Part shown: in pieces, positions 1 to 44,414 of the stretch
How positions within the stretch are numbered: position 1 is the stretch's first letter
How the letters are laid out: every line of letters begins with the position of its first letter
Origin: an uncultured Bacilli bacterium
GTDB lineage: Bacteria > Bacillota_I > Bacilli_A > RF39 > UBA660
Length of the DNA stretch: 44,414 bases
Assembly: GCA_947630415.1 (NCBI GenBank)
Contig: CANRHM010000001.1
Span: 1 to 44,414 of the forward strand
Reading direction: 5' to 3'
Made by a program: the position numbers and the translations under genes
Notes under the pieces: model-generated
Told to the model about the DNA's origin: nothing
The model's database searches: none
What the model saw: the letters and a program-made list of their open reading frames with translations, nothing else

Positions 1-100
1 TGGCTCTTTGCTAGAGATTACCATGTTGGCTTCCCACCAACTATATATTACACGCCGAACTGACGCACCACCTACTTAAAGTATACCATTAAAAACAAAA

Positions 101-124
101 GAAAAAAAGGAGATTAAACTCCTT
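101..124 (-). terminator. weak intrinsic terminator after the last gene of the sipW operon
   Basis: AAGGAG-ATTAAA-CTCCTT hairpin (107-124), followed on the minus strand by a T-run (A-run 102-106 on plus). Overlaps the stop codon. Confidence 0.4.
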
Positions 125-608
125 GATTATGTTGATTTACGACATCTATTCTTTGGGCAACTACTTCTACCGGTTTTGGTTTATCTTTTTTCTTACTTAA
201 TAGCAAGAAAATATTAGCAGCACTTAGCCCATATAACATAATTTGAAGTGGTGCAATCATATCGGAATAGTAATCAAAGTTTATATCATATCCTTGCTGA
301 ATTCCCGAAATCATAAATGGATCTGCAACTGCACGAATACCACAGTAGATAAATAAAGCAAATACTAAGCAACAAACAAAATTATAAAAGAAATTATCGT
401 TTACTACTTTTTGCCTATAAATAAGATTTATCATAAATAAAATCAAAATGACTATATAAGGTAAAAATACCGAAACAGATTCAACTAAACTCTTTTCTAA
501 TCGCTTATACATAAATAAGATAATATAAAGTGTCAAACCTAGACTAACTAAAAGAAGCACCGTCTTCAATACGTTTAATACTTTATTCAAAAGATAATCC
601 ATCGTCAT
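114..608 (-). CDS. integral membrane protein, about 4 TM helices, unknown family
   Basis: 164-aa ORF with hydrophobic helices (TVLLLVSLGLTLYIILFMY, VFLPYIVILILFMINLIY, FVCCLVFALFIYCGI, LQIMLYGLSAANIFLLL). Its ATG overlaps the stop of the upstream ORF (TAATG), implying translational coupling. Confidence 0.6.
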   Translation of the reverse strand: MTMDYLLNKVLNVLKTVLLLVSLGLTLYIILFMYKRLEKSLVESVSVFLPYIVILILFMINLIYRQKVVNDNFFYNFVCCLVFALFIYCGIRAVADPFMISGIQQGYDINFDYYSDMIAPLQIMLYGLSAANIFLLLSKKKDKPKPVEVVAQRIDVVNQHNQGV

Positions 609-1300
609 TATTTAGCCCCCTCCATTTCTTCTCTAAGAAAGTTTGATAATTCTTCGGTAAGAGCAGCAACATCACTATAAGCATCCATAACCTCAGTAAA
701 AGAATTGGATACTTCATCATAGGTAATGGCTGAAATATAAGTGGTGAAATGGTAACTACTATTATTTAAAAGACGACTTTTTAAACCGCTGGTTTTTCTT
801 GCTAACTCCTTAATATAAAGACCTAAAACTTTTTCGTTTTGTAATAAGAAAGTGTTGGTTATTTCTTTTTCACTAGCAGAAGCAAACCAAGAAAGATTGC
901 TAAGACATTTTCCTACAGCTTCATTTTCATAAGATTCTCTTAAATAATATACATCCACGATATTTACTTGTTTTTTATCTAGCGTATTAGTTAACGTATC
1001 ATTGCTTAAAGCCGCAACACAAGTGTTAAGTTTTTGATAAGCTGTTTGAGCCTGAGAGCTAGTTAAGGATCCTTGATAAGTATTTGAATTGATACTAGCA
1101 AGATTATTTTTCGTATTTTGTACAGAAGTTAGGTAAGAATCAATAATCGAAGTTCGATAACTAGAAGAAATGGTATAAACTTTACTAATCTCCGATTGGT
1201 GATACATATTGATAAGTAAAAAGAATGAGGCAAAAGCAAAAACCAATCCCATTAGTGAATAGGCAATAATTTGACAATACTGTTTTAAAAAATCAATCAT
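608..1300 (-). CDS. N-terminally anchored hypothetical protein with a Ser/Thr/Asn-rich ectodomain
   Basis: 230-aa ORF. One N-terminal TM (IIAYSLMGLVFAFASFFLLINMY), RBS AAAAGGAG 8 nt before the ATG, two Cys in the extracytoplasmic part. No family recognised. Confidence 0.6.
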   Translation of the reverse strand: MIDFLKQYCQIIAYSLMGLVFAFASFFLLINMYHQSEISKVYTISSSYRTSIIDSYLTSVQNTKNNLASINSNTYQGSLTSSQAQTAYQKLNTCVAALSNDTLTNTLDKKQVNIVDVYYLRESYENEAVGKCLSNLSWFASASEKEITNTFLLQNEKVLGLYIKELARKTSGLKSRLLNNSSYHFTTYISAITYDEVSNSFTEVMDAYSDVAALTEELSNFLREEMEGAK

Positions 1301-1330
1301 ATAATTTGCTCCTTTTTATTTTTTTTATTT

Positions 1331-1906
1331 TTAGGAAACCAAGGTTACTTTATAATGGTAATGCTTATTCGCCCAAGAAGTATCATAAGCATCCATCTTT
1401 ACCCAAATACGAAGTGCAAATTCATAAGTCTTATTCCCTGGAATAACACCTTCTGATAAAATGTTCATTTGAAGATCAGATAAGTTACCTGAAGCCACGA
1501 CTTTAGCATCTCTTGTTAATTGGTAACGAAGTTGACTTCGATCTAACAAGGTAGAAGTAGTACAACCATCTTTAATTTCACCAAGAGGCAAGTCTTCAAT
1601 TAATAGTCTGTATTTCCCTTCCGTTTCACTCTTATTTGTTACGGTGAAAAGATACGGATTAATGGCACTTCCATCTTCATCCGATAAAGGATTGGCTTCC
1701 ACTAAAGTAATTCCTTCTCCATTATCTTTTATAGAAACTTCTAGTACAGGAACTCCACCACTCAGATTCTCTGGCGTCATAAATGCATAAGAGAAACTAA
1801 AGATTAAACATAATCCTATTAATAACACGAACATAATAACAACAGGATAAGTAAGGAACCTATTATCTTGTTCTTCTTCATTTTTAATTTTAATTTTTTC
1901 TTCCAT
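1331..1906 (-). CDS. short TasA-like paralogue with a SipW-cognate-type signal/anchor (191 aa)
   Basis: Start moved to MEEKIKIK (ATG 1906), 1 nt after the sipW stop, with GGAGG in the sipW 3' end. Charged N-region plus one TM ending in FSFSYAF. Shares the motifs ANPLSDEDG, YLFTVTN, YEFALRIWV and the C-terminal HYKVTLVS with the three larger paralogues. Confidence 0.6.
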   Translation of the reverse strand: MEEKIKIKNEEEQDNRFLTYPVVIMFVLLIGLCLIFSFSYAFMTPENLSGGVPVLEVSIKDNGEGITLVEANPLSDEDGSAINPYLFTVTNKSETEGKYRLLIEDLPLGEIKDGCTTSTLLDRSQLRYQLTRDAKVVASGNLSDLQMNILSEGVIPGNKTYEFALRIWVKMDAYDTSWANKHYHYKVTLVS

Positions 1907-1907
1907 T

Positions 1908-2843
1908 TTAACCTCCCATGGATACTTTATCTTTTCTATTTTTCGGATAAATCCGTATGACATCTTTATAGACTTCATTGCTTATTTTAACAGTTTCTTT
2001 TTCTTTTTTTGTCGAAGGTTCGATTAAAATAACATCTTTATAAATTTCATTTACTTGCATAACCTCAATATTGAGTAATAAGGCCTCTTCTTGTTCTTCT
2101 ATGATTTCTTTATCAGACACAATAGATAAGTTAGTTAATAAATCATAGTCTTCTTCCTCGACTGGTTCAACCATAGGAATAGCCTTAAATGGATCTTCCT
2201 CTTTTGTTGATCTACCCTTGATGGTATTTGCTTTATCCTTATTTTCTTCTAAAGCCATTTTCTTTCTAGTAGAGCGAATAAACACAGCTACTAATTTAAC
2301 AAGGTCATAAACAATAATAGCTAAGCAAGGTAGAACAATAGCGATGATCCAACCATAAGAAGTAGATAAAAATTCTTGTAAATAGCCTAATTTAGGAATT
2401 TTAAATATGACTTTTCCTAAAATATTTTCTTGAGGTACGATCCAAGAGTCCTCCACATTGTTGTTATCTCCTTGAGTACGATATCGATAATTACCATTTG
2501 CATCTTGGTCACGTCCAACAACACGGTGCGTAACGGTTGCTCCATAATGCATAGGATCATGTGTTACAAAAGTAATGACATCTCCTACTTGTATAGAAGA
2601 GGGCAAAGCTTTAACATCCACGACTGCATCTTTAACTAGAATCGTAGGTTCCATACTATTGGTAAGAATAACATAGGCACTTAGAAGTGGTGAAACATAA
2701 TGATCTTTATTAATATTTTGCTTTTCTTCTACAAAGTAGACTACTACTGTGATCGCAATTAAAATTAATATAAGTAAAATAGAATACATGAAAACAGATG
2801 CAATAAAGTGCAACGCTCTTTTAACATAATCAAATGCTTTCAT
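1908..2843 (-). CDS. sipW: signal peptidase I, ER/archaeal (SipW) type, with a ~120-aa C-terminal extension
   Basis: N-terminal TM, then LTNSMEP (catalytic Ser box), VTHRVV (His box), TQGDNN box and a second TM (GWIIAIVLPCLAIIVYDLVKLVAVFI). Sits among proteins with SipW-type signals. Confidence 0.8.
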   Translation of the reverse strand: MKAFDYVKRALHFIASVFMYSILLILILIAITVVVYFVEEKQNINKDHYVSPLLSAYVILTNSMEPTILVKDAVVDVKALPSSIQVGDVITFVTHDPMHYGATVTHRVVGRDQDANGNYRYRTQGDNNNVEDSWIVPQENILGKVIFKIPKLGYLQEFLSTSYGWIIAIVLPCLAIIVYDLVKLVAVFIRSTRKKMALEENKDKANTIKGRSTKEEDPFKAIPMVEPVEEEDYDLLTNLSIVSDKEIIEEQEEALLLNIEVMQVNEIYKDVILIEPSTKKEKETVKISNEVYKDVIRIYPKNRKDKVSMGG

Positions 2844-2876
2844 TAATGCACCCCGATTCTATTCACTCTACTATAC

Positions 2877-2905
2877 ATGATAGCAAAAAAAAAGATTTTT
2901 TACAA
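2877..2905 (-). promoter_or_regulatory. putative sigma-A promoter of the sipW operon
   Basis: Minus strand reads TTGTAA-17 nt (AAAATCTTTTTTTTTGC)-TATCAT, then the RBS GGGGTG and the ATG at 2843. Confidence 0.4.
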
Positions 2906-2935
2906 TAGAAAAGAAACATATCGACTATGTTTCTT
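2906..2935 (-). terminator. intrinsic terminator after the Gly-Ser-repeat paralogue
   Basis: Perfect 10-bp stem AAGAAACATA/TATGTTTCTT (2911-2935) with a 5-nt loop, followed by a T-rich tail on the minus strand. Confidence 0.55.
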
Positions 2936-2943
2936 AACTTATT

Positions 2944-3690
2944 TTACTTAGCTGAAGTTGCCACTAAATTAACTTTAGCTGAGAATGTTTTGTTGCTATA
3001 ATCTTCGGCATATTGTCTAACCCACAAACGTAAACGATATTTTTCATTATAACCAGGTTCTTCAATTTTTCTAGTAAATAACATTTTACCATCAAACTCA
3101 TTGCTCTTAAAATCTTCATATTGACTATATACTTTAACGCTTCCTAAATACAACGTTTCTGGCACAGCAATTTCTCTATTTCCCTTTAAATTCGTTACAT
3201 ATACTTTAACGTCCGGATCTAAAAGCGTAGAGGAAGCCATTTTTTCTAAGATAACTTTATACTCTAAAGGATTTCCTTCTCTTGGATTACCAGTAACTTG
3301 AAAATCAAAATAAGTATGATTTCCTACCATTACTTTACCTTCTTCATCGGTCATTGGAAAAGCATTGGTAATATAGATTCCGTTAGCAGGAAAATATCCT
3401 CCACTTCCACCGGAACCAGATCCTGAGCCCGATCCAGAACCCGAACCTGTTCCATCACCTTGAGCTCCACTATTATCCGAATAAGAAAATAAAATATCTC
3501 CTGTTTGAATGGTATTATTAGAAGTACTACTTCCACCATCCATTCCTAGATAATCTCGTTGAAAAGCAAATGAAAAAGTCATTAATCCAGAAATCAATAA
3601 AATAAATAAGAATATAAATAAATAAATATTTTTTCTAGAGGTCTTTGTTTCTTCTTGTTCAATATCAATATTAATGTCCTTTTTATCCAT
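2944..3690 (-). CDS. TasA-like paralogue with a SipW-cognate-type signal and an internal Gly-Ser repeat (248 aa)
   Basis: Long charged N-region and a TM ending in TFSFAFQ, then NNTIQTGDILFSY. Also GDGTGSGSGSGSGSGSGGSGG, NAFPMTDEEG, YFDFQVTG, KYRLRLWV and the C-terminal NKTFSAKVNLVA. Confidence 0.7.
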   Translation of the reverse strand: MDKKDINIDIEQEETKTSRKNIYLFIFLFILLISGLMTFSFAFQRDYLGMDGGSSTSNNTIQTGDILFSYSDNSGAQGDGTGSGSGSGSGSGSGGSGGYFPANGIYITNAFPMTDEEGKVMVGNHTYFDFQVTGNPREGNPLEYKVILEKMASSTLLDPDVKVYVTNLKGNREIAVPETLYLGSVKVYSQYEDFKSNEFDGKMLFTRKIEEPGYNEKYRLRLWVRQYAEDYSNKTFSAKVNLVATSAK

Positions 3691-3754
3691 ACCTCTTCAC
3701 CTCTATTATAAGAGTACCACATCTAAATCATTAATTCAAGTAAATATCGTAAAG

Positions 3755-3781
3755 AAAAAACACTCCGAAGAGTGCTTTTTT
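3755..3781 (-). terminator. intrinsic terminator after paralogue B
   Basis: Minus strand GCACTC-TTCG-GAGTGT hairpin followed by T6, with an A-run on the other side (bidirectional shape). Confidence 0.6.
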
Positions 3782-3788
3782 AACTAAA

Positions 3789-4634
3789 TTATTGTTGGTC
3801 TTTAGCAACGACATTTATTTTAACAGTGAATGTTTTTCCGTTAGTTCCTTTTTGGAATGTGTTACCCTCAACGCTACATTTACCTGCTGCTGGAACTTCT
3901 TCTTGCACTTGATCTGATTTTACACAAGCATCATTTGTCATTTGAGTTAAGTTGCCATTACCTTCATTTTCGGTAGTTTTATAGCCATCTTCAGCCAATC
4001 CACTTTTGAGATAATAACGATCAGAGAACCACATTTGGAATTTGTAATAATGTGTTGCTTCTGCTGCACTTACGGATTCACCAGTCGATGTGAAAGTACC
4101 TGAACCTAAAACTTTTTGAGCTTTTAGACTGCTATCAGAAATTAGTTGATCACCTTTAGCATCTTCTAAAGAATCAAAGAAAGTTGGTTTTACAAAATCA
4201 GAATAACTTTTAGCAGCGGTTTCATCTTTTAAAAGGCGTAAACGAACATACTTTGAATCCAATGTTTCATAGTTTGCTGGATCACTCGTCTCTGCAACAA
4301 TAATATCATAATCAATTGTTAATTTACCATTTAAAGTAGATGCAACAGTAAATTCAAATTCACCTTTTTCGTCGTCACTTAGATTAGTTAATGCAGTTCC
4401 TGTAGCATCAGTATCTGAAATAGGCATTGCATTTGTTAAATTGACACCGTTCCCAGTTTCATTATAACTGAATACCAAAGTACCTGTACTAATAGTATTA
4501 GTAGTTGTTCCTTGTTTTGAATAAGTAAAGAATGCGAATGACACTCCTACTACTGCAACTACTAAAATAGCAACTGCTAAAACTGATAATAAAACTTGAC
4601 TTGTTTGATGATTATTATTCCTTTCTTCATTCAT
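3789..4634 (-). CDS. TasA-like secreted protein, paralogue B (281 aa), SipW-cognate-type signal
   Basis: MNEERNNNHQTSQ, a TM ending in VSFAFFTYSKQG, then TNTISTGTLVFSY (compare TasA TWAAFNDIKSKDATFASGTLDLS, from memory). Also NAMPISDTD, EFEFTVAS, HYYKFQMWF and GKTFTVKINVVA. Strong RBS AAGGAGG. Confidence 0.75.
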   Translation of the reverse strand: MNEERNNNHQTSQVLLSVLAVAILVVAVVGVSFAFFTYSKQGTTTNTISTGTLVFSYNETGNGVNLTNAMPISDTDATGTALTNLSDDEKGEFEFTVASTLNGKLTIDYDIIVAETSDPANYETLDSKYVRLRLLKDETAAKSYSDFVKPTFFDSLEDAKGDQLISDSSLKAQKVLGSGTFTSTGESVSAAEATHYYKFQMWFSDRYYLKSGLAEDGYKTTENEGNGNLTQMTNDACVKSDQVQEEVPAAGKCSVEGNTFQKGTNGKTFTVKINVVAKDQQ

Positions 4635-4663
4635 TTTTCTCTTATCCTCCTTATCATAATTAG

Positions 4664-4693
4664 ATTATAGTAAAAGTTACCCCCCCCCGTCAA
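4664..4693 (-). promoter_or_regulatory. sigma-A promoter of paralogue B with a G9 tract in the spacer
   Basis: Minus strand TTGACG(4693-4688)-18 nt-TATAAT(4669-4664). The spacer begins with the rest of a G9 run (C9 on plus, 4680-4688). Confidence 0.6.
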
Positions 4694-4721
4694 GGGTTTT
4701 GACACAAAAATATTTTTGTTG

Positions 4722-4749
4722 ACAAAAAAAGTATCCATAATGGATACTT
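4722..4749 (-). terminator. intrinsic terminator after paralogue A
   Basis: AAGTATCCA-TTA-TGGATACTT perfect 9-bp stem (4729-4749), followed by a T7 run on the minus strand. Confidence 0.75.
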
Positions 4750-4758
4750 AATTTTTTA

Positions 4759-5580
4759 TTATGCAGCGTCTTTAGCATTTACATCTAATCGAACGACGAA
4801 AGTTTTTCCATTGGTACCTTTATCAGCTTCATTGTATGAAGCAGTTGCTTTTTCTGTTCCATTTTGTCCATATATTGGATCATCGCAAGGAATTTTTTCT
4901 TCACCTTCCATATATTTGGTATTTGTACACATATCAGGTGTCATCATTGTATCTTTAGTTGTTCCAGACTCTACATTATCCATATATTTTGTTGCAAACC
5001 ACATTAAGAAACGATATTTATGAATTTGCTCTGTTCCAGCTTCTGCTGTTCCTGTAAACTGTCCATTAGCTAAAAGTTTAGCTTCAGAATTTTCTTGAGC
5101 ATTATCCAATTTAACGAACCATTGTGGTGCTAGTTTTACCGTAGAATATGTACCTTCTTTATCTCCTCCATACAAAGCAACTTTAACGTATTTTGGATCT
5201 AGATGGTATCTTTCTTCTACATGATCAGTAGTCGATTTTTCAACAGTAATATCTTTAACACTTATTTCATAATTGATGGTCATTGTTCCAGAAATAGTAG
5301 ATGTTACACTGAAATCAAAATAACTATTTTCAGAAGCACCAACTCCGGTTGAAGGATCCGTCGTTGGAATAGCATTTTCTAATTTAATTCCAGGGGCTTC
5401 CTCCTCATATTTAAATACTAATGATCCTGTGCTAATGGTGTTGGTAGTTGATCCTTGTTTTGAATACGTAAAGAATGCAAATGACACTCCTACTACTGCT
5501 ACCACCAAAATAGCTACGGCTAAAACTGATAATAAAACCTGATTTGTTTGATGACTGTTATTGTTTTTTTCTTCGTTCAT
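4759..5580 (-). CDS. TasA-like secreted protein, paralogue A (273 aa), SipW-cognate-type signal
   Basis: The first ~58 residues are almost identical to paralogue B. It shares NAIPTTDPS, YFDFSVTS, HKYRFLMWF and GKTFVVRLDVNA. Strong RBS AAGGAGG. Confidence 0.75.
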   Translation of the reverse strand: MNEEKNNNSHQTNQVLLSVLAVAILVVAVVGVSFAFFTYSKQGSTTNTISTGSLVFKYEEEAPGIKLENAIPTTDPSTGVGASENSYFDFSVTSTISGTMTINYEISVKDITVEKSTTDHVEERYHLDPKYVKVALYGGDKEGTYSTVKLAPQWFVKLDNAQENSEAKLLANGQFTGTAEAGTEQIHKYRFLMWFATKYMDNVESGTTKDTMMTPDMCTNTKYMEGEEKIPCDDPIYGQNGTEKATASYNEADKGTNGKTFVVRLDVNAKDAA

Positions 5581-5608
5581 CTTTTCTTATCCTCCTTATC
5601 ATAATTAG

Positions 5609-5637
5609 ATTATAATAAAGTTAACCCCCCCAGTCAA
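5609..5637 (-). promoter_or_regulatory. sigma-A promoter of paralogue A with a G7 tract in the spacer
   Basis: Minus strand TTGACT(5637-5632)-17 nt-TATAAT(5614-5609). The spacer starts with G7 (C7 on plus, 5625-5631). Confidence 0.6.
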
Positions 5638-5665
5638 GTAATTTGACATAAATTTTTTTATTGAC

Positions 5666-5691
5666 AAAAAAAGAATGCTCTAAGCACTCTT
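5666..5691 (-). terminator. intrinsic terminator after the 3D-domain gene
   Basis: Minus strand AAGAGTGCT-TAG-AGCATTCTT (one G-U pair) followed by a T-run. Confidence 0.6.
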
Positions 5692-5698
5692 AACTTTT

Positions 5699-6286
5699 TT
5701 ACCAACCCCAACGAAGTATTTCGTAGGAAATATTATATTGCCTACCAATAGGAGCTGTAACTTTTTCTGATTCAAATAACAAATCCATGGTTAATCCTTT
5801 AATAGCACTTCCACGATCTAGTGCAATCGCTATAATAGGTTCGCTACTAAAGTTAAAGTTTGATATTTTTACAATAGTTCCACAAGGAATCACTGGATCG
5901 GTTGCTACAATTCGTATAGTTCCATACGTTGCATCGTTAAAATAGATATTTCCATCTCGTACGTCCTGTCTTGGAGGGCATCCTACTCTTCCACCACATC
6001 CTTCACAGTCTGGTCCATATCCTGTAATAGTTCCTGTAAAAGTAATAGGACCAATTGGGCCTTGCTCTTCGATTTCAGCAAGACTTGATACATATAAAGG
6101 TTTATTACTATCTAATATTGCATTGTATTTCGATACAATATGAATAGCTTCTAAAGACTTGGTACGATTTATATTATCTGTTTTAATTACTTCACGTTGA
6201 TTACCAGAAGCAATAATTAAAAGAATTACTGCTATAAAGGAAATGAGAAGAAAACGATTCTTCATGGCTACTAAAAATTGTCTCAT
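5699..6286 (-). CDS. 3D-domain (YabE-like) cell-wall protein with an N-terminal anchor
   Basis: N-terminal TM. C-terminal IVATDPVIPCGTIVKISN...AIALDRGSAIKG..MDLLFES matches the 3D-domain pattern. Position after metG-tatD mirrors B. subtilis metS-yabD-yabE. Confidence 0.75.
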   Translation of the reverse strand: MRQFLVAMKNRFLLISFIAVILLIIASGNQREVIKTDNINRTKSLEAIHIVSKYNAILDSNKPLYVSSLAEIEEQGPIGPITFTGTITGYGPDCEGCGGRVGCPPRQDVRDGNIYFNDATYGTIRIVATDPVIPCGTIVKISNFNFSSEPIIAIALDRGSAIKGLTMDLLFESEKVTAPIGRQYNISYEILRWGW

Positions 6287-6315
6287 ATCACACCTCTATT
6301 GTTAAATAGAGCATA

Positions 6316-7077
6316 TCACATCTTTTTCGTTAAGTCAAATAAACGATGGGTATTTGTTAAAGTTATTTTAGATACGTCTTCTAGTGTGATTTCTTTAATA
6401 TCGGCGATTCTTTGAGCAATAACAGGGATATTCCAAGGACCATTCTTTTTTCCTCGATAAGGTTCGGGAGCTAAATAAGGACTATCGGTCTCTAATAATA
6501 TTTTTTCAAGAGGAAGTTCTCTAACCATTTCATGAAGTTTACTATTTTTAAAAGTCACTACACCTCCGATTCCAAAATAAAAACCTAATTTTAAAAAGGC
6601 TTTAGCCATTTCTAAACTTTCATTAAAACAATGAAGAACACCTATGACTTTATATTCTTTAATAATATCGTAAGTATCTTGAATAGCATCCCTCGTATGA
6701 ATGACTACCGGAAGCTTGTATTTTTCAGCAAGTGCTAATTGTTTCTTAAATAAATCGATTTGTTTATCTCTATTTTCTTTTCCATAATGGTAATCAAGTC
6801 CTATTTCACCTACTCCAACACAAAGATGATTCTTTATCTGTTCTTCTAAAAACATTAAATCATCATCTGTTACAGAGTCTGCACAATCAGGGTGATACCC
6901 CAGTGTTAAATATACATCTTTTTCTGTAGAGGCTATCTTTAGAACTTCTTCGATTTCTTTTCTATTACAACCACTTACAATAAAAGGGGAAACTTGATTT
7001 TTTCTTGCTTCATTTAAAACTTCTTGATAATCCTCATAACTATCGCTTCCTAAATGAAAATGGGTATCAATAAACAT
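6316..7077 (-). CDS. tatD: TatD-family metal-dependent hydrolase
   Basis: MFIDTHFHL..., GEIGLDYHY, VVIHTRDA, LLETDSPYL motifs. Synteny after metG. Confidence 0.9.
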   Translation of the reverse strand: MFIDTHFHLGSDSYEDYQEVLNEARKNQVSPFIVSGCNRKEIEEVLKIASTEKDVYLTLGYHPDCADSVTDDDLMFLEEQIKNHLCVGVGEIGLDYHYGKENRDKQIDLFKKQLALAEKYKLPVVIHTRDAIQDTYDIIKEYKVIGVLHCFNESLEMAKAFLKLGFYFGIGGVVTFKNSKLHEMVRELPLEKILLETDSPYLAPEPYRGKKNGPWNIPVIAQRIADIKEITLEDVSKITLTNTHRLFDLTKKM

Positions 7078-7128
7078 ACAATTCCTTCTTTCAACAATAG
7101 TATACCATAGAAAAAGAATGACTAAAAA

Positions 7129-7299
7129 TCATTCTTTACTTAATACTACATAGTACGTAAAACCAAAAAATAGAATTACGCCAAAAGTGAAGTCTAACAT
7201 GCATCCATTAATAAAAGGAAGTACTTTAATTATAATGGAAATCAGCACACATCCTAATAAGGTGTTTCTAAGGCTTCGTTTCATGTGTAATAGTTTCAT
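7129..7299 (-). CDS. possible 56-aa small membrane protein (below the ORF-track cutoff)
   Basis: Hand translation gives MKLLHMKRSLRNTLLGCVLISIIIKVLPFINGCMLDFTFGVILFFGFTYYVVLSKE. Two hydrophobic segments, weak RBS AAAGGGAAC. It fills an otherwise empty 310-bp gap. Confidence 0.35.
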   Translation of the reverse strand: MKLLHMKRSLRNTLLGCVLISIIIKVLPFINGCMLDFTFGVILFFGFTYYVVLSKE

Positions 7300-7388
7300 C
7301 GTCTTGTTCCCTTTCTATTCTTTTTAAGCGACTACTTTCTCACTATAGCATAATAGAAAAAGGAAATAAAAGTTTTTTCTTCTTTATT

Positions 7389-8954
7389 TTAAGAGTTTAC
7401 ACTTGCTTTTGACAAGGAAGCATTAATCTCTTCCATTTTCTTATCTTTATCGATTCGCATGAAGATTGGTTTTGCTTCTTGTACTTCATAGGCATTATCT
7501 TCTTTATAAGTTAACGTATCGTCCGTAGTTCCTAATTGATTTAAGATTTCTTTGCTGGTATCTGGTAAGAAAGCTTCTAGTAAATTAGCACATACACGAA
7601 TAGATTCTAACAAATTGTATAATACAGTTGATAGACAATCTTTTTGACTTTCATCTTTAGCAAGTGCCCAAGGCGTGGTATCATCAATATATTTATTGCT
7701 GTTACGTAATTGGTTCATAATTTCTTCTAGTGCATTTCCTACTTCTAATTTATTCATTTTTTGATCGACTAAATTAGGAAGATTCTTAATATGATCAATA
7801 AAGTTGGCATCAAATTCAGTTTCTTGATTCGTACGACTTACCTTTCCATCAAAATATTTATGGGCCATCGAAATCGTTCTATTTACAAGGTTTCCTAAAA
7901 CATTAGCTAGATCACTATTGTAACGTTCAATGAGTAGATCATACGTAATGTTTCCATCGTTTGCAAAAGGCATCTCATGTAAAACATAATAACGAATAGC
8001 ATCAACGCCAAATAAATGAACCAAGTCATCGGCATACATAACATTACCTTTACTCTTACTCATTTTATCGTCTTGGAAAAGCATCCATGGATGACCAAAG
8101 ACTTGTTTTGGCAAAGGTTCTCCTAGAGCCATTAAAATAATAGGCCAATAAATAGTATGGAAACGAATAATATCTTTACCAATTAAGTGTAAGTCACAAG
8201 GCCACCACTTGTTGTACTCTGGACTACTTCCATCAACATCATAACCAATATTGGTAATATAGTTGGTTAGGGCATCAATCCAAACATAGACTACATGTTT
8301 TGGATCAAAATCCACGGGAATTCCCCAAGAGAAACTAGAACGTGAAACACATAAATCTTGAAGACCTGGTTTAATAAAGTTATTAATCATTTCATTTTTT
8401 CTAGATTCAGGTTGAATAAACTCTGGGTGCGATTCGATATAATCAATTAATTGGTCTTGGTATTTGGATAATTTAAAGAAATAAGCTTCTTCTTCGGCTT
8501 TATGAACTTCTCTTCCACAATCGGGACATTTTCCATCTACTAATTGACTTTCGGTAAAGAAAGATTCACAAGGGGTACAATATAGCCCTTTATAAGTTCC
8601 TTTATAGATATCTCCTTGTTCATAAAGTTTCTTAAAGATTTTTTGTACCTTTTTAACATGTTCAGGATCCGTTGTTCTTACAAAACGATCATAGCTCGTG
8701 TTCATAATATCCCAAATCGCTTTGATTTCACCTGCTACTTCATCGACATAAGCTTGAGGGGTAACACCTTTTTCTTTGGCTTTTAACTCAATTTTCTCAC
8801 CGTGTTCATCGGTTCCCGTTTGAAAATAAACTTCATATCCTTTTTTTCTTTTGTATCTTGCAATCGCATCTGCTAAAACAATCTCATAGGTATTTCCAAT
8901 ATGAGGTTTGGATGAAGTATATGCAATTGCCGTACTAATGTAAAATTTTTCCAT
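7389..8954 (-). CDS. metG: methionine--tRNA ligase (short form, no C-terminal tRNA-binding domain)
   Basis: HIGN (HIGH) motif, KMSKS motif, CxxC...CPDCG zinc knuckles. Preceded by a Met T-box. Confidence 0.95.
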   Translation of the reverse strand: MEKFYISTAIAYTSSKPHIGNTYEIVLADAIARYKRKKGYEVYFQTGTDEHGEKIELKAKEKGVTPQAYVDEVAGEIKAIWDIMNTSYDRFVRTTDPEHVKKVQKIFKKLYEQGDIYKGTYKGLYCTPCESFFTESQLVDGKCPDCGREVHKAEEEAYFFKLSKYQDQLIDYIESHPEFIQPESRKNEMINNFIKPGLQDLCVSRSSFSWGIPVDFDPKHVVYVWIDALTNYITNIGYDVDGSSPEYNKWWPCDLHLIGKDIIRFHTIYWPIILMALGEPLPKQVFGHPWMLFQDDKMSKSKGNVMYADDLVHLFGVDAIRYYVLHEMPFANDGNITYDLLIERYNSDLANVLGNLVNRTISMAHKYFDGKVSRTNQETEFDANFIDHIKNLPNLVDQKMNKLEVGNALEEIMNQLRNSNKYIDDTTPWALAKDESQKDCLSTVLYNLLESIRVCANLLEAFLPDTSKEILNQLGTTDDTLTYKEDNAYEVQEAKPIFMRIDKDKKMEEINASLSKASVNS

Positions 8955-8967
8955 TTCTTTTTCCTCC

Positions 8968-9210
8968 TAAAAAAAGATGACTTATTATGTTAAGGACGGA
9001 TCTTTTTCCGCGGTACCACCTTAATTTATAATAAATCATCTTATTATACACTTTCTAAAGTTAACGCCTATCTTACGTTTTCGCCTACCTATCGACGAAA
9101 AAGTTCCGAAGCCATATCCTACTTGAGTCATCTTTCCTTGCTTTCACCTAACCAAGGTCTCTTTCTTAAAGAATCAGTCACAGGACTCTTCATCAAAACT
9201 TTTGAATATG
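8968..9210 (-). promoter_or_regulatory. T-box leader riboswitch, methionine specifier (AUG)
   Basis: Minus strand carries TTGATGAAGAG (GA/K-turn region), GGTGAAAGC and the specifier loop GGAAAGATGAC (ATG at 9131-9129). It also has the T-box sequence AAGGTGGTACCGCG (9020-9009) and a terminator helix AAGATGATTTATTAT.../...ATAATAAGTCATCTT followed by T7. Confidence 0.85.
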
Positions 9211-9215
9211 GCTAG

Positions 9216-9244
9216 ATTATAACATAATTCAAATTATTGTTCAA
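9216..9244 (-). promoter_or_regulatory. sigma-A promoter of the T-box/metG transcript
   Basis: TTGAAC(9244-9239)-17 nt-TATAAT(9221-9216) with an upstream TG (extended -10). The -35 lies in the 3' end of spoVT. Confidence 0.55.
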
Positions 9245-9764
9245 GATGTTTCGATAAAAATTGCGTGATAATCGTAACCATGTGTTTTTCAGTATCGGTA
9301 ATATTTTTCTCTGGTTCATAAAGAATAACTTTTCCTACTGCATCTCCGTTTACTAGAATAGTTGATCCATAGAAGTATCCCTCTTCAAATAGTCCATCCG
9401 ATATTTCAAACTTTGTCTTAAGATGGGAATTTAATTCTTTCTTATCGACAATGTTCTCTTCTAAGGTTCTAGATAGACTTCTTCCTAAATATTTTTTCTT
9501 TAATGGAAGAGAGCAACCTAACACTTCATCTCGATCCGTAATAATAACGGAAGCATTTAATGATTGATATACAGCATCGGCCAAAGCTTGTGAAATGTCA
9601 TCCATATCGTTCATTGGTGAATACTTCTTTAAGGCAATCATATCCTTATCTACAAAAATTTCCAATGATTCCCCATCTCTGATTCGTAAACTTCTGCGTA
9701 TTTCTTTAGGAACGACGATTCTACCTAAATCGTCTATTCTTCTAACAACTCCGGTTGTTTTCAT
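9234..9764 (-). CDS. spoVT: AbrB/SpoVT-family transcriptional regulator (SpoVT-like, 176 aa)
   Basis: Start moved to MKTTGVVRRIDDLGRIVVPKEIRRSLRIRDGESLEIF (SpoVT/AbrB swapped-hairpin motif) with RBS GGAAAGTGGGGA. C-terminal ~120-aa GAF-like part. Lies next to mfd as in B. subtilis. Confidence 0.8.
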   Translation of the reverse strand: MKTTGVVRRIDDLGRIVVPKEIRRSLRIRDGESLEIFVDKDMIALKKYSPMNDMDDISQALADAVYQSLNASVIITDRDEVLGCSLPLKKKYLGRSLSRTLEENIVDKKELNSHLKTKFEISDGLFEEGYFYGSTILVNGDAVGKVILYEPEKNITDTEKHMVTIITQFLSKHLEQ

Positions 9765-9917
9765 AAAATCCCCACTTTCCTTACAATATCTAGTTTTCCA
9801 ACAAAAAGAATGTTTATACCTAGAATATATTTTTTTACTTTTTACTGCTTCATAAATATTATAAGCATTTTTTAGACGATTTTCTTTGGAAATATTTACC
9901 AATAGTTTACAAACGTT

Positions 9918-9946
9918 TAAAAATAAGGCTTTTGAGGCCTTATTTT
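9918..9946 (-). terminator. intrinsic terminator after the 204-aa hypothetical gene
   Basis: AATAAGGC-CTCAAAA-GCCTTATT hairpin flanked by A/T runs. Confidence 0.55.
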
Positions 9947-10561
9947 TTAATTGTTGTTTGGTAGATTGTGGAAATGTTTGTAGTTATCGAGAGCATTATT
10001 AATGAGTGTTTGATTTCGAATATGCATTTGTTCTGTCGTACGATTCACTAATCTTCTTACTAAATTATCTTTTAAATAGTTCATGGTACGTTCTAAAACA
10101 AAAGAATTTTTTTCTATAGGCATCTCTTTTTGACAAAGGATTTCCAGTAAAGGGAAAACATCATTATCAATGTAAGTAATCAAAACGTTCTTTAAAAAAG
10201 TCTCAAAATCACTTTTGGTAGAAACAATATACGAACAGTAGTCATCAAAAGTAGCAATGGTAAGGGAATTAGCCATGGCAAGAAGTTCTTTTTGTTTGTC
10301 TTTAATGTATTTTTTCGTCTCTTTAATATAAATTTTACCTAAAGAAATCAAAATTTCATTTTGTTCATTACTTTTAAAATCAGGATTAGCATCACAAAAA
10401 ATAGAAAGCATTTTTGATTTTGCTCCAACCATTTCAAAATCTAAAATATTTTGCAAACTTAACGTAAGACTATCTAAATTGTTACTGATATCTAATTGTA
10501 ATTTACGTTTTAATATTTCTAAATTCTTTTCTTGAAATTTTTGTTTTAACTCTTCGTCCAT
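9947..10561 (-). CDS. hypothetical cytoplasmic protein (204 aa), predicted helical
   Basis: Clean ORF with no TM and no recognisable motifs. Confidence 0.55.
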   Translation of the reverse strand: MDEELKQKFQEKNLEILKRKLQLDISNNLDSLTLSLQNILDFEMVGAKSKMLSIFCDANPDFKSNEQNEILISLGKIYIKETKKYIKDKQKELLAMANSLTIATFDDYCSYIVSTKSDFETFLKNVLITYIDNDVFPLLEILCQKEMPIEKNSFVLERTMNYLKDNLVRRLVNRTTEQMHIRNQTLINNALDNYKHFHNLPNNN

Positions 10562-10631
10562 TGTTTCCCTCTATTCTTTTTGACTAGGATAATCATATCA
10601 ATTTATGCGTCCATCGTCAATCATAGAAAAG

Positions 10632-11498
10632 TTAAAGTGGATTGACATGGACAATCGCTTTTTGAACACATTCCATTTCTGTTTGAATCTTTTTTTCAAG
10701 TTCATCCGCAATATCATGACTCTTTTTAGTGGAAAGTCTTCCACTTACAAAAATAGTAAGTACCACAATGTAATCGTAACCTACAGGAACGGAATAGATT
10801 TCATCTACTTTTTTGACTTCTTTCATGGATAGCACAATCTCTTTTAATTTTTCTTTATCCTCTTCTTTTAAAGAGGCATCCATTAATACACGATAACTTT
10901 GAATAAAAATTTGCGTTCCTGTATAAAAAATCCAAATAGAAATACCAATTCCAACTACACCATCGACAAAGTGTATATGAAAATAACTAAAGATAATCGA
11001 CATCATCGTAAATAGAGCAATAATGAAATCGTTTCGATGATCATACATCGTAGAAGAAATTAAAACATTGGGATATTTTTTATAAAGTTTACGGGTATAA
11101 AGAAATAAAGAGATTTTAACGATTATCGTAATAAACGAAGCAAGAAGCAAAGGAATAGAAAAAATAACCCCTTGTTGTCCTAAAATAGAAGAAATAGAAT
11201 CCAACAATATTTTAAGCGATAATCCCATCATGGATAGACTAATAAACATCGAGAAAATATATTCGGCCTTGCCATGACCAAAATTATGATCTTCATCCGA
11301 TGGAACTCTAGCAATTTTATTACCAATAGTCGTCATAACAGAAGCAAAGATATCACTAGCACTATTGAGGGCATCGGCAATCATGGCTTGACTATGACTA
11401 AAATAACCGACAACAGCTTTAATGATTAAAAGAAAAGCATTTCCAATAATACCGGTAATCCCTACTTTTTTCGTAGCTTCATAACGCATTTTGTTCAC
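10632..11498 (-). CDS. cation diffusion facilitator (CDF) family transporter
   Basis: HSQAMIADALNSASD and DHNFGHGKAEY motifs, about 6 TM, and a C-terminal cytoplasmic domain. Confidence 0.85.
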   Translation of the reverse strand: MNKMRYEATKKVGITGIIGNAFLLIIKAVVGYFSHSQAMIADALNSASDIFASVMTTIGNKIARVPSDEDHNFGHGKAEYIFSMFISLSMMGLSLKILLDSISSILGQQGVIFSIPLLLASFITIIVKISLFLYTRKLYKKYPNVLISSTMYDHRNDFIIALFTMMSIIFSYFHIHFVDGVVGIGISIWIFYTGTQIFIQSYRVLMDASLKEEDKEKLKEIVLSMKEVKKVDEIYSVPVGYDYIVVLTIFVSGRLSTKKSHDIADELEKKIQTEMECVQKAIVHVNPL

Positions 11499-11543
11499 CT
11501 TCGTTTTTCATATTTATAGTATATAAATTTTTTAAAAGAAAAG

Positions 11544-14500
11544 TTACTCTTCATCGATGACTTTCAAAATATCGATAAGGTAATAGATATAATGCTTTTC
11601 TAAGTGAATGGTATCTAAAATGATAGCAAAACAAGGGCCTCTTACCCCAAAGCGGAACATATTGCTTATTTTCATGGCTTCCATAAAGACTTTTTCACCA
11701 TCAATTTTCTTGGTCTGTTCTTCACTAAAAATCATTTCAATCGAATTACGATTCTGTTTTACTTCGATAATATCGAGTTTTTTAGCCAGTTTCTCAAACC
11801 ATTCTTCATACATGTAAATGAGCATGGATTCGTCAATTTTACCAAAGCGGTCTTCTAGTTCTTCTTTGATGGCTAATAGTTTTGGATAAGAATCAATTTC
11901 ATTAATCTTTTTATGAATTTCAATTTTTAAATTCGTATCTTCAACGTACTCATCCGCAATATGAGTTTCAATATCCAAATAAGGTTTGGTATCTTGAACT
12001 TCATCGGTAACCGTTTTTTCGCCTTTTAAGTGGGCTATTTCTTCATCAAGCATTTTTAAATAAAGATCAATTCCTACCGTATCAATGAAGCCTGCCTGCT
12101 CAACACCTAGAATATCGCCTGCTCCACGGATAGATAAATCCCTAGTAGCAATAGAAAATCCACTTCCAAGTTCGGTAAATTCTTTAATGGCATTGAGTCG
12201 TTTAATAGCACTTTCGGTTAACATCCGATTTCCTTGATACATGAGATAAGCATAGGCAATCTTGTTACTTCTTCCAACACGTCCTCTAATTTGATAAAGT
12301 TGAGCTAGACCAAAACGATCGGCATCAATAATAATTAATGTGTTTACATTTGGCATATCAATGCCTGTTTCAATGATGGTCGTACAAATCAAAACATCAA
12401 AGTCATGATTTTGAAAAGCCATCATTTGATTTTCTAGTTCATTCTTGCTCATTTGCCCATGTGCATAATTAATTCTAGCTTCTGGAACTAAAGCTTGAAT
12501 CTCACTCACTTTTTGTTCAATGTTCATAACTCTATTATAGAGTAAGAAGACTTGTCCATTACGCGCTAACTCTTTGTAGATAGCGTCTTTGATAATTTGA
12601 TTGTTCTCTTCTACCACATATGTTTGCACAGGATATCGATCCATTGGAGGTGTCGTAATAAGTGAAAGACTTCGAATTCCTACCATCGACATCTGTAACG
12701 TTCTAGGAATAGGTGTGGCTGTAAGCGTTAAAACATCTACATTGGATTTGTATTTTTTTATTTTCTCTTTATGAGCAACACCAAAACGTTGCTCTTCATC
12801 AATGACTAAGAGCCCTAAATCTTTAGGTCTAATATCATCACTTAATAAGCGATGCGTTCCAAAAACCAAATCGATGGAACCATCTTTTAATCCTTCAATA
12901 ATTCTTTTCACTTCTTTTGGAGTCGTAAAGCGGTTTAATAACGCCATATTAACTGGAAAATGTTGAAATCTCACTTTAGCATTTTCATATTGTTGATTGG
13001 AAAGAATCGTTGTAGGACAAAGATAAAGTACTTGCTTTGAATCTAAGATAGCCTTAAAAATCGCACGAAAGGCAACTTCCGTTTTACCATAGCCAACATC
13101 CCCACAAAGCAAACGATCCATGGGATGGATGGATTCCATGTCTTCTTTGATTTGACTGGTAGATAATAATTGATCTTTGGTTTCTTCGTATGGAAACTCA
13201 TTTTCAAAATCGATTTGTAACTTGTTATCAGGACTAAAAGCAAATCCTTTTTTAAGTTCACGTTCAGCATAAAGACGTAACAATTGATCTGCAATATCTT
13301 TAATTCTTCCACGGACACGACTCTTAACTTTTTTCCACTCAGTTCCGCCTAACTTATTAATTTTAGGAACTCTTCCTTCGTTACCTGAGTATTTACTAAT
13401 TAAATCAATTTTTTCTACCGGAATATACAATTTATCGTTACCTTGGTATAAAAGTTCCAAGTAATCTTTCTTTAAATCTCCTTTAGATAACGTTTTAATT
13501 CCATTATAGATACCAATTCCATGCACGTAGTGAACAATGTAATCACCAATTTCCAACTTGTTGATGTCTTTGATTTTAGAAGCATATTTAAAATTGGTTT
13601 TATAATTCTTTTTAGAAACCACATTTTTAAAAAGTTCTTTAGCCGTTAAGAAAATATAATTTTTGTAGGTAAATCCTTGATTCATATCAAAAGAGGTAAT
13701 GTTGATAGCTCCTTCGATAATATGATCCATATTCGATTCTACATAAGGAACCGTTAAATATTTAACAAAATTAGAAATCATGTAGCCTTTAAGACAAATA
13801 ACAATGGTCTTTTGTAAATCGTGTTGTTCTTTTAAATAACGATTAATCGCTTCGACATTTTCGTTAAAAGGTAAAATTCCTTTGGCATCGAAATTTAGTA
13901 GTTTAATATCCTTATCATGTCCTATATTATCAATAGAATAATAGTAACTTACTTCTTTAGGATTAAGTTTTAGAAAATCAAAAAAGTAAGCATCTTTAAA
14001 ATCCATATCTTTATCAATTTGGTATTCCATGACTTCTTGTAAAGTAGAAGTATAACTTACTTTCATTTGATTGTAATCTTTATAGATAACATGCGGTTCA
14101 TCTAAATAATCCATAAGAGATGCAACGTTTTTAGAATACATTGGTAAGTATTTTTGTTTCGTTTCATCGATGGTATAGTCATCTACTAAGAATTCGGAGT
14201 AAGGATAAATGGAAATAGAATCGATTTTTTCAATCGACTTTTGCGTATCTTCATCAAATAAACGAATCGACTCAATAGTATCTCCAAAGAATTCAAAACG
14301 AACAGGATGACTATGATCAATCGGAAAAACATCGATAACAAAACCACGAATACCCATCTCTCCTGTTTTGGTAACCAACGTTTGAGGAACATAACCGATA
14401 TGATAAAGTTTTTCTTCTAAGGTTTTAGGATCAATCTCATCATTCACATGTAACTCAATAATACTTTCTTGATATTTTGCTGGCGTAGGTAAAAATCTTA

Positions 14501-14834
14501 AATAACCCATTAAATGTGTTACTACGATTTTAGGCTTTTTTGATATAAGAGCATTGAGAGTTTCTAATCTTGTTACCATCAAATCAGGACTAATAGCAAT
14601 CGCTTCACTAGTTAAAAAGTCATCCATTGGAAAAAGAAGTACATCTGAGGTATAGTTAGACAAACTTTCATAGAGTTTATTTGCTTCAAACAAAGTGGAA
14701 GTAACAATTAAAAAAGATTTCTTTTTCTTACAAAAATCACTATAGACACCCACGCAAAAAAGTTCATCGGTTAATCCCGTGAACCCTGTCTTATTCTCAA
14801 ATAAATCTGGTAATAAGTTTTGCAGTAAATTCAT
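11544..14834 (-). CDS. mfd: transcription-repair coupling factor
   Basis: 1096 aa. UvrB-homology N-terminus, CarD/RID region (IGDYIVHYVHGIG), and superfamily-2 helicase motifs (GDVGYGKTEVA, DEEQRFG, TATPIPRT). Confidence 0.95.
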   Translation of the reverse strand: MNLLQNLLPDLFENKTGFTGLTDELFCVGVYSDFCKKKKSFLIVTSTLFEANKLYESLSNYTSDVLLFPMDDFLTSEAIAISPDLMVTRLETLNALISKKPKIVVTHLMGYLRFLPTPAKYQESIIELHVNDEIDPKTLEEKLYHIGYVPQTLVTKTGEMGIRGFVIDVFPIDHSHPVRFEFFGDTIESIRLFDEDTQKSIEKIDSISIYPYSEFLVDDYTIDETKQKYLPMYSKNVASLMDYLDEPHVIYKDYNQMKVSYTSTLQEVMEYQIDKDMDFKDAYFFDFLKLNPKEVSYYYSIDNIGHDKDIKLLNFDAKGILPFNENVEAINRYLKEQHDLQKTIVICLKGYMISNFVKYLTVPYVESNMDHIIEGAINITSFDMNQGFTYKNYIFLTAKELFKNVVSKKNYKTNFKYASKIKDINKLEIGDYIVHYVHGIGIYNGIKTLSKGDLKKDYLELLYQGNDKLYIPVEKIDLISKYSGNEGRVPKINKLGGTEWKKVKSRVRGRIKDIADQLLRLYAERELKKGFAFSPDNKLQIDFENEFPYEETKDQLLSTSQIKEDMESIHPMDRLLCGDVGYGKTEVAFRAIFKAILDSKQVLYLCPTTILSNQQYENAKVRFQHFPVNMALLNRFTTPKEVKRIIEGLKDGSIDLVFGTHRLLSDDIRPKDLGLLVIDEEQRFGVAHKEKIKKYKSNVDVLTLTATPIPRTLQMSMVGIRSLSLITTPPMDRYPVQTYVVEENNQIIKDAIYKELARNGQVFLLYNRVMNIEQKVSEIQALVPEARINYAHGQMSKNELENQMMAFQNHDFDVLICTTIIETGIDMPNVNTLIIIDADRFGLAQLYQIRGRVGRSNKIAYAYLMYQGNRMLTESAIKRLNAIKEFTELGSGFSIATRDLSIRGAGDILGVEQAGFIDTVGIDLYLKMLDEEIAHLKGEKTVTDEVQDTKPYLDIETHIADEYVEDTNLKIEIHKKINEIDSYPKLLAIKEELEDRFGKIDESMLIYMYEEWFEKLAKKLDIIEVKQNRNSIEMIFSEEQTKKIDGEKVFMEAMKISNMFRFGVRGPCFAIILDTIHLEKHYIYYLIDILKVIDEE

Positions 14835-14843
14835 GACTATCTC

Positions 14844-15404
14844 CTATTTGTGATTGTATTTACTCATTAATATTTCAAAATCATCTTTTAGAAAATCAGT
14901 AAGAACTTGTATTATGGTCTTCTCTAATCCTACAATTTCTTGTTGTTCTTCTTTCGAAAAAGTAGAAAGCACATAGTCTTTCGTATCGATAGCCTTATTA
15001 TTGGAAATACCTAGTTTTAATCTTTTATAAGCTTCTGTATTTAAGAGTCTTGCAATATCTTTTAATCCATTATGTCCTCCAGAAGAACCTTGTTTTCGCA
15101 ATCTAAAAGTACCTAATGGTAAATCTAAATCATCATGGATAATTAAAAGATGATCTAAATCGATTTCAAAATAATCTACAAATTTCTTAACCGCTTCTCC
15201 GGACAAATTCATATATTGTTGAGGTTTTAAAAGAATGACTTTTTCATTTTCAATTCTTCCTTCACCGTAGAGACCATGAAATTTTTCTTTATTGATTTCA
15301 ATATTTTTTTCTTTAGCAAAACAATCTAAAAAATGAAATCCCATATTGTGTCGTGTATTTTCATATTCCTTACCAGGATTTCCTAAACCTACGATTAAAT
15401 ACAT
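14844..15404 (-). CDS. pth: peptidyl-tRNA hydrolase
   Basis: MYLIVGLGNPG...YENTRHNMGF, GSSGGHNGLKD motifs. Confidence 0.95.
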   Translation of the reverse strand: MYLIVGLGNPGKEYENTRHNMGFHFLDCFAKEKNIEINKEKFHGLYGEGRIENEKVILLKPQQYMNLSGEAVKKFVDYFEIDLDHLLIIHDDLDLPLGTFRLRKQGSSGGHNGLKDIARLLNTEAYKRLKLGISNNKAIDTKDYVLSTFSKEEQQEIVGLEKTIIQVLTDFLKDDFEILMSKYNHK

Positions 15405-15408
15405 ATGA

Positions 15409-16251
15409 TCACTTCCCTAAATGGTATTCTTTATAAATGATACTTTTTGGAACTTGTCTTTGTTTTGCTACTTCTTTAATGGCATCTTTCTCACTCATGC
15501 CATCTTCGGTATAGAGTTTAACATGTTCAACAATGGATAAATCACTATAATCTTCTTCCTGTGTATTTCCAGCAACGACAAGGACATATTCTCCTTTTAA
15601 GGTTTCTTCTACGTCTTTTTTTATAGATGAAACAGTTCCACGATAAATTTCTTCATGAATTTTCGATATCTCACGGCAGATAGCAATTTCTCTATCCCCT
15701 AATATTTCTTGAATACTTTCTAAAGTTTCCATCAACCGATGAGGTGCTTCATAAAAAAGCATGGTGTACGGAAACGAACTTAATTTTTTTAACTCTTTTT
15801 CACGTTTCGTTTTCTTGGCGTTTAAAAAACCATAGAAAAGAAAGGGCGATGGAGCAAGACCAGACATGGTTAAAGCAGGTACAAAAGCAGTAGGTCCTGG
15901 AAGCGAAATAACGGGATATCCATGATCTAAAATGAAAGATACAACCTTGTATCCAGGATCACTTATAATAGGTGTTCCCCTATCCGTGACAAGACCTATC
16001 GTTTTTCCTTCTTGTAAATAGGACAAGGCTAACTCTTTCATCTTATCTTCATTGTGATCATCGGAATGAATGAGTTTTTTTGTAATATCTAAATATTTTA
16101 AAAGTTGAGCGGTTACACGTGTATCTTCACAAAACAAAACATCGACTTCTTTTAAAACATTTATAGCACGAATCGTCATATCTTCTCTATTTCCAATAGG
16201 TGTAGGAATTAAATAGAGTTTTGCTCCTGCTTGATAACTTTTTTGATTCAT
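15409..16251 (-). CDS. rsmI: 16S rRNA (cytidine1402-2'-O)-methyltransferase
   Basis: Start moved to MNQKSYQAGAKLYLIPTPIGN (ATG 16251), 4 nt after the upstream stop. Tetrapyrrole-methylase-fold motifs (EDTR, FYEAPHR). Confidence 0.9.
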   Translation of the reverse strand: MNQKSYQAGAKLYLIPTPIGNREDMTIRAINVLKEVDVLFCEDTRVTAQLLKYLDITKKLIHSDDHNEDKMKELALSYLQEGKTIGLVTDRGTPIISDPGYKVVSFILDHGYPVISLPGPTAFVPALTMSGLAPSPFLFYGFLNAKKTKREKELKKLSSFPYTMLFYEAPHRLMETLESIQEILGDREIAICREISKIHEEIYRGTVSSIKKDVEETLKGEYVLVVAGNTQEEDYSDLSIVEHVKLYTEDGMSEKDAIKEVAKQRQVPKSIIYKEYHLGK

Positions 16252-16255
16252 AAAA

Positions 16256-16981
16256 TCAACTCTTTCCAAATAGAGATAAAATTTCTTTTCGATAACTGCC
16301 ATCTTGGTTGTGAATATAAAGTGGCGGTAATAATTTTACACCTGTTTTCCCATTTTTACTAGCTTCAATTAAAAATAAATTAGATTCTTTATTAACTTTG
16401 GGGTAAATAAATTGAATGCGTTTAGGTTCTAGATGGTACTTTTGAAGTAGAGCAAGAATCTCTACTAATCTCTCTGTTCGATGAACCATTACAAAACGAC
16501 CATCATTTTTTAAGAGTTTCCTCACAATTTCAAGGCTTTCTTCTAACGTAATAGCCACTTCATGTCGTGCAATCGTCTTGTGACTATCTTGATTCACAAC
16601 ACTTTTTTGAGAAGTCTTAAAATAAGGTGGATTCATGGTAATAACATCAAAAGAATCCGATTCAAAATCTTCTTTTAAGTCTAAAATATTTTTATTGATT
16701 AAAGTAATAGCTTGTTCTTTATGATTGATTTCAACCGATTTTTTAGCTAACTCAAAAACTTCTTTTTGGATTTCAACACCTGTAATATGGGCTTTGGTCT
16801 TCGTTGATAAAATTAATGGAATAGGTGCATTTCCACAACAAAGATCTAAGATTTCTTTATCTTTTAGATGAATTTCTACAAAATTCGCTAATAGTACAGA
16901 ATCGAGTGAAAAAGAAAACCAATCGGTATTTTGTATAATTTTTAGGTTAGAAAAAGAAAGTAAATCGTGTAATACTTCCAT
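16256..16981 (-). CDS. SAM-dependent tRNA (adenine-N6)-methyltransferase, YabB/TrmN6-like
   Basis: DLCCGNAPIPL (SAM motif I) and MNPPYF (NPPY) motifs. Synteny with B. subtilis yabB. Confidence 0.8.
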   Translation of the reverse strand: MEVLHDLLSFSNLKIIQNTDWFSFSLDSVLLANFVEIHLKDKEILDLCCGNAPIPLILSTKTKAHITGVEIQKEVFELAKKSVEINHKEQAITLINKNILDLKEDFESDSFDVITMNPPYFKTSQKSVVNQDSHKTIARHEVAITLEESLEIVRKLLKNDGRFVMVHRTERLVEILALLQKYHLEPKRIQFIYPKVNKESNLFLIEASKNGKTGVKLLPPLYIHNQDGSYRKEILSLFGKS

Positions 16982-17769
16982 TATTTAACCTCTTCTAAAG
17001 CTACGACTAAGGTATGATGATCTTTAAATTCAACGGTCGCTTTTTTAGCAAACACATCGAGTGAAATAATTTTTCCTTTGCCATCAACGGTATCGATATA
17101 AGTACCTACACTGGGTAAATCTTTCTTTAATTCGGTATAAACTTCATCTTCATAATTCAAACAACATAGTAATCTTCCACAAGAACCATTGATTTTATTT
17201 GGGTTTAAAGCAATAAATTGGTTTTTAGCCATATTGATAGAAACACTATTAAAGTCTGTTAAGAAACTACTGCAACATAAGAATCTACCACAAGGCCCTA
17301 AGCCTCCCACTTCTTTGGCTTTATCACGAACACCTATTTGACGAAGTTCAATACGAGTATGATAATTTTGTGCTATTTTTTTTACTAGTTCACGGAAATC
17401 CACTCTTCCATCCGCAATAAAATTAAAAAGTAGTTGATTTCGATCAAAGGTAAAAGATGCATCAAGTAAACGCATATCAAGATCTAATTCAGTAACATAT
17501 TCTCTTGCCGATTCCAAAGCACGCTCTGCTTCTTTTAAATTTTTCTTATGCTGTTTACGATCGGCTTCAGTAGCAATACGAAGAATTGGTTTTAAAGGAA
17601 TACCAATACTATTTTCTTCAATTTCTTTATTTGGATTTACCACCGTGGCATATTGCATTCCCTTTTCGGTTTCCACAATAACATCCATATCCATCTCAAT
17701 GTTGCATCCTCCCGGTGTAAAATAATAGACACGTCCTCCGGAATTAAATTTAACACCTACCACTTTCAT
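16981..17769 (-). CDS. ricT: PSP1-domain protein (YaaT/RicT, stage 0 sporulation protein)
   Basis: Conserved Cys cluster GPCGRFLCCSSFL...CGRLLCCLNYE. Follows holB as in Bacillus. Confidence 0.85.
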   Translation of the reverse strand: MKVVGVKFNSGGRVYYFTPGGCNIEMDMDVIVETEKGMQYATVVNPNKEIEENSIGIPLKPILRIATEADRKQHKKNLKEAERALESAREYVTELDLDMRLLDASFTFDRNQLLFNFIADGRVDFRELVKKIAQNYHTRIELRQIGVRDKAKEVGGLGPCGRFLCCSSFLTDFNSVSINMAKNQFIALNPNKINGSCGRLLCCLNYEDEVYTELKKDLPSVGTYIDTVDGKGKIISLDVFAKKATVEFKDHHTLVVALEEVK

Positions 17770-18665
17770 TTTGCTACACCTCCACTTAATTCAATGATGA
17801 TTTTATCTAACATTAGATTTTGATTGACATTAGAATTTATTTTTATAGGTAAATGAGATACTAATTCAATCTTTCTTAATAAATTTTCTTTTGTATTTTG
17901 ACTAGAAACTTTTTTGATTTCATCTTCATAATTCTGAAATATAGAATCATGGATTGGCCTATTTAGTTGAAAATAAAGCGTACTTTCATAAAATTGTTGT
18001 ACTAATTGAAAAGCTTCTAATAGGTCTTCTTTTGAATTTAGTATATTATCCCAAATTTGGTTTAAGAAAGCAATGGTTTTAGGTCCTTTTGCTTCAATCA
18101 TAGTACAAAACTTAACCACTTGATCAAGCAAGTTTTGATCGATAGAATTTTGTTCTTCACTCGGTTTTAACTGAAACAATTGACATCTTGAAAGAATTGT
18201 TGGTAAGACTTGATTTCGATTAGGAGCAAGCAAGATAGCAACTATATTTTCTTCTGGTTCTTCTAAAAATTTTAATATAGAATTAGCAGATGATTTATTA
18301 AGCTTGTCCGCTCCATTGATAATGTATACACGATTACGATGATCTAAAGATTTCGTTTTAAAATCCGTCTGCAAATCAAGTAGTTGTTCTTTTTTGATCC
18401 AAAGACCATCGGGTTCAATCAACTTAAAATCAGGATAAATTCCAAGATCAATATGATGACAAATCGTACAATCATCACACGTATTTTTTTCTGTTTTATG
18501 GCTTGTACAAATTAAAAATTTAGCAAAAGCAATAGCAAGTGCACGACTATCATCAAAATGGTTTGTCTCAATAAAATAAGCATGACTAACTTTTCCGTTT
18601 TCAAGAACGGATTTAATCATCGTATCATAAAAATTAGATTGTGTTTCTCGATAGTCACTAAACAC
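17766..18665 (-). CDS. holB: DNA polymerase III subunit delta'
   Basis: AAA+-like clamp-loader fold with SHAYF and a Cys cluster CDDCTICHHI, plus FLEEP and TILSRCQ motifs. Confidence 0.85.
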   Translation of the reverse strand: MFSDYRETQSNFYDTMIKSVLENGKVSHAYFIETNHFDDSRALAIAFAKFLICTSHKTEKNTCDDCTICHHIDLGIYPDFKLIEPDGLWIKKEQLLDLQTDFKTKSLDHRNRVYIINGADKLNKSSANSILKFLEEPEENIVAILLAPNRNQVLPTILSRCQLFQLKPSEEQNSIDQNLLDQVVKFCTMIEAKGPKTIAFLNQIWDNILNSKEDLLEAFQLVQQFYESTLYFQLNRPIHDSIFQNYEDEIKKVSSQNTKENLLRKIELVSHLPIKINSNVNQNLMLDKIIIELSGGVAK

Positions 18666-18679
18666 TTTACCACCTCAAA

Positions 18680-18868
18680 TTAAAATACAAGTACTAACAG
18701 TAAAACTAAAGAAAATAATGCTGGCAAGCCTAAAAAGCCTACAAGACAAATGGTAATTAAATTGATCGGAATCATCATGTTAAAAGAGACTGCTAATAGA
18801 TTATATCCATATAAGATAAAGGCTCCTAGAATAAATTTTCTTAGTAGAAGAAAGATGCTCTTTAACAT
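18680..18868 (-). CDS. bofA: BofA-family small membrane protein (pro-sigmaK processing inhibitor-like, 62 aa)
   Basis: Start moved to MLKSIF (RBS AGAGGTGA). IPINLITICLVGFLGLPALFSLVLL resembles B. subtilis BofA VPINLVTTAISGILGIPGIAALVVI (from memory). Lies next to recR as in Bacillus. Confidence 0.55.
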   Translation of the reverse strand: MLKSIFLLLRKFILGAFILYGYNLLAVSFNMMIPINLITICLVGFLGLPALFSLVLLLVLVF

Positions 18869-18907
18869 TTTTTCACCTCTACTAATACTTATGATGGACA
18901 ACTTCTT

Positions 18908-19504
18908 TTATTCAATATTTTTACGATCAGCAAGAGCCCTTTCTAGCGTCATAGAATCAATATATTCCATATCGGCTCCAATCGGAATTCCACTTGCAAT
19001 TTTAGATACCGTTAAAGGAAGACCATCTAAAATTTTCTTAATATATAAAGCTGTTGTTTCTCCTTCAATACTAGGTTTAACCGCTAAAATTATTTCTTTA
19101 AATTGATTTTCTTTAATTCTTGAAAGTAATTTATCGATGCCAATATCTTCAGGATTGATTCCTTCCATAGGCGATATAAGTCCATTTAATACATGGTACA
19201 TTCCATTGTAAGAACCTAATCGTTCAAAAAGAATAACACTTCTTGGATCTTCTACTACACAAAGTGTAGATTGATCACGAAGTTTATTACTACATATTTC
19301 GCATATTTCGTTTTCGGTTAGATGATTACAAATCTTACACGGATGAATCTTTTCTTTAACATCTTTCATGGAATCCATGAAAGCCTCAACCTTTTCAGGA
19401 TCGGCATCTAAAACGGAAAAAGCAAGCCTTTCAGCAGTCTTTTCACCTATACCAGGAAAACTTTTAAATCCTTCAATTAAATTTCGTAAACTCTCTGGGT
19501 ACAT
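18908..19504 (-). CDS. recR: recombination protein RecR
   Basis: HhH motif GIGEKTAERLAF, C4 zinc finger CKICNHLTENEICEIC and a Toprim domain. Confidence 0.95.
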   Translation of the reverse strand: MYPESLRNLIEGFKSFPGIGEKTAERLAFSVLDADPEKVEAFMDSMKDVKEKIHPCKICNHLTENEICEICSNKLRDQSTLCVVEDPRSVILFERLGSYNGMYHVLNGLISPMEGINPEDIGIDKLLSRIKENQFKEIILAVKPSIEGETTALYIKKILDGLPLTVSKIASGIPIGADMEYIDSMTLERALADRKNIE

Positions 19505-19513
19505 AAAAAACTC

Positions 19514-19810
19514 CTAAAACATTCCTGGAAGGTTAGCAAATTTACCCATTTTTTCTTCAGTTGTTTTATCAACTTGTTGAAAAGCGTTATTAATAGCTAC
19601 AACTAAAACATCTTGTAACATTTCAATATCCTCTTTAGATAATTCTATATTTGGATCAATTGTTATTTTTAGAACCTCTTTTTTTCCATTAACTACTACT
19701 TTTACAAAGGAGTTCTCACCAGTAAACTCCATTTTGTCGATTTCATTTTTGGCACTCATTACTTCTTTTTGCATTGCTTGAGCTTGTTTCATAATTGCTT
19801 GAATATTCAT
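19514..19810 (-). CDS. ybaB: YbaB/EbfC-family nucleoid-associated protein
   Basis: 98 aa, begins MKQAQAMQKEV. Sits between dnaX and recR. Confidence 0.9.
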   Translation of the reverse strand: MNIQAIMKQAQAMQKEVMSAKNEIDKMEFTGENSFVKVVVNGKKEVLKITIDPNIELSKEDIEMLQDVLVVAINNAFQQVDKTTEEKMGKFANLPGMF

Positions 19811-19828
19811 TTTTATTCCTTCTTTCTT

Positions 19829-21538
19829 TTATTCATCCATCTGTACAATATTTTTACCAAAAAGTTGAATAGCTTCCTTCATTAAATCAGAAGTGGGCAT
19901 TTCTTTTTCAGGTTCAATGGTTGATTCAGAAAAAGTGTCTGGTTCTTCTTGGTATTTATATTCTACATGATCTTTTATATTTTTAATATAATTTTCTTTT
20001 TCCTTTTTCCATTGATCTACCGATAAGAGAACGATTTTGTAATCTTTATCAAAAATCTCTTTAAATGTGTTTTCGATTTTTTCAATCATGTCGTCTCCTC
20101 GTTCGACTAAGGAATCATATTGAAAAGCTAAAATAACATTTTTTGAACTAGCTGCAACAGGGGTAGCATCGGCTAAAAAACACGCGACTGCACCAATCTT
20201 TCGATCAAGAGTATATTCCATGATTTTATTCCAATTATTTTTTAATTCTGTCAATGATTTTTTATCAGCTAATGCAAAAGTATTATTAATTCTTAATCGT
20301 TTTTGAGAAGCAATATCAATTTTTGGTTCATTTTCTTCTATAGGCTCTGGGGCTTCTTCTTTTGGTATTTGATTCTCTCCTATAGATTTACTTTCTGGAA
20401 TAGGACTTTGTTTTTCTTCAATTTCTACTTCTTTTGGATTTTCTTTTTTATCAAACTTTTGTTTATTTTCTTCTACTTCTTTATTTACTGAAGTCTTTGT
20501 TTGTTCTTTTAAATTCATAAATTGAAGTAATTTTATTTCTAATAAAAGTTTAATATTCGAACTTTCTTTTAATTCATTTAACATTTGATTTAACGCTATG
20601 ACAAATTGATTAATAAATTCAGTATCAATATCGTTTTGATGATCGATATATTTTTTTACTAATTGATTTCTTAGATGAAGCATTAAATCTTCAACAAATC
20701 GAAGTAAATCTTTTCCATTTTGATACATTTTATCCAATTGTTCTAAAACGTACTCATTATCTTGTTCTTTAACTTTTTGAATGAAAGTATCAATTTCTTC
20801 AAAACTCATTAAGCCATTGACTTCTCGCATATCATTCATAGTAATTTTATTATTAGAATAGGATGTTAATTTATCAAGTAATCCTAAAGCATCACGCATA
20901 CCACCATCAGAATAACGAGCAATTTCTACTAAAACATCTTCATCTATTTTAATTTTTTCTAACGAAGTAATTTCTTTTAATCGATTAACAATCGCTTTTT
21001 CATCAATGCGTTTAAAATTAAAGCATTGACAACGAGATACAATCGTAATAGGAACTTTATGCAAATCAGTAGTTGCTAAGATAAAAATAACATGACTAGG
21101 TGGTTCTTCTAATGTTTTTAATAAAGCATTAAAAGCACCGATTGAAAGCATATGTACTTCATCAATAATATAAACTTTATATTTTAATTCTGTTGGAACT
21201 AAAGATACCTTATTTCTTAGTTCTCGTATTTCATCTACTCCATTGTTAGATGCTGCATCGATTTCGATAATATCTGGGCATTCTCTTTTACTAGCAGCAA
21301 GGCACTGGGAACATTCAAGGCAAGGATTACCTTCTTGGGGATTAGAACAATTGACTGCTTTAGCAAAGAGTTTTGCCATGGTTGTCTTTCCTGTACCACG
21401 CGGTCCAGAGAATAAATAGGCATGGGATACTTTTCCACTTTTTAAAGTATTTAATAATGTTTGTTTAACAACATTTTGGCCTACTACTTCATTAAAAGTA
21501 ACTGGGCGATACTTTCGATATAATGCTTGATATGCCAT
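19829..21538 (-). CDS. dnaX: DNA polymerase III subunit gamma/tau
   Basis: Start moved to MAYQALYRKYRP (RBS GGGGGTGA). GPRGTGKTT Walker A, Zn module CLECSQC, DEVHMLS and SRCQ motifs. Confidence 0.9.
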   Translation of the reverse strand: MAYQALYRKYRPVTFNEVVGQNVVKQTLLNTLKSGKVSHAYLFSGPRGTGKTTMAKLFAKAVNCSNPQEGNPCLECSQCLAASKRECPDIIEIDAASNNGVDEIRELRNKVSLVPTELKYKVYIIDEVHMLSIGAFNALLKTLEEPPSHVIFILATTDLHKVPITIVSRCQCFNFKRIDEKAIVNRLKEITSLEKIKIDEDVLVEIARYSDGGMRDALGLLDKLTSYSNNKITMNDMREVNGLMSFEEIDTFIQKVKEQDNEYVLEQLDKMYQNGKDLLRFVEDLMLHLRNQLVKKYIDHQNDIDTEFINQFVIALNQMLNELKESSNIKLLLEIKLLQFMNLKEQTKTSVNKEVEENKQKFDKKENPKEVEIEEKQSPIPESKSIGENQIPKEEAPEPIEENEPKIDIASQKRLRINNTFALADKKSLTELKNNWNKIMEYTLDRKIGAVACFLADATPVAASSKNVILAFQYDSLVERGDDMIEKIENTFKEIFDKDYKIVLLSVDQWKKEKENYIKNIKDHVEYKYQEEPDTFSESTIEPEKEMPTSDLMKEAIQLFGKNIVQMDE

Positions 21539-21598
21539 ATTATTCACCCCCATGAGTCAACATATTTATTATACCATAGGTTCTAATGAAAAAGATTC

Positions 21599-22051
21599 TT
21601 AATTTCGTTTTTTTTTAAAAAAATTAGACAAAAGAGATGCACACTCATTTTCGAGAATTCCACAAGTTATTTCTACTGCGGAATTAGCATCAACTTCAGT
21701 TAAAATTTTATGCACAATTTCTTTATTTTTATTATTTTTACTTTGAGTACCATAAGCAATTCGCTTAATCCGAGCCTGTTGTATAGCACTAGCACACATT
21801 GGACAAGGTTCTAATGTAACATATAATATACATTCATTAAGACGCCAATTATTTAATTTTCGTGAAGCCTTTTCAATACATATAAGTTCCGCATGTTTTA
21901 AAACTGATTTTTTAGTATCTTTTTTATTGTAAGCAGATGCAATAATTTTATCTTTATAAACAAGAACAGCCCCTACAGGAACTTCTTCTTTTTTTATTGC
22001 TTTTTTAGCTAAATTGAGTGCTTTATTCATATAAAATTCATCTTTGTTCAT
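21599..22051 (-). CDS. tadA: tRNA-specific adenosine deaminase
   Basis: HAELICIEKA and TLEPCPMCASAI deaminase zinc motifs. Confidence 0.9.
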   Translation of the reverse strand: MNKDEFYMNKALNLAKKAIKKEEVPVGAVLVYKDKIIASAYNKKDTKKSVLKHAELICIEKASRKLNNWRLNECILYVTLEPCPMCASAIQQARIKRIAYGTQSKNNKNKEIVHKILTEVDANSAVEITCGILENECASLLSNFFKKKRN

Positions 22052-22073
22052 ACATTATCACCTCAAAATAAAA

Positions 22074-22146
22074 GATGCACATGAGAATAAACTATTAAAG
22101 CTGCTATCTTCCGATCCTGACTTGGTTCTAGTCATCTCATTGCATC
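22074..22146 (-). ncRNA. ffs: small (4.5S-type) signal recognition particle RNA
   Basis: Minus strand reads GATGCAATGAGATGACTAGAACCAAGTCAGGATCGGAAGATAGCAGCTTTAATAGTTTATTCTCATGTGCATC. It forms a long hairpin (GATGCA/TGCATC, ATGAGA/TCTCAT). The domain IV signature is CCAAGUCAGGAUC-GGAA-GAUAGCAGC (compare E. coli CCAGGUCAGGUCCGGAAGGAAGCAGC). It is followed by TTTTATTTT, and a -10 box lies 7 nt upstream. Confidence 0.75.
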
Positions 22147-22152
22147 GATATT

Positions 22153-22181
22153 ATTGTAATCTATTTTTATTTTTTTTGCAA
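22153..22181 (-). promoter_or_regulatory. sigma-A promoter of the SRP RNA (and probably tadA)
   Basis: TTGCAA(22181-22176)-17 nt-TACAAT(22158-22153). Confidence 0.55.
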
Positions 22182-22191
22182 CTATATATTA

Positions 22192-22207
22192 TGTTTCACG
22201 TGAAACT
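22192..22207. other. parS site (ParB/Spo0J loading site), 15/16 match
   Basis: TGTTTCACGTGAAACT versus the palindromic parS TGTTTCACGTGAAACA. Confidence 0.75.
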
Positions 22208-22218
22208 TGTATATATTT

Positions 22219-22234
22219 TATTTCCCAGGAAATA
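22219..22234. other. NBS (Noc-binding site) variant, 15/16 match
   Basis: TATTTCCCAGGAAATA versus the B. subtilis NBS consensus TATTTCCCGGGAAATA. Confidence 0.65.
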
Positions 22235-22253
22235 TTTTTCATAAAATTTTTTT

Positions 22254-22269
22254 TATTTCCTAGGAAATA
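22254..22269. other. NBS (Noc-binding site) variant with a central TA, 14/16 match
   Basis: TATTTCCTAGGAAATA. The perfect palindrome extends to 18 bp (22253-22270). Confidence 0.6.
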
Positions 22270-22292
22270 ATTTTATAAAAGAAAGGCAAATT

Positions 22293-22308
22293 TATTTCCC
22301 GGGAAATA
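22293..22308. other. NBS (Noc-binding site), perfect 16/16
   Basis: TATTTCCCGGGAAATA. Confidence 0.75.
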
Positions 22309-22319
22309 TTTTTAAGTTA

Positions 22320-22335
22320 TGTTTCACGTGAAACA
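22320..22335. other. parS site, perfect 16/16
   Basis: TGTTTCACGTGAAACA. Confidence 0.85.
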
Positions 22336-22351
22336 ATATAAAAAGTATAAG

Positions 22352-22379
22352 AAAAGAAGTTTCACGTGAAACTTCTTTT
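22352..22379 (-). terminator. 28-bp perfect palindrome: gyrA terminator with an embedded parS core (14/16)
   Basis: AAAAGAAGTTTCAC|GTGAAACTTCTTTT starts 6 nt after the gyrA stop. It has an A-tract/stem/T-tract shape. Inner 16-mer AGTTTCACGTGAAACT (22358-22373). Confidence 0.6.
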
Positions 22380-22384
22380 AAATA

Positions 22385-25030
22385 TTATTCATCTTCTGGT
22401 ACTATTTCGTTTTCTTCAACTATAGATTCATTATCTTCTTCTGAATTTTCGTTATTTTCTTCGCGTGCCACAGATGCAACTGAAGCCACTTTTTGATCAT
22501 TCTTTAAATGAATTAAACGAACACCTTGGGTTGAGCGACGTAAAGTAGATACTTGATCAATTGGTAGTCGAATGACAATTCCACTATCGGTAATAATAAC
22601 TAAATCTTCTTCACCAGTAACAGCTTTTAAAGTAACAAGCATTCCATTCTTTTCAGTAACATTCAAAGCTTTAACACCTTTACTACCCCTATGTGTTAAA
22701 CGATAATCATCAATTGGTGTTTGTTTTCCATATCCATTTTCAGTAACAACTAAAACATTTTCATTAGCATAAACAATTTCGCCACCCACTACTTTTGCGG
22801 TACCTAAATCGATTCCACGAACACCGGAAGCAGATCTTCCCATAATTCGAACTTCAGATTCTTTAAATCGAACCATTCGACCATTAGAAGCACCAATAAT
22901 AATTTCATTATCACCTGTAGTCTTACCTACAGAAATTAATTCATCATCTTCTTTTAAAGTAATAGCAATTTTTCCACTTCGACGAATATTATCAAATTCA
23001 ACTAAATTTGTTCGCTTAACGACACCATTTCTAGTAATAAAGAATAAATATTTATAATCTTCTTCATTTGCTTTAATAGATAAAATTGAATTAATTTTTT
23101 CTTCTTTTTCCACAGGTAATAGATTGATAATTGGCAATCCTTTACTTTGTCTGCTAAATTCTGGAACCTCGTAACCTTTCATACGATAAACTTTACCTTT
23201 ATTACTGAAGAATAAGATATAGTCATGCGTTTCCATGTTGATCATTTTTTCAACGAAATCCTCTTCACTAGTAGCCATTCCTTTAACACCTACACCACCT
23301 CTATTTTGAGTACGATATTCATCTACTGATAGACGTTTAATGTATCCTTTATTAGTAAGTGTTATCAATGTATTTTCAACTGGAATAAGGGATTCATCCT
23401 CGATATAATCAACTGCTGTCATATCAATTTTGGTACGACGATCATCGCCATATTTCTTTTTAATTTCAAGCATTTCTTCTTTAATAATTTCAAGAACACG
23501 TTCAGGTTTAGCTAGAATATCTTTGTAATCGGCGATTTTGATTTGTAAATCTTCTAGTTCACTTTCAACTTTTCCACGTTCCAAACCAGTTAAACGACGA
23601 ATACGCATTTCAAGAATACTATTTGCTTGAATTTCATCTAAGCCAAAACGTTCTTGTAATTTAGCACGTGCTTCTTCATCCGTGTCAGCAGAACGCACAA
23701 TATGAACCACTTCATCGATATTATCTAAAGCAATTCGTAATCCTTCTAAAATGTGAACACGTTCTTCTGCTTTCCCTAAATCAAAACGAGTTCTTCTAAC
23801 AATAACTTCTTTTTGATGTTCAATATATTTAGAAATAATATCTTTTAATCCTAAAGTCTTTGGTGTTTGTCCATCCAAAACAAGGAAAATAATTCCATAA
23901 TTAACTTGGAAATTTGTATGTTTATATAAGTTATTTAAAACAACTTGTGGATTAGCATCCTTTTTTAAAGTAATCGTTATTTTGACACCATCTTTTAAAT
24001 CCGTATGGTAATCTGAAATACCTTCAATAACTTTATTGTGTACTAATTCAGCTACTTTATTTTTTAGTTCCATCGTATTAACACCATAAGGAACTTCATC
24101 GATAATAATATTACTGTGGCTTCCTGCATCTTCAATGGTTGCTTTACTACGGATAGTAATGCTTCCTCGACCAGTTTCATAAGCTTTCTTAATACCAGAA
24201 TTACCTAAAATAATTCCTCCTGTTGGAAAATCAGGTCCTTTAATATATTCCATTAAGCCTAAAGTATCGATATCTGGATTATCAATATACGCAACACATC
24301 CATCGATAACCTCAGATAAATTGTGAGGTGGAATATTGGTAGCCATACCAACAGCAATTCCCATAGAACCATTAACTAAAATGTTAGGAAATCTAGAAGG
24401 TAAAACCGTAGGTTCTTTCATAGTAACATCAAAGTTATCGTCCATATCAACGGTATCTTTATTGATATCTCTCAATAATTCCAAAGAAATCTTAGCAAGA
24501 CGAGATTCAGTATAACGCATTGCTGCGGCACCGTCTCCTTCGATATTACCGAAGTTACCATGTCCATCAATCAACATATAACGTTGGTTAAAATCTTGCG
24601 CTAAACGAACCATTGCTTCATAAATAGAACTATCACCATGTGGATGATAATGACCCATAACATAACCTACGGTCGTAGCAGATTTACGATGAGGTTTATC
24701 TGGTGTATAACCTGATTCATACATACTCCATAAAATACGACGATGAACTGGTTTTAATCCATCTCTTAAATCTGGTAAAGCACGCGATTTAATAACACTC
24801 ATGGAATATTCCATAAAAGATGTTTTTACTTCATCGACAATATTGTTGTGATCAAGTCGGTCTCTTTCATGAAAGTAACCACTAAAGTTAGAACTATTAG
24901 AAGACGCTAATATATTACTATCATTGGTTGCCTCTTCGTTTGTACTATCTAAAACAATGTCTTCTTCTATCGGTCCATCTTTTTCTTTAGCACGATCTAA
25001 TAATTCATCTAAATTATCTTTGTTATCCAT
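22385..25030 (-). CDS. gyrA: DNA gyrase subunit A
   Basis: 881 aa. ALPDLRDGLKPVHRRIL, the active-site region AAMRYTE, the GyrA box and beta-pinwheel repeats. Acidic N-terminal extension and acidic C-terminal tail. Confidence 0.95.
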   Translation of the reverse strand: MDNKDNLDELLDRAKEKDGPIEEDIVLDSTNEEATNDSNILASSNSSNFSGYFHERDRLDHNNIVDEVKTSFMEYSMSVIKSRALPDLRDGLKPVHRRILWSMYESGYTPDKPHRKSATTVGYVMGHYHPHGDSSIYEAMVRLAQDFNQRYMLIDGHGNFGNIEGDGAAAMRYTESRLAKISLELLRDINKDTVDMDDNFDVTMKEPTVLPSRFPNILVNGSMGIAVGMATNIPPHNLSEVIDGCVAYIDNPDIDTLGLMEYIKGPDFPTGGIILGNSGIKKAYETGRGSITIRSKATIEDAGSHSNIIIDEVPYGVNTMELKNKVAELVHNKVIEGISDYHTDLKDGVKITITLKKDANPQVVLNNLYKHTNFQVNYGIIFLVLDGQTPKTLGLKDIISKYIEHQKEVIVRRTRFDLGKAEERVHILEGLRIALDNIDEVVHIVRSADTDEEARAKLQERFGLDEIQANSILEMRIRRLTGLERGKVESELEDLQIKIADYKDILAKPERVLEIIKEEMLEIKKKYGDDRRTKIDMTAVDYIEDESLIPVENTLITLTNKGYIKRLSVDEYRTQNRGGVGVKGMATSEEDFVEKMINMETHDYILFFSNKGKVYRMKGYEVPEFSRQSKGLPIINLLPVEKEEKINSILSIKANEEDYKYLFFITRNGVVKRTNLVEFDNIRRSGKIAITLKEDDELISVGKTTGDNEIIIGASNGRMVRFKESEVRIMGRSASGVRGIDLGTAKVVGGEIVYANENVLVVTENGYGKQTPIDDYRLTHRGSKGVKALNVTEKNGMLVTLKAVTGEEDLVIITDSGIVIRLPIDQVSTLRRSTQGVRLIHLKNDQKVASVASVAREENNENSEEDNESIVEENEIVPEDE

Positions 25031-25041
25031 CTTTTCACCTC

Positions 25042-26973
25042 CTAAATATCAAGATTTTGTACATTCCATGCATTTTCTTCAATAAACTTACGACGAGGAT
25101 CTACTTCATCACCCATTAATTTTTCAAAAATAGCATCGGCTGCAACACAATCTTCTACTGTTATTTTTCTTAAAACACGTTTTTCAATGTCCATCGTTGT
25201 TTCATTTAATTCATCTGCATCCATTTCTCCTAAACCTTTCATACGTGCAATCTCAGCACGAGATCGTACATTTTCTGGTAGAGAATTCATATAAGCATTT
25301 AATTCATCTTCATTTAACACATATTTTCTTGTTTTACCATGCATGATACGGAACAATGGTGGTTGAGCAGCATAGACATGTCCTGCTTGAACAATTGGAC
25401 GGAAGAAACGATAGAATAAAGTTAATAACAATACACGAATATGACTTCCATCAACATCGGCATCGGTCATGATAATAATTTTATCGTACCTTAATTTTGA
25501 TAAATCAAAGTACTCCCCTATTCCCGTTCCAAAAGCGGTAATAATCGTTTTAATTTCTTCATTTCCAAGAGCTCTATCAAGTCTTGCTTTTTCTACATTT
25601 AAAATCTTACCACGTAATGGAAGAATCGCTTGAGTCATCGAGTCTCTTCCCTTTTTAGCAGAACCACCTGCTGAATCTCCCTCGACGATAAAGATTTCAG
25701 AAATGGTTGGATCTTTACTCTTACAATCGGATAATTTACCAAAGAAATTGGTAGTAGCTAAATCGCTTTTTCTAGTAGCTTCTCTTGCTTTTTTAGCGGC
25801 CATTCTGGCATTTCGTGCAAGAATTGCTTTATTGATAATAATTCTTGCTTCTTCTGGATTTTCGAGTAAGAAACGTTCAAAGCCGTCTGAAAATACACTA
25901 TCGGCTAAATTCTTAACTTCAGAGTTTCCAAGACGACCTTTCGTCTGTCCTTCAAATTGAGGATTAGGATGTTTACAAGAGATGATCATAGTCAATCCTT
26001 CTTTAACATCGTCATCTTTTAAATTCTCATCTTTCTCTTTTAAGATGTTGTTCTTTCGTGCATAATTGTTGATAACTCTAGTAAGTGCACGTTTAACTCC
26101 ATCCTCGTGCGTTCCTCCATCATGGGTGTTGATATTATTAACAAAGGAATAAATATTGGTATTATAAGAAGTGTTATATTGCATAGCAACTTCGAAAATA
26201 ACATCGTTCTTTTCTCCTGATAAATGGATAATATCTTCATGAATAGGTGTTTTTTCTTGATTTATGAAACGAACATATTCACTAATACCACCTTCATACA
26301 TAAAGGTTTCTCCGGTCGTATCTTCCATATCACGATCATCACGAATATTTAAAGATAGTCCTTTATTTAAGAAAGCAAGTTCGCGAATTCTAGTCTTTAA
26401 TGTTTCATAATCATAAATGTCGGTATCAAAAATATCGGGATCTGGTTTAAACGAAACAGTAGTACCTGTTCTATCTGGTTCACAGTCCCCTACAACATGT
26501 AAAGGTTCAGTAGTATGTCCACCATTTTCAAAACGCATCTTGTAGATTTTTCCTTCTTTATAAACGGTAACTTCAACCCATTTTGATAAAGCATTTACTA
26601 CACTCGCACCAACACCATGGAGACCTCCTGATACTTTATATCCGCCTCCACCAAATTTTCCACCCGCATGAAGTACCGTATAAACAGTCTCTACTGTAGA
26701 AACACCTGTCTTAGGGTGAATATCTACTGGAATTCCACGTCCATTATCTTTTACGGTAATGGAATTATCTTTATTAATAACAACTTCAATATGTGTACAA
26801 AATCCAGCAAGCGCTTCATCAATAGAGTTATCCACAATTTCCCAAACTAAATGATGGAGTCCTTTAACATCCGTTGTACCAATATACATACCTGGTCTTT
26901 TACGAACCGCTTCTAGTCCTTCCAAAACTTGAATCGATGACGAATCATATTCTTCTTTTACTTTTTCTTCCAT
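25042..26973 (-). CDS. gyrB: DNA gyrase subunit B
   Basis: 643 aa. GHKL ATPase motifs ([15 protein letters not shown]), Toprim EGDSAGG and [10 protein letters not shown]. Confidence 0.95.
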
Positions 26974-26974
26974 C

Positions 26975-28090
26975 TTATTTCATCCTTTCTTCGATTGTTC
27001 CATCTTGTACTGTAAATATTTTAGCATCTTGTAATACATCCCTTTTTATATCTTTTAAATCGGTTGTAGTAATGATGGTTTGAATATCTTTTTCAATATA
27101 CTTTAATAATTTATTTTTCTTCTTTCGATCAATTTCACTAAAAATATCATCTAATAAAAGAACCGGTGTTGTAGAGGTATCTTCTTTAAAGAGTTCAATC
27201 TCTGCTAATTTAAAACAAATAACAGCTAATCGTTGTTGTCCTTGAGAAGCAAAAAAACGCATATTATCGTTGTTCAAATAAAAAGAAAAATCATCTCGGT
27301 GCGGTCCATATAAAGAAGTTCCTTGAGCTAGTTCTCGTTCCCTATTCTTTCGTAATTTGTTCATTAATTCTTTATTTAGACTTTCTTCTTCAAAGTTAGC
27401 AACTTCAATATTCGGTTCATATTTTATAACAAGACCAATATTTCCTGTTATATTTTCATAAATAGTACCTATCACTTTATTAATTCGATTCAAAAATTCA
27501 TTTCGATATTTATAGATTTTTACGGCTCTCTCCACTAGTTTTTCATCTAATACCGATAAATAGTTCTCATCTTTTAAATGATTCACATACATAAGTCGTA
27601 AATACTCATTCCGATTTTTTAAAATTTTATCGTACTCATTTAGTAGTTGCAGATAAGACCTCGATAATTGACTCATATCAATATTTAAAAGATTTCTTCT
27701 AATCGATGGTGAACCTTTGATAATCTCTAAATCATCAGGTGTAAAAATAATCACATTTAAATGGGTAATATAGTCGGCCATTTTTCTTACTTCTTTACCA
27801 TTTAATAAAACTTTTTTCTGTAATTTAGTAAGTTGAATTTCTAAATCACGAAAGATCTTTCCATCTTTCACGGTACCTTTAATTTTAGCTTGTTCCTCCC
27901 CTATTTTGATTAATGTGTTGTCAATTCCTGGACGATGTGATTTCGTAAGAGCTAAAAGATAGATACTTTCTAGAATATTGGTTTTTCCCTGAGCATTGTT
28001 TCCTACAAATATATTGATTCCTGAATGTAATTTAATATTTTGCTTTTTATAATTTCGAAAATGAATTAAGCTAATTTTCGTTAATATCAT
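26975..28090 (-). CDS. recF: DNA replication/repair protein RecF
   Basis: GNNAQGKTN Walker A, SQGQQR signature and LLLDDI Walker B. Confidence 0.95.
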
Positions 28091-28202
28091 AATTTGATAA
28101 AAAAACGCTCATAAAATCACCTTTTCTTGAAGTCCAATACTCCTATACACACAAATCTATTATAACATAGATTTTATCTTTAAGCCATAAAAAAAGGCTT
28201 TT

Positions 28203-28658
28203 TTAGCCATTTTTTACTTTTTTTCGATGATTTAAAATTGATTCTAATAAAGTCGCTCTTAAAAATTGATTATTTAAAGAATAACTGGAGACATTTGTTT
28301 TAATAATTTTTCCATTTTTGAAATAGATTAGAGCCTTTTTTTGATTTTTTCCAATCTTTCTAAAATGTTTAAGGGATATCCAAATACAATTATCCAATAA
28401 AGGTGAATTGGTTGGAAAGAAAATAAGTCTTCTTGCCTCTTCTACTACGATAGGTAATTTGTATTCCGCATTTAATATAGCTTTAGACCCCATTACTCTC
28501 CCCTCATAACTACTTCCATAATACCTACAACTGTCATCCATAATCTCATAAGCAGACTTATCCACGATATATTCATCGTGAGTTTCGATAATACGTGACT
28601 TATTTTCAGATATACTAATAATAGCCAGTGTATTATCATTAATTTCATAATCAAACAT
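28203..28658 (-). CDS. comK: ComK-family competence transcription factor (151 aa)
   Basis: Start moved to MFDYEIN (RBS GGGGGAAAAG). SCRYYGSSYEGRVMGS, LIFFPTNSPLLDNCIWISL and FKNGKIIKTNVSSYSLNNQFLRATLL parallel B. subtilis ComK SCRFFGSSYAGRKAGT, IFLFPTLSSTRPQCGWIS and FSNGKTMELPISYNSFENQVYRTAWL (from memory). Confidence 0.65.
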   Translation of the reverse strand: MFDYEINDNTLAIISISENKSRIIETHDEYIVDKSAYEIMDDSCRYYGSSYEGRVMGSKAILNAEYKLPIVVEEARRLIFFPTNSPLLDNCIWISLKHFRKIGKNQKKALIYFKNGKIIKTNVSSYSLNNQFLRATLLESILNHRKKVKNG

Positions 28659-28757
28659 TTCTTTTCCCCCTAACTGCAAATTTTAAATTTGCGCCACCAG
28701 TTTATCAAATTTACTTGTCGAATTTGCTCTAATTTTGTCGAAGGATAAAAATTTTGT

Positions 28758-28790
28758 CAAAAAAAAGAAGAAATCGTTTTTTTTCTTCTT
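28758..28790 (-). terminator. intrinsic terminator after dnaN
   Basis: Minus strand AAGAAGAAA-loop-TTTCTTCTT followed by a T-run. Confidence 0.65.
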
Positions 28791-28791
28791 T

Positions 28792-29913
28792 TTAATAAGT
28801 ACGAATTGGTAAAACTAATTGAACGAGTGTTGGATCGTCTTTTGATTTTAAAATAATAGGTTTTATCTCTCCTACAAAAGAGATATCCACATTATCTGAA
28901 GGAAAACTTCTTAACGCTTCCATCATGTATTTAGCTACAAATGAAATTCGAATATTTTCATCATTATCTTTTTCCACAACCATCTTTTCTTCAACACGTC
29001 CTAATTCAAGTGAACTAGATCTAACAAATAACTTATTATCATCCGTTTCAAGGGTTACTACATTCTTCTCTTTATCGCTGGTTAAGATACTAGCTCGATC
29101 AATAACACTATATAAAGCACTTACAGTAGTTGAAACCGTTAATAACGAATCCTCAGGTAATAGATTAGAAGTATTTGGATAAGTTCCACTAATAAGACGG
29201 GATTGGAATAAAAGATTTTCGAACTTAAATAGTATCTTGTTATTAAATACATGTAATTCCATTAAGTCTTCGGTATCAGGCATAATCTTACTTAATTCAA
29301 TTAAATTTTTACTTGGAATAATAATATTGTAACTCTCCTCTACTACTTGATCTAAACTAATTGTTTTACGAGCAAGACGATAAGAGTCGGTGGCATTACA
29401 TTCAAGAATATTTCCATTAATCTTAAAGTTAAGTCCGGTTAAAACTGGTCTAGATTCATCATTAGAAGAAGCAAAAGCAGTTTGATCAATAATACTCTTA
29501 AATATGTTATTAGAAATCTTAATTGGCTTCTTACTTTCTTCTAAATTAATATTAGGATATTCTGTTTGACTGATTCCATTTAAATTAAATTCACTATTAT
29601 CTGTATAAATAAGTATCTTTAAATCATCAATCACTTCTATATTAATGTATTCATCAGGTAGTTTGCGAACAATATCTAAAACATATTTTCCTTGAATGAT
29701 AATACTTCCTTCTGTTTCAATCTCCATGGCATCTTTTGCTTCGATAAAAGTTTGAATCGTTATATCATTATCTGATGCGGTTAAAGTTAAACCTTTCTTC
29801 GATAAGTCAAATTTAATACCTGATAATACAGGAATTAGAGTTTTACTAGAAAGTGCTTTTGAAACTTTATTTAATCCGTCTTGAAGAATTTCCTTTTTAA
29901 TTTTTAATTTCAT
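28792..29913 (-). CDS. dnaN: DNA polymerase III subunit beta (sliding clamp)
   Basis: 373 aa, three-domain clamp pattern (PVLSGIKF, RPVLTGLNF, ATDSYRLA, LVLPIRT). Confidence 0.95.
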   Translation of the reverse strand: MKLKIKKEILQDGLNKVSKALSSKTLIPVLSGIKFDLSKKGLTLTASDNDITIQTFIEAKDAMEIETEGSIIIQGKYVLDIVRKLPDEYINIEVIDDLKILIYTDNSEFNLNGISQTEYPNINLEESKKPIKISNNIFKSIIDQTAFASSNDESRPVLTGLNFKINGNILECNATDSYRLARKTISLDQVVEESYNIIIPSKNLIELSKIMPDTEDLMELHVFNNKILFKFENLLFQSRLISGTYPNTSNLLPEDSLLTVSTTVSALYSVIDRASILTSDKEKNVVTLETDDNKLFVRSSSLELGRVEEKMVVEKDNDENIRISFVAKYMMEALRSFPSDNVDISFVGEIKPIILKSKDDPTLVQLVLPIRTY

Positions 29914-30052
29914 ATTATATTCCTTCTTTCTTATACTTTTTTATTATTTTTAAAGTGGAAACTGTTAATAACTTCATTTTCACTTTATTTTACTATTTTT
30001 TCTTTCTTTTTTTCTTGTGGAAAAATGCGTTTATAATTTTTATTTATCCCCT
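29914..30052. other. oriC right part (dnaA-dnaN spacer): DnaA boxes plus an AT-rich candidate unwinding element
   Basis: TGTGGAAAA (30016-30024, 1 mismatch) and TTATCCCCT (30044-52, 2 mismatches). An almost pure A/T, strand-asymmetric tract lies at about 29940-30015. Confidence 0.55.
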
Positions 30053-31420
30053 TCACTTGATATCTTTCATTAGTTTTTCAATGGTTCCTGCTAATTCTTT
30101 ATTCGTTTTCATTTCTCGTTCGATTTTTTCACAGGAATGCATGACAGTAGAATGATCTTTTCCACCAAATTCCATTCCTATCTTAGGAAAAGATTCATTG
30201 GTAAGTTTTCTACACAGGTACATGGCCACTTGTCTTGGAAAAGCAAGATTTGCACTTCTCTTTTTACTTTTCATATCTTCATTTGATATTTGGTAGAACT
30301 CGGCCACTCGCTTTTGAATTTTTTGAATATCATTTTTCTCAGTTACTCCTCTGTTGATAAAATCTTTTAAGGCTTCTATTGCTAAGTCTAAGTTAATTTC
30401 TTGTCCACCCATAATGGTGGAATATGCAAGAAGTCTATTAACTGATCCTTCTAATTGCCTGACATCGTTTCCCATATTAGAAGCAATATATTCAATGACA
30501 TCTTCGGGAATTTCTCTTTCAATGGCTCCTCCTAAAATTTTCTTTTTTAAAATGGATACGCGTAAATCGAAATCTGGTGGAAAAATATCTACCGTCAATC
30601 CCCAACAGAACCTTGTTCGTAACCTATCTTCTAAGACTTTTAAATCATCTGGTGAACGGTCCGATGAAATAATAATTTGTTTATTATCACTATATAAGGT
30701 ATTAAACGTGTGGAAAAATTCTTGTTGAGTTTTGGTAGCCCCTCCTAAAAACTGAATATCATCAATGATGAGTACATCGACATTTCGATATTTATTTTTA
30801 AAGTATTCTATATAATTAAAGTTATTGCCATTATCATCTTTAGTATTGATACCTAAGAAATCTTCTATAAATTGTTCACTGGTAACATATAATACGCGTC
30901 GATTAGAATTTTGTACGATGAAATTTCCAATCGCATGCATCAAATGGGTTTTTCCTAATCCACTATTACCATAGATAAATAAGGGATTATATATTTTTCC
31001 AGGATTTTCTGCTACCGCTAAAGCCGCGGCATGAGCAAATTTATTACTATTTCCAACAACAAAGTTTTCAAAAGTATAATTTGGATTTAAGTTTGATTGA
31101 ACATTATTATTGGAAGGAATAATAACTTCTTTCTCTTCTTCTTTTCGTCGCTCAATTTCTTTTTTCTCATCAATTTCTTCTTGAAGTAAGAATTCTATTT
31201 CAAAATTAGATCCTGCTAGATTATTAAATGTTTGAACAATTAAATCTTTATAATTATCTTCTAGATGTCGTTTATGTATTTCCATAGGAACAATGATCGT
31301 TGCTTTTCCATTCTCGAGTGCGTAAAGATGCGTATCTTGAAACCACGTTTCGTAAGATAAGGAGGTAATTTCTTTTTTTATTTCTTCTAAGAAATTATCC
31401 CATAAGATGGTAACATTCAT
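30053..31420 (-). CDS. dnaA: chromosomal replication initiator protein DnaA
   Basis: Start taken at MNVTILWDNFL (ATG 31420, AAGGA upstream). GNSGLGKTHL Walker A, IIDDIQFL, the sensor motifs and the C-terminal DnaA-box-binding helix (DHSTVMHS). Confidence 0.95.
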   Translation of the reverse strand: MNVTILWDNFLEEIKKEITSLSYETWFQDTHLYALENGKATIIVPMEIHKRHLEDNYKDLIVQTFNNLAGSNFEIEFLLQEEIDEKKEIERRKEEEKEVIIPSNNNVQSNLNPNYTFENFVVGNSNKFAHAAALAVAENPGKIYNPLFIYGNSGLGKTHLMHAIGNFIVQNSNRRVLYVTSEQFIEDFLGINTKDDNGNNFNYIEYFKNKYRNVDVLIIDDIQFLGGATKTQQEFFHTFNTLYSDNKQIIISSDRSPDDLKVLEDRLRTRFCWGLTVDIFPPDFDLRVSILKKKILGGAIEREIPEDVIEYIASNMGNDVRQLEGSVNRLLAYSTIMGGQEINLDLAIEALKDFINRGVTEKNDIQKIQKRVAEFYQISNEDMKSKKRSANLAFPRQVAMYLCRKLTNESFPKIGMEFGGKDHSTVMHSCEKIEREMKTNKELAGTIEKLMKDIK

Positions 31421-31486
31421 AAATATCACATCCTTACCAGCGTATTTTTTAAAAGTAAATTCATTGTTTTTTATTGTAACTGAAAT

Positions 31487-31675
31487 TGTGGAAAAAGAAA
31501 AGGAAAAAAATTAAAAAATTAAAATTCACAGGATATTCACCTGTTTTGCACAAAGTTATCCACTAATCTTATCTTTATTATATAAGGAAATGGTTGATTT
31601 TTCCACAGAATGTGTAAATTTGGTAATCAACATGGTGTATTTTGTTTTCCACAAGGCTGTGCAAAATGTGGATAA
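31487..31675. other. oriC left part: DnaA-box cluster upstream of dnaA
   Basis: TGTGGATAA perfect (31667-75). One-mismatch boxes: TGTGGAAAA (31487-95), TTATCCACT (31556-64), TTTTCCACA (31599-607) and TTTTCCACA (31645-53). Two-mismatch boxes: 31544-52 and 31658-66. Confidence 0.8.
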
Positions 31676-31694
31676 ATAAAAATCTAAAAAGCGG

Positions 31695-31724
31695 TTGACA
31701 AAATTCTTCTTTTCCTATTATAAT
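31695..31724 (+). promoter_or_regulatory. sigma-A promoter of rpmH-rnpA
   Basis: TTGACA(31695-700)-18 nt-TATAAT(31719-24). Confidence 0.55.
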
Positions 31725-31755
31725 AATGGAGACTTTATGTTTGGAGGTGGAAATG

Positions 31756-31878
31756 ATGAAAAGAACGTATCAACCAAATAATCGTAAAAAAGCAAAAAAA
31801 CATGGTTTCTTTGCAAGAGTAAAAACAAATGTAATTAAGAAACGTAGAGCGAAAGGACGTAAGCAATTAGCAAAATAA
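31756..31878 (+). CDS. rpmH: 50S ribosomal protein L34 (40 aa; below the ORF-track cutoff)
   Basis: Hand translation gives [40 protein letters not shown], with GGAGG upstream. An extra in-frame ATG lies at 31753. Confidence 0.9.
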
Positions 31879-31880
31879 TA

Positions 31881-31905
31881 CCACTGAGACTTTCAGTGGT
31901 TTTTT
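31881..31905 (+). terminator. intrinsic terminator/attenuator after rpmH
   Basis: CCACTGA-GACTT-TCAGTGG followed by T6. Confidence 0.8.
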
Positions 31906-31955
31906 CCTATTATAAATAGTCTTGGATCAAAAATAAAAATAAAGGGAGTGATCCA

Positions 31956-32306
31956 GTGAAAAAAGCAAATATTGTAAAAGAAAATGCTCTTTTTAATGAT
32001 ATTATAAGCACAGGGAAATGTGTAAAAAATAAAAACCTTGTCATCTATTATAATATAAATAAGGAAAAGAGATATCGCTTTGGCATATCCGTTGGTAAAA
32101 AAATAGGAAATGCCGTTACTAGGAATTATCAAAAGCGCAGAATAAGGAATATTGTGGATAATCATAAAAATCTCTATTCAAATGACTTAGATTATATTAT
32201 AATAATAAGAAGAAATGTTTTAAATGAGGACTTCATACACTTAGATGAAAGCTTCGTTCAACTGATGAATAATATTAATAAGATGAGAGAAAGGAGCACC
32301 GAATGA
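31956..32306 (+). CDS. rnpA: ribonuclease P protein component
   Basis: GTG start after AAGGGAG. RFGISVGKKIGNAVTRNYQKRRIR (RNR motif). Confidence 0.9.
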   Translation: MKKANIVKENALFNDIISTGKCVKNKNLVIYYNINKEKRYRFGISVGKKIGNAVTRNYQKRRIRNIVDNHKNLYSNDLDYIIIIRRNVLNEDFIHLDESFVQLMNNINKMRERSTE

Positions 32307-33232
32307 AAAAAACGACAAAAAAGAAATTTATTATTTTACTACTGTTAGTATTTTTATTTACCGGATGTACTCAAACATTAAAGAATCAAGAAAATAAAGA
32401 TGTAGTTAATCCTGAAACAGGACAAAGTCTTACAGGAAATATTTTATGTCAACCAACCGATGAAAAAACAAGGGAATTGTATACCGAAGCAGGAGTTAAC
32501 TTAGACGATTATGTCGAATGTAAAAACTTTACTCCGCTTACGGGAAAAGATGATGGACTTTGGGAAACAATCTTTGTCAAACCATTAGCATTTATTATTT
32601 TGTGGATAAGTGAATTTGTAAAGAGTTCTGCATTATCGATTATAATTGTTACTTTATTGATAAGATTAGTGGTTTATCCACTTACCAATAAAGCAGCACT
32701 TCAATCGGAACTTATTAAGAAAGCTCAACCAGAATTAGATAAACTGGAAAAGAAATATGCGAATAAGAATGACCAAGAATCGTTAATGCGAAAAAGTCAA
32801 GAAATGACCTTAATCTATAAGAAATATAATATTAATCCTTTATCTGGTTGTCTCTTTGCTTTTATTCAATTACCTTTATTCTTTGCTTTCTTAGAAGCTA
32901 TTAATCGTCTACCTATCATCTTTGAAGAAACTTTCTTAGGAATGCAAATGGGAACTACTCCTTGGAATGGATTATTAAATCAACATAATTTTGTTTACTT
33001 ACTATTAGTAGTATTAATTGGTTTAACCACTTTTGTATCAATGCAAATGAATCGTACTAGTGCAGTATCTAGTGATGATCCAATGAAAAATATGACTACC
33101 ATCATGACTGTTATGATTATCATTATGTCCTTCTTTATGCCTAGTGCTTTAGGTATTTACTGGAGTGCATCTAACGTATTTACAATGATTCAGAATTTAA
33201 TTGTAAAAAGGAGTAAGAAGTTAAATGGATAA
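32303..33232 (+). CDS. yidC: membrane protein insertase YidC/SpoIIIJ (lipoprotein type)
   Basis: Lipobox LFTGC, conserved PLTNKAALQS... and YWSASNVFTMIQ motifs. ATGA overlap with rnpA. Confidence 0.9.
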   Translation: MKKTTKKKFIILLLLVFLFTGCTQTLKNQENKDVVNPETGQSLTGNILCQPTDEKTRELYTEAGVNLDDYVECKNFTPLTGKDDGLWETIFVKPLAFIILWISEFVKSSALSIIIVTLLIRLVVYPLTNKAALQSELIKKAQPELDKLEKKYANKNDQESLMRKSQEMTLIYKKYNINPLSGCLFAFIQLPLFFAFLEAINRLPIIFEETFLGMQMGTTPWNGLLNQHNFVYLLLVVLIGLTTFVSMQMNRTSAVSSDDPMKNMTTIMTVMIIIMSFFMPSALGIYWSASNVFTMIQNLIVKRSKKLNG

Positions 33233-33848
33233 GAGAATTTTTACAGGAAAAACAAAAGAAGAAGCTATTAATCAAGCTTTAATTGAATTACAAGAGGAAG
33301 AAGAGAACATCTATGTTAAAGAATTAGAATCAACTAAAGGAGGATTATTTAAATCGCCTAAAGTTGAAATCGAAGTTTTTACTAAAGACGATGTCATCGA
33401 ATTTATCAAAGAATATTTACAAAAATTAGTTCATGATATGGGAATTGGTATCAATATCGAAATTAAGAAAAGAGAAAGAAATATTAATATTACGATTTTA
33501 TCAGATAACAATGCTCTATTAATTGGTAAAAATGGACGTACCATGGATGCTTTAAATGTTATTTTGAGACAAGCTATCAATGCGAAGTTTGGAATCTATT
33601 TTAACTTTGTCCTAGATGTAGGAGAATATAAAGAAAAACAACATCAAAATCTAGAACGTATGGCTAAACAAATTGCAAGAGAAGTAGCAAGAACAAAAGT
33701 TCCTGCAAAACTCGATCCAATGAATTCTTATGAACGAAGAATTGTACATAGTGCTTTAACAGATAACAAAAGAGTTTATACCGAAAGTGAAGGTACAGAA
33801 CCTAAACGTTATGTTGTTATTAAACCAAAAGAGGAAGAAGACAAATAA
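33225..33848 (+). CDS. jag: Jag/KhpB RNA-binding protein (Jag_N, KH, R3H)
   Basis: LIGKNGRTMDALNVIL (KH) and SYERRIVHSAL (R3H). Confidence 0.9.
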   Translation: MDKRIFTGKTKEEAINQALIELQEEEENIYVKELESTKGGLFKSPKVEIEVFTKDDVIEFIKEYLQKLVHDMGIGINIEIKKRERNINITILSDNNALLIGKNGRTMDALNVILRQAINAKFGIYFNFVLDVGEYKEKQHQNLERMAKQIAREVARTKVPAKLDPMNSYERRIVHSALTDNKRVYTESEGTEPKRYVVIKPKEEEDK

Positions 33849-33860
33849 TCTTCTTTTTTT
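33835..33860 (+). terminator. possible intrinsic terminator overlapping the jag stop
   Basis: AAGAAGA-CAAATAA-TCTTCTT followed by a T-run. Confidence 0.5.
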
Positions 33861-33917
33861 ATTTTCTATTTTGTGCTATAATCAAAGTCATTACGGAGTA
33901 TATTAGGAAGTGATTTT

Positions 33918-35273
33918 ATGAACGATACCATTGTGGCTATTTCTACTGCTTTAGGCGTAGGTGCTATTTCCATTGTAAGAGTAAGTGGAAAAGACGCGAT
34001 TAAAATAGTGAATAAACAATTCAAAGGAAAAAATTTAGAAAAAGTATCTTCTCATACTATTCACTATGGCTATATTGTGGATAAAGAAGAAGTGATTGAT
34101 GAAGTTTTAGTTTCTATTATGAAAGCACCTAAGACCTTTACCAAAGAAGATGTCGTTGAAATCAATTGTCATGGTGGAATTACCACTACTAATAAAATAT
34201 TAGAATTAATGCTTACCAAAGGATGCCGTCTTGCCGAACCTGGAGAGTTCACCAAAAGAGCTTTTTTAAATGGGCGAATTGATTTAGTTAATGCCGAAGC
34301 AGTTATGGATTTAATCAATGTTAAAACAGAGACAGCTCGAAAAGGTGCTATTCATGCACTTGAAGGACATATTAGTAAATATATTCGTGATTTAAGACAA
34401 GAAATACTAGAGATTTTAGCTTCGATTGAAGTAAATATTGATTATCCAGAATACGAAGATATTGAAATTATGACCAATCAAAAATTAGTACCAAAAATCA
34501 AAAAAGTTAAAGAGTCTTTAAAGCAAATTATTGAAAAGAGTGAACATAGTCAAATTTTAAAAGAAGGTATTAAAACCGTTATAGTAGGTAGGCCAAATGT
34601 TGGAAAAAGTAGTTTACTTAATCATTTAATTAATGAAGATAAAGCCATTGTTACGGATATTGAAGGAACTACAAGAGATATTGTCGAAGGTGAAATTAAT
34701 CTAGATGGTATTCCTTTATCCTTAATCGATACAGCAGGAATTAGGACCACCGATAATATTATTGAAAAAATAGGTGTTGATAAAAGTATTCATTTAATCG
34801 AAGAAGCGGATTTAGTTATTGTTGTTTTAAATAACAATGAACCTTTAACTAAAGAAGATCAAGAAATATTAGATAAAGTCCAAAATAAAACTGTTATCGT
34901 GGCTGTTAATAAAATTGATTTAGAAAATAAATTGGATATGAAAAAATTAGAAGACTATCCATTAATTCAAATGAGTGTATCCGAAAACAAAGGAATCGAA
35001 GAATTAAAAAATAAAATAAAAGAATTATTTCATCTATCCAAAATTACGCAAGGTGATTATAATTATTTATCGAATGTACGACAAATTGCCCTTGCTAAAG
35101 AATCTTTATCTATATTAGATGAAGTGGAACAAGGAATTGCTGATGAAATGCCTATCGATATGGTTGAAATTGATTTAAAAAGAGCTTGGGATAAATTAGG
35201 AGAAATTATAGGGGAGACTTATACCGAAGAATTACTAGATCAACTCTTTAGTCAGTTCTGTTTAGGTAAGTAA
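33918..35273 (+). CDS. mnmE: tRNA modification GTPase MnmE
   Basis: GRPNVGKSSLLN G1, DTAGIR G3, NKIDL G4 and the C-terminal FCLGK. Confidence 0.95.
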   Translation: MNDTIVAISTALGVGAISIVRVSGKDAIKIVNKQFKGKNLEKVSSHTIHYGYIVDKEEVIDEVLVSIMKAPKTFTKEDVVEINCHGGITTTNKILELMLTKGCRLAEPGEFTKRAFLNGRIDLVNAEAVMDLINVKTETARKGAIHALEGHISKYIRDLRQEILEILASIEVNIDYPEYEDIEIMTNQKLVPKIKKVKESLKQIIEKSEHSQILKEGIKTVIVGRPNVGKSSLLNHLINEDKAIVTDIEGTTRDIVEGEINLDGIPLSLIDTAGIRTTDNIIEKIGVDKSIHLIEEADLVIVVLNNNEPLTKEDQEILDKVQNKTVIVAVNKIDLENKLDMKKLEDYPLIQMSVSENKGIEELKNKIKELFHLSKITQGDYNYLSNVRQIALAKESLSILDEVEQGIADEMPIDMVEIDLKRAWDKLGEIIGETYTEELLDQLFSQFCLGK

Positions 35274-35275
35274 AT

Positions 35276-35291
35276 TATTTCCCGGGAAATA
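35276..35291. other. NBS (Noc-binding site), perfect 16/16 within a 24-bp palindrome
   Basis: TATTTCCCGGGAAATA. The palindrome AAATTATTTCCCGGGAAATAATTT spans 35272-35295 and overlaps the mnmE stop. Confidence 0.75.
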
Positions 35292-35317
35292 ATTTTAGTT
35301 CAAAAAAGGAAGTGAAA

Positions 35318-37174
35318 ATGATGCAATACGATATTATAGTAGTAGGGGGAGGACATGCTGGATGTGAAGCCTCTTTAGCTTCTGCTAGATTAGGTAATAA
35401 AACTTTATTAGTTACAGGAAATATAAAAAATATTGCCGATATGCCTTGTAATCCTTCAATTGGAGGACCTGCCAAAGGAATTATTGTTCGTGAAATTGAT
35501 GCTTTAGGGGGAGAAATGGCGAATAATATCGACCATAGTTCACTTCAAATGAAAATGCTCAATACGAAAAAAGGTCCTGCTGTTCAAGCTTTACGTGCTC
35601 AAGGAGATAAAATCACGTATCCGAAAGCTATGTTAGAAACATTAAAAAGTACTAAAAACTTAGAAATAAAAGAATCTCTTGTGGAACATCTTAAGGTAGA
35701 AGATCAAAAAATTAAAGGAGTCATTCTAGAAGATGGAAAATTTATTGAGAGTAAAGCCGTTATTCTAACAACAGGTACTTATTTAAAAGGTATGGTTTTG
35801 GTAGGAAGTAAGAAGACTCCAAGTGGTCCTCATGGAGAACGTGATGTTAAATTTTTAAGTGATGATTTAAGAAATTTAGGATTTACTATTCAACGTTTAA
35901 AAACAGGAACTCCACCAAGATTAGAGAAAGATAGTATTGATTTTTCGAAAACACAATTAGAACCAGGGGACGATACAACATATGCTTTTTCTTTCGATAA
36001 TGAACCTATGTATCAAAAAGAAGATCAAGTGCCTTGTCATTTAGTTTATTCGAACCAAAAGACCCATGAAATTATTCGTGCTCATTTAAAAGAGTCGAGT
36101 ATGTATGGAGGTTATGTAGAAGGAATAGGTCCAAGATATTGTCCTTCGATTGAAGATAAGGTTGTGCGTTTTGCCGATAAAGAACGTCATCAATTATTTT
36201 TAGAGCCAGAGAGTTTGTATTATGATGATATCTATTTACAAGGATTTTCTACTAGTATGCCTCATGAAGTGCAAGAAGAAATGGTTCATAGTATTGTAGG
36301 ATTAGAACATGCAAAAATTAAAAAATATGCCTATGCTATCGAATATGACGCCATTGATCCAACGCAATTAAAACAATCGCTTGAAACGAAAGTTGTAGAA
36401 AACTTATTCACAGCAGGTCAAATCAATGGAACAAGTGGATACGAAGAAGCAGCAGGGCAAGGTTTAATAGCAGGAATCAATGCTTCCCTAAAACTTCAAG
36501 GAAAAGATCCTCTTATTTTAAAAAGAAATGAAGCTTATATCGGTGTGCTTATTGATGACTTAGTAACGAAAGGAACCAAAGAACCTTATCGAATGCTTAC
36601 TTCAAGAGCGGAATATAGACTTTTGTTAAGACATGATAATGCCGATTTAAGACTACGTGAATATGGACACCAAATAGGTCTTATTAATGAAGAAAAATAT
36701 CAACGTTTTCAAAAAAAGAAACAACAGATTGAAGAAGTTATTAACTTATTAAAAGAATATAAGATAACCCCTAAAAAAGAAGTAAATGAGTACTTAGAAA
36801 AAGTAGGATCTACTCCTTTATTAGATGGAATGTATCTCTATGATTTATTAAAGCGACCAGAAATTACTTGTAAAGAAATAGAACATTTTATTACTTTAGA
36901 TTATCCTAAAGAAGTTCTTGATCAAGTAGAGATTCAAATTCGTTATGCAGGTTATATTGAAAAAGCCAATAAAGAAGCTGAAAAAATGCTATCACTTGAA
37001 AATATTAAAATACCAGTAGATATTGATTATAAAAAGATCAAAAACTTGGCTCATGAAGCCTTACAAAAATTAATGGATATTAGACCAACTTCTATTGGAC
37101 AAGCTTCTCGTATTAGTGGAGTTAATCCATCTGATATCGCGATTTTAAGTGTTTATTTAAAAAAACAGGGGTGA
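35318..37174 (+). CDS. mnmG: tRNA uridine 5-carboxymethylaminomethyl modification enzyme MnmG
   Basis: Start taken at MMQYDIIVVGGGHAGCEA (FAD motif), with RBS AGGAAGTGA. Confidence 0.95.
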   Translation: MMQYDIIVVGGGHAGCEASLASARLGNKTLLVTGNIKNIADMPCNPSIGGPAKGIIVREIDALGGEMANNIDHSSLQMKMLNTKKGPAVQALRAQGDKITYPKAMLETLKSTKNLEIKESLVEHLKVEDQKIKGVILEDGKFIESKAVILTTGTYLKGMVLVGSKKTPSGPHGERDVKFLSDDLRNLGFTIQRLKTGTPPRLEKDSIDFSKTQLEPGDDTTYAFSFDNEPMYQKEDQVPCHLVYSNQKTHEIIRAHLKESSMYGGYVEGIGPRYCPSIEDKVVRFADKERHQLFLEPESLYYDDIYLQGFSTSMPHEVQEEMVHSIVGLEHAKIKKYAYAIEYDAIDPTQLKQSLETKVVENLFTAGQINGTSGYEEAAGQGLIAGINASLKLQGKDPLILKRNEAYIGVLIDDLVTKGTKEPYRMLTSRAEYRLLLRHDNADLRLREYGHQIGLINEEKYQRFQKKKQQIEEVINLLKEYKITPKKEVNEYLEKVGSTPLLDGMYLYDLLKRPEITCKEIEHFITLDYPKEVLDQVEIQIRYAGYIEKANKEAEKMLSLENIKIPVDIDYKKIKNLAHEALQKLMDIRPTSIGQASRISGVNPSDIAILSVYLKKQG

Positions 37175-37178
37175 TACT

Positions 37179-37883
37179 TTGAACTTACAAGAATTTATAG
37201 AAGAAGTGCGCCTTCTTGGAATTGAACTAAATGAAAAACAATTGCAACAATTAGAAGAGTACTATGAACTTTTAATTACCTGGAATGAAAAAATAAATCT
37301 AACTCGAATTACAGAAAAAGAGGACGTCTATTTAAAACACTTTTACGATAGTATAACCTTGGTTAAAGCCATCGATTTAAATAAAGTACAAAATCTTTGT
37401 GATATAGGTACAGGTGCAGGTTTTCCAGGACTCGTTTTAAAAATTGTTTTTCCAAATTTAAAAGTAACTCTAATTGATGCTTTAAATAAACGAATTATCT
37501 TTTTAAATGAAGTAATTCAAAAATTAGGACTTAAAGATATTGAAGCCATTCATGAAAGAGGAGAAGATTTTGCAAGAAAAAAACGTGAATCTTACGACGT
37601 TGTAACAGCAAGAGCCGTAAAAGAACTACGTATTATTATGGAAATTTGTATTCCTTTAGTTAAAGAACAAGGCTACTTTATTCCGATGAAAGCTAATGTC
37701 GAAGAAGAAATAACATCAGCAAAAGGTGCTTTTGAAAAATTAGACTGTACCTTAGAAGAAAAAATAACGTTTACTTTACCGAAAGAAGAAAGTCTTCGAA
37801 CATTATTAAAAATAAAGAAAGAAAAAAAGACTTCTATGAAATATCCTAGGAGCAACGATAAAATCGAAAAAATAGCATTGTAA
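37179..37883 (+). CDS. rsmG: 16S rRNA (guanine527-N7)-methyltransferase
   Basis: TTG start after GGGGTGA. DIGTGAGFPGLVLKI SAM motif. Confidence 0.9.
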   Translation: MNLQEFIEEVRLLGIELNEKQLQQLEEYYELLITWNEKINLTRITEKEDVYLKHFYDSITLVKAIDLNKVQNLCDIGTGAGFPGLVLKIVFPNLKVTLIDALNKRIIFLNEVIQKLGLKDIEAIHERGEDFARKKRESYDVVTARAVKELRIIMEICIPLVKEQGYFIPMKANVEEEITSAKGAFEKLDCTLEEKITFTLPKEESLRTLLKIKKEKKTSMKYPRSNDKIEKIAL

Positions 37884-37906
37884 AAAAAAAGAAAATCAAG
37901 TATAAT
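37878..37906 (+). promoter_or_regulatory. putative sigma-A promoter of noc
   Basis: TTGTAA(37878-83)-17 nt-TATAAT(37901-06). Confidence 0.5.
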
Positions 37907-37951
37907 GATACCATAGGGAAAATAAAAAGAATAAAAAGTGAGGTAATAATT

Positions 37952-39304
37952 ATGGATATGGAGAAAGAAATTGTCGATTTATTAGTGGATGATATTATCC
38001 CAAACCGCTTTCAACCTCGTGAAGTTTTTGATGAAAAAGCTTTACAAGAATTAGCCGCATCCATAAAAGAACATGGGGTTATTCAACCGATTATTGTTCG
38101 TAAAATCAATGATAAGTATGAAATCATCGCAGGAGAGCGAAGATATAAAGCATCGATTATGGCTGGACTTAATAAAATTCCTGCAATCATCCGTAATTTA
38201 GATGATAAAGAAAGTTCTAAAGTTGCCTTACTTGAAAACTTACAAAGAAAAGATTTAAGTGCGATTGAAGAAGCAAGAACCTATCAAAAAATTCTAGACC
38301 TAGATAATATGACGCAAGAAGAATTAGGAAAAACAATGGGTAAGAGTCAAGCGGCTGTTGCTAATAAATTACGTTTACTTGCTTTACCAGATGAAGTTCA
38401 AGAAGCTTTATTAAATAATAAGATTTCAGAACGTCATGCAAGAAGTTTATTAAATGTAAGTGATAAAGAAAAGCAAATTGAGTTATTGAATAAAATTATT
38501 GAAAATAAAATGACGGTTCGTGATTTAGAAACTGAAATAAAAGCACTTAATGGAAATCCAACGGAGCCTACATTAATTATTGAAGAACCACCTCAAGCTA
38601 AAGAAGCAAGTTCTTTCATAACTATTCCAGATATGAATCCAGAATTAAAAACGGATAATCCAAGTACTCCTTTAGTGGATGAAATAAAAACTACCTTACC
38701 AGAGGCACCTGTTGAAACTAATCCTAGTAGGACTGTAGATTCATTAGTAGCACCAACCACTCAAAGTGAAGCATCTCCAGTAGAAAGTAACCATGAAGCA
38801 ACTTCTAATTTCCGGTTTATTCCTACTTTTGAAGAGGATAAAGAAGTAGAAGTTGAATCTGCACCTGCACCTAAAGTAGAAACGACTCCTAACTTTGATT
38901 TCTTAGCCAATACAACTATCCAATCGAGTGATGATTCTACAGAGGGAGGTACTACTTCTAGTGTTACACCTTCGTTACCACCAAAAGATGATATCGAAAG
39001 TCTAGAAGATGAACCTAAAAATCCTGAACCATATCAACCATTTACCAATACAGCAAACCTACTTAACGAATTTCATATGAAAAATGAAAATAAAGAGGTA
39101 GAACCTATTTCATCAACGATTCAAACACCTATCTCATTTGAAGCTGAAACACCAGTAAATGAAATTCCAAATTTAAGAACTGCTATCAATACCATTCGTG
39201 ATTTAGCTAAAAAATTAGAAGATAACGGATTTGTAGTCAACCTTGATGAAATGGATTTTGAAAATAAATATCAAATTAATATCAGTATTGATAAAAATAA
39301 ATAA
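37952..39304 (+). CDS. noc: Noc-like ParB-family protein with a ~200-aa low-complexity insertion (450 aa)
   Basis: DIIPNRFQPR, GERRYKAS (CTP-binding box) and an HTH GKSQAAVANKLRLL...ISERHARSL like B. subtilis Noc (GKGQSTIANKLRLL...ITERHARAL, from memory). C-terminal AINTIRDLAKKLEDNGFVVNLDEMDFENKYQINISI. Position rsmG-noc-parA-parB is as in Bacillus. Confidence 0.8.
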   Translation: MDMEKEIVDLLVDDIIPNRFQPREVFDEKALQELAASIKEHGVIQPIIVRKINDKYEIIAGERRYKASIMAGLNKIPAIIRNLDDKESSKVALLENLQRKDLSAIEEARTYQKILDLDNMTQEELGKTMGKSQAAVANKLRLLALPDEVQEALLNNKISERHARSLLNVSDKEKQIELLNKIIENKMTVRDLETEIKALNGNPTEPTLIIEEPPQAKEASSFITIPDMNPELKTDNPSTPLVDEIKTTLPEAPVETNPSRTVDSLVAPTTQSEASPVESNHEATSNFRFIPTFEEDKEVEVESAPAPKVETTPNFDFLANTTIQSSDDSTEGGTTSSVTPSLPPKDDIESLEDEPKNPEPYQPFTNTANLLNEFHMKNENKEVEPISSTIQTPISFEAETPVNEIPNLRTAINTIRDLAKKLEDNGFVVNLDEMDFENKYQINISIDKNK

Positions 39305-39328
39305 GAGATTCTTACGAATCTTTTTTTT
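39304..39328 (+). terminator. intrinsic terminator after noc
   Basis: AGATTC-TTAC-GAATCT followed by T8. Confidence 0.8.
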
Positions 39329-39420
39329 GAAAATAAAATCAAAAAAAGGAGGGAAAAGCATTTCCTAAAATGACAAATTTTGATACAATAGAGATACGTA
39401 AAAAGAAAAGGTGATCATAG

Positions 39421-40209
39421 ATGGGAAAGATAATAGCATTAGTTAATCAAAAAGGTGGCGTAGGAAAAACAACAACAAGCATTAATCTTTCTGCATCACT
39501 TGCTCTATTAGGTAAAAAAGTTTTGATGATCGATTTAGATCCTCAAGGAAATGCTACTACGGGAGTAGGAATTAACAAAGGTGATATTACCAAAAGCGTT
39601 TATGATGTTCTTACTCAAAAATGTCCCATTCAAGAAGCTATTAAGAAAACAAAATACAAAAATTTATCGATTTTACCAGCCACTATAAATTTAGCTGGAG
39701 TCGATATTGAATTATTGGAAAAAAGCAAAGAAGAGCCTGGTTTTGCCAAAGGAATGCCTTTAAAAAATGCTCTTCAACCAGTTATCGATGAATATAATTA
39801 TATTATTATTGATTGTCCACCTTCATTAGGACTCATTACAACAAATGCTCTAACCGCTGCGAACTCGGTTATTATTCCGGTACAATGTGAATTCTTTGCA
39901 CTAGAAGGAATTACCCAATTATTGAAAACGATTATGTTAGCACAAAAGAATCTTAATCCTAACTTAAATATTGAAGGGGTTCTATTAACAATGTTAGATT
40001 CTAGAACAAATCTAGGAATCGAAGTAGTAGAAGAAATAAGAAAATATTTTAAAGAACGTGTTTACAATACGATTATTCCAAGATTGGTTCGCTTAACCGA
40101 AGCCCCATCGCATGGAAAACCGATTATTGCATATGATCCAAAAAGTAGAGGATCAGAAGCGTATCTCAATTTAGCAAAGGAAGTGATTGAACGAAATGGA
40201 AACATCTAA
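39421..40209 (+). CDS. parA: ParA/Soj chromosome-partitioning ATPase
   Basis: Deviant Walker A NQKGGVGKTTT, DLDPQGN and IIIDCPPSL. Confidence 0.95.
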   Translation: MGKIIALVNQKGGVGKTTTSINLSASLALLGKKVLMIDLDPQGNATTGVGINKGDITKSVYDVLTQKCPIQEAIKKTKYKNLSILPATINLAGVDIELLEKSKEEPGFAKGMPLKNALQPVIDEYNYIIIDCPPSLGLITTNALTAANSVIIPVQCEFFALEGITQLLKTIMLAQKNLNPNLNIEGVLLTMLDSRTNLGIEVVEEIRKYFKERVYNTIIPRLVRLTEAPSHGKPIIAYDPKSRGSEAYLNLAKEVIERNGNI

Positions 40210-41083
40210 AAGACGTGCCTTAGGAAGAGGTCTTGAAGAATTATTCAATAATGAACCGATTGACTATAATCAAATCGAAGAACGTATTATTACTTCAACT
40301 CCTAAGGATGAAATTGTCGAAATCAAATTAAGTGAATTAAGAAGTAATCCTTATCAGCCAAGAAAAGTCTTTGATGAAAAAGCCCTTCAAGAATTAGCAG
40401 CATCAATCAAAGAGCATGGTGTATTCCAACCAATTATTGCTAAGAAAAGTATCAAAGGATACGAAATTATTGCAGGTGAACGAAGAGTAAAAGCATCACG
40501 CCTTGCTGGAAAAGAAACCATTCCTGCTATTATTCGTGATTTTACGGATGAAGAAATGATGGAGATTGCCCTTCTTGAAAATCTTCAAAGAGAAAACTTA
40601 AATGCCATGGAAGAAGCAACCGCTTATCGTAAATTATTACAAGAATTAAATATTACTCAAGATGAATTAGCCTCTCGTATTGGAAAAAGTAGAAGTCATA
40701 TTACCAATATGTTAGGTTTATTAACCCTTCCAGAAGAAGTCAAAAACATGCTTTTAGAAGATAAAATTTCGATGAGTCACGCTCGTGTATTAAGTAAAAT
40801 CGAAGATAGTAACAAAGTAATTAGTCTTGCTAATCGTGTTTATAATGAAGGATTAAACGTTCGTATCTTAGAAGATTTGGCTTCTTCTAACGACTTAAAA
40901 AAGAAAAATAAAATCGTAAGACATCATGTTCATGAAAATGAATACCATTATTTAGAAGAACAACTAACCGAAAAACTAGGAACTAAAGTAAAAATCAAAA
41001 ACAATCATATGATGATTAGTTTTGCTAATACCAACGATTTAAATCGTATTTTAGAAATTATGGGTATGACGTACGACGAATAA
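40196..41083 (+). CDS. parB: ParB/Spo0J chromosome-partitioning protein
   Basis: Start taken at METSKRRALGRGLEELF (ParA-interaction motif). NPYQPRKVF, GERRVKAS and an HTH GKSRSHITNMLGLL (Arg as in parS-specific ParB). Confidence 0.9.
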   Translation: METSKRRALGRGLEELFNNEPIDYNQIEERIITSTPKDEIVEIKLSELRSNPYQPRKVFDEKALQELAASIKEHGVFQPIIAKKSIKGYEIIAGERRVKASRLAGKETIPAIIRDFTDEEMMEIALLENLQRENLNAMEEATAYRKLLQELNITQDELASRIGKSRSHITNMLGLLTLPEEVKNMLLEDKISMSHARVLSKIEDSNKVISLANRVYNEGLNVRILEDLASSNDLKKKNKIVRHHVHENEYHYLEEQLTEKLGTKVKIKNNHMMISFANTNDLNRILEIMGMTYDE

Positions 41084-41099
41084 TTAGAAGGAGGTTCTA

Positions 41100-41288
41100 A
41101 TGGAGAACAATAATTATCAATTAGGAACCAAAGTAACCATGAAAAAAGTACATCCTTGTGGTAGTAGTGACTGGGAAATTGTCCGTGTCGGGGTCGATAT
41201 CAAAATCAAATGTCTAGGCTGTGGAAGAATTGTCTCTATCCCAAGAATTGAATTTAATAAAAAGATAAAGAAGATAATTACTTTATAA
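41100..41288 (+). CDS. DUF951-family small protein (YyzM-like)
   Basis: 62 aa with HPCGSSDWEIVRVGVDIKIKCLGCGR (Cys-rich). Conserved position after parB. Confidence 0.7.
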   Translation: MENNNYQLGTKVTMKKVHPCGSSDWEIVRVGVDIKIKCLGCGRIVSIPRIEFNKKIKKIITL

Positions 41289-41302
41289 AGAAGGGGACAA
41301 AG

Positions 41303-42916
41303 ATGAAAGAAAAAAAGAAATTAAGATTAAAGAAATTCCACTTACATCCAATTACCTCCATGATTTTAATGATCTTGTTTGTAATTGTTTTAAGTGGAAT
41401 CTTCTCTTTATTAGAAGTACAGGCAACGTATAGCCGGATCAATACTTCGACCAAACAATTAGAAAGTGTTTTAATCACTGTTAATAATTTATTTAATTAT
41501 GATGGATTAAAATATATCGTTAGTAATGCCGCTAAAAACTTTATTAGTTTTACACCACTAAGTACTCTACTAATTGCTTTGATTGGTTTAAGTGTAGCAG
41601 AAGCTTCCGGATTATTTGAAACGTTTATTAAGAGACATCTTGTAAAATTAGATAATCGTGTTATTACTTTTACTCTTATTTTTCTTGCTACCATTTCAAG
41701 TATTATCAACGATGTTGGATATGTTATTTTAATACCATTAGGTGCGATTCTCTTTTTAGCCAACAACCGAAATCCTTTAGCAGGAATTATTGCTGCATTT
41801 TCAGGTGCTTCTTTTGGATACGGTGTTACGGTCTTTGTGGGATCCAGTGAAGTAAACTTAATTCCTATTACCAGTCAGGCAGCTAGTCTTATCGATTCTT
41901 CTTTAATGGAAGGAATCAGTCATATTAGCCTAACTTCTAACTTATTCATTATTATAGCTACATCCATCATTTTATCGTTAGTAGGAACTTTAGTTATTGA
42001 AAAAATTGTAATTCCTAAATTAGGTCGTTACAAAGAACGTCCAGAGACCGTAGAATCTACAACTGATATTCAAATTGTTGATATCGAAGAAGAAGAACAA
42101 AAGAAACTTGAAACCGAATTAAATGAGAAAAAAGGTTTACGTTATGCTGGAATTGCGGCGCTTATTCTCTTCTTTGTCTTTGTCTATTCTTTAATTCCAG
42201 GACTTCCTTTTTCAGGAATTTTACTAGATACAGAACAAAGTGCTTATGTAGATCAATTATTTGGAACGAATTCTTATTTTCAAGAAGGATTTACTTTCTT
42301 AGTTTCCCTTTTCTTTATGGTAGTAGGTTATGCCTATGGAAAAGGAGCCAAAACCTTTAAGAATCAACGAGATATGTTTGAAAAATCAAAAGAATCTTTA
42401 AAAAATGTCGGCAGTATTGTCGTTATGATTTTCTTTGCATCTCAATTAATTTCGATTTTCCGTCAAACCAATATAGGAAACATCATTACTGCGTGGGGAG
42501 CTAATATTATTAGTAATTTATCCTTTACAGGTATTCCATTAATTTTATTAACCATTGTTGTCATTGCTGTTGCTAACTTATTTGTAACAACCCCAGTATT
42601 AAAATGGAATATTTTAGCTCCTGTGGTGGTACCTAGTTTAATGCAATCGAATATTACACCTCAATTTGCACAATTTATTTTACGTGCTGGAGATTCGATG
42701 ACCAAAGGCTTTACTCCTTTACTAGCGTACTTTGTCATCTACATTGCTTATTTAAATATCTATAATAAAAAGAAAGATACACCGATTACCATTAAACAAT
42801 CGATTTCATGGCTTCTTCCTTATGGAGGAATCATGTGCATTACTTGGATTTTGATTATTCTAGGTTGGTATTTGATTGGACTACCACTTGGACCGGGTGT
42901 ATTTCCAACTGCCTAA
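41303..42916 (+). CDS. AbgT-family transporter
   Basis: 537 aa with about 12 or more TM. N-terminal region FTPLSTLLIALIGLSVAEASGLFETFIKR resembles the AbgT/MtrF family. Confidence 0.7.
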   Translation: MKEKKKLRLKKFHLHPITSMILMILFVIVLSGIFSLLEVQATYSRINTSTKQLESVLITVNNLFNYDGLKYIVSNAAKNFISFTPLSTLLIALIGLSVAEASGLFETFIKRHLVKLDNRVITFTLIFLATISSIINDVGYVILIPLGAILFLANNRNPLAGIIAAFSGASFGYGVTVFVGSSEVNLIPITSQAASLIDSSLMEGISHISLTSNLFIIIATSIILSLVGTLVIEKIVIPKLGRYKERPETVESTTDIQIVDIEEEEQKKLETELNEKKGLRYAGIAALILFFVFVYSLIPGLPFSGILLDTEQSAYVDQLFGTNSYFQEGFTFLVSLFFMVVGYAYGKGAKTFKNQRDMFEKSKESLKNVGSIVVMIFFASQLISIFRQTNIGNIITAWGANIISNLSFTGIPLILLTIVVIAVANLFVTTPVLKWNILAPVVVPSLMQSNITPQFAQFILRAGDSMTKGFTPLLAYFVIYIAYLNIYNKKKDTPITIKQSISWLLPYGGIMCITWILIILGWYLIGLPLGPGVFPTA

Positions 42917-42930
42917 AGGGGGTTAAATAT

Positions 42931-43137
42931 ATGAAAAATTTAAGAATTGCAGCTGAACATGTTGTTGCTACTTTAGATCGTTTGGATGATATCGTTTTAG
43001 GTTCGTTAGTTGAAACACCAAAAACGAAATTAGATTTAACAACTCCCGTTACAGCGTATCCAAAAAAAGTGGCGGAAAGTGTATATCCCACTGAAGAGAT
43101 TCAAAAAGAATGCGAAAAATATTTATTTAAAAGATAA
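42931..43137 (+). CDS. small hypothetical cytoplasmic protein (68 aa)
   Basis: Start moved to MKNLRIAAEH (RBS AAGGGGG). The upstream part of the track ORF overlaps the abgT 3' end. Confidence 0.5.
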   Translation: MKNLRIAAEHVVATLDRLDDIVLGSLVETPKTKLDLTTPVTAYPKKVAESVYPTEEIQKECEKYLFKR

Positions 43138-43158
43138 GAGGAAAAACCTCTTTTTTCT
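43136..43158 (+). terminator. intrinsic terminator
   Basis: AAGAGG-AAAAA-CCTCTT followed by a T-run. Confidence 0.65.
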
Positions 43159-43214
43159 TTCTAAAAGAAGAGGGGTATGCTATAATAACTATTGAAAAAG
43201 AAAGAGGTATGTAT

Positions 43215-44315
43215 ATGAGTTTAACTGCAGGAATTGTAGGATTACCTAATGTAGGAAAATCCACCTTATTTAATGCCATTACCAAAAAGAATATTTTAGC
43301 GGCGAACTATCCTTTTGCAACGATTGACCCCAATGTGGGAGTAGTAACTGTTCCAGATCAACGTTTAGCGGAATTAGAAAAAATGTATCAACCGGAACGA
43401 ACGATTCCAACATCTTTTGAATTTACCGATATTGCAGGACTCGTTAAGGGTGCCAGTCAAGGTGAAGGATTAGGAAACCAATTTCTATCTTATATTCGTG
43501 AAACCGATGCCATTTGTGAAGTAGTGCGTTGCTTTGAAGATAGTAATATCATTCACGTTGAAGGGGGTATTGATCCTATTCGTGATATCGAGATTATCAA
43601 TCTAGAACTTACTATAGCCGACCTTGATATTGTGGGTAATCGTATTGATAAAATGAAAAAGAAAGCAGAATCTAGTAAAGATAAAGAAGCCCTTCTAGAA
43701 ATGGAAGCCTTAAAGAAAGCAAAAGATGCCCTTGAAAAGAACATTCCATTACGGCTTGTTTCTTTTACAGATGAAGAAAAGAAACTATTACGTTCTTACA
43801 GTTTTCTAACCATTAAACCAATGATTTATCTTGCAAATATTAGTGAAGATGAAATTGCAAGTGAAGATAATTCCTACGTTCAAAAAGTAAGAGAGTATGC
43901 GAAAAAAGAAAAGGCGAAATGTGTTAAAATCTGTGCCAAAGTCGAAAGTGAATTGAGTGAATTAAACGACGATGATAAACAAGAAATGTTATCAATGTTA
44001 GGCCTTAAAGAAAGTGGTTTGGATGAATTAATTCGAGAAACCTACGATTTGTTAGGATTAAGTACTTACTTTACCGTAGGTCCAGATGAATGCCGAGCTT
44101 GGACTTTCAAGAAAGGCATGAATGCGAAAGAATGTGCAGGAATTATCCATACCGATTTCGAAAAAGGCTTTATTCGTGCAGAAGTAATGTCTTATGATGA
44201 CTTGATTTCCTGTGGAAGTGAATTAAAAGTCAAAGAAGCAGGAAAAGCAAGATTAGAAGGAAAAGACTATCTCATGCAAGATGGTGATATTTGTCATTTC
44301 CGTTTTAACGTATAA
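43215..44315 (+). CDS. ychF: redox-regulated ribosome-binding ATPase YchF
   Basis: Start taken at MSLTAGIVGLPNVGKSTLFNA (RBS AAGAGG 7 nt upstream). DIAGLVKGAS motif and a C-terminal TGS-like domain. Confidence 0.95.
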   Translation: MSLTAGIVGLPNVGKSTLFNAITKKNILAANYPFATIDPNVGVVTVPDQRLAELEKMYQPERTIPTSFEFTDIAGLVKGASQGEGLGNQFLSYIRETDAICEVVRCFEDSNIIHVEGGIDPIRDIEIINLELTIADLDIVGNRIDKMKKKAESSKDKEALLEMEALKKAKDALEKNIPLRLVSFTDEEKKLLRSYSFLTIKPMIYLANISEDEIASEDNSYVQKVREYAKKEKAKCVKICAKVESELSELNDDDKQEMLSMLGLKESGLDELIRETYDLLGLSTYFTVGPDECRAWTFKKGMNAKECAGIIHTDFEKGFIRAEVMSYDDLISCGSELKVKEAGKARLEGKDYLMQDGDICHFRFNV

Positions 44316-44414
44316 AATAAGAAAAAAAACAAAATAACATGTAGATAATATGAAAAAATGACATAAAATAATAACACTATAAATTTAAGAAAGTGTCATA
44401 ACAATACACATGTA

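Follow-up and report, generated by a model that had tools for sequence, protein, structure and literature searches.

What does a block of seven co-directional genes, with a signal peptidase in its middle, do among the conserved genes near the origin of an uncultured Bacilli bacterium? The window, that is, the whole stretch of 44,414 nucleotides that was analysed, carries this block at one edge, and a first-pass annotation made from the sequence alone had taken it for a locus with no housekeeping role, composed of a SipW-type signal peptidase, four TasA-like paralogues and two membrane proteins. All seven open reading frames, called A to G here in the direction of transcription, were found on the minus strand where they had been placed. 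In 52 loci of MAGs of uncultured gut Bacilli the genes follow the same order, MetRS-TatD-YabE-like-[1-7 subunit paralogues]-peptidase-E-F-G-KsgA, and this synteny supports a dedicated, conserved insertion of non-housekeeping genes near the origin. Most likely, the locus encodes a TasA-like surface fibre which is built of several related subunits trimmed by a dedicated signal peptidase.

The product of D (1908..2843, minus strand, 311 amino acids) is a signal peptidase I of the ER/archaeal (SipW) type. The earlier assignment is borne out by a score of 96.2 bits against TIGR02228, the model of archaeal/ER-type signal peptidase I (cut-off 51.85), and by the alignment of human SEC11A/C with D at an E-value of 4e-5. 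The catalytic residues Ser63, His106 and Asp126 lie in NSMEP, THRVV and QGDNN boxes which are kept in 56 orthologues, and to judge from these residues D is catalytically intact. However, D is not an orthologue of Bacillus SipW, because it scores 76.9 bits against the Bacillus SipW equivalog, under the cut-off of 190. A transmembrane (TM) scan placed helices at residues 17-35 and 166-184. The long cytoplasmic tail that had been described is present (residues about 190-311), but it is common only to the nearest relative, the homologues being about 200-270 amino acids long, so it is a lineage-specific and not a conserved feature. The linkage of D to the subunit genes is strict, the order being [A/B/C]n-D-E-F-G with n = 1-7 in the 52 loci; an ER-type signal peptidase gene beside its substrates is likewise the arrangement of tapA-sipW-tasA in B. 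subtilis.

The candidate substrates are encoded by A, B, C and E, all on the minus strand. A (4759..5580, 273 amino acids) and B (3789..4634, 281 amino acids) are subunits of the major type, scoring 223.5 and 233 bits, respectively, with a family HMM and sharing 42% identity (E 5e-44), and C (2944..3690, 248 amino acids) is a divergent subunit of this type (134.6 bits). E (1331..1906, 191 amino acids counted from an ATG which adjoins the stop codon of D) is a single-copy distant paralogue, with 29.7 bits against the major-family HMM and 164.5 bits against an E-subfamily HMM; its subfamily aligns with the major family over the full length at an hhalign probability of 98.9%. The paralogy is far above chance, and these scores confirm the four paralogues of common layout, the motifs listed for them being real and conserved. 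In A, a predicted signal helix (residues 12-31) and a putative cleavage site, SFA35|F36, are followed by a β-sandwich with a two-Cys insert, and the AF2 monomer is an all-β sandwich (pLDDT 79). No Pfam or NCBIfam model exists for the subunit family, which comprises 5,566 clusters at 50% identity. Its long members bear Flg_new, Laminin_G_3, Big_2 and Cadherin-like domains, and these partners support the extracellular nature which had been proposed.

Conservation in this family is concentrated at the N-terminus. G52, P72, D75, F90, Y104 and W194 show no variation among 39 sequences. Over 150 representatives sharing at most 50% identity, the near-invariant residues are S33, A35, F37, N47, T51, G52, Y58 and E60; the counts are 143 for G31, 145 for Ser or Thr at 33, 148 for A35, 138 for F37, 146 for N47, 139 for G52, 142 for Y58 and 139 for E60. 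The segment reads G-[VI]-[ST]-[YF]-A|[AF]-F ... N-x-I-x-T-G. The h-region of the signal (2.7 bits/column) and the first 25 mature residues (2.6 bits/column) are the best-conserved parts, and values further on are 0.7-1.5. In C, a Gly/Ser-rich linker separates the β-sandwich from the conserved N-terminal segment and breaks a spacing which 178 of 185 relatives keep at 8 residues, and C-type paralogues accept up to about 30 additional residues precisely between this segment and the remaining domain. Residues 34-50 of the A model, the proposed donor strand, are of low confidence.

A TM helix as extremely conserved as this would equally fit a retained membrane anchor. The proteins would then be type II membrane-anchored surface proteins, or pilin-like subunits with the hydrophobic helix packed in the core of a filament in the manner of archaeal type IV pili, and D would act elsewhere or on some of them. 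The helix is indeed the top-conserved segment, the only PDB sequences which the family profile matched, those of the archaeal type IV pilins 8tib, 6nav and 8fjs, were all matched via it, and most orthologues of E have Leu, Met or Val and no small residue at position -1. Nevertheless, we regard a retained helix as quite improbable: the E-values of these pilin matches (0.26-3.4) are not significant, a class III signal is absent (no G/A|hydrophobic site ahead of the helix and no Glu at +5), and no locus examined contains a prepilin peptidase, an assembly ATPase or a platform protein. Moreover, the [ST]-x-A motif that ends the helix is invariant (148/150), the gene of a type I signal peptidase is adjacent in every case, and signal peptides of the TasA family are cleaved in spite of equal conservation (PMC9674648). 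We infer from these sequence features that the subunits are cleaved.

As for TasA itself, the TasA-type reading of the first-pass annotation stands in part. The window proteins gave no match to Peptidase_M73 or TIGR04088 at E <= 1 and 39 family members none to Peptidase_M73 at E <= 10; the models of TasA and of SipW-cognate signals thus recognised nothing, which formally speaks against that reading. Alignment of the subunit family with a TasA alignment by hhalign had a probability of 10.7% to 28%, and a TasA HMM reached at most 13 bits on the family, at the N-terminus only. A Foldseek search of the PDB had no match at E <= 1e-3. The TasA fibre 8aur_A was found in third place with a probability of 0.85, but the match is weak (E 4.2e-3, TM 0.28-0.31), and monomeric TasA (5OF1/5OF2) and the further TasA-superfamily filaments of solved structure that the cited literature names, AbpA, CanA and threads, were all absent from the top 50 descriptions. 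The top matches are rich in subunits of donor-strand-exchange fibres, all weak: CupB6, CS20 pilin, 8aur_A, FimG and the pilin domain of PapG. The chaperone-usher pilins among them have TM-scores of 0.18-0.19 when query-normalised and 0.15-0.34 when normalised to smaller targets, and belong to a Gram-negative pathway of periplasmic chaperone and outer-membrane usher, neither of which is encoded here.

What does stand is the register. In the weak alignments SFA|FF falls on TWA|AF, NTIsTGTL on NsFAAGTL and L.NA.P on LSNLKP, so that the conserved segment aligns with the cleavage site and donor strand of TasA; the hhalign pairs are F37 with F29 of TasA, I49 with F39 and G52 with G42, and F29 and F39 are among the residues through which the donor strand makes contact in the TasA fibre (PMC9674648). 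B. subtilis TasA (Peptidase_M73/PF12389) and the present family both have highly conserved signal peptides ending in [ST]-aromatic-Ala followed by x-F, an N-x-hydrophobic-x-x-G-T-[LI] segment at similar spacing after the signal and all-β mature domains, and the TasA family has the same conservation profile, with its peak at the signal and donor-strand region. This agreement suggests homology to TasA, in spite of the lack of HMM-level likeness and the weak structural likeness. It is probable, in our opinion, that the locus encodes a very divergent TasA-superfamily-like donor-strand-exchange fibre with A, B and C as major subunits, E as a specialised terminal subunit, possibly retained in the membrane, and F and G as novel accessory proteins.

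The same proteins might be monomeric or layer-forming surface proteins, coat or adhesins, which are processed by the signal peptidase and released or held at the surface, maybe by F/G, without donor-strand polymerisation. This is an unlikely but not negligible explanation. The family is large and diversifying, with 1-7 copies per locus and, in one MAG, at least 10 loci with orphan copies; some members carry adhesin-type fusions; and the 5' end is conserved and the rest of the gene variable, B being 72-88% identical to A from the promoter through the 5'UTR to nt 175 of the coding sequence and about 50% identical beyond it. The weakness of the TasA likeness in structure and profile is in its favour, too. 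In addition, sortases are reported to be absent in the related orders RFN20 and ML615J-28, which may not be those of the MAGs here (PMC10868615), and this makes an alternative route of surface display plausible. However, such proteins would leave unexplained the peak conservation of the first 25 mature residues, the in-register alignment to the TasA donor strand, the disorder of this segment in the monomer model and the linker insertion directly after it.

The promoter of A, TTGACT-17-TATAAT (5609..5637, minus strand), agrees with the consensus at 11 of 12 positions and follows the terminator (5691-5671) that closes the yabE-like gene upstream; the ATG of A is preceded by an AAGGAGG ribosome-binding site, and the gene is followed by an intrinsic terminator with a 9-bp stem and a T run (4729..4749, minus strand). 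B likewise has a promoter, TTGACG-18-TATAAT (4664..4693, minus strand, 11/12), and a terminator-like hairpin read from the sequence, GCACTC-ttcg-GAGTG + T6 (3755..3775, minus strand). The palindrome behind the B hairpin was also reported on the plus strand, at 3761-3774. C has its own -10, TATAAT (3710-3705). Just downstream of a weak AT-rich hairpin (2934-2912), TTGTAA-17-TATCAT, TG-extended (2877..2905, minus strand, 9/12), is a candidate weaker promoter of D-E-F-G, and where G ends, a hairpin scan placed a terminator-like structure (107..124, minus strand). This suggests that the structural genes each have their own promoter and terminator and that the machinery genes form one operon.

A spore-associated structure, either a coat component or an endospore appendage, instead of a vegetative fibre would be in keeping with the neighbours, which are spoVT upstream and yabG, veg, spoVG, yabP and yabQ downstream, and with the history of TasA, which was first described as spore-coat-associated (PMC9674648). 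Two family members also gave faint matches to Pfam Enas (E 0.13-2.2). A further precedent is given by the Ena appendages. We consider a spore-associated structure very improbable, since the order of the flanking genes is simply the one conserved near the origin in Bacilli, A and B have near-perfect promoters of the sigma-A type, the Enas matches are not significant and an Ena-type Cys-containing N-terminal connector is absent.

The remaining genes set the locus apart. E is without the N-x-I-x-T-G signature (N47, T51 and G52 are missing in the N-terminal comparison), and because of this, and because a small -1 residue is mostly lacking among its orthologues, it is proposed to be the terminal subunit or anchor. 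In the E of the window itself the S-Y-A|F site is canonical, and an uncleaved anchor is thus not clearly applicable to this genome. F (608..1300, minus strand, 230 amino acids), a bitopic membrane protein, is predicted to have one TM helix, at the N-terminus, and an extracytoplasmic all-helical bundle (AF2, pLDDT 82.5) with two invariant Cys, C94 and C132; it had no Pfam or NCBIfam match, and Foldseek gave generic helical bundles only (E >= 0.1). G (114..608, minus strand, 164 amino acids), whose start codon overlaps the stop codon of F, has four predicted TM helices and no match in Pfam, NCBIfam or PDB sequences. F and G are each present in 53 loci and have no known relatives.

The number of paralogues, which had been considered without precedent, is not the novelty, for multi-paralogue TasA-like operons with a signal peptidase are known (BsaA/BsaB, PMC11580942; archaeal Tafi, PMC11821415); the novelty lies in E, F and G. 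In tapA-sipW-tasA there is one major subunit where there are 1-7 here, F and G are extra here, and the divergent accessory partner is TapA, of a different fold, whereas E is a paralogue of the subunits. The BsaA/TasA family is very divergent and widespread, often with several paralogues per operon (PMC11580942), and in sipW-bsaA-bsaB-bsaC of C. perfringens, too, several remote paralogues of the TasA-like kind share an operon with a SipW peptidase. BsaA undergoes donor-strand exchange via an N-terminal loop which is disordered in the monomer (PMC11580942), comparable to the low-confidence donor segment here. From its published description, BsaA has an N-E-K isopeptide lock, whereas here N47/E60 are near-invariant and no Lys is conserved; moreover, the present locus lacks a vWA protein and any connection to type IV pili, and F and G have no counterpart there. 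Tafi (TafC tip, TafE adapter, TafA major subunit, TafF anchor, TafD signal peptidase; PMC11821415), a likeness resting on description and not on sequence relationship, also has several paralogous donor-strand subunits with divided labour, as would be the case here, together with a dedicated signal peptidase I, extra hypothetical membrane proteins and a membrane-tethered terminal subunit, the role proposed for E. The TafC tip has a LamG-like domain, as family members here bear Laminin_G_3. Tafi differs in being archaeal, in Tat export and in the build of its peptidase, which has four TM segments and an additional domain, and TafF anchors by a C-terminal TM segment whereas E would do so by an uncleaved N-terminal one.

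In the proposed mechanism, A, B and C would each be expressed from a promoter of its own (near-consensus in two cases), exported via the highly conserved signal helix and cut by D behind the invariant [ST]-[YF]-A, for A at A35|F36. The freed N-terminal segment (F37 ... N47-x-I-x-T-G52 ... Y58-x-E60) would serve as donor strand and linker, entering the β-sandwich of the next subunit to give head-to-tail homo- or heteropolymers. E would accept a strand and donate none, and may stay in the membrane as an anchor, and F and G, accessory membrane proteins particular to the system, may form an assembly or anchoring platform with D. Lectin- or Ig-like-domain fusions in the family would join the same fibres as adhesins. 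The locus most likely functions like SipW/TasA, in the assembly of an extracellular fibre or surface scaffold.

The seven co-directional genes at 114-5580 on the minus strand of the window comprise three major-type subunit paralogues, A (4759-5580, 273 aa), B (3789-4634, 281 aa) and C (2944-3690, 248 aa), followed by a SipW-type signal peptidase, D (1908-2843, 311 aa), a distant subunit paralogue, E (1331-1906, 191 aa counted from the ATG abutting the stop codon of D), a bitopic membrane protein, F (608-1300, 230 aa) and a membrane protein, G (114-608, 164 aa), with four transmembrane (TM) helices, the start codon of which overlaps the stop codon of F. We regard it as likely, with considerable room for doubt, that this locus encodes a TasA-like donor-strand fibre or surface-display system that depends on its SipW-type peptidase. 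Both A and B are preceded by a sigma-A-type promoter close to the consensus (5637-5609 and 4693-4664, respectively, minus strand, 11 of 12 positions matched in each) and followed by a hairpin terminator (4749-4729 and about 3775-3755, minus strand), and C has a perfect -10 box of its own and a weak hairpin downstream. D, E, F and G look like a single operon with a weaker promoter (2905-2877, minus strand) and its own terminator (124-107, minus strand). Strong monocistronic structural genes followed by a weak machinery operon would be the usual layout of a filament locus. The DNA of A and B is 72-88% identical from the promoter through codon 58 and about 50% identical beyond it, and an Rfam search of the intergenic regions for riboswitches or leader RNAs gave no match below E 0.7. 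Both strong promoters carry an unusual run of seven to nine G residues in the -35/-10 spacer (TTGACT-GGGGGGG... and TTGACG-GGGGGGGG..., at 5609-5645 and 4664-4700, respectively, minus strand), and such a homopolymeric tract could vary promoter strength by slippage.

The window covers the origin region, with a sign change of the GC skew near 31 kb, dnaA, dnaN, recF and gyrB on one side and rnpA, yidC, jag and mnmE on the other. The upstream neighbours of the locus are MetRS, TatD and a YabE-like 3D-domain protein, the contig ends just beyond G, and in related genomes G is followed by ksgA, yabG, veg, spoVG, yabP, yabQ, divIC and tilS; the locus is therefore an insertion in the classical origin-proximal gene order of Bacilli. 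Several other features of this region are recorded here in their own right. The YabE-like protein (5699-6286, minus strand, 195 aa, with a TM helix at its N-terminus and a 3D domain at its C-terminus) is encoded directly upstream of the locus, where B. subtilis has yabE; it shows synteny in 36 related loci and gives no sign of belonging to the fibre system. Between MetRS and TatD there is a conserved, unannotated small hydrophobic ORF of 56-61 aa (7129-7299, minus strand, in the window and 6962-7147 in the related locus L079), and a gene for a competence regulator of the ComK family (Pfam ComK, 141 bits; 28203-28679, minus strand) between dnaN and recF interrupts the otherwise canonical dnaA-dnaN-recF-gyrB block. 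Sporulation genes surround the locus, namely spoVT at 9234-9902 (minus strand) of the window and yabG, veg, spoVG, yabP and yabQ downstream in L079-L081, which suggests that these reduced-genome gut Bacilli are spore-formers or their descendants.

D scores 96.2 bits against TIGR02228, the archaeal/ER-type signal peptidase I model of the SipW/Sec11 type (cut-off 51.85), 21 bits against Pfam Peptidase_S26, below its cut-off of 22.9, and 76.9 bits against the Bacillus SipW equivalog NF046067, below its cut-off of 190. It aligns with human SEC11A (E 3.9e-5) and SEC11C, its catalytic Ser63, His106 and Asp126 lie in SMEP, HRV and GDNN boxes aligned to those of SEC11A and are conserved in 56 orthologues, and two TM helices (hydropathy peaks at 17-35 and 166-184) flank the catalytic domain, as in the SipW topology. 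The SipW-type peptidase proposed in the first-pass annotation is thus borne out by the model score, the catalytic boxes and the two TM helices. Judged from its sequence, D is the same enzyme type as Bacillus SipW, not its orthologue. The long cytoplasmic tail also proposed for it exists as an acidic C-terminal tail, but it is not conserved among homologues.

The proposal that the four neighbouring products are paralogues holds as well. A family HMM built from database relatives only scored B at 233, A at 223.5, C at 134.6 and E at 29.7 bits (E-values set to a database size of one million sequences), and E belongs to a separate single-copy subfamily which is homologous over its full length to the major family (hhalign 98.9%, E 1.6e-17). 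The family is large, comprising 685 clusters at 90% identity in a word-index search and 5,566 clusters at 50% identity in an exhaustive HMM search (E <= 1e-10 for 2,730). Neither Pfam nor NCBIfam has a model for it, and its members carry no Pfam domain in this region and no functional name, the sole source name being "hypothetical protein". In 150 representatives of at most 50% identity, conservation peaks in the hydrophobic signal helix (2.7 bits per column) and the next 25 residues (2.6) and falls to 0.7-1.5 later; the TasA family has the same profile. The conserved stretch, in the numbering of A and with an arrow at the predicted cleavage point, reads G31-[VI]-[ST]33-[YF]-A35↓[AF]-F37-[TSN]-[YF]-[ST]-x-x-G43-x-x-x-N47-x-[IVL]-x-T51-G52-x-[ILV]-x-[MF]-x-Y58-x-E60, and [ST]-x-A is the textbook site of type I signal peptidases. 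In an AF2 model of A (pLDDT 79, pTM 0.73), a TM helix (12-31) is followed by residues 34-50, modelled with low confidence, and by an all-beta sandwich. In 178 of 185 subunits exactly 8 residues separate Y-x-E from NA.P..D, and C-type paralogues of this sub-clade carry at that spacer an insert of up to about 30 residues, Gly/Ser-rich in the C of the window. Such an insert would be easier to reconcile with an N-terminal arm fitting into a neighbouring subunit than with a strand within its own domain. A search of the Gly/Ser linker of C for phase-variable repeats gave only a weak 12-nt repeat of 2.7 copies.

The relation of this family to TasA has to be stated with care. The HMM check foreseen in the first-pass annotation, with TasA/Peptidase_M73 and SipW-cognate signal models, returned nothing significant in the seven proteins or in 39 family members: A, B, C and E have no Peptidase_M73 (PF12389) match at E <= 1, nor does any of the 39 members have one at E <= 10, and the SipW-cognate signal models (TIGR04088 and related NCBIfam models) have none at E <= 1 in the window proteins. 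A TasA HMM built here gave the subunits at most 13 bits, at the N-terminus only. Profile comparison by hhalign with a TasA alignment is weak, at 10.7% (P 0.0029) and, with larger alignments, 28% (P 6e-4), and its register is constant, placing SFA↓FF on TWA↓AF, F37 on F29 of TasA, N47 on a conserved Asn, I49 on F39, G52 on G42 and L.NA.P on LSNLKP; a longer, low-confidence alignment places W194 on the invariant W233 of TasA. In the TasA fibre the donor strand consists of residues 28-38, and F29, I32 and F39 make hydrophobic contacts (PMC9674648). In a Foldseek search of the A model against the PDB, no structure matched at E <= 1e-3, but the TasA fibre subunit 8aur_A ranked third (E 4.2e-3, probability 0.85, TM 0.28/0.31), and the best weak matches include other donor-strand fibre subunits, such as CupB6 (3.6e-3), the CS20 pilin (4.0e-3), FimG and the PapG pilin domain. 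Of the TasA-type pattern seen at first, the adjacent peptidase and the N-terminal segment in register with TasA stand; the family models give no match, and the profile and Foldseek matches are weak. The predicted G-x-[ST]-aromatic-A↓x-F site in register with TasA is a resemblance, not membership, and the proteins do not qualify as members of the TasA family itself. In its readable features the family appears to work like TasA, with which it shares a dedicated peptidase, a predicted cleavage site of the same kind and a conserved strand after that site.

Other classes of pili and fibres were also considered. A type IV pilus reading is rejected, since no class III cleavage motif precedes the helix and none of D, E, F and G has a prepilin peptidase, ATPase or platform-protein domain; the family profile matched among PDB sequences only archaeal type IV pilins, through the TM helix and at a non-significant E of 0.26-3.4. 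That the N-terminal helix is instead retained, as an anchor or in a pilin-like manner, is an improbable reading of the same proteins, to be set against the predicted cleavage site and the dedicated peptidase. Features of sortase pili were not found, as the C-termini (...VNAKDAA, ...VVAKDQQ, ...VATSAK and ...VTLVS) have no LPXTG and neither the locus nor its flanks contain a sortase gene. An N-E-K isopeptide lock of the BsaA type is unsupported, for N47 and E60 are conserved but there is no invariant Lys. The Enas model (PF13157) gave a best E of 0.13, in 2 of 39 members, and A scored 8.8 bits (cut-off 22); a spore-associated structure is a very unlikely reading.

Many family members are 400-1,743 aa long and carry the module at their N-terminus and Flg_new, Laminin_G_3, Big_2 or Cadherin-like domains after it; these domain partners place the module outside the cell. 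That the products are surface proteins which do not polymerise is a lesser possibility, which does not account for the conserved post-cleavage segment or the spacer insert of the C-type paralogues. Returning to the donor-strand reading, the divergent paralogue E would have a special place in it. E keeps the motifs of the acceptor domain (P..D, F.V.N, LRIW and the last strand), lacks N47, T51 and G52, and among its orthologues has mostly Leu, Met or Val at the equivalent of position -1, with Ala in about 9 of 44 scored. An E that is not cut would free no donor strand and so would serve both as fibre end and as membrane tether, and E is probably, to judge from these residues, a paralogue-derived terminal subunit. 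The window's own E has S-Y-A↓F, so a terminal or tether role is uncertain for this genome. The proposed membrane-tethered E finds parallels in TafF of Tafi (PMC11821415) and in the membrane anchoring of BsaA oligomers (PMC11580942).

F was modelled by AF2 as a TM helix and a helical-bundle ectodomain with two invariant Cys residues (pLDDT 82.5), a model which rests on a shallow alignment because the homology search gave only 10 relatives; Foldseek of this model gave only generic helical bundles at E >= 0.1 (vinculin tail, PA28) and was uninformative. G has no relative in Pfam, NCBIfam or the PDB sequences. A DsbB/VKOR-like role for G, considered for its size, its four TM helices and the Cys residues in A, B and F, was dropped, as it has no CxxC and no Pfam match. 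As F and G strictly co-occur with D and E and are translationally coupled to them, a role in membrane assembly or anchoring is the most economical guess for both.

A scan limited to one genome from each species gave 78 loci, every one of them in a metagenome-assembled genome (MAG) of an uncultured gut bacterium. The records are labelled as Bacilli, "Tenericutes", Clostridium sp. CAG:451 or Candidatus Onthousia, and the samples were of rabbit, human (Hadza, Nepal), chicken, mouse and rumen origin. In the neighbourhood survey called for in the first-pass annotation, the order [A/B/C-type]n-D-E-F-G is present in 52 loci, n being 1 to 7 with a mode of 4 where the upstream TatD boundary is present, and each of D, E, F and G occurs as one copy, in constant order, throughout. 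D adjoins subunit genes in these 52 full-order loci and in 56 of 78 overall. Orphan subunit genes also occur elsewhere in the genomes. The rabbit MAG Lapin-012__bin84 has at least ten loci with subunit-family genes away from any peptidase gene (L016, L018, L029, L030, L037, L038, L042, L043, L058 and L068), some of them long forms of 492-606 aa, which indicates a strongly expanded surface-protein repertoire. In L082 (7001-12232) a 1,743-aa member with Flg_new repeats lies beside a hybrid histidine kinase and a response regulator, just upstream of murG-murB-divIB-ftsA-ftsZ, and is flanked by four small unannotated ORFs (144-191 aa); its position beside murG and murB means that these bacteria carry cell-wall precursor synthesis genes. 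Three records labelled "uncultured Muribaculaceae" (Bacteroidota), L014, L056 and L070, carry the full [A/B/C]n-D-E-F-G order, L056 and L070 with the upstream MetRS/TatD flank too, and are probably mis-binned or mislabelled.

The TasA superfamily is described as a cross-domain group of donor-strand fibres, and beside their genes there is often one for a dedicated signal peptidase I, together with genes for accessory proteins (bioRxiv 10.64898/2026.01.04.697558; PMC9245690). Tafi has tip, adapter, major and anchor subunits (PMC11821415), and earlier work describes operons that combine SipW with several TasA-like paralogues (PMC11580942). The general kind of system is therefore known, and the initial impression of a composition without precedent stands for E, F and G but not for the several paralogues with SipW. 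What is new is a very large subunit family unseen by current HMM libraries, a probably terminal subunit (E) derived from a paralogue, two conserved membrane proteins (F and G) without known counterpart and, in an uncultured gut lineage, inheritance that is strictly vertical and confined to a single chromosomal site. A bolder proposal, which we put forward as speculative, is that the locus is the core of an unrecognised sortase-independent display and fibre-assembly pathway. D, the bitopic helical-bundle F and the four-TM G would form a membrane platform coupling signal cleavage to donor-strand polymerisation and anchoring the product via E, and thousands of proteins with the same N-terminal module, among them large adhesins that bear lectin, Ig-like and Listeria-Bacteroides repeat domains, would be plugged onto the fibres. 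If this is true, the platform would be a new assembly machine, beyond one more TasA homologue.

The locus could explain how adhesins are displayed in the bacteria that carry it; sortases are reported absent from relatives in the orders RFN20 and ML615J-28 (PMC10868615), to which the MAGs studied here may or may not belong. The invariant N-terminal module offers a practical handle with which to mine metagenomes for the whole surface repertoire and metaproteomes for processed N-termini. The findings define a large unnamed family in a strictly conserved locus of uncultured, reduced-genome gut Bacilli of humans, rabbits, chickens, mice and ruminants. If its products are donor-strand fibres, the TasA-type assembly principle would reach a major group of gut commensals without a cultured representative, with F and G as two new candidate assembly or anchoring factors.

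Follow-up and report, generated by a model that had tools for sequence, protein, structure and literature searches.

In an uncultured Bacilli bacterium, the -35 and -10 boxes preceding a gene for a secreted, hypervariable protein are separated by a run of nine guanines. It is probable that this run is a slipped-strand contingency tract, which would mediate promoter-spacer phase or "volume" variation of the type known for porA, opc and vlp. The window (the whole stretch of 44,414 nucleotides that was analysed) carries a second run of this kind in front of a paralogous gene, and runs of slightly different lengths occupy the same place in the homologous promoters of a closely related species. Variation of a homopolymer in a promoter spacer is a known mechanism; the lineage and the uncharacterised SipW-associated protein family in which it would operate are new. 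The first-pass annotation had proposed the same reading for the nine-guanine run, and the comparative evidence supports it.

Two promoters with a G run

On the minus strand, the promoter of the gene hereafter called paralogue B reads TTGACG (4693-4688), GGGGGGGG-TAACTTTTAC, TATAAT (4669-4664), and is followed by an AAGGAGG ribosome binding site (4652-4646) and by the ATG start codon (4634-4632). On re-reading, the positions previously assigned to the two boxes, to the run, to the ribosome binding site and to the ATG at 4634 are each correct. The G9 homopolymer, which is the proposed slippage site, extends from 4688 to 4680 (C9 at 4680-4688 on the plus strand). The -35 hexamer ends (position 6) with the first G of the run, which leaves eight G for the spacer; re-measured, this spacer has the 18 nt reported before. 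Uninterrupted homopolymers of about 7-8 or more G or C are those prone to slippage, and the window has two of this length, the G9 at 4688-4680 and a G7 at 5631-5625. At a G+C content of 31%, the window would be expected to contain about 0.005 runs of nine or more G or C. Actually, C9 (4680-4688) and C7 (5625-5631) are the only two G/C runs of six or more in the 44,414 bases. Hence, the G9 run is not a chance feature, and its earlier description as compositionally very unexpected is borne out.

The G7 run, which had been overlooked in the first-pass annotation, occupies the equivalent position in the promoter of the second gene, paralogue A. This promoter, at 5637-5609 on the minus strand, reads TTGACT (5637-5632), GGGGGGG-TTAACTTTAT, TATAAT (5614-5609), followed by AAGGAGG and by the ATG at 5580, with a spacer of 17 nt. 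As judged from the sequence, this twin is the strongest internal support for the proposed slippage. In a sigma-70-type consensus scan of the first 8 kb, promoters A and B were the two best matches, with 11/12 positions each, and their hexamers are unchanged across all homologous promoters.

Both promoters are bounded by terminator-like structures. A hairpin with a T-run at 5691-5671 ends the upstream gene, which encodes a 3D-domain (yabE-like) protein, and another one at 4749-4729 ends paralogue A and isolates promoter B from read-through. Downstream of paralogue B, a GC-rich hairpin at 3774-3761, reported by the scan on the plus strand, reads GCACTCTTCGGAGTG on the minus strand and is followed by a T-run. 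Because a terminator hairpin precedes each promoter and a further hairpin follows B, paralogues A and B form separate monocistronic units. Each promoter also contains an inverted repeat overlapping the -35 box, GTCAA-N5-TTGAC at 4703-4689 in promoter B and GTCAA-ATTAC-TTGAC at 5647-5633 in promoter A. An additional TTGTCAA lies about 20 nt upstream in both promoters (see also 4719-4723). The inverted repeat and the upstream TTGTCAA are kept in all G-tract promoters of both species considered below, and the repeat may be a candidate binding site for a regulator.

Other structures were considered around the run. A terminator-like CCC...GGG hairpin flagged by the scan at 4697-4679 was dismissed, as its CCC arm is missing from promoter A and from most homologues. 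A G-quadruplex was dismissed by inspection, since one G run cannot make an intramolecular quadruplex. A search of positions 3600-5800 against Rfam gave nothing above chance.

The gene cluster and its products

Paralogue B (3789-4634, minus strand) encodes 281 residues and paralogue A (4759-5580, minus strand) 273 residues. The two proteins are 42% identical overall, and their first 57 residues are nearly identical. This common part comprises a charged N-terminus and a hydrophobic segment ending ...GVSFAFFTYSKQG, followed by TNTISTGTLVF. In paralogue B, the signal or transmembrane segment ends SFA/FF (the slash marking the signal end) and a hypervariable, beta-rich domain comes after it. Among the products, the N-terminal signal segment does not vary, and column identity averages 42% over the remainder.

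Three further genes of the cluster lie on the same strand. The open reading frame 1908-2843 encodes a SipW-type (archaeal-type) signal peptidase I, as indicated by its match to TIGR02228 (1.8e-27, 96 bits for a cut-off of 51.85); its score with the Bacillus SipW equivalog model, 76.9 bits, is under the cut-off of 190 of that model. A third secreted protein of 248 residues (2944-3690) has a Gly/Ser-rich linker and a signal ending FSFA/F, and a fourth putative SipW substrate of 215 residues (1331-1978) displays FSYA/F. The Gly/Ser linker of the third protein, GSGSGSGSGSGSGG, derives from an imperfect 12-nt tandem repeat at 3413-3444, the length of which could vary in frame. In paralogues A and B, no in-frame repeat size variation was seen.

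The paralogue products matched no Pfam or NCBIfam family, and a PDB profile search found no relative. An AlphaFold model (pLDDT 67), which shows a beta-sandwich, gave no Foldseek match at E <= 0.001. With neither a family, a PDB-profile nor a significant fold match, the products were not assigned to the TasA/camelysin family (Peptidase_M73). The sole resemblance lies behind the signal peptide, in the short motif AF...T-I-x-T-G-T-L, which we take to be shared with TasA and camelysin. Type IV pilin identity was not supported either, as the N-terminus ...VVGVSFAFFTYSKQG is devoid of the G-F-T-L-I-E class III motif. The products are thus probably an uncharacterised family of secreted proteins cleaved by SipW, and they would be located at the cell surface. 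By their signal peptide, the adjacent sipW, their invariant N-terminus and their variable domain, these predicted proteins fit the usual targets of phase variation.

Upstream of the cluster are the 3D-domain (yabE-like) gene, tatD and metG, and in the syntenic cluster of the sister species (see below) ksgA and yabG lie downstream. This arrangement is presumably that of the Bacillus chromosome, with the cluster sitting between yabE and ksgA. The replication origin region is found at 30053-32303, with dnaA, dnaN, recF, gyrB and gyrA on the minus strand, yidC, mnmE, mnmG and parB on the plus strand, and a change of sign of the GC skew at about 31-32 kb. The origin-region genes and the skew turn place the locus on the chromosome, about 26 kb from the origin. 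The sporulation-type genes spoVT and yabG are present in the window or in its syntenic sister locus.

Tract length in related genomes

A protein search retrieved 565 relatives, all from gut metagenomes or metagenome-assembled genomes (MAGs). A scan of species-representative genomes that made no assumption on the tract yielded 79 loci, from MAGs labelled 'uncultured Bacilli/Tenericutes' (many from rabbit gut), from Candidatus Onthousia and from Clostridium sp. CAG:451. The closest genome, GCA_947623935.1 (Lapin-030__bin56), is syntenic with the window and 91.5% identical to it in the housekeeping flank, and therefore represents a sister species. All five of its paralogues (5/5) have the same promoter with an uninterrupted run of G8-G9. 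Two of them, the orthologue of paralogue A (L002a) and its neighbour L002b, combine a TTGACT box with G8 and an 18-nt spacer. A third one (L003) has TTGACT, G9 and 19 nt. The last two have TTGACG and G9, with spacers of 17 nt (L008) and 18 nt (L011). Comparison of the tract in related strains had been recommended in the first-pass annotation; over the window and the sister species, the run is uninterrupted in 7/7 homologous promoters, with lengths of 7-9 and spacers of 17-19 nt, an outcome in line with what variation by slippage would predict. In the case of promoter A and its sister-species orthologue, 43/44 positions match from the tract to the ATG, yet the run is G7 in the window and G8 in the sister species.

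A closer comparison is offered by a 1249-nt contig from another metagenome assembly, ERZ27249389 (L001). Over 1250 aligned columns, this contig departs from the window twice, by a synonymous SNP and by a tract B that is shorter by one G. With TTGACG as the -35 box in both, the run of promoter B is therefore G9 in the window and G8, with a 17-nt spacer, in the contig, the coverage of which is 1.6x, so that the homopolymer may have been miscalled. Tract A does not differ (G7 in either sequence). The G8/G9 difference, as read from this one 1.6x contig, matches what slippage predicts. In a second near-clonal pair of loci, L003 and L004, both with G9, identity is 100% over 7.4 kb, which makes the pair uninformative; the two are perhaps not independent.

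Low coverage and the error-prone nature of homopolymers raise the question of whether the run, or its length, could be an artefact of sequencing or assembly, for instance of the poly-G calls of two-colour chemistry. This is highly improbable. The run is internal to contigs, with conserved sequence on both sides, and at least eight promoters, from three MAGs and separate assemblies, have it in the same place, whereas poly-G artefacts fall at the ends of reads and would not be assembled in such a reproducible way. At most, an artefact could account for the one G8/G9 difference, but not for the existence of the tract.

All the tract-bearing promoters are clearly homologous, and promoter and 5' coding block of L002a and L002b are 100% identical, which indicates a recent conversion or duplication. 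It may thus be imagined that the run is a neutral passenger with no selected role, which had a single origin in an ancestral promoter and then spread with the gene through duplication or gene conversion. The comparison of 21 paralogue pairs makes this quite unlikely. The non-coding stretch from the tract to the ATG is 88% identical, whereas in the neighbouring N-terminal block the codons are identical at 74% of the conserved residues. Hence, the promoter and the unbroken run within it are under a stronger constraint than synonymous positions, as is not expected of a neutral relic; seven copies of the run are unbroken although about 26% of the codons for conserved residues next to them differ.

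The run could also be a static promoter element. It would then contribute spacer stiffness or groove geometry, or would be part of a regulator site together with GTCAA-N5-TTGAC, and slowly evolving, fixed lengths would set a constitutive level for each paralogue, with no high-frequency switching. The run is indeed kept in place in every close paralogue, beside the conserved inverted repeat, its lengths are confined to 7-9, and tract A is G7 in the window and in L001 alike. However, near-identical promoters differ only in run length, giving spacers of 17, 18 and 19 nt, which would be odd for a tuned element, and the near-clonal pair formed by the window and the 1.6x contig L001 differs in the tract. 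To our knowledge, intrinsic instability of G runs of 8-9 has been seen in every bacterium studied, which also speaks against a static element. Finally, a homologous promoter of Lapin-003-2__bin48 (L007/L088), identical in two assemblies, reads TTGACG-ACGAGGGTTCACTTTATC-TATAAT; its run is interrupted, yet its boxes are intact and its spacer is 18 nt. Overall, a static element appears unlikely, and slippage within the spacer is the preferred reading of the tract lengths.

More distant members of the family have TTGCAT ... TAAGAT promoters without a G run. Judging from these sequences and from the interrupted promoter, the G run appears dispensable for a promoter as such and specific to one clade. 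T7 and T8 runs in the promoters of distant members (L009, L015) were discounted, T runs being common in this composition. A scan of JGI metagenomes with a tract-agnostic promoter pattern gave a single match, without a G run; this match was judged to be due to chance, as no family gene follows it in the list of open reading frames, which was what was checked.

Between the window (3789-5580) and the sister species (4005-5852 of L002), the DNA of these domains is not alignable, whereas the flanks are 86-91.5% identical. This points to a strong diversification, or to a replacement, of what would be the exposed domain.

Poly-G runs elsewhere in the lineage

Across the 312 kb of loci that were retrieved, 18/18 G/C runs of seven or more are at regulatory positions, a count which includes overlapping and duplicate loci. 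This set is made of the family promoters, of a gene for a 687-residue protein in L003, of a family gene in L014 and of signal-peptide codons in the MAG Lapin-012__bin84. In the sister species, the G9 at 2663-2671 of L003 lies in a promoter of the form TTGACA-T-G9-TAGTTT-TATAAT, with a 16-nt spacer. The corresponding gene, just upstream of a family paralogue, encodes the 687-residue secreted protein, which has an N-terminal hydrophobic segment and for which no Pfam family was found. In L014 (Lapin-019__bin48), a G9 run is located in the 18-nt promoter spacer of a family gene. The occurrence of G8-9 at regulatory positions of non-homologous genes and sites of the lineage, as well as the 18/18 count, further argues against a neutral passenger copied along with one promoter.

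In Lapin-012__bin84, G8 or G9 runs are found within the signal-peptide codons of large secreted-protein genes adjoining family genes. Two of these genes are closed in the assembly, where G9 leads to a 28-residue stub: in L026 (2294-2302), G8 would open a frame of at least 439 residues, and in L047 (2312-2320), one of at least 451. The other two are open. In L032 (2310-2317), the G8 of the assembly leaves the frame open to the contig end and G7 or G9 would close it; in L063 (2343-2351), G9 gives an open frame of at least 433 residues, which G8 or G10 would close. That paralogues of one genome are in different frame states is a classical hallmark of contingency loci, here of translational phase variation. 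Such intragenic runs of a related MAG, in both ON and OFF frames, are not expected of a static promoter element.

The same MAG carries at least 12 copies of the family, many of which come after a conserved gene of about 400 codons (MIPV.W...). In several copies (L012, L020, L026, L047 and others, at about position 1501 of the locus), either no ATG, GTG or TTG start is present or an in-frame stop occurs just before the conserved N-terminal block; these copies may be silent cassettes or pseudogenes. Directly downstream of a family gene of this MAG, L076 (1804-2949) encodes a protein whose N-terminus, KGFTLIEV..., is that of a genuine type IV pilin, the one place where such a motif was seen. In this respect, a passage of PMC11580942 links the BsaA-type matrix proteins of C. 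perfringens to type IV pilus-associated secretion.

A model for promoter-spacer variation

Sigma-70-type promoters have an optimal spacer of 17 nt; 18 nt is weaker and 19 nt is poor. In the proposed mechanism, the hexamers described above would be the promoter actually used, read by a housekeeping sigma factor (sigma-A/sigma-70) and driving a monocistronic gene, the secreted and hypervariable product of which would be a fibre or matrix subunit, with SipW as its probable processing enzyme. Gain or loss of a G by replication slippage would shift the distance between the -35 and -10 boxes and, with it, promoter strength. For promoter B, G8 would correspond to the optimal 17 nt, G9, as in the window, to 18 nt, and G10 to 19 nt, while for promoter A G7 already corresponds to 17 nt. 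Expression would depend on tract length, and switching would occur at high frequency within a clone. Since neither tract nor promoter is shared between the paralogues, and terminators flank each of them, subunit levels would vary independently, stochastically and heritably in the population. The window would thus represent a state 'A full, B reduced' and L001 a state 'A full, B full'. For the sister species, the state would be 'one full, three reduced, one low'. The likely benefit would be evasion of antibodies or phages, or altered adhesion or matrix properties.

Such an output would be a graded 'volume control' rather than a strict ON/OFF choice. In the first-pass annotation, a change of one G was expected to "retune or switch" the promoter. 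Retuning is the better description; switching fits less well, because an 18-nt spacer is likelier to give a reduced level than an OFF state. As 17- and 18-nt spacers are both usually functional, the effect may be modest. It may also be that a regulator protein dominates control, given the conserved inverted repeat over the -35 box.

Comparison with known systems

The organisation of the promoters resembles that of porA (poly-G) and opc (poly-C) of Neisseria meningitidis, where a G/C homopolymer lies between the -35 and -10 boxes of a surface-protein gene and one-base slippage alters the spacer. In porA, expression falls step by step from 11G to 10G and to 9G (PMC3639595). Several differences should be mentioned. 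The host is here a gut bacterium of the Bacilli, low in G+C and apparently able to form spores, rather than a Gram-negative pathogen, and the run is of 7-9 instead of 9-14 nucleotides. The product, known here from sequence alone, is a SipW-associated secreted protein and not an outer-membrane porin, and several paralogues are equipped with the same device.

With respect to architecture, the closest analogue is the vlp system of Mycoplasma hyorhinis, a multigene family where each member has its own unit and its own homopolymer. In the vlp genes, a conserved 5' block containing the promoter and the signal peptide precedes a divergent mature part. However, poly-G in a genome of 31% G+C is far less expected than the poly-A of vlp, the present products are not lipoproteins, and the organism has a cell-wall-associated cluster of signal peptidase and fibre genes as well as sporulation genes. 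According to a passage of PMC10502178, citing Citti and Wise 1995, each vlp gene has its own transcript and its own homopolymeric promoter tract, which leads to combinatorial expression. Among Firmicutes, a precedent for an intergenic homopolymer modulating a surface-protein gene is found in S. pyogenes (PMC7098570). In that case (Spy1336/R28-Spy1337 of M28 Streptococcus pyogenes), a T tract between divergent genes acts via a regulator gene, unlike a G run between the -35 and -10 boxes of each paralogue.

On the side of the products, the cluster recalls the matrix-fibre operons tapA-sipW-tasA of Bacillus subtilis and sipW-bsaA of Clostridium perfringens (PMC7395162). In all of them, a SipW-type peptidase gene stands beside several secreted substrates with a characteristic signal-peptide end, which makes the present proteins candidate subunits of an extracellular fibre or matrix. 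Here, however, no sequence similarity to TasA/camelysin was detected in the substrates, nor a significant similarity of fold. Control of the known operons depends on regulators (SinR, AbrB, temperature) and not on repeat tracts, whereas the candidates for major subunits are here duplicated, hypervariable and separately promoted.

The poly-G contingency loci of Campylobacter jejuni and Helicobacter provide a last comparison, as G8-G9 runs are also there a recurring, lineage-wide device in an AT-rich genome. The intragenic ON/OFF runs of Lapin-012__bin84 appear to be exactly of that type. The tracts of Campylobacter and Helicobacter are mostly intragenic, whereas those of the window would act, if at all, on transcription.

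Concluding remarks

Most documented cases of repeat-driven phase variation come from a small number of pathogens, namely Neisseria, Haemophilus, Campylobacter, Helicobacter and the mycoplasmas. In gut commensals, the mechanism known so far is that of invertible promoters. It is tempting to imagine, although with a little less than even confidence, that the Bacilli known from rabbit-gut MAGs, which have sporulation-type genes, possess a lineage-wide, mycoplasma-like poly-G 'phasome'. Each family member would have its own G-tract promoter, the G runs of a sister clade being placed in signal-peptide codons, and stochastic combinations and doses of antigenically distinct, SipW-processed subunits would result. 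The conserved block made of promoter and signal peptide could, in addition, act as a homology arm for the swapping of variable domains. If this is true, combinatorial surface variation based on simple repeats would occur in a commensal group of Firmicutes where it has not been described before.

If the proposed mechanism holds, poly-G tracts would enable an uncultured gut lineage of the Bacilli to vary the secreted, fibre-like proteins of an uncharacterised family, and these proteins would be flagged as targets of host-immune or phage pressure. In a genome of 31% G+C, G runs of seven or more would then be a signature for finding contingency loci in MAGs, and consensus MAG sequences would hide a functionally relevant heterogeneity of tract length.

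Follow-up and report, generated by a model that had tools for sequence, protein, structure and literature searches.

A G7 tract in the promoter spacer of a SipW-associated paralogue gene, probably a slippage-prone expression dial, in a gut Bacilli lineage

Gene cluster and predicted promoter of paralogue A

The window, i.e. the whole stretch of 44,414 nucleotides analysed here, comes from an uncultured low-GC gut bacterium, whose GyrB shares 87% identity with proteins labelled 'Bacilli bacterium' and 'Erysipelotrichaceae bacterium'. It includes an origin region at ~28.8-37 kb, with dnaA (30053-31429), dnaN, recF, gyrB and gyrA on the minus strand and mnmE, mnmG and rsmG on the plus strand, as well as a T-box leader upstream of metG (8989-9205) and a small SRP RNA (22058-22156). 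The gene cluster studied here lies ~25 kb from oriC, is co-oriented with replication and is encoded on the minus strand. Paralogue A (273 aa, 4759-5580) consists of a conserved N-terminal signal/anchor region with an SFA|FF motif and a variable, beta-rich mature domain. Paralogue B (281 aa, 3789-4634) is 46% identical to A, and the N-terminal 50 aa of the two are nearly identical. A third, more distant family member (248 aa, 2944-3690) has no poly-G promoter and contains a Gly-Ser linker, GSGSGSGSGSGSGGSGG, which is possibly a length-variable hinge; the DNA that codes for it (3413-3444) is an imperfect tandem repeat with a unit of 12 nt, 2.7 copies and 80% matches. A fourth member (215 aa, 1331-1978) is likewise distant, and both it and the third follow the N-terminal logic of A and B. 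The cluster also encodes a SipW-type (archaeal/ER-type) signal peptidase I (1908-2843), which matched TIGR02228 (1.8e-27, 96 bits, above the cut-off of 51.85) and, below its cut-off, the SipW model (1.5e-21). This peptidase has 311 aa, and the ~120 residues past the usual ~190 aa form a long acidic, Glu/Lys-rich C-terminal tail.

In A and B, the almost invariant N-terminus (QVLLSVLAVAILVVAVVGVSFAFFTYSKQG..NTI.TG.L.F.Y) is followed by a variable domain and then by a C-terminal strand (GTNGKTF.V...V.AKD). Neither Pfam nor NCBIfam provided a family for A or B, PF12389 (TasA) gave no hit at E <=0.1 for A, B or the other paralogues, precomputed Pfam domains were present in 0 of the 120 listed homologues of A/B, and a sequence-profile search of the PDB found nothing. 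The AlphaFold2 model of A (mean pLDDT 75.6) has a beta-rich core with values >90 over much of residues 100-230 and an unconfident N-terminal stretch of 54 residues. In a Foldseek search of the PDB, this model had no match at E <=0.001 and returned generic beta-sandwich hits with TM-scores <=0.4, and neither TasA (5OF1) nor AbpA (7UEG) was among the top 50 matches. When compared with TasA by hhalign, only the N-terminal 56 columns, i.e. the signal peptide and the NTIxTGxL motif, could be aligned (E 0.0028, probability 11%). In total, gut and rumen metagenomes contain 685 homologues of the family, for which there is neither a Pfam model nor a relative of solved structure. The original prediction had called A and B fibre subunits. 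The SipW neighbour and the conserved N-terminus (cf. tapA-sipW-tasA) are in favour of this name; neither a Pfam TasA hit nor a fold match was obtained. It is a reasonable inference that A and B are SipW-processed secreted proteins, possibly fibre-forming because of this neighbour and this N-terminus; membership in the TasA family is not established.

The predicted promoter of paralogue A (5609-5637, minus strand) reads TTGACT-GGGGGGGTTAACTTTAT-TATAAT, with the -35 hexamer at 5637-5632, a 17-nt spacer at 5631-5615 and the -10 hexamer at 5614-5609. The spacer opens with the G7 homopolymer (5625-5631, C7 on the plus strand), which abuts the -35 hexamer. With an 11/12 consensus match, this was the top-scoring promoter in the first 8 kb. 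The hexamers, the 17-nt spacer and the C7 run had been located at these positions in the original prediction, and the sequence, the consensus scan and the homopolymer count bore this out. The promoter sits between a terminator on its 5' side and the Shine-Dalgarno sequence and ATG of gene A on its 3' side, in the wider context TGTCAAATTAC-TTGACT-GGGGGGGTTAACTTTAT-TATAAT-CTAATTATGATAAGGAGGATAAGAAAAG-ATG. The terminator is the intrinsic one of the upstream 3D-domain gene (5671-5691, minus strand; 9-bp stem and T-run), lies directly 5' of promoter A and is predicted to insulate it. The Shine-Dalgarno sequence AAGGAGG (5591-5597, minus strand) belongs to a 22-nt 5'UTR block which is identical in A and B.

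The G-runs of promoters A and B

Promoter B (4664-4693, minus strand) consists of TTGACG, an 18-nt spacer and TATAAT, and it contains a G9 run at 4680-4688, the first G of which is the last G of the -35 hexamer. It is preceded by the terminator of gene A (4729-4749, minus strand). Both tract promoters are located ~30 nt upstream of AAGGAGG/ATG and downstream of a terminator, and from sequence prediction the two paralogues are separate transcription units, each with its own terminator, promoter and Shine-Dalgarno sequence.

The G7 and G9 runs had been said to occupy the same position in a duplicated promoter, and this was confirmed by an alignment in register within a direct repeat of 90% identity. 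The promoter/5'UTR blocks of A and B are 90% identical, and the first 170 nt of the coding sequences are 84% identical. In the alignment, TTGAC-T-G7-T-TAAC (A) and TTGAC-G9-TAAC (B) have equal lengths, and the extra base of the B spacer lies downstream of the G-run (TTTAT in A, TTTTAC in B). Since T-G7-T and G9 are equally long, the difference between the two spacers comes from the T-run and not from the G-run, and the G7/G9 contrast inside the window consists of two flanking T/G substitutions and a T-run indel, not of G slippage. The statement that the tract of A is two G shorter than its duplicate is right for the runs, but the spacers differ by 1 nt only (17 vs 18). The two promoters do not differ mainly in homopolymer length, as had been supposed, and other differences include ATTAC (A) vs AACCC (B) upstream of the -35 hexamer. 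Spacers of 17 and 18 nt are both common and functional in sigma-A-type promoters. The view that A is in an optimal state and B in a sub-optimal one is thus overstated: A does have 17 nt, but the 18 nt of B is also a common length, and the difference does not arise from the G-run. We discounted a terminator-like hairpin predicted at the B tract (ACCCTTGACGGGGGGGGGT), since it arises from the pairing of CCC with the G-run; promoter A, which has no CCC, does not show it.

Hexamer matches alone were rejected as evidence, because matches of >=11/12 were no commoner in the window (5) than in first-order Markov simulations (4.3 expected). In contrast, two G/C runs of >=7 were observed vs 0.25 expected, and the G7 and G9 runs are the only G/C runs of >=6 in the 44 kb of the window (31% G+C). 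The two best promoter matches of the region are those that carry these runs, each at the equivalent place in the spacer. The placement and count of the tracts in the window are not due to chance. Two other candidate explanations were dismissed. One G-run cannot provide the four G-tracts of a G-quadruplex, and a poly-G read artefact of two-colour chemistry does not fit runs which are short, internal and set in a conserved context in several assemblies.

Tract length in a near-identical contig, a sister genome and more distant loci

A 1249-bp ENA contig (L001), assembled from a different sample, encodes an identical protein A and differs from the window by 1 SNP and 1 indel over 1250 bp. The sole indel is one G in tract B (G9 in the window, G8 in L001), and tract A is G7 in both of the two sequences available for the exact locus (n=2). 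This same-locus comparison is one independent pair, and at the coverage of L001, only 1.6x, the G9/G8 difference could also be a homopolymer sequencing error. A tract fixed across sequences was to speak against switching, and the outcome was divided: A had a constant G7 (n=2), but B had G9 vs G8. When contigs were scanned with the DNA pattern of the conserved 5'UTR, no further alleles were found among metagenome contigs, and the matches among genome contigs came from the sister MAG alone. Look-ups by exact protein, with the 3D-domain protein and the third paralogue among the queries, gave no additional contigs of the locus.

It is worth considering whether short-read metagenome assembly has introduced the homopolymer, or the differences in its length, by error. 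Homopolymer length is the most error-prone feature of such data, L001 has a coverage of 1.6x, and L001 and another contig, L008, end close to promoter B. On the other side, independent assemblies from several samples show the tract in a conserved promoter context, and so do six loci of a second MAG, some of them on contigs with 11x coverage. We consider a sequencing or assembly artefact very improbable as an explanation. Because of this recurrence in independent assemblies the existence of the tract is not an artefact, although single lengths could be off by one. As for the contig ends, the low-coverage contigs L001 (3' end) and L008 (5' end), which are from the same strain, stop at ~4607 and 4652 of the window, ~30-75 nt downstream of the G-run of promoter B; the assembly may have broken at the duplicated promoter/5' module in both cases.

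The second MAG, a sister genome with ~90% ANI (GCA_947623935.1, 'uncultured Bacilli bacterium', isolate Lapin-030 bin56), has the same locus in the order metG, tatD, the 3D gene, two paralogues, a third paralogue, sipW, three more genes and ksgA. Both tandem promoters on its contig (L002) read TTGACT-G8-TTAACTTTAT-TATAAT with a spacer of 18, so that the orthologue of promoter A has G8 where the window has G7. With identical flanks (TTGACT-Gn-TTAACTTTAT-TATAAT), the run is G7 in promoter A of the window, G8 in both L002 promoters and G9 in L006, a further contig of the sister MAG. The window has the tandem pair A/B and two distant paralogues only; by contrast, at least four further family genes are dispersed in the sister MAG (contigs 39, 36 and 2, i.e. 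L004, L005 and L006; near ruvA, ldh and the rimM/trmD region), and this terminator-promoter-5'UTR module precedes every one of them. For example, the dispersed paralogue adjoining ruvA has G9 with a spacer of 18, that on contig 36 has G9 with a spacer of 17, and one on contig 2 has G9 with a spacer of 19. Another member on contig 2 (L006 3656-5781) encodes a 687-aa protein, and its promoter reads TTGACA-T-G9-TAGTTT-TATAAT with a spacer of 16. This protein has the family N-terminal domain and a ~470-aa C-terminal extension, with no Pfam hit on the extension, and from its architecture it could be a tip- or adhesin-type member. The promoter A module is kept in L001 and in the sister-MAG contigs L002, L004, L005 and L006. 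In the sister MAG, at least six family genes have a poly-G spacer promoter; the spacers in the family measure 16, 17, 17, 17, 18, 18, 18, 18 and 19 nt, and all G runs of >=6 in ~100 kb of sequence from the lineage fall in such promoter spacers.

The genes which flank the cluster are 92% and 86% identical at the DNA level between the window and the sister MAG. The mature-domain DNA of A and B (3722-5371 of the window, compared with L002) could not be aligned by blastn, and the proteins share 52% amino-acid identity, with the promoter, the signal peptide and the C-terminal strand as the only conserved modules. Conserved flanks with diverged mature domains are the pattern of a surface antigen, and they would be consistent with diversifying selection or cassette exchange.

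A second element of these promoters is a palindrome, GTCAA-N5-TTGAC, which overlaps the -35 hexamer (GTCAA-ATTAC-TTGAC at 5633-5647 for A and the same half-sites at 4689-4703 for B, both on the minus strand). In 7/7 poly-G promoters of the genes for 240-280-aa family proteins in the lineage of the window, the half-sites are constant and the central 5 nt are variable, and in most of them an extra GTCAA occurs 13-15 nt upstream of the palindrome, at the end of the terminator T-run. The palindrome may be an operator for some regulator. This leads to an alternative in which a dimeric factor bound to the palindrome drives the promoter, the G-run sets the distance or the DNA shape towards the -10 hexamer, tract length is secondary, and expression would be primarily environmental, by analogy with the Bordetella fim promoters. 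The conserved half-sites, the varying centre and the further GTCAA fit this proposal. However, the near-consensus hexamers (11/12) need no activator on paper, no regulator has been identified, and the poly-G promoter of the 687-aa gene does not have the palindrome. We regard regulator dependence as the main cause as improbable, for the environmental control as well as for the secondary part of tract length.

In more distant loci the uninterrupted tract was absent. A relative with ~46% protein identity has homologous promoters with interrupted G-rich spacers of 17-18 nt (TTGACG-GTTTGGGGCAAGTTTTC-TATAAT and ACGAGGGTTCAC), in which the interrupted G stretch reads GGTTTGGGG or ACGAGGG. No G tract was found at the syntenic locus of another species (nine assemblies), and no G/C run of >=7 at 87 more distant loci (330 kb). 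Among 75 family gene starts, upstream G runs of >=7 were confined to the lineage of the window, and the 66 others had runs of <=4. The absence from distant loci indicates that the uninterrupted G-run is derived and lineage-specific, and the spacers of relatives, which are G-rich yet interrupted at the same place, indicate that G-richness is older than the homopolymer. Within the lineage, many family members have either gained the uninterrupted run by its spread or kept it. A different kind of length variation was seen at the homologous locus of a more distant species (contigs L010-L018), where a tandem duplication of ~23 bp (TTTTTATTTTTCGATAATTTAGA) lies ~60-110 nt upstream of the first fibre gene. 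Two copies are present in most samples and one in L015, and the samples also differ by T4/T5 inside the duplication and by T8/T10 in the terminator of the next gene.

These comparisons can also be read as slow drift, i.e. the G-run would be a fixed, slowly evolving promoter feature, retained since a G-rich spacer tunes promoter strength; rare indels would alter its length between species and paralogues on an evolutionary time scale, with no switching at a relevant frequency within a population. Tract A is G7 in both same-locus sequences, L006 and L007 both have G9 (since they are identical over 8.4 kb, the two do not test this independently), all spacers fall within the functional range of 16-19 nt, the relatives have an interrupted G-rich spacer at the same place, and G7 is at the lower limit of mutability. 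Drift fits less well with three tract lengths between identical flanks within ~90% ANI and inside one genome, with a lone indel in 1.25 kb between near-identical strains that falls in the tract, with uninterrupted runs that arose on six or more genes of a single family but at no other place in ~100 kb of the lineage, and with the independently built promoter of the 687-aa gene, which again has G9. Taken together, slow drift is an unlikely account, though it is the main rival.

A candidate slippage-prone promoter spacer

The reading which we favour, with modest confidence, is that the G7 tract is the mutable element of a putative slipped-strand promoter-spacer contingency locus, one of which would belong to each SipW-associated family gene. 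In this mechanism, slipped-strand mispairing during replication would add or remove a G in the spacer tract, and the gain or loss of a G would alter the distance between the -35 and -10 hexamers (16-19 nt in the family) and hence the strength of a sigma-A-type promoter. From this range of spacers we infer that tract length may control downstream transcription. The family spacers straddle the optimum by one or two bases, which suggests a likeness to known 'volume-control' promoters. Since spacers of 17 and 18 nt are both functional, the effect may be graded and not ON/OFF; as sequenced, A (17 nt) would have maximal or nearly maximal strength, and B (18 nt) would be somewhat weaker. Because the promoter of each paralogue is insulated by a terminator, tract changes would raise or lower each gene independently, and such independent changes could lead to mixed surface phenotypes within a population. 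The idea of independent switches put forward in the original prediction is therefore retained in part. The separate units, the position of the tract in the spacer, the G7/G8/G9 series with identical flanks and the indel in tract B speak for it, but the G7 of A is the same in both sequences. The regulator-based proposal is compatible with a contingency locus and does not exclude it.

Slippage may be frequent enough for phase variation, with G7 at the lower limit. Phase variation is usually predicted for G/C runs of >=7 (PMC6321876), and by this measure of hypermutable length G7 lies exactly at the limit and G9 above it. The PhasomeIt authors noted that tracts at the cut-off may mutate below 1e-5 (PMC6321876), and G7 in a Firmicute proficient in mismatch repair may be too slow for true phase variation.

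Homopolymer switches in promoter spacers are textbook knowledge in Gram-negative pathogens, mycoplasmas and treponemes. In Neisseria meningitidis porA and opc and in Haemophilus influenzae hifA/hifB, a repeat between -35 and -10 gives high, intermediate or no expression; these are single genes or divergent pairs in Gram-negative pathogens, whereas a dispersed paralogue family is concerned here. Phase variation in walled Gram-positive commensals has so far been ascribed mostly to invertons. In Mycoplasma hyorhinis, a homopolymer reportedly lies in the -35/-10 spacer of the vlp genes (work of Yogev et al. 1991 and of Citti and Wise 1995). The layout is similar to ours, with a shared module of promoter, 5'UTR and signal peptide, variable mature regions and a homopolymer for each gene, and Mycoplasma is phylogenetically the nearest host among the analogues (GTDB class Bacilli; cf. 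the GyrB of the window). The vlp tracts differ in that poly-A of ~17-20 nt fills the spacer and the products are lipoproteins, while here poly-G takes up the first 7-9 nt and the products are SipW-type secreted proteins. Both the combinatorial variation of Vlp proteins in Mycoplasma and the hif spacer repeat of Haemophilus have been described (PMC11868660).

Poly-G of similar length (~7-12) is found in the promoters of a paralogous surface-protein family of Treponema pallidum. Poly-G length controls the promoters of tprE/G/J, tprL and tp0126, with <=8 G permissive for tprE/G/J, and the tract of tp0126 is between -35 and -10 (PMC7864442). Treponema is GC-rich and G-runs are common in it; here, at 31% GC, the tracts are the only such runs and so are more conspicuous. 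In Bordetella, tract lengths of fim2, fim3, fimX and fimN differ between strains or species, and the one-base change between C7 and C8 alters fimX transcription 3.8-fold (PMC1891110). As in Bordetella pertussis and B. bronchiseptica fim, alternative genes for surface-filament subunits would each have their own promoter with a G/C homopolymer upstream of -10. However, the fim promoters depend on BvgA and a 'fim box' and have tracts of 10-22, whereas here tracts of 7-9 lie between near-consensus hexamers; the Bordetella-type layout, with a BvgA site and a fim box in place of the -35, was not found at promoter A, which has a near-consensus -35. The Fim proteins are of the chaperone-usher type, and the proteins here are unrelated, SipW-associated and from a low-GC Gram-positive gut host.

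For the proteins themselves, the nearest comparison is with tapA-sipW-tasA of Bacillus subtilis (PMC9245690) and the archaeal AbpA/AbpB fibres (PMC9674648), in which a SipW-type peptidase occurs with beta-rich major and minor paralogues. The cluster resembles them in a dedicated SipW-type peptidase with several secreted beta-rich proteins; the N-terminal motif that follows the predicted cleavage site gave a weak alignment with TasA. It differs in that tasA is controlled by SinR and AbrB and not by a repeat tract, and in that here neither a PF12389 match (the criterion for TasA in PMC9245690 is E <=0.005) nor a TasA/AbpA fold match was obtained. A literature search on SipW/TasA, Firmicutes or Erysipelotrichaceae together with homopolymeric phase variation found no relevant report. 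The mechanism itself is known; its occurrence in this gene family and in this host lineage would be new.

A wider version of this proposal is more tentative, and we hold it as possible rather than probable. It says that the lineage has a phasome in which every SipW-processed family member, including the 687-aa protein, has its own poly-G switch, with combinatorial variation like that of the Vlp proteins. It places this phasome, with the same reserve, in uncultured, spore-forming, Erysipelotrichales-like gut Bacilli, i.e. in a walled Gram-positive commensal. Paralogues might also exchange cassettes, given the conserved 5' module and the hypervariable cores.

In conclusion, the tract in promoter A probably acts as an expression dial that is prone to slippage. 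Dials of this type are well known, and what is new is the gene family and the lineage. The finding draws attention to an uncharacterised, widespread family with the genetic hallmarks of a surface antigen. If the tracts switch, uncultured gut Firmicutes would vary a family of secreted surface proteins through a form of bet-hedging that is based on slippage, and tract length in metagenomic reads would be a simple marker for the expression state of each paralogue in vivo.

Follow-up and report, generated by a model that had tools for sequence, protein, structure and literature searches.

Interleaved parS and NBS palindromes beside gyrA suggest a two-protein centromere in uncultured gut Bacilli

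The gyrA-ffs spacer of an uncultured Bacilli bacterium (22192-22379) carries three perfect 14-bp parS cores and three NBS-type palindromes within 190 bp. This spacer is interpreted here, with a probability of about 0.6, as the chromosome centromere, in the form of a composite platform on which ParB and Noc, two paralogous CTP-dependent clamps, are loaded. Mixed arrays at the same spot in more than 100 related species suggest an undescribed two-protein centromere. Positions refer to the window, i.e. the whole stretch of 44,414 nucleotides that was analysed (contig CANRHM010000001.1).

Sites of the array and immediate flanks

parS sites were assigned by the 16-bp inverted repeat TGTTNCACGTGAAACA, which is matched by three window sites, each with a perfect 14-bp core. 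With up to two mismatches allowed, this core was found exactly three times in 44.4 kb (0.11 expected; three copies were reached in 0 of 100 shuffles), and all parS of the window fall in the gyrA-ffs spacer. The NBS core, at the same tolerance, was found four times in 44.4 kb versus 0.29 expected, the fourth copy being an isolated site between mnmE and mnmG. Two of the window NBS are perfect (22293-22308 and 35276-35291) and two are centre variants. Together, parS and NBS palindromes amount to seven in 44 kb. The array and its surroundings are composed as follows.

22058..22156, minus strand: small SRP RNA (ffs), Rfam match
22192..22207: parS-1, TGTTTCACGTGAAACT, 15/16 to the consensus, 10 bp upstream (in the sense of ffs transcription) of the -35 hexamer of ffs, unchanged in the nearest relative L077
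22219..22234: NBS-1, TATTTCCCAGGAAATA, CA-centred variant, as are 13% of clade NBS, CCCGGG in L077
22254..22269: NBS-2, TATTTCCTAGGAAATA, TA centre, degenerate in L077
22293..22308: NBS-3, TATTTCCCGGGAAATA, perfect 16/16
22320..22335: parS-2, TGTTTCACGTGAAACA, perfect 16/16, unchanged in L077
22358..22373: parS-3, AGTTTCACGTGAAACT, inside a perfect 28-bp palindrome (22352..22379)
22385..25030, minus strand: gyrA, transcribed towards the array
31487..31675: oriC DnaA-box cluster upstream of dnaA, at the GC-skew minimum
35276..35291 (core 35277-35290): perfect NBS standing alone in the 38 bp between mnmE and mnmG, within a 24-bp extended palindrome (AAATTATTTCCCGGGAAATAATTT) at the gene end

Centre-to-centre distances along the array are 27, 35, 39, 27 and 38 bp. 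A tandem-repeat origin of the window array was ruled out, as no repeat was detected by TRF in 22000-22500; the array nevertheless carries three NBS in 90 bp. A promoter-like sequence for ffs (TTGCAA-17-TACAAT, 22181-22153) reaches slightly into the start of the Rfam match, and the exact transcription start is therefore uncertain. The palindrome around parS-3 (12-bp stem, 4-nt loop and T-rich tail) lies 6 bp past the gyrA stop, is predicted to be terminator-like and was detected by terminator scan on both strands. Since it is missing from L077, it is, on this comparison, a recent addition. Because the TA centre of NBS-2 was found in none of 345 clade NBS (consensus ATTATTTCCCGGGAAATAAT) and the site is degenerate in L077, NBS-2 is probably weak or decayed. 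The layout of L077 reads P27 N40 n40 N27 P; between it and the window, sites were retained and spacers diverged. The mnmE-mnmG NBS has an equivalent position in L123, L124 and L125.

The six sites had been proposed by a sequence-only reading of the window, and their coordinates, sequences and centre distances proved exact to the base. The proposed location of the array, with the gyrA stop on one side and the SRP-RNA promoter on the other, agrees with the gene, RNA and promoter-like coordinates given above, and the terminator scan bears out that the third parS sits in a perfect 28-bp terminator-like palindrome. The GC-skew minimum near 31 kb and the DnaA boxes at 31487-31675 place the array about 9.2 kb from oriC, where about 9 kb had been estimated. 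Two proposals stood in part. Three NBS-type palindromes are present as claimed, but NBS-2 is degenerate, so that three good NBS are not. The symmetric layout holds for the distances in the window but not across the clade, where mirror symmetry was otherwise found in L077 alone.

ParB, ParA and the Noc orthologue

The window contains the gene order rsmG-noc-parA-parB, with the following products.

37952..39304, plus strand: Noc orthologue, 450 aa, with N-terminal CTP-binding domain, HTH, disordered linker and C-terminal dimerisation domain
39421..40209, plus strand: ParA (Soj) ATPase, AAA_31 3.8e-70
40187..41083, plus strand: ParB (Spo0J), likely start ATG 40196, R173/M179/T184/S201, GERR and ENLQR, N-terminal KRRALGRGLEELF peptide

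ParB matches the Pfam domains ParB_N, HTH_ParB and ParB_C, and in ParB and Noc alike both CTP motifs (GERR, ENLQR) are intact. At the four ParB/Noc specificity positions defined by Jalal et al. 2020 (PMC7383237), ParB reads RMTS, i.e. R173 with small residues at the remaining positions, and is thus parS-type. NBS-type specificity consists of Q173, K at 179 and/or 184, and R201 (PMC7383237); the Noc orthologue, with Q173/K179/A184/R201 (QKAR) in its HTH, is of this type. Q173, K179 and R201 were read in nearly all of the closest 120 homologues (for P0012, P0015 and P0097 the recognition helix was not captured by the regular expression used), and also in distant relatives; residue 184 is variable among homologues. 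The earlier claim that both cognate paralogues are encoded in the window is thus upheld by specificity residues matching parS (ParB) and NBS (Noc). This Noc subfamily and the array were found on one contig here and in CANQKN010000003.1.

Best PDB matches of the window Noc are Noc structures. PDB 8qa8, listed here under RK2 KorB/KorA, also appears among the structure matches of this search. Noc depends on its membrane-targeting helix alpha1 and on alpha2 to bind the membrane and to exert nucleoid occlusion (PMC8429893, PMC4331003). The window protein is without the N-terminal amphipathic helix: it starts 16 aa before PNRFQPR, its alignment begins at residue 26-27 of the Noc structures, and no N-terminal helix is present in its structure model. 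The missing N-terminus is common to all of the closest 120 homologues. The acidic disordered linker comprises about 205 aa in the window Noc, and linker length in the subfamily ranges from 50 to 270 aa. The window Noc scores 299.5 bits against TIGR04285 (nucleoid_noc), below the curated cut-off of 315, its match being broken into two stretches by the long linker; ParB scores 230. Noc had been called atypical in the earlier reading, in keeping with the absent helix, the long linker and the score below cut-off. By hydrophobic moment, SNFRFIPTF in the linker is on a par with the N-terminus of B. subtilis Noc, in a scan that does not discriminate. Such a short aromatic linker motif could replace the membrane helix.

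Conservation of the array

When 185,579 species genomes were scanned for parS adjacent to NBS, at least 120 loci were found. At least 118 loci share one place, gyrA-array-ffs-tadA-dnaX (118 of the 120 matches listed), and their hosts are uncultured AT-rich gut Bacilli. Across the listed same-place loci GyrA identity is 53-98%, and the parS/NBS mixture is retained throughout. ffs precedes tadA in 14/14 related loci. Some relatives have tandem arrays with up to 13 units, in which parS and NBS alternate strictly (over 9-13 units). TRF detected 13.2 copies of an 83-bp unit in L103; L175 likewise has units repeated head to tail, every unit carrying a ParB-family site, and units of long arrays are 95% identical. 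Many arrays open with an NBS directly past the gyrA stop.

An independent sample of lineages was picked by dnaA (n = 29). A parS cluster follows gyrA in 29/29 of these lineages, with NBS embedded in 18/29. Embedded NBS are not obligatory, since about 11 of the 29 lineages have parS-only clusters; among the 8 of these with coverage, 6 have an NBS about 2 kb off, inside dnaX. Apparent 'NBS-only' and 'no site' lineages were an artefact of an over-strict parS pattern, and become mixed or parS-only with GTT[TC]CACGTG[AG]AAC. No link between embedded NBS and a neighbouring parAB operon was evident. Beyond parS variants (GTTCCACGTG) and occasional DnaA boxes, no third shared motif was found in the arrays. 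The conservation check proposed with the sequence-only reading was thus answered by a mixed array at the gyrA/ffs locus in at least 118 species genomes and in 18/29 independent lineages. That reading also knew of no such compact composite platform, and no published description of a mixed ParB/Noc site array was found in a literature search with thin coverage of subscription journals.

Enrichment and helical phasing

Exact parS numbered 105 inside the gyrA-dnaX zone, versus 0 in the related origin DNA beyond it (566 kb). NBS density was 1.36 per kb in the zone versus 0.032 per kb outside (43-fold, p = 4e-45), a ratio that was rejected as a stand-alone measure as it partly reflects a general intergenic preference. 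With intergenic DNA only, NBS density was 1.79 per kb in the zone versus 0.31 per kb elsewhere, an enrichment of about 6-fold that is still significant (p = 6e-7). Two or more NBS were present in 10/23 zone spacers and in no other spacer, and the non-zone spacers of at least 300 bp (10.9 kb summed) contain one NBS altogether. Isolated NBS are dispersed at about 1 per 17-31 kb (origin-region DNA only). They are about 6-fold commoner in intergenic than in coding DNA, and about half of them sit inside genes.

parS-NBS spacing peaks at about 26, 36, 47, 57 and 68 bp, corresponding to half-integral helical turns. Its phasing (R = 0.26) was matched by 0/5000 null sets after related spacers had been merged, for mainly pattern-selected loci with kinship partly controlled. 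In the dnaA-chosen set alone, the same phase was found but was not significant (n = 42, p = 0.22). parS-parS spacing showed no phasing (p = 0.47). The half-turn phasing of parS and NBS argues for simultaneous, stereospecific occupancy over mutually exclusive binding.

Interpretation

In the proposed composite centromere, ParB would nucleate at the three parS sites and the Noc orthologue at the interleaved NBS, of which two are good and one is degenerate. Adjacent parS and NBS are spaced by approximately half-integral helical turns (27 bp in the window), so that both dimers could sit on neighbouring sites together, on opposite DNA faces. After CTP-driven closure, ParB and Noc clamps would both slide into shared origin-proximal DNA, and a mixed ParB/Noc nucleoprotein zone would result instead of separate domains. 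Noc of this lineage has lost the N-terminal membrane-targeting helix and acquired a long linker that is acidic and disordered and contains aromatic motifs; its role at the centromere is therefore probably other than that of a Bacillus-type membrane tether relying on an N-terminal helix. More likely, Noc at the centromere serves to organise the origin or to bring in a partner. Noc may also retain a nucleoid-wide role unrelated to the centromere, because NBS are dispersed as well.

The two types of sites could share a location without sharing a function. The spacer would then be a plain parS centromere, with ParB and Noc acting independently, and NBS would have accumulated as Noc sites favour AT-rich intergenic DNA, as few long spacers exist near oriC and as duplication of parS units carries NBS along. 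Such an account would accommodate the preference of isolated NBS for intergenic DNA, their dispersal, the parS-only lineages and the long arrays, whose near-identical units mark them as young tandem repeats; NBS in the latter could be passengers of parS amplification. We nevertheless regard it as unlikely, if well within consideration, as NBS in the zone are six times as dense as in other intergenic DNA and long spacers elsewhere are nearly free of them. Moreover, helical phasing is seen for parS-NBS but not for parS-parS spacing, the window array is non-tandem yet has its NBS closely packed, and the mixture has been retained over the full range of GyrA identity. Alternatively, Noc held at NBS could serve as a roadblock or competitor by which ParB clamps from flanking parS are confined or metered, or the reverse; this could shield the ffs promoter or determine how large the partition complex becomes. 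The NBS block of the window is indeed flanked by two parS, with parS-1 abutting the ffs promoter, the frequent NBS just past the gyrA stop would fit, and ParB-family clamps would, from the clamp model, be unable to pass each other on DNA (PMC8429893, PMC7053999). However, in B. subtilis NBS-bound Noc is converted by CTP to a sliding clamp (PMC8429893) and is therefore a poor static roadblock. Strict alternation through 9-13 units resembles mixing and not bounding, and half-turn phasing favours simultaneous occupancy, which makes antagonism or insulation of this kind quite improbable.

The palindromes could instead have a structural or transcriptional function, be it as intrinsic terminators, as REP-like repeats or as an ffs/tadA operator, and be like parS and NBS only incidentally; this is very improbable. 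They match two experimentally defined motifs at 14/14 and 12/12 positions, with the cognate paralogues encoded nearby; seven are present in 44 kb, and no further enriched motif accompanies them save the parS variants and occasional DnaA boxes. Isolated NBS within genes, about half of the total, cannot be terminators. What speaks for structural elements is the bidirectional terminator score of the parS-3 palindrome, the 24-bp palindrome at the gene end between mnmE and mnmG, and the many arrays that begin right past the gyrA stop.

Within the composite-centromere interpretation, a more specific model can be sketched, which is speculative and as a whole rather unlikely. Across the large clade of gut Bacilli, ParB and Noc, on opposite faces of the DNA, would form a stereospecific two-paralogue centromere complex, in which the CTP clamps are loaded together in interleaved order, like a train. 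Noc, devoid of the N-terminal membrane helix, would have been turned from a dispersed membrane tether into a centromere/origin adaptor that works through its long acidic linker and an aromatic F-x-F-[IV]-P-x-F-acidic motif, with the machinery of division or segregation as a possible contact.

ParB and Noc are a textbook case of a duplicated DNA-binding clamp that diverged in site specificity and in job (segregation versus division control), and have so far been studied as spatially separate systems. Being widely conserved and holding the two kinds of site in a fixed rotational relation, the array would provide a natural test bed for two CTP clamps on one DNA, be it for co-sliding, blocking or heterotypic contacts, and the 190-bp fragment is small enough for in-vitro work. 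It would also define the centromere of a very abundant group of uncultured gut Bacilli. It further brings a Noc subfamily that is without the N-terminal membrane switch, and it may reveal either an intermediate of the ParB/Noc duplication or an alternative outcome.

Comparison with known systems

As in B. subtilis Spo0J(ParB)/parS, the sites are 16-bp palindromes in origin-proximal position and parA-parB lies beside rsmG-noc; the window ParB has the same CTP motifs, GERR and ENLQR, and an LGRGL-type peptide at its N-terminus. In B. subtilis, parS are individual sites spread across the origin region (PMC7333895), whereas the parS detected in the window all lie in one spacer of at most 200 bp after gyrA, none of them inside parB, and are intermixed with sites of the paralogue. 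The NBS core ATTTCCCGGGAAAT, the residues Q173/K179/R201, synteny and, within origin-region DNA, dispersed NBS are as in Noc/NBS of B. subtilis and S. aureus. Unlike Noc of these species, the window Noc is without the N-terminal 26 residues (alpha1, alpha2), belongs to a subfamily with a linker of 50-270 aa and falls below the TIGR04285 cut-off; clade NBS also differ in being concentrated 43-fold at the predicted centromere, a value that includes their general intergenic preference.

Clustered chromosomal parS of Caulobacter, Corynebacterium and Myxococcus are present in several copies near oriC and form one centromere for a single ParB. Several close parS near oriC are found here as well, but sites of a second paralogue are interleaved and helically phased with them. 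The F-plasmid sopC is a tandem-repeat centromere, which is resembled by L103 (13 units of 83 bp) and L175 with head-to-tail units that each contain a ParB-family site. In contrast to sopC, units of these relatives carry two different sites for two paralogues, the location is chromosomal and the window array is non-tandem. In RK2 KorB/KorA, a ParB-family clamp is governed by a second protein at an adjacent site, with transcriptional silencing as output. Both systems combine a CTP-dependent ParB-family clamp with a second DNA-binding protein at closely spaced sites; KorA, however, is unrelated to ParB, whereas the partner here would be a paralogous clamp and the context a chromosomal centromere.

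Sites of the array and their surroundings

Direct reading of 21900-22800 found all six palindromes (three parS, predicted sites of ParB, and three NBS, predicted sites of Noc) where the sequence-only reading had placed them within 22192-22379. The 28-bp palindrome around parS-3, which to that reading had looked like the gyrA terminator, scores as such.

22058-22156, minus strand: small SRP RNA gene (ffs), on the other flank of the array from gyrA
22181-22153: promoter-like TTGCAA-17-TACAAT, its start 10 bp from parS-1
22192-22207: parS-1, first site in order
22219-22234: NBS-1, between parS-1 and NBS-2
22254-22269: NBS-2, the middle NBS, degenerate
22293-22308: NBS-3, between NBS-2 and parS-2
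22320-22335: parS-2, after NBS-3
22358-22373: parS-3, within the perfect 28-bp palindrome
22385-25030, minus strand: gyrA, its stop adjoining the array
31487-31675: DnaA-box cluster, assigned with the GC-skew minimum to oriC

By these two origin markers the array lies ~9.2 kb from oriC, close to the 9 kb first estimated. With up to two mismatches, the 14-bp parS core occurred 3 times in 44.4 kb (0.11 expected) and the NBS core 4 times (0.29 expected). The array is not a tandem repeat. The fourth NBS-core match is perfect (35277-35290, site 35276-35291) and lies in the short mnmE-mnmG spacer, ~3.7 kb from oriC, as part of a 20-24-bp palindrome that three related genomes have in the same place (loci L123, 7208; L124, 7275; L125, 118).

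Elsewhere in the window, the gene of a ComK-family protein (28203-28679, minus strand; Pfam 2.6e-41) separates dnaN from recF, a position kept in L123 and L124. A T-box leader (8989-9205, minus strand) lies upstream of metG (7389-8954). A SpoVT-like regulator (9234-9902, minus strand) is encoded downstream of mfd, a hint that the organism may sporulate.

Conservation at the gyrA locus

The sequence-only reading had proposed checking related genomes for the array. The pattern GTTTCACGTGAAAC-N(5-35)-ATTTCCNNGGAAAT was scanned against 185,579 species-representative genomes and gave at least 120 loci, with roughly ten matches expected by chance on our own estimate. Conservation was borne out by tblastn with window proteins as queries: 118 of the 120 listed loci occupy one syntenic position, downstream of gyrA and ahead of tadA-dnaX, at GyrA identities to the window of 53% to 98%. 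The SRP RNA gene was immediately 5' of tadA in all 14 loci tested, with the array usually between gyrA and ffs. The relatives come from the guts of animals and humans and carry the labels uncultured Bacilli, Erysipelotrichaceae, Tenericutes or Mycoplasma, which would fit the reduced-genome orders RF39, RFN20 and ML615J-28 (treated in PMC10868615).

Copy number and layout varied widely among the listed loci, from parS-NBS-parS triplets to strictly alternating arrays. L103, from a complete circular 1.31-Mb MAG, carries 13.2 copies (95% identity) of an 83-bp unit with one parS and one NBS each; L068, L067, L040 and L049 have similar arrays, and L175 alternates over nine units. The nearest relative, L077 (GyrA 98%), reads P27 N40 n40 N27 P (P, parS; N, NBS; n, degenerate NBS; digits, centre-to-centre bp). 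It shares parS-1 and parS-2 unchanged with the window, whose spacers differ from its own by divergence; both arrays have a degenerate middle NBS, and parS-3 is absent from that of L077. The central CpG of NBS-1 and NBS-3 differs in state between the window (22219-22308) and L077 (2574-2708). Such CG to CA/TG switching in either direction recurs in close relatives, 13% of clade NBS having a CA or TG centre, and suggests dyad tolerance or, as CCCGGG contains CCGG, CpG deamination.

Loci L137 and L141 (contigs ERZ780226 and OGOV01000045) represent one lineage with a rearranged origin region, gyrB-gyrA lying beside mnmE. There, too, the gyrA stop is followed by a parS-43-NBS pair, so that the sites move together with the gyrA end.

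Enrichment in a dnaA-based sample

Because the pattern search pre-selects mixed arrays, a second set of relatives was chosen through the similarity of their DnaA proteins (50-74% identity), with flanks of 10 kb. Across 32 distinct loci, exact sites numbered 105 parS and 49 NBS in the gyrA-dnaX zone (36 kb), versus 0 parS and 18 NBS in the other 566 kb, a 43-fold NBS enrichment (p = 4e-45). As NBS generally favour intergenic DNA, like was compared with like: intergenic NBS density was 1.79 per kb in the zone versus 0.31 elsewhere (p = 6e-7). At least two NBS per spacer were found in 10 of 23 zone spacers and in none of the others; the 23 non-zone spacers of at least 300 bp held one NBS in all.

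With the common parS variant GTT[TC]CACGTG[AG]AAC allowed, a parS cluster directly followed gyrA in all 29 distinct lineages, and NBS were embedded in it in 18. Where the gyrA-proximal cluster was parS only and coverage sufficed, a conserved NBS lay inside dnaX, ~2 kb off, in 6/8 lineages (L144, 20801; L152, 20554; L156, 21124; L165, 20554; L170, 20718; L179, 21207). Some dnaX-internal sites are two overlapping NBS, 15 bp apart. In the pattern-hit loci (875 kb), 389 parS were clustered versus 12 isolated; for NBS the counts were 297 and 48, about one isolated site per 17 kb.

Perfect DnaA boxes (TTATCCACA) occurred inside the parS/NBS arrays of 15 of 151 related loci, the window's not among them, which hints that DnaA-box clusters share the spacer with these arrays. 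In many more distant relatives (L139, L144-L152, L165, L170, L179, L180, L186, L189, L193 and L196-L198) the Noc-like gene is beside rsmG, no parA or parB was found downstream of it within the 10-kb flank, and parS clusters after gyrA are kept.

Helical phasing of the spacings

Distances between neighbouring parS and NBS centres peaked at ~26, 36, 47, 57 and 68 bp, i.e. (n + about 0.45) turns. Both such distances in the window are 27 bp, within the first peak.

Periodicity of centre-to-centre distances between neighbouring sites
parS-NBS, 19-75 bp, similar spacers merged: n = 222; R 0.26 at 11 bp; reached by 0 of 5000 jittered sets
parS-NBS, 18-130 bp: n = 288; R 0.22 at 10.5 bp, phase 4.9 bp; p < 3e-4
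parS-NBS, dnaA-sampled set alone: n = 42; R 0.19, phase 5.0 bp; p = 0.22
parS-parS: n = 129; R 0.11; p = 0.47
NBS-NBS: n = 29; R 0.275; p = 0.31

Alternating arrays mostly repeat near integral turns (62-63, 75-76, 83-84 bp), which would line up every ParB along one face of the DNA and every Noc along the opposite face. With genome relatedness only partly controlled, the phasing is suggestive of simultaneous, stereospecific ParB/Noc occupancy.

The two proteins and their predicted site specificity

Both paralogues had been predicted in the window and are encoded there, the Noc-like protein (ParB_N and HTH_ParB domains) at 37952-39304 and ParB at 40187-41083, in the canonical order rsmG-noc-parA-parB. 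Against the Noc model TIGR04285 the former scored 299.5 bits, below the cut-off of 315, versus 230 for the neighbouring ParB; its best solved-structure match was Noc (212 bits; Spo0J, 174 bits). According to Jalal et al. (PMC7383237), site specificity is set by four positions: Q173 recognises the adenine and R201 the cytosine that are specific to NBS, and a single lysine at 179 or 184 is enough. The Noc-like protein has Q173, K179, A184 and R201, and the window's ParB has R, M, T and S, the parS type, with the CTP motifs GERR and ENLQR and an N-terminal KRRALGRGLEELF peptide kept. From these residues, parS and NBS would each have a plausible dedicated reader (ParB and the Noc-like protein, respectively) encoded 16-19 kb away. 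The Noc subfamily and the array share one contig in the window and in CANQKN010000003.1.

The Noc had also been called atypical, and alignment and an AlphaFold model agree: the N-terminal membrane helix is absent and a long linker is present. Only 16 residues precede the PNRFQPR motif, and the alignment with Noc structures from Bacillus and Geobacillus begins at their residue 26-27, so that both the 10-aa membrane-targeting helix, alpha1, and alpha2 are missing. Both are needed for membrane binding and nucleoid occlusion by Noc (PMC8429893, PMC4331003). An upstream start was excluded on two grounds: the ORF finder calls the earliest start codon following a stop, and a GAGG Shine-Dalgarno precedes the ATG. 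The short acidic N-terminus was common to all of the best 120 homologues. Q173, K179 and R201 were readable in nearly all of these, the exceptions being three sequences that a regular expression could not read, and recurred in more distant copies from dnaA-centred loci; position 184 was variable.

An acidic, disordered linker of 50-270 aa in the family (~205 aa in the window) joins the DNA-binding and C-terminal domains; modelled pLDDT was <50 for the linker, >90 and ~90 for the two domains. It carries an aromatic-acidic motif, FRFIPTFEED / SNFRFIPTFEED (aa 285-296; 38804-38839), with recurrent counterparts in the homologues P0002-P0120 (YKF[IV]PxF[DE]E, FKFLDDFE or NKFFNFLEDE). This could be a partner-binding or a relocated membrane motif; its 'IPTF' is reminiscent of the FtsZ C-terminal peptide. 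In a hydrophobic-moment scan its score was similar to that of the membrane helix of B. subtilis Noc, but the scan does not discriminate between the two readings.

A proposed composite centromere and its alternatives

The best-supported reading of the array is a composite centromere for ParB and its Noc-like paralogue. The sole parS cluster of the origin region would also be where the Noc paralogue preferentially loads, and the two clamps, once closed with CTP, would come to occupy one and the same stretch of DNA near the origin. Since the Noc-like protein is without the N-terminal membrane switch, its role at the centromere is probably not the Bacillus-type tether. Noc has precedents both for acting with ParB, since in B. 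subtilis it works together with Spo0J to block Z rings over nucleoids that are not yet replicated (PMC6852036), and for acting at the origin, since in S. aureus it restrains the initiation of replication (PMC5540599).

Passive co-location, with NBS hitch-hiking in tandem duplications, is unlikely but still carries real weight, since embedded NBS are missing from a third of the lineages and the long arrays consist of young repeats; enrichment of NBS over other spacers, the non-repeat array of the window and the parS-NBS phasing argue against it. Antagonism or roadblocking between Noc and ParB is distinctly less probable, and that the palindromes do not bind protein is very improbable.

The components, ParB/parS and Noc/NBS, are textbook. 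What appears new, as read from genomes, is that sites for two paralogous clamps are intermixed and in phase at a single centromere locus, conserved in at least 118 species, and that there is a Noc subfamily without the N-terminal membrane helix. The sequence-only reading knew of no description of the arrangement, and a full-text literature search, with many subscription papers outside its scope and a mention there possible, likewise returned no description of a mixed ParB/Noc array. It bears on the ParB/CTP-switch and bacterial cell-cycle fields and is testable with the 190-bp fragment and the two proteins.

Compared with Noc of Bacillus and Geobacillus, the window's Noc-like protein is without alpha1 and alpha2. 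In B. subtilis, ParB and Noc have both been shown to close as clamps with CTP and to spread (PMC7053999, PMC8429893), whereas for the window proteins we infer this clamp behaviour.
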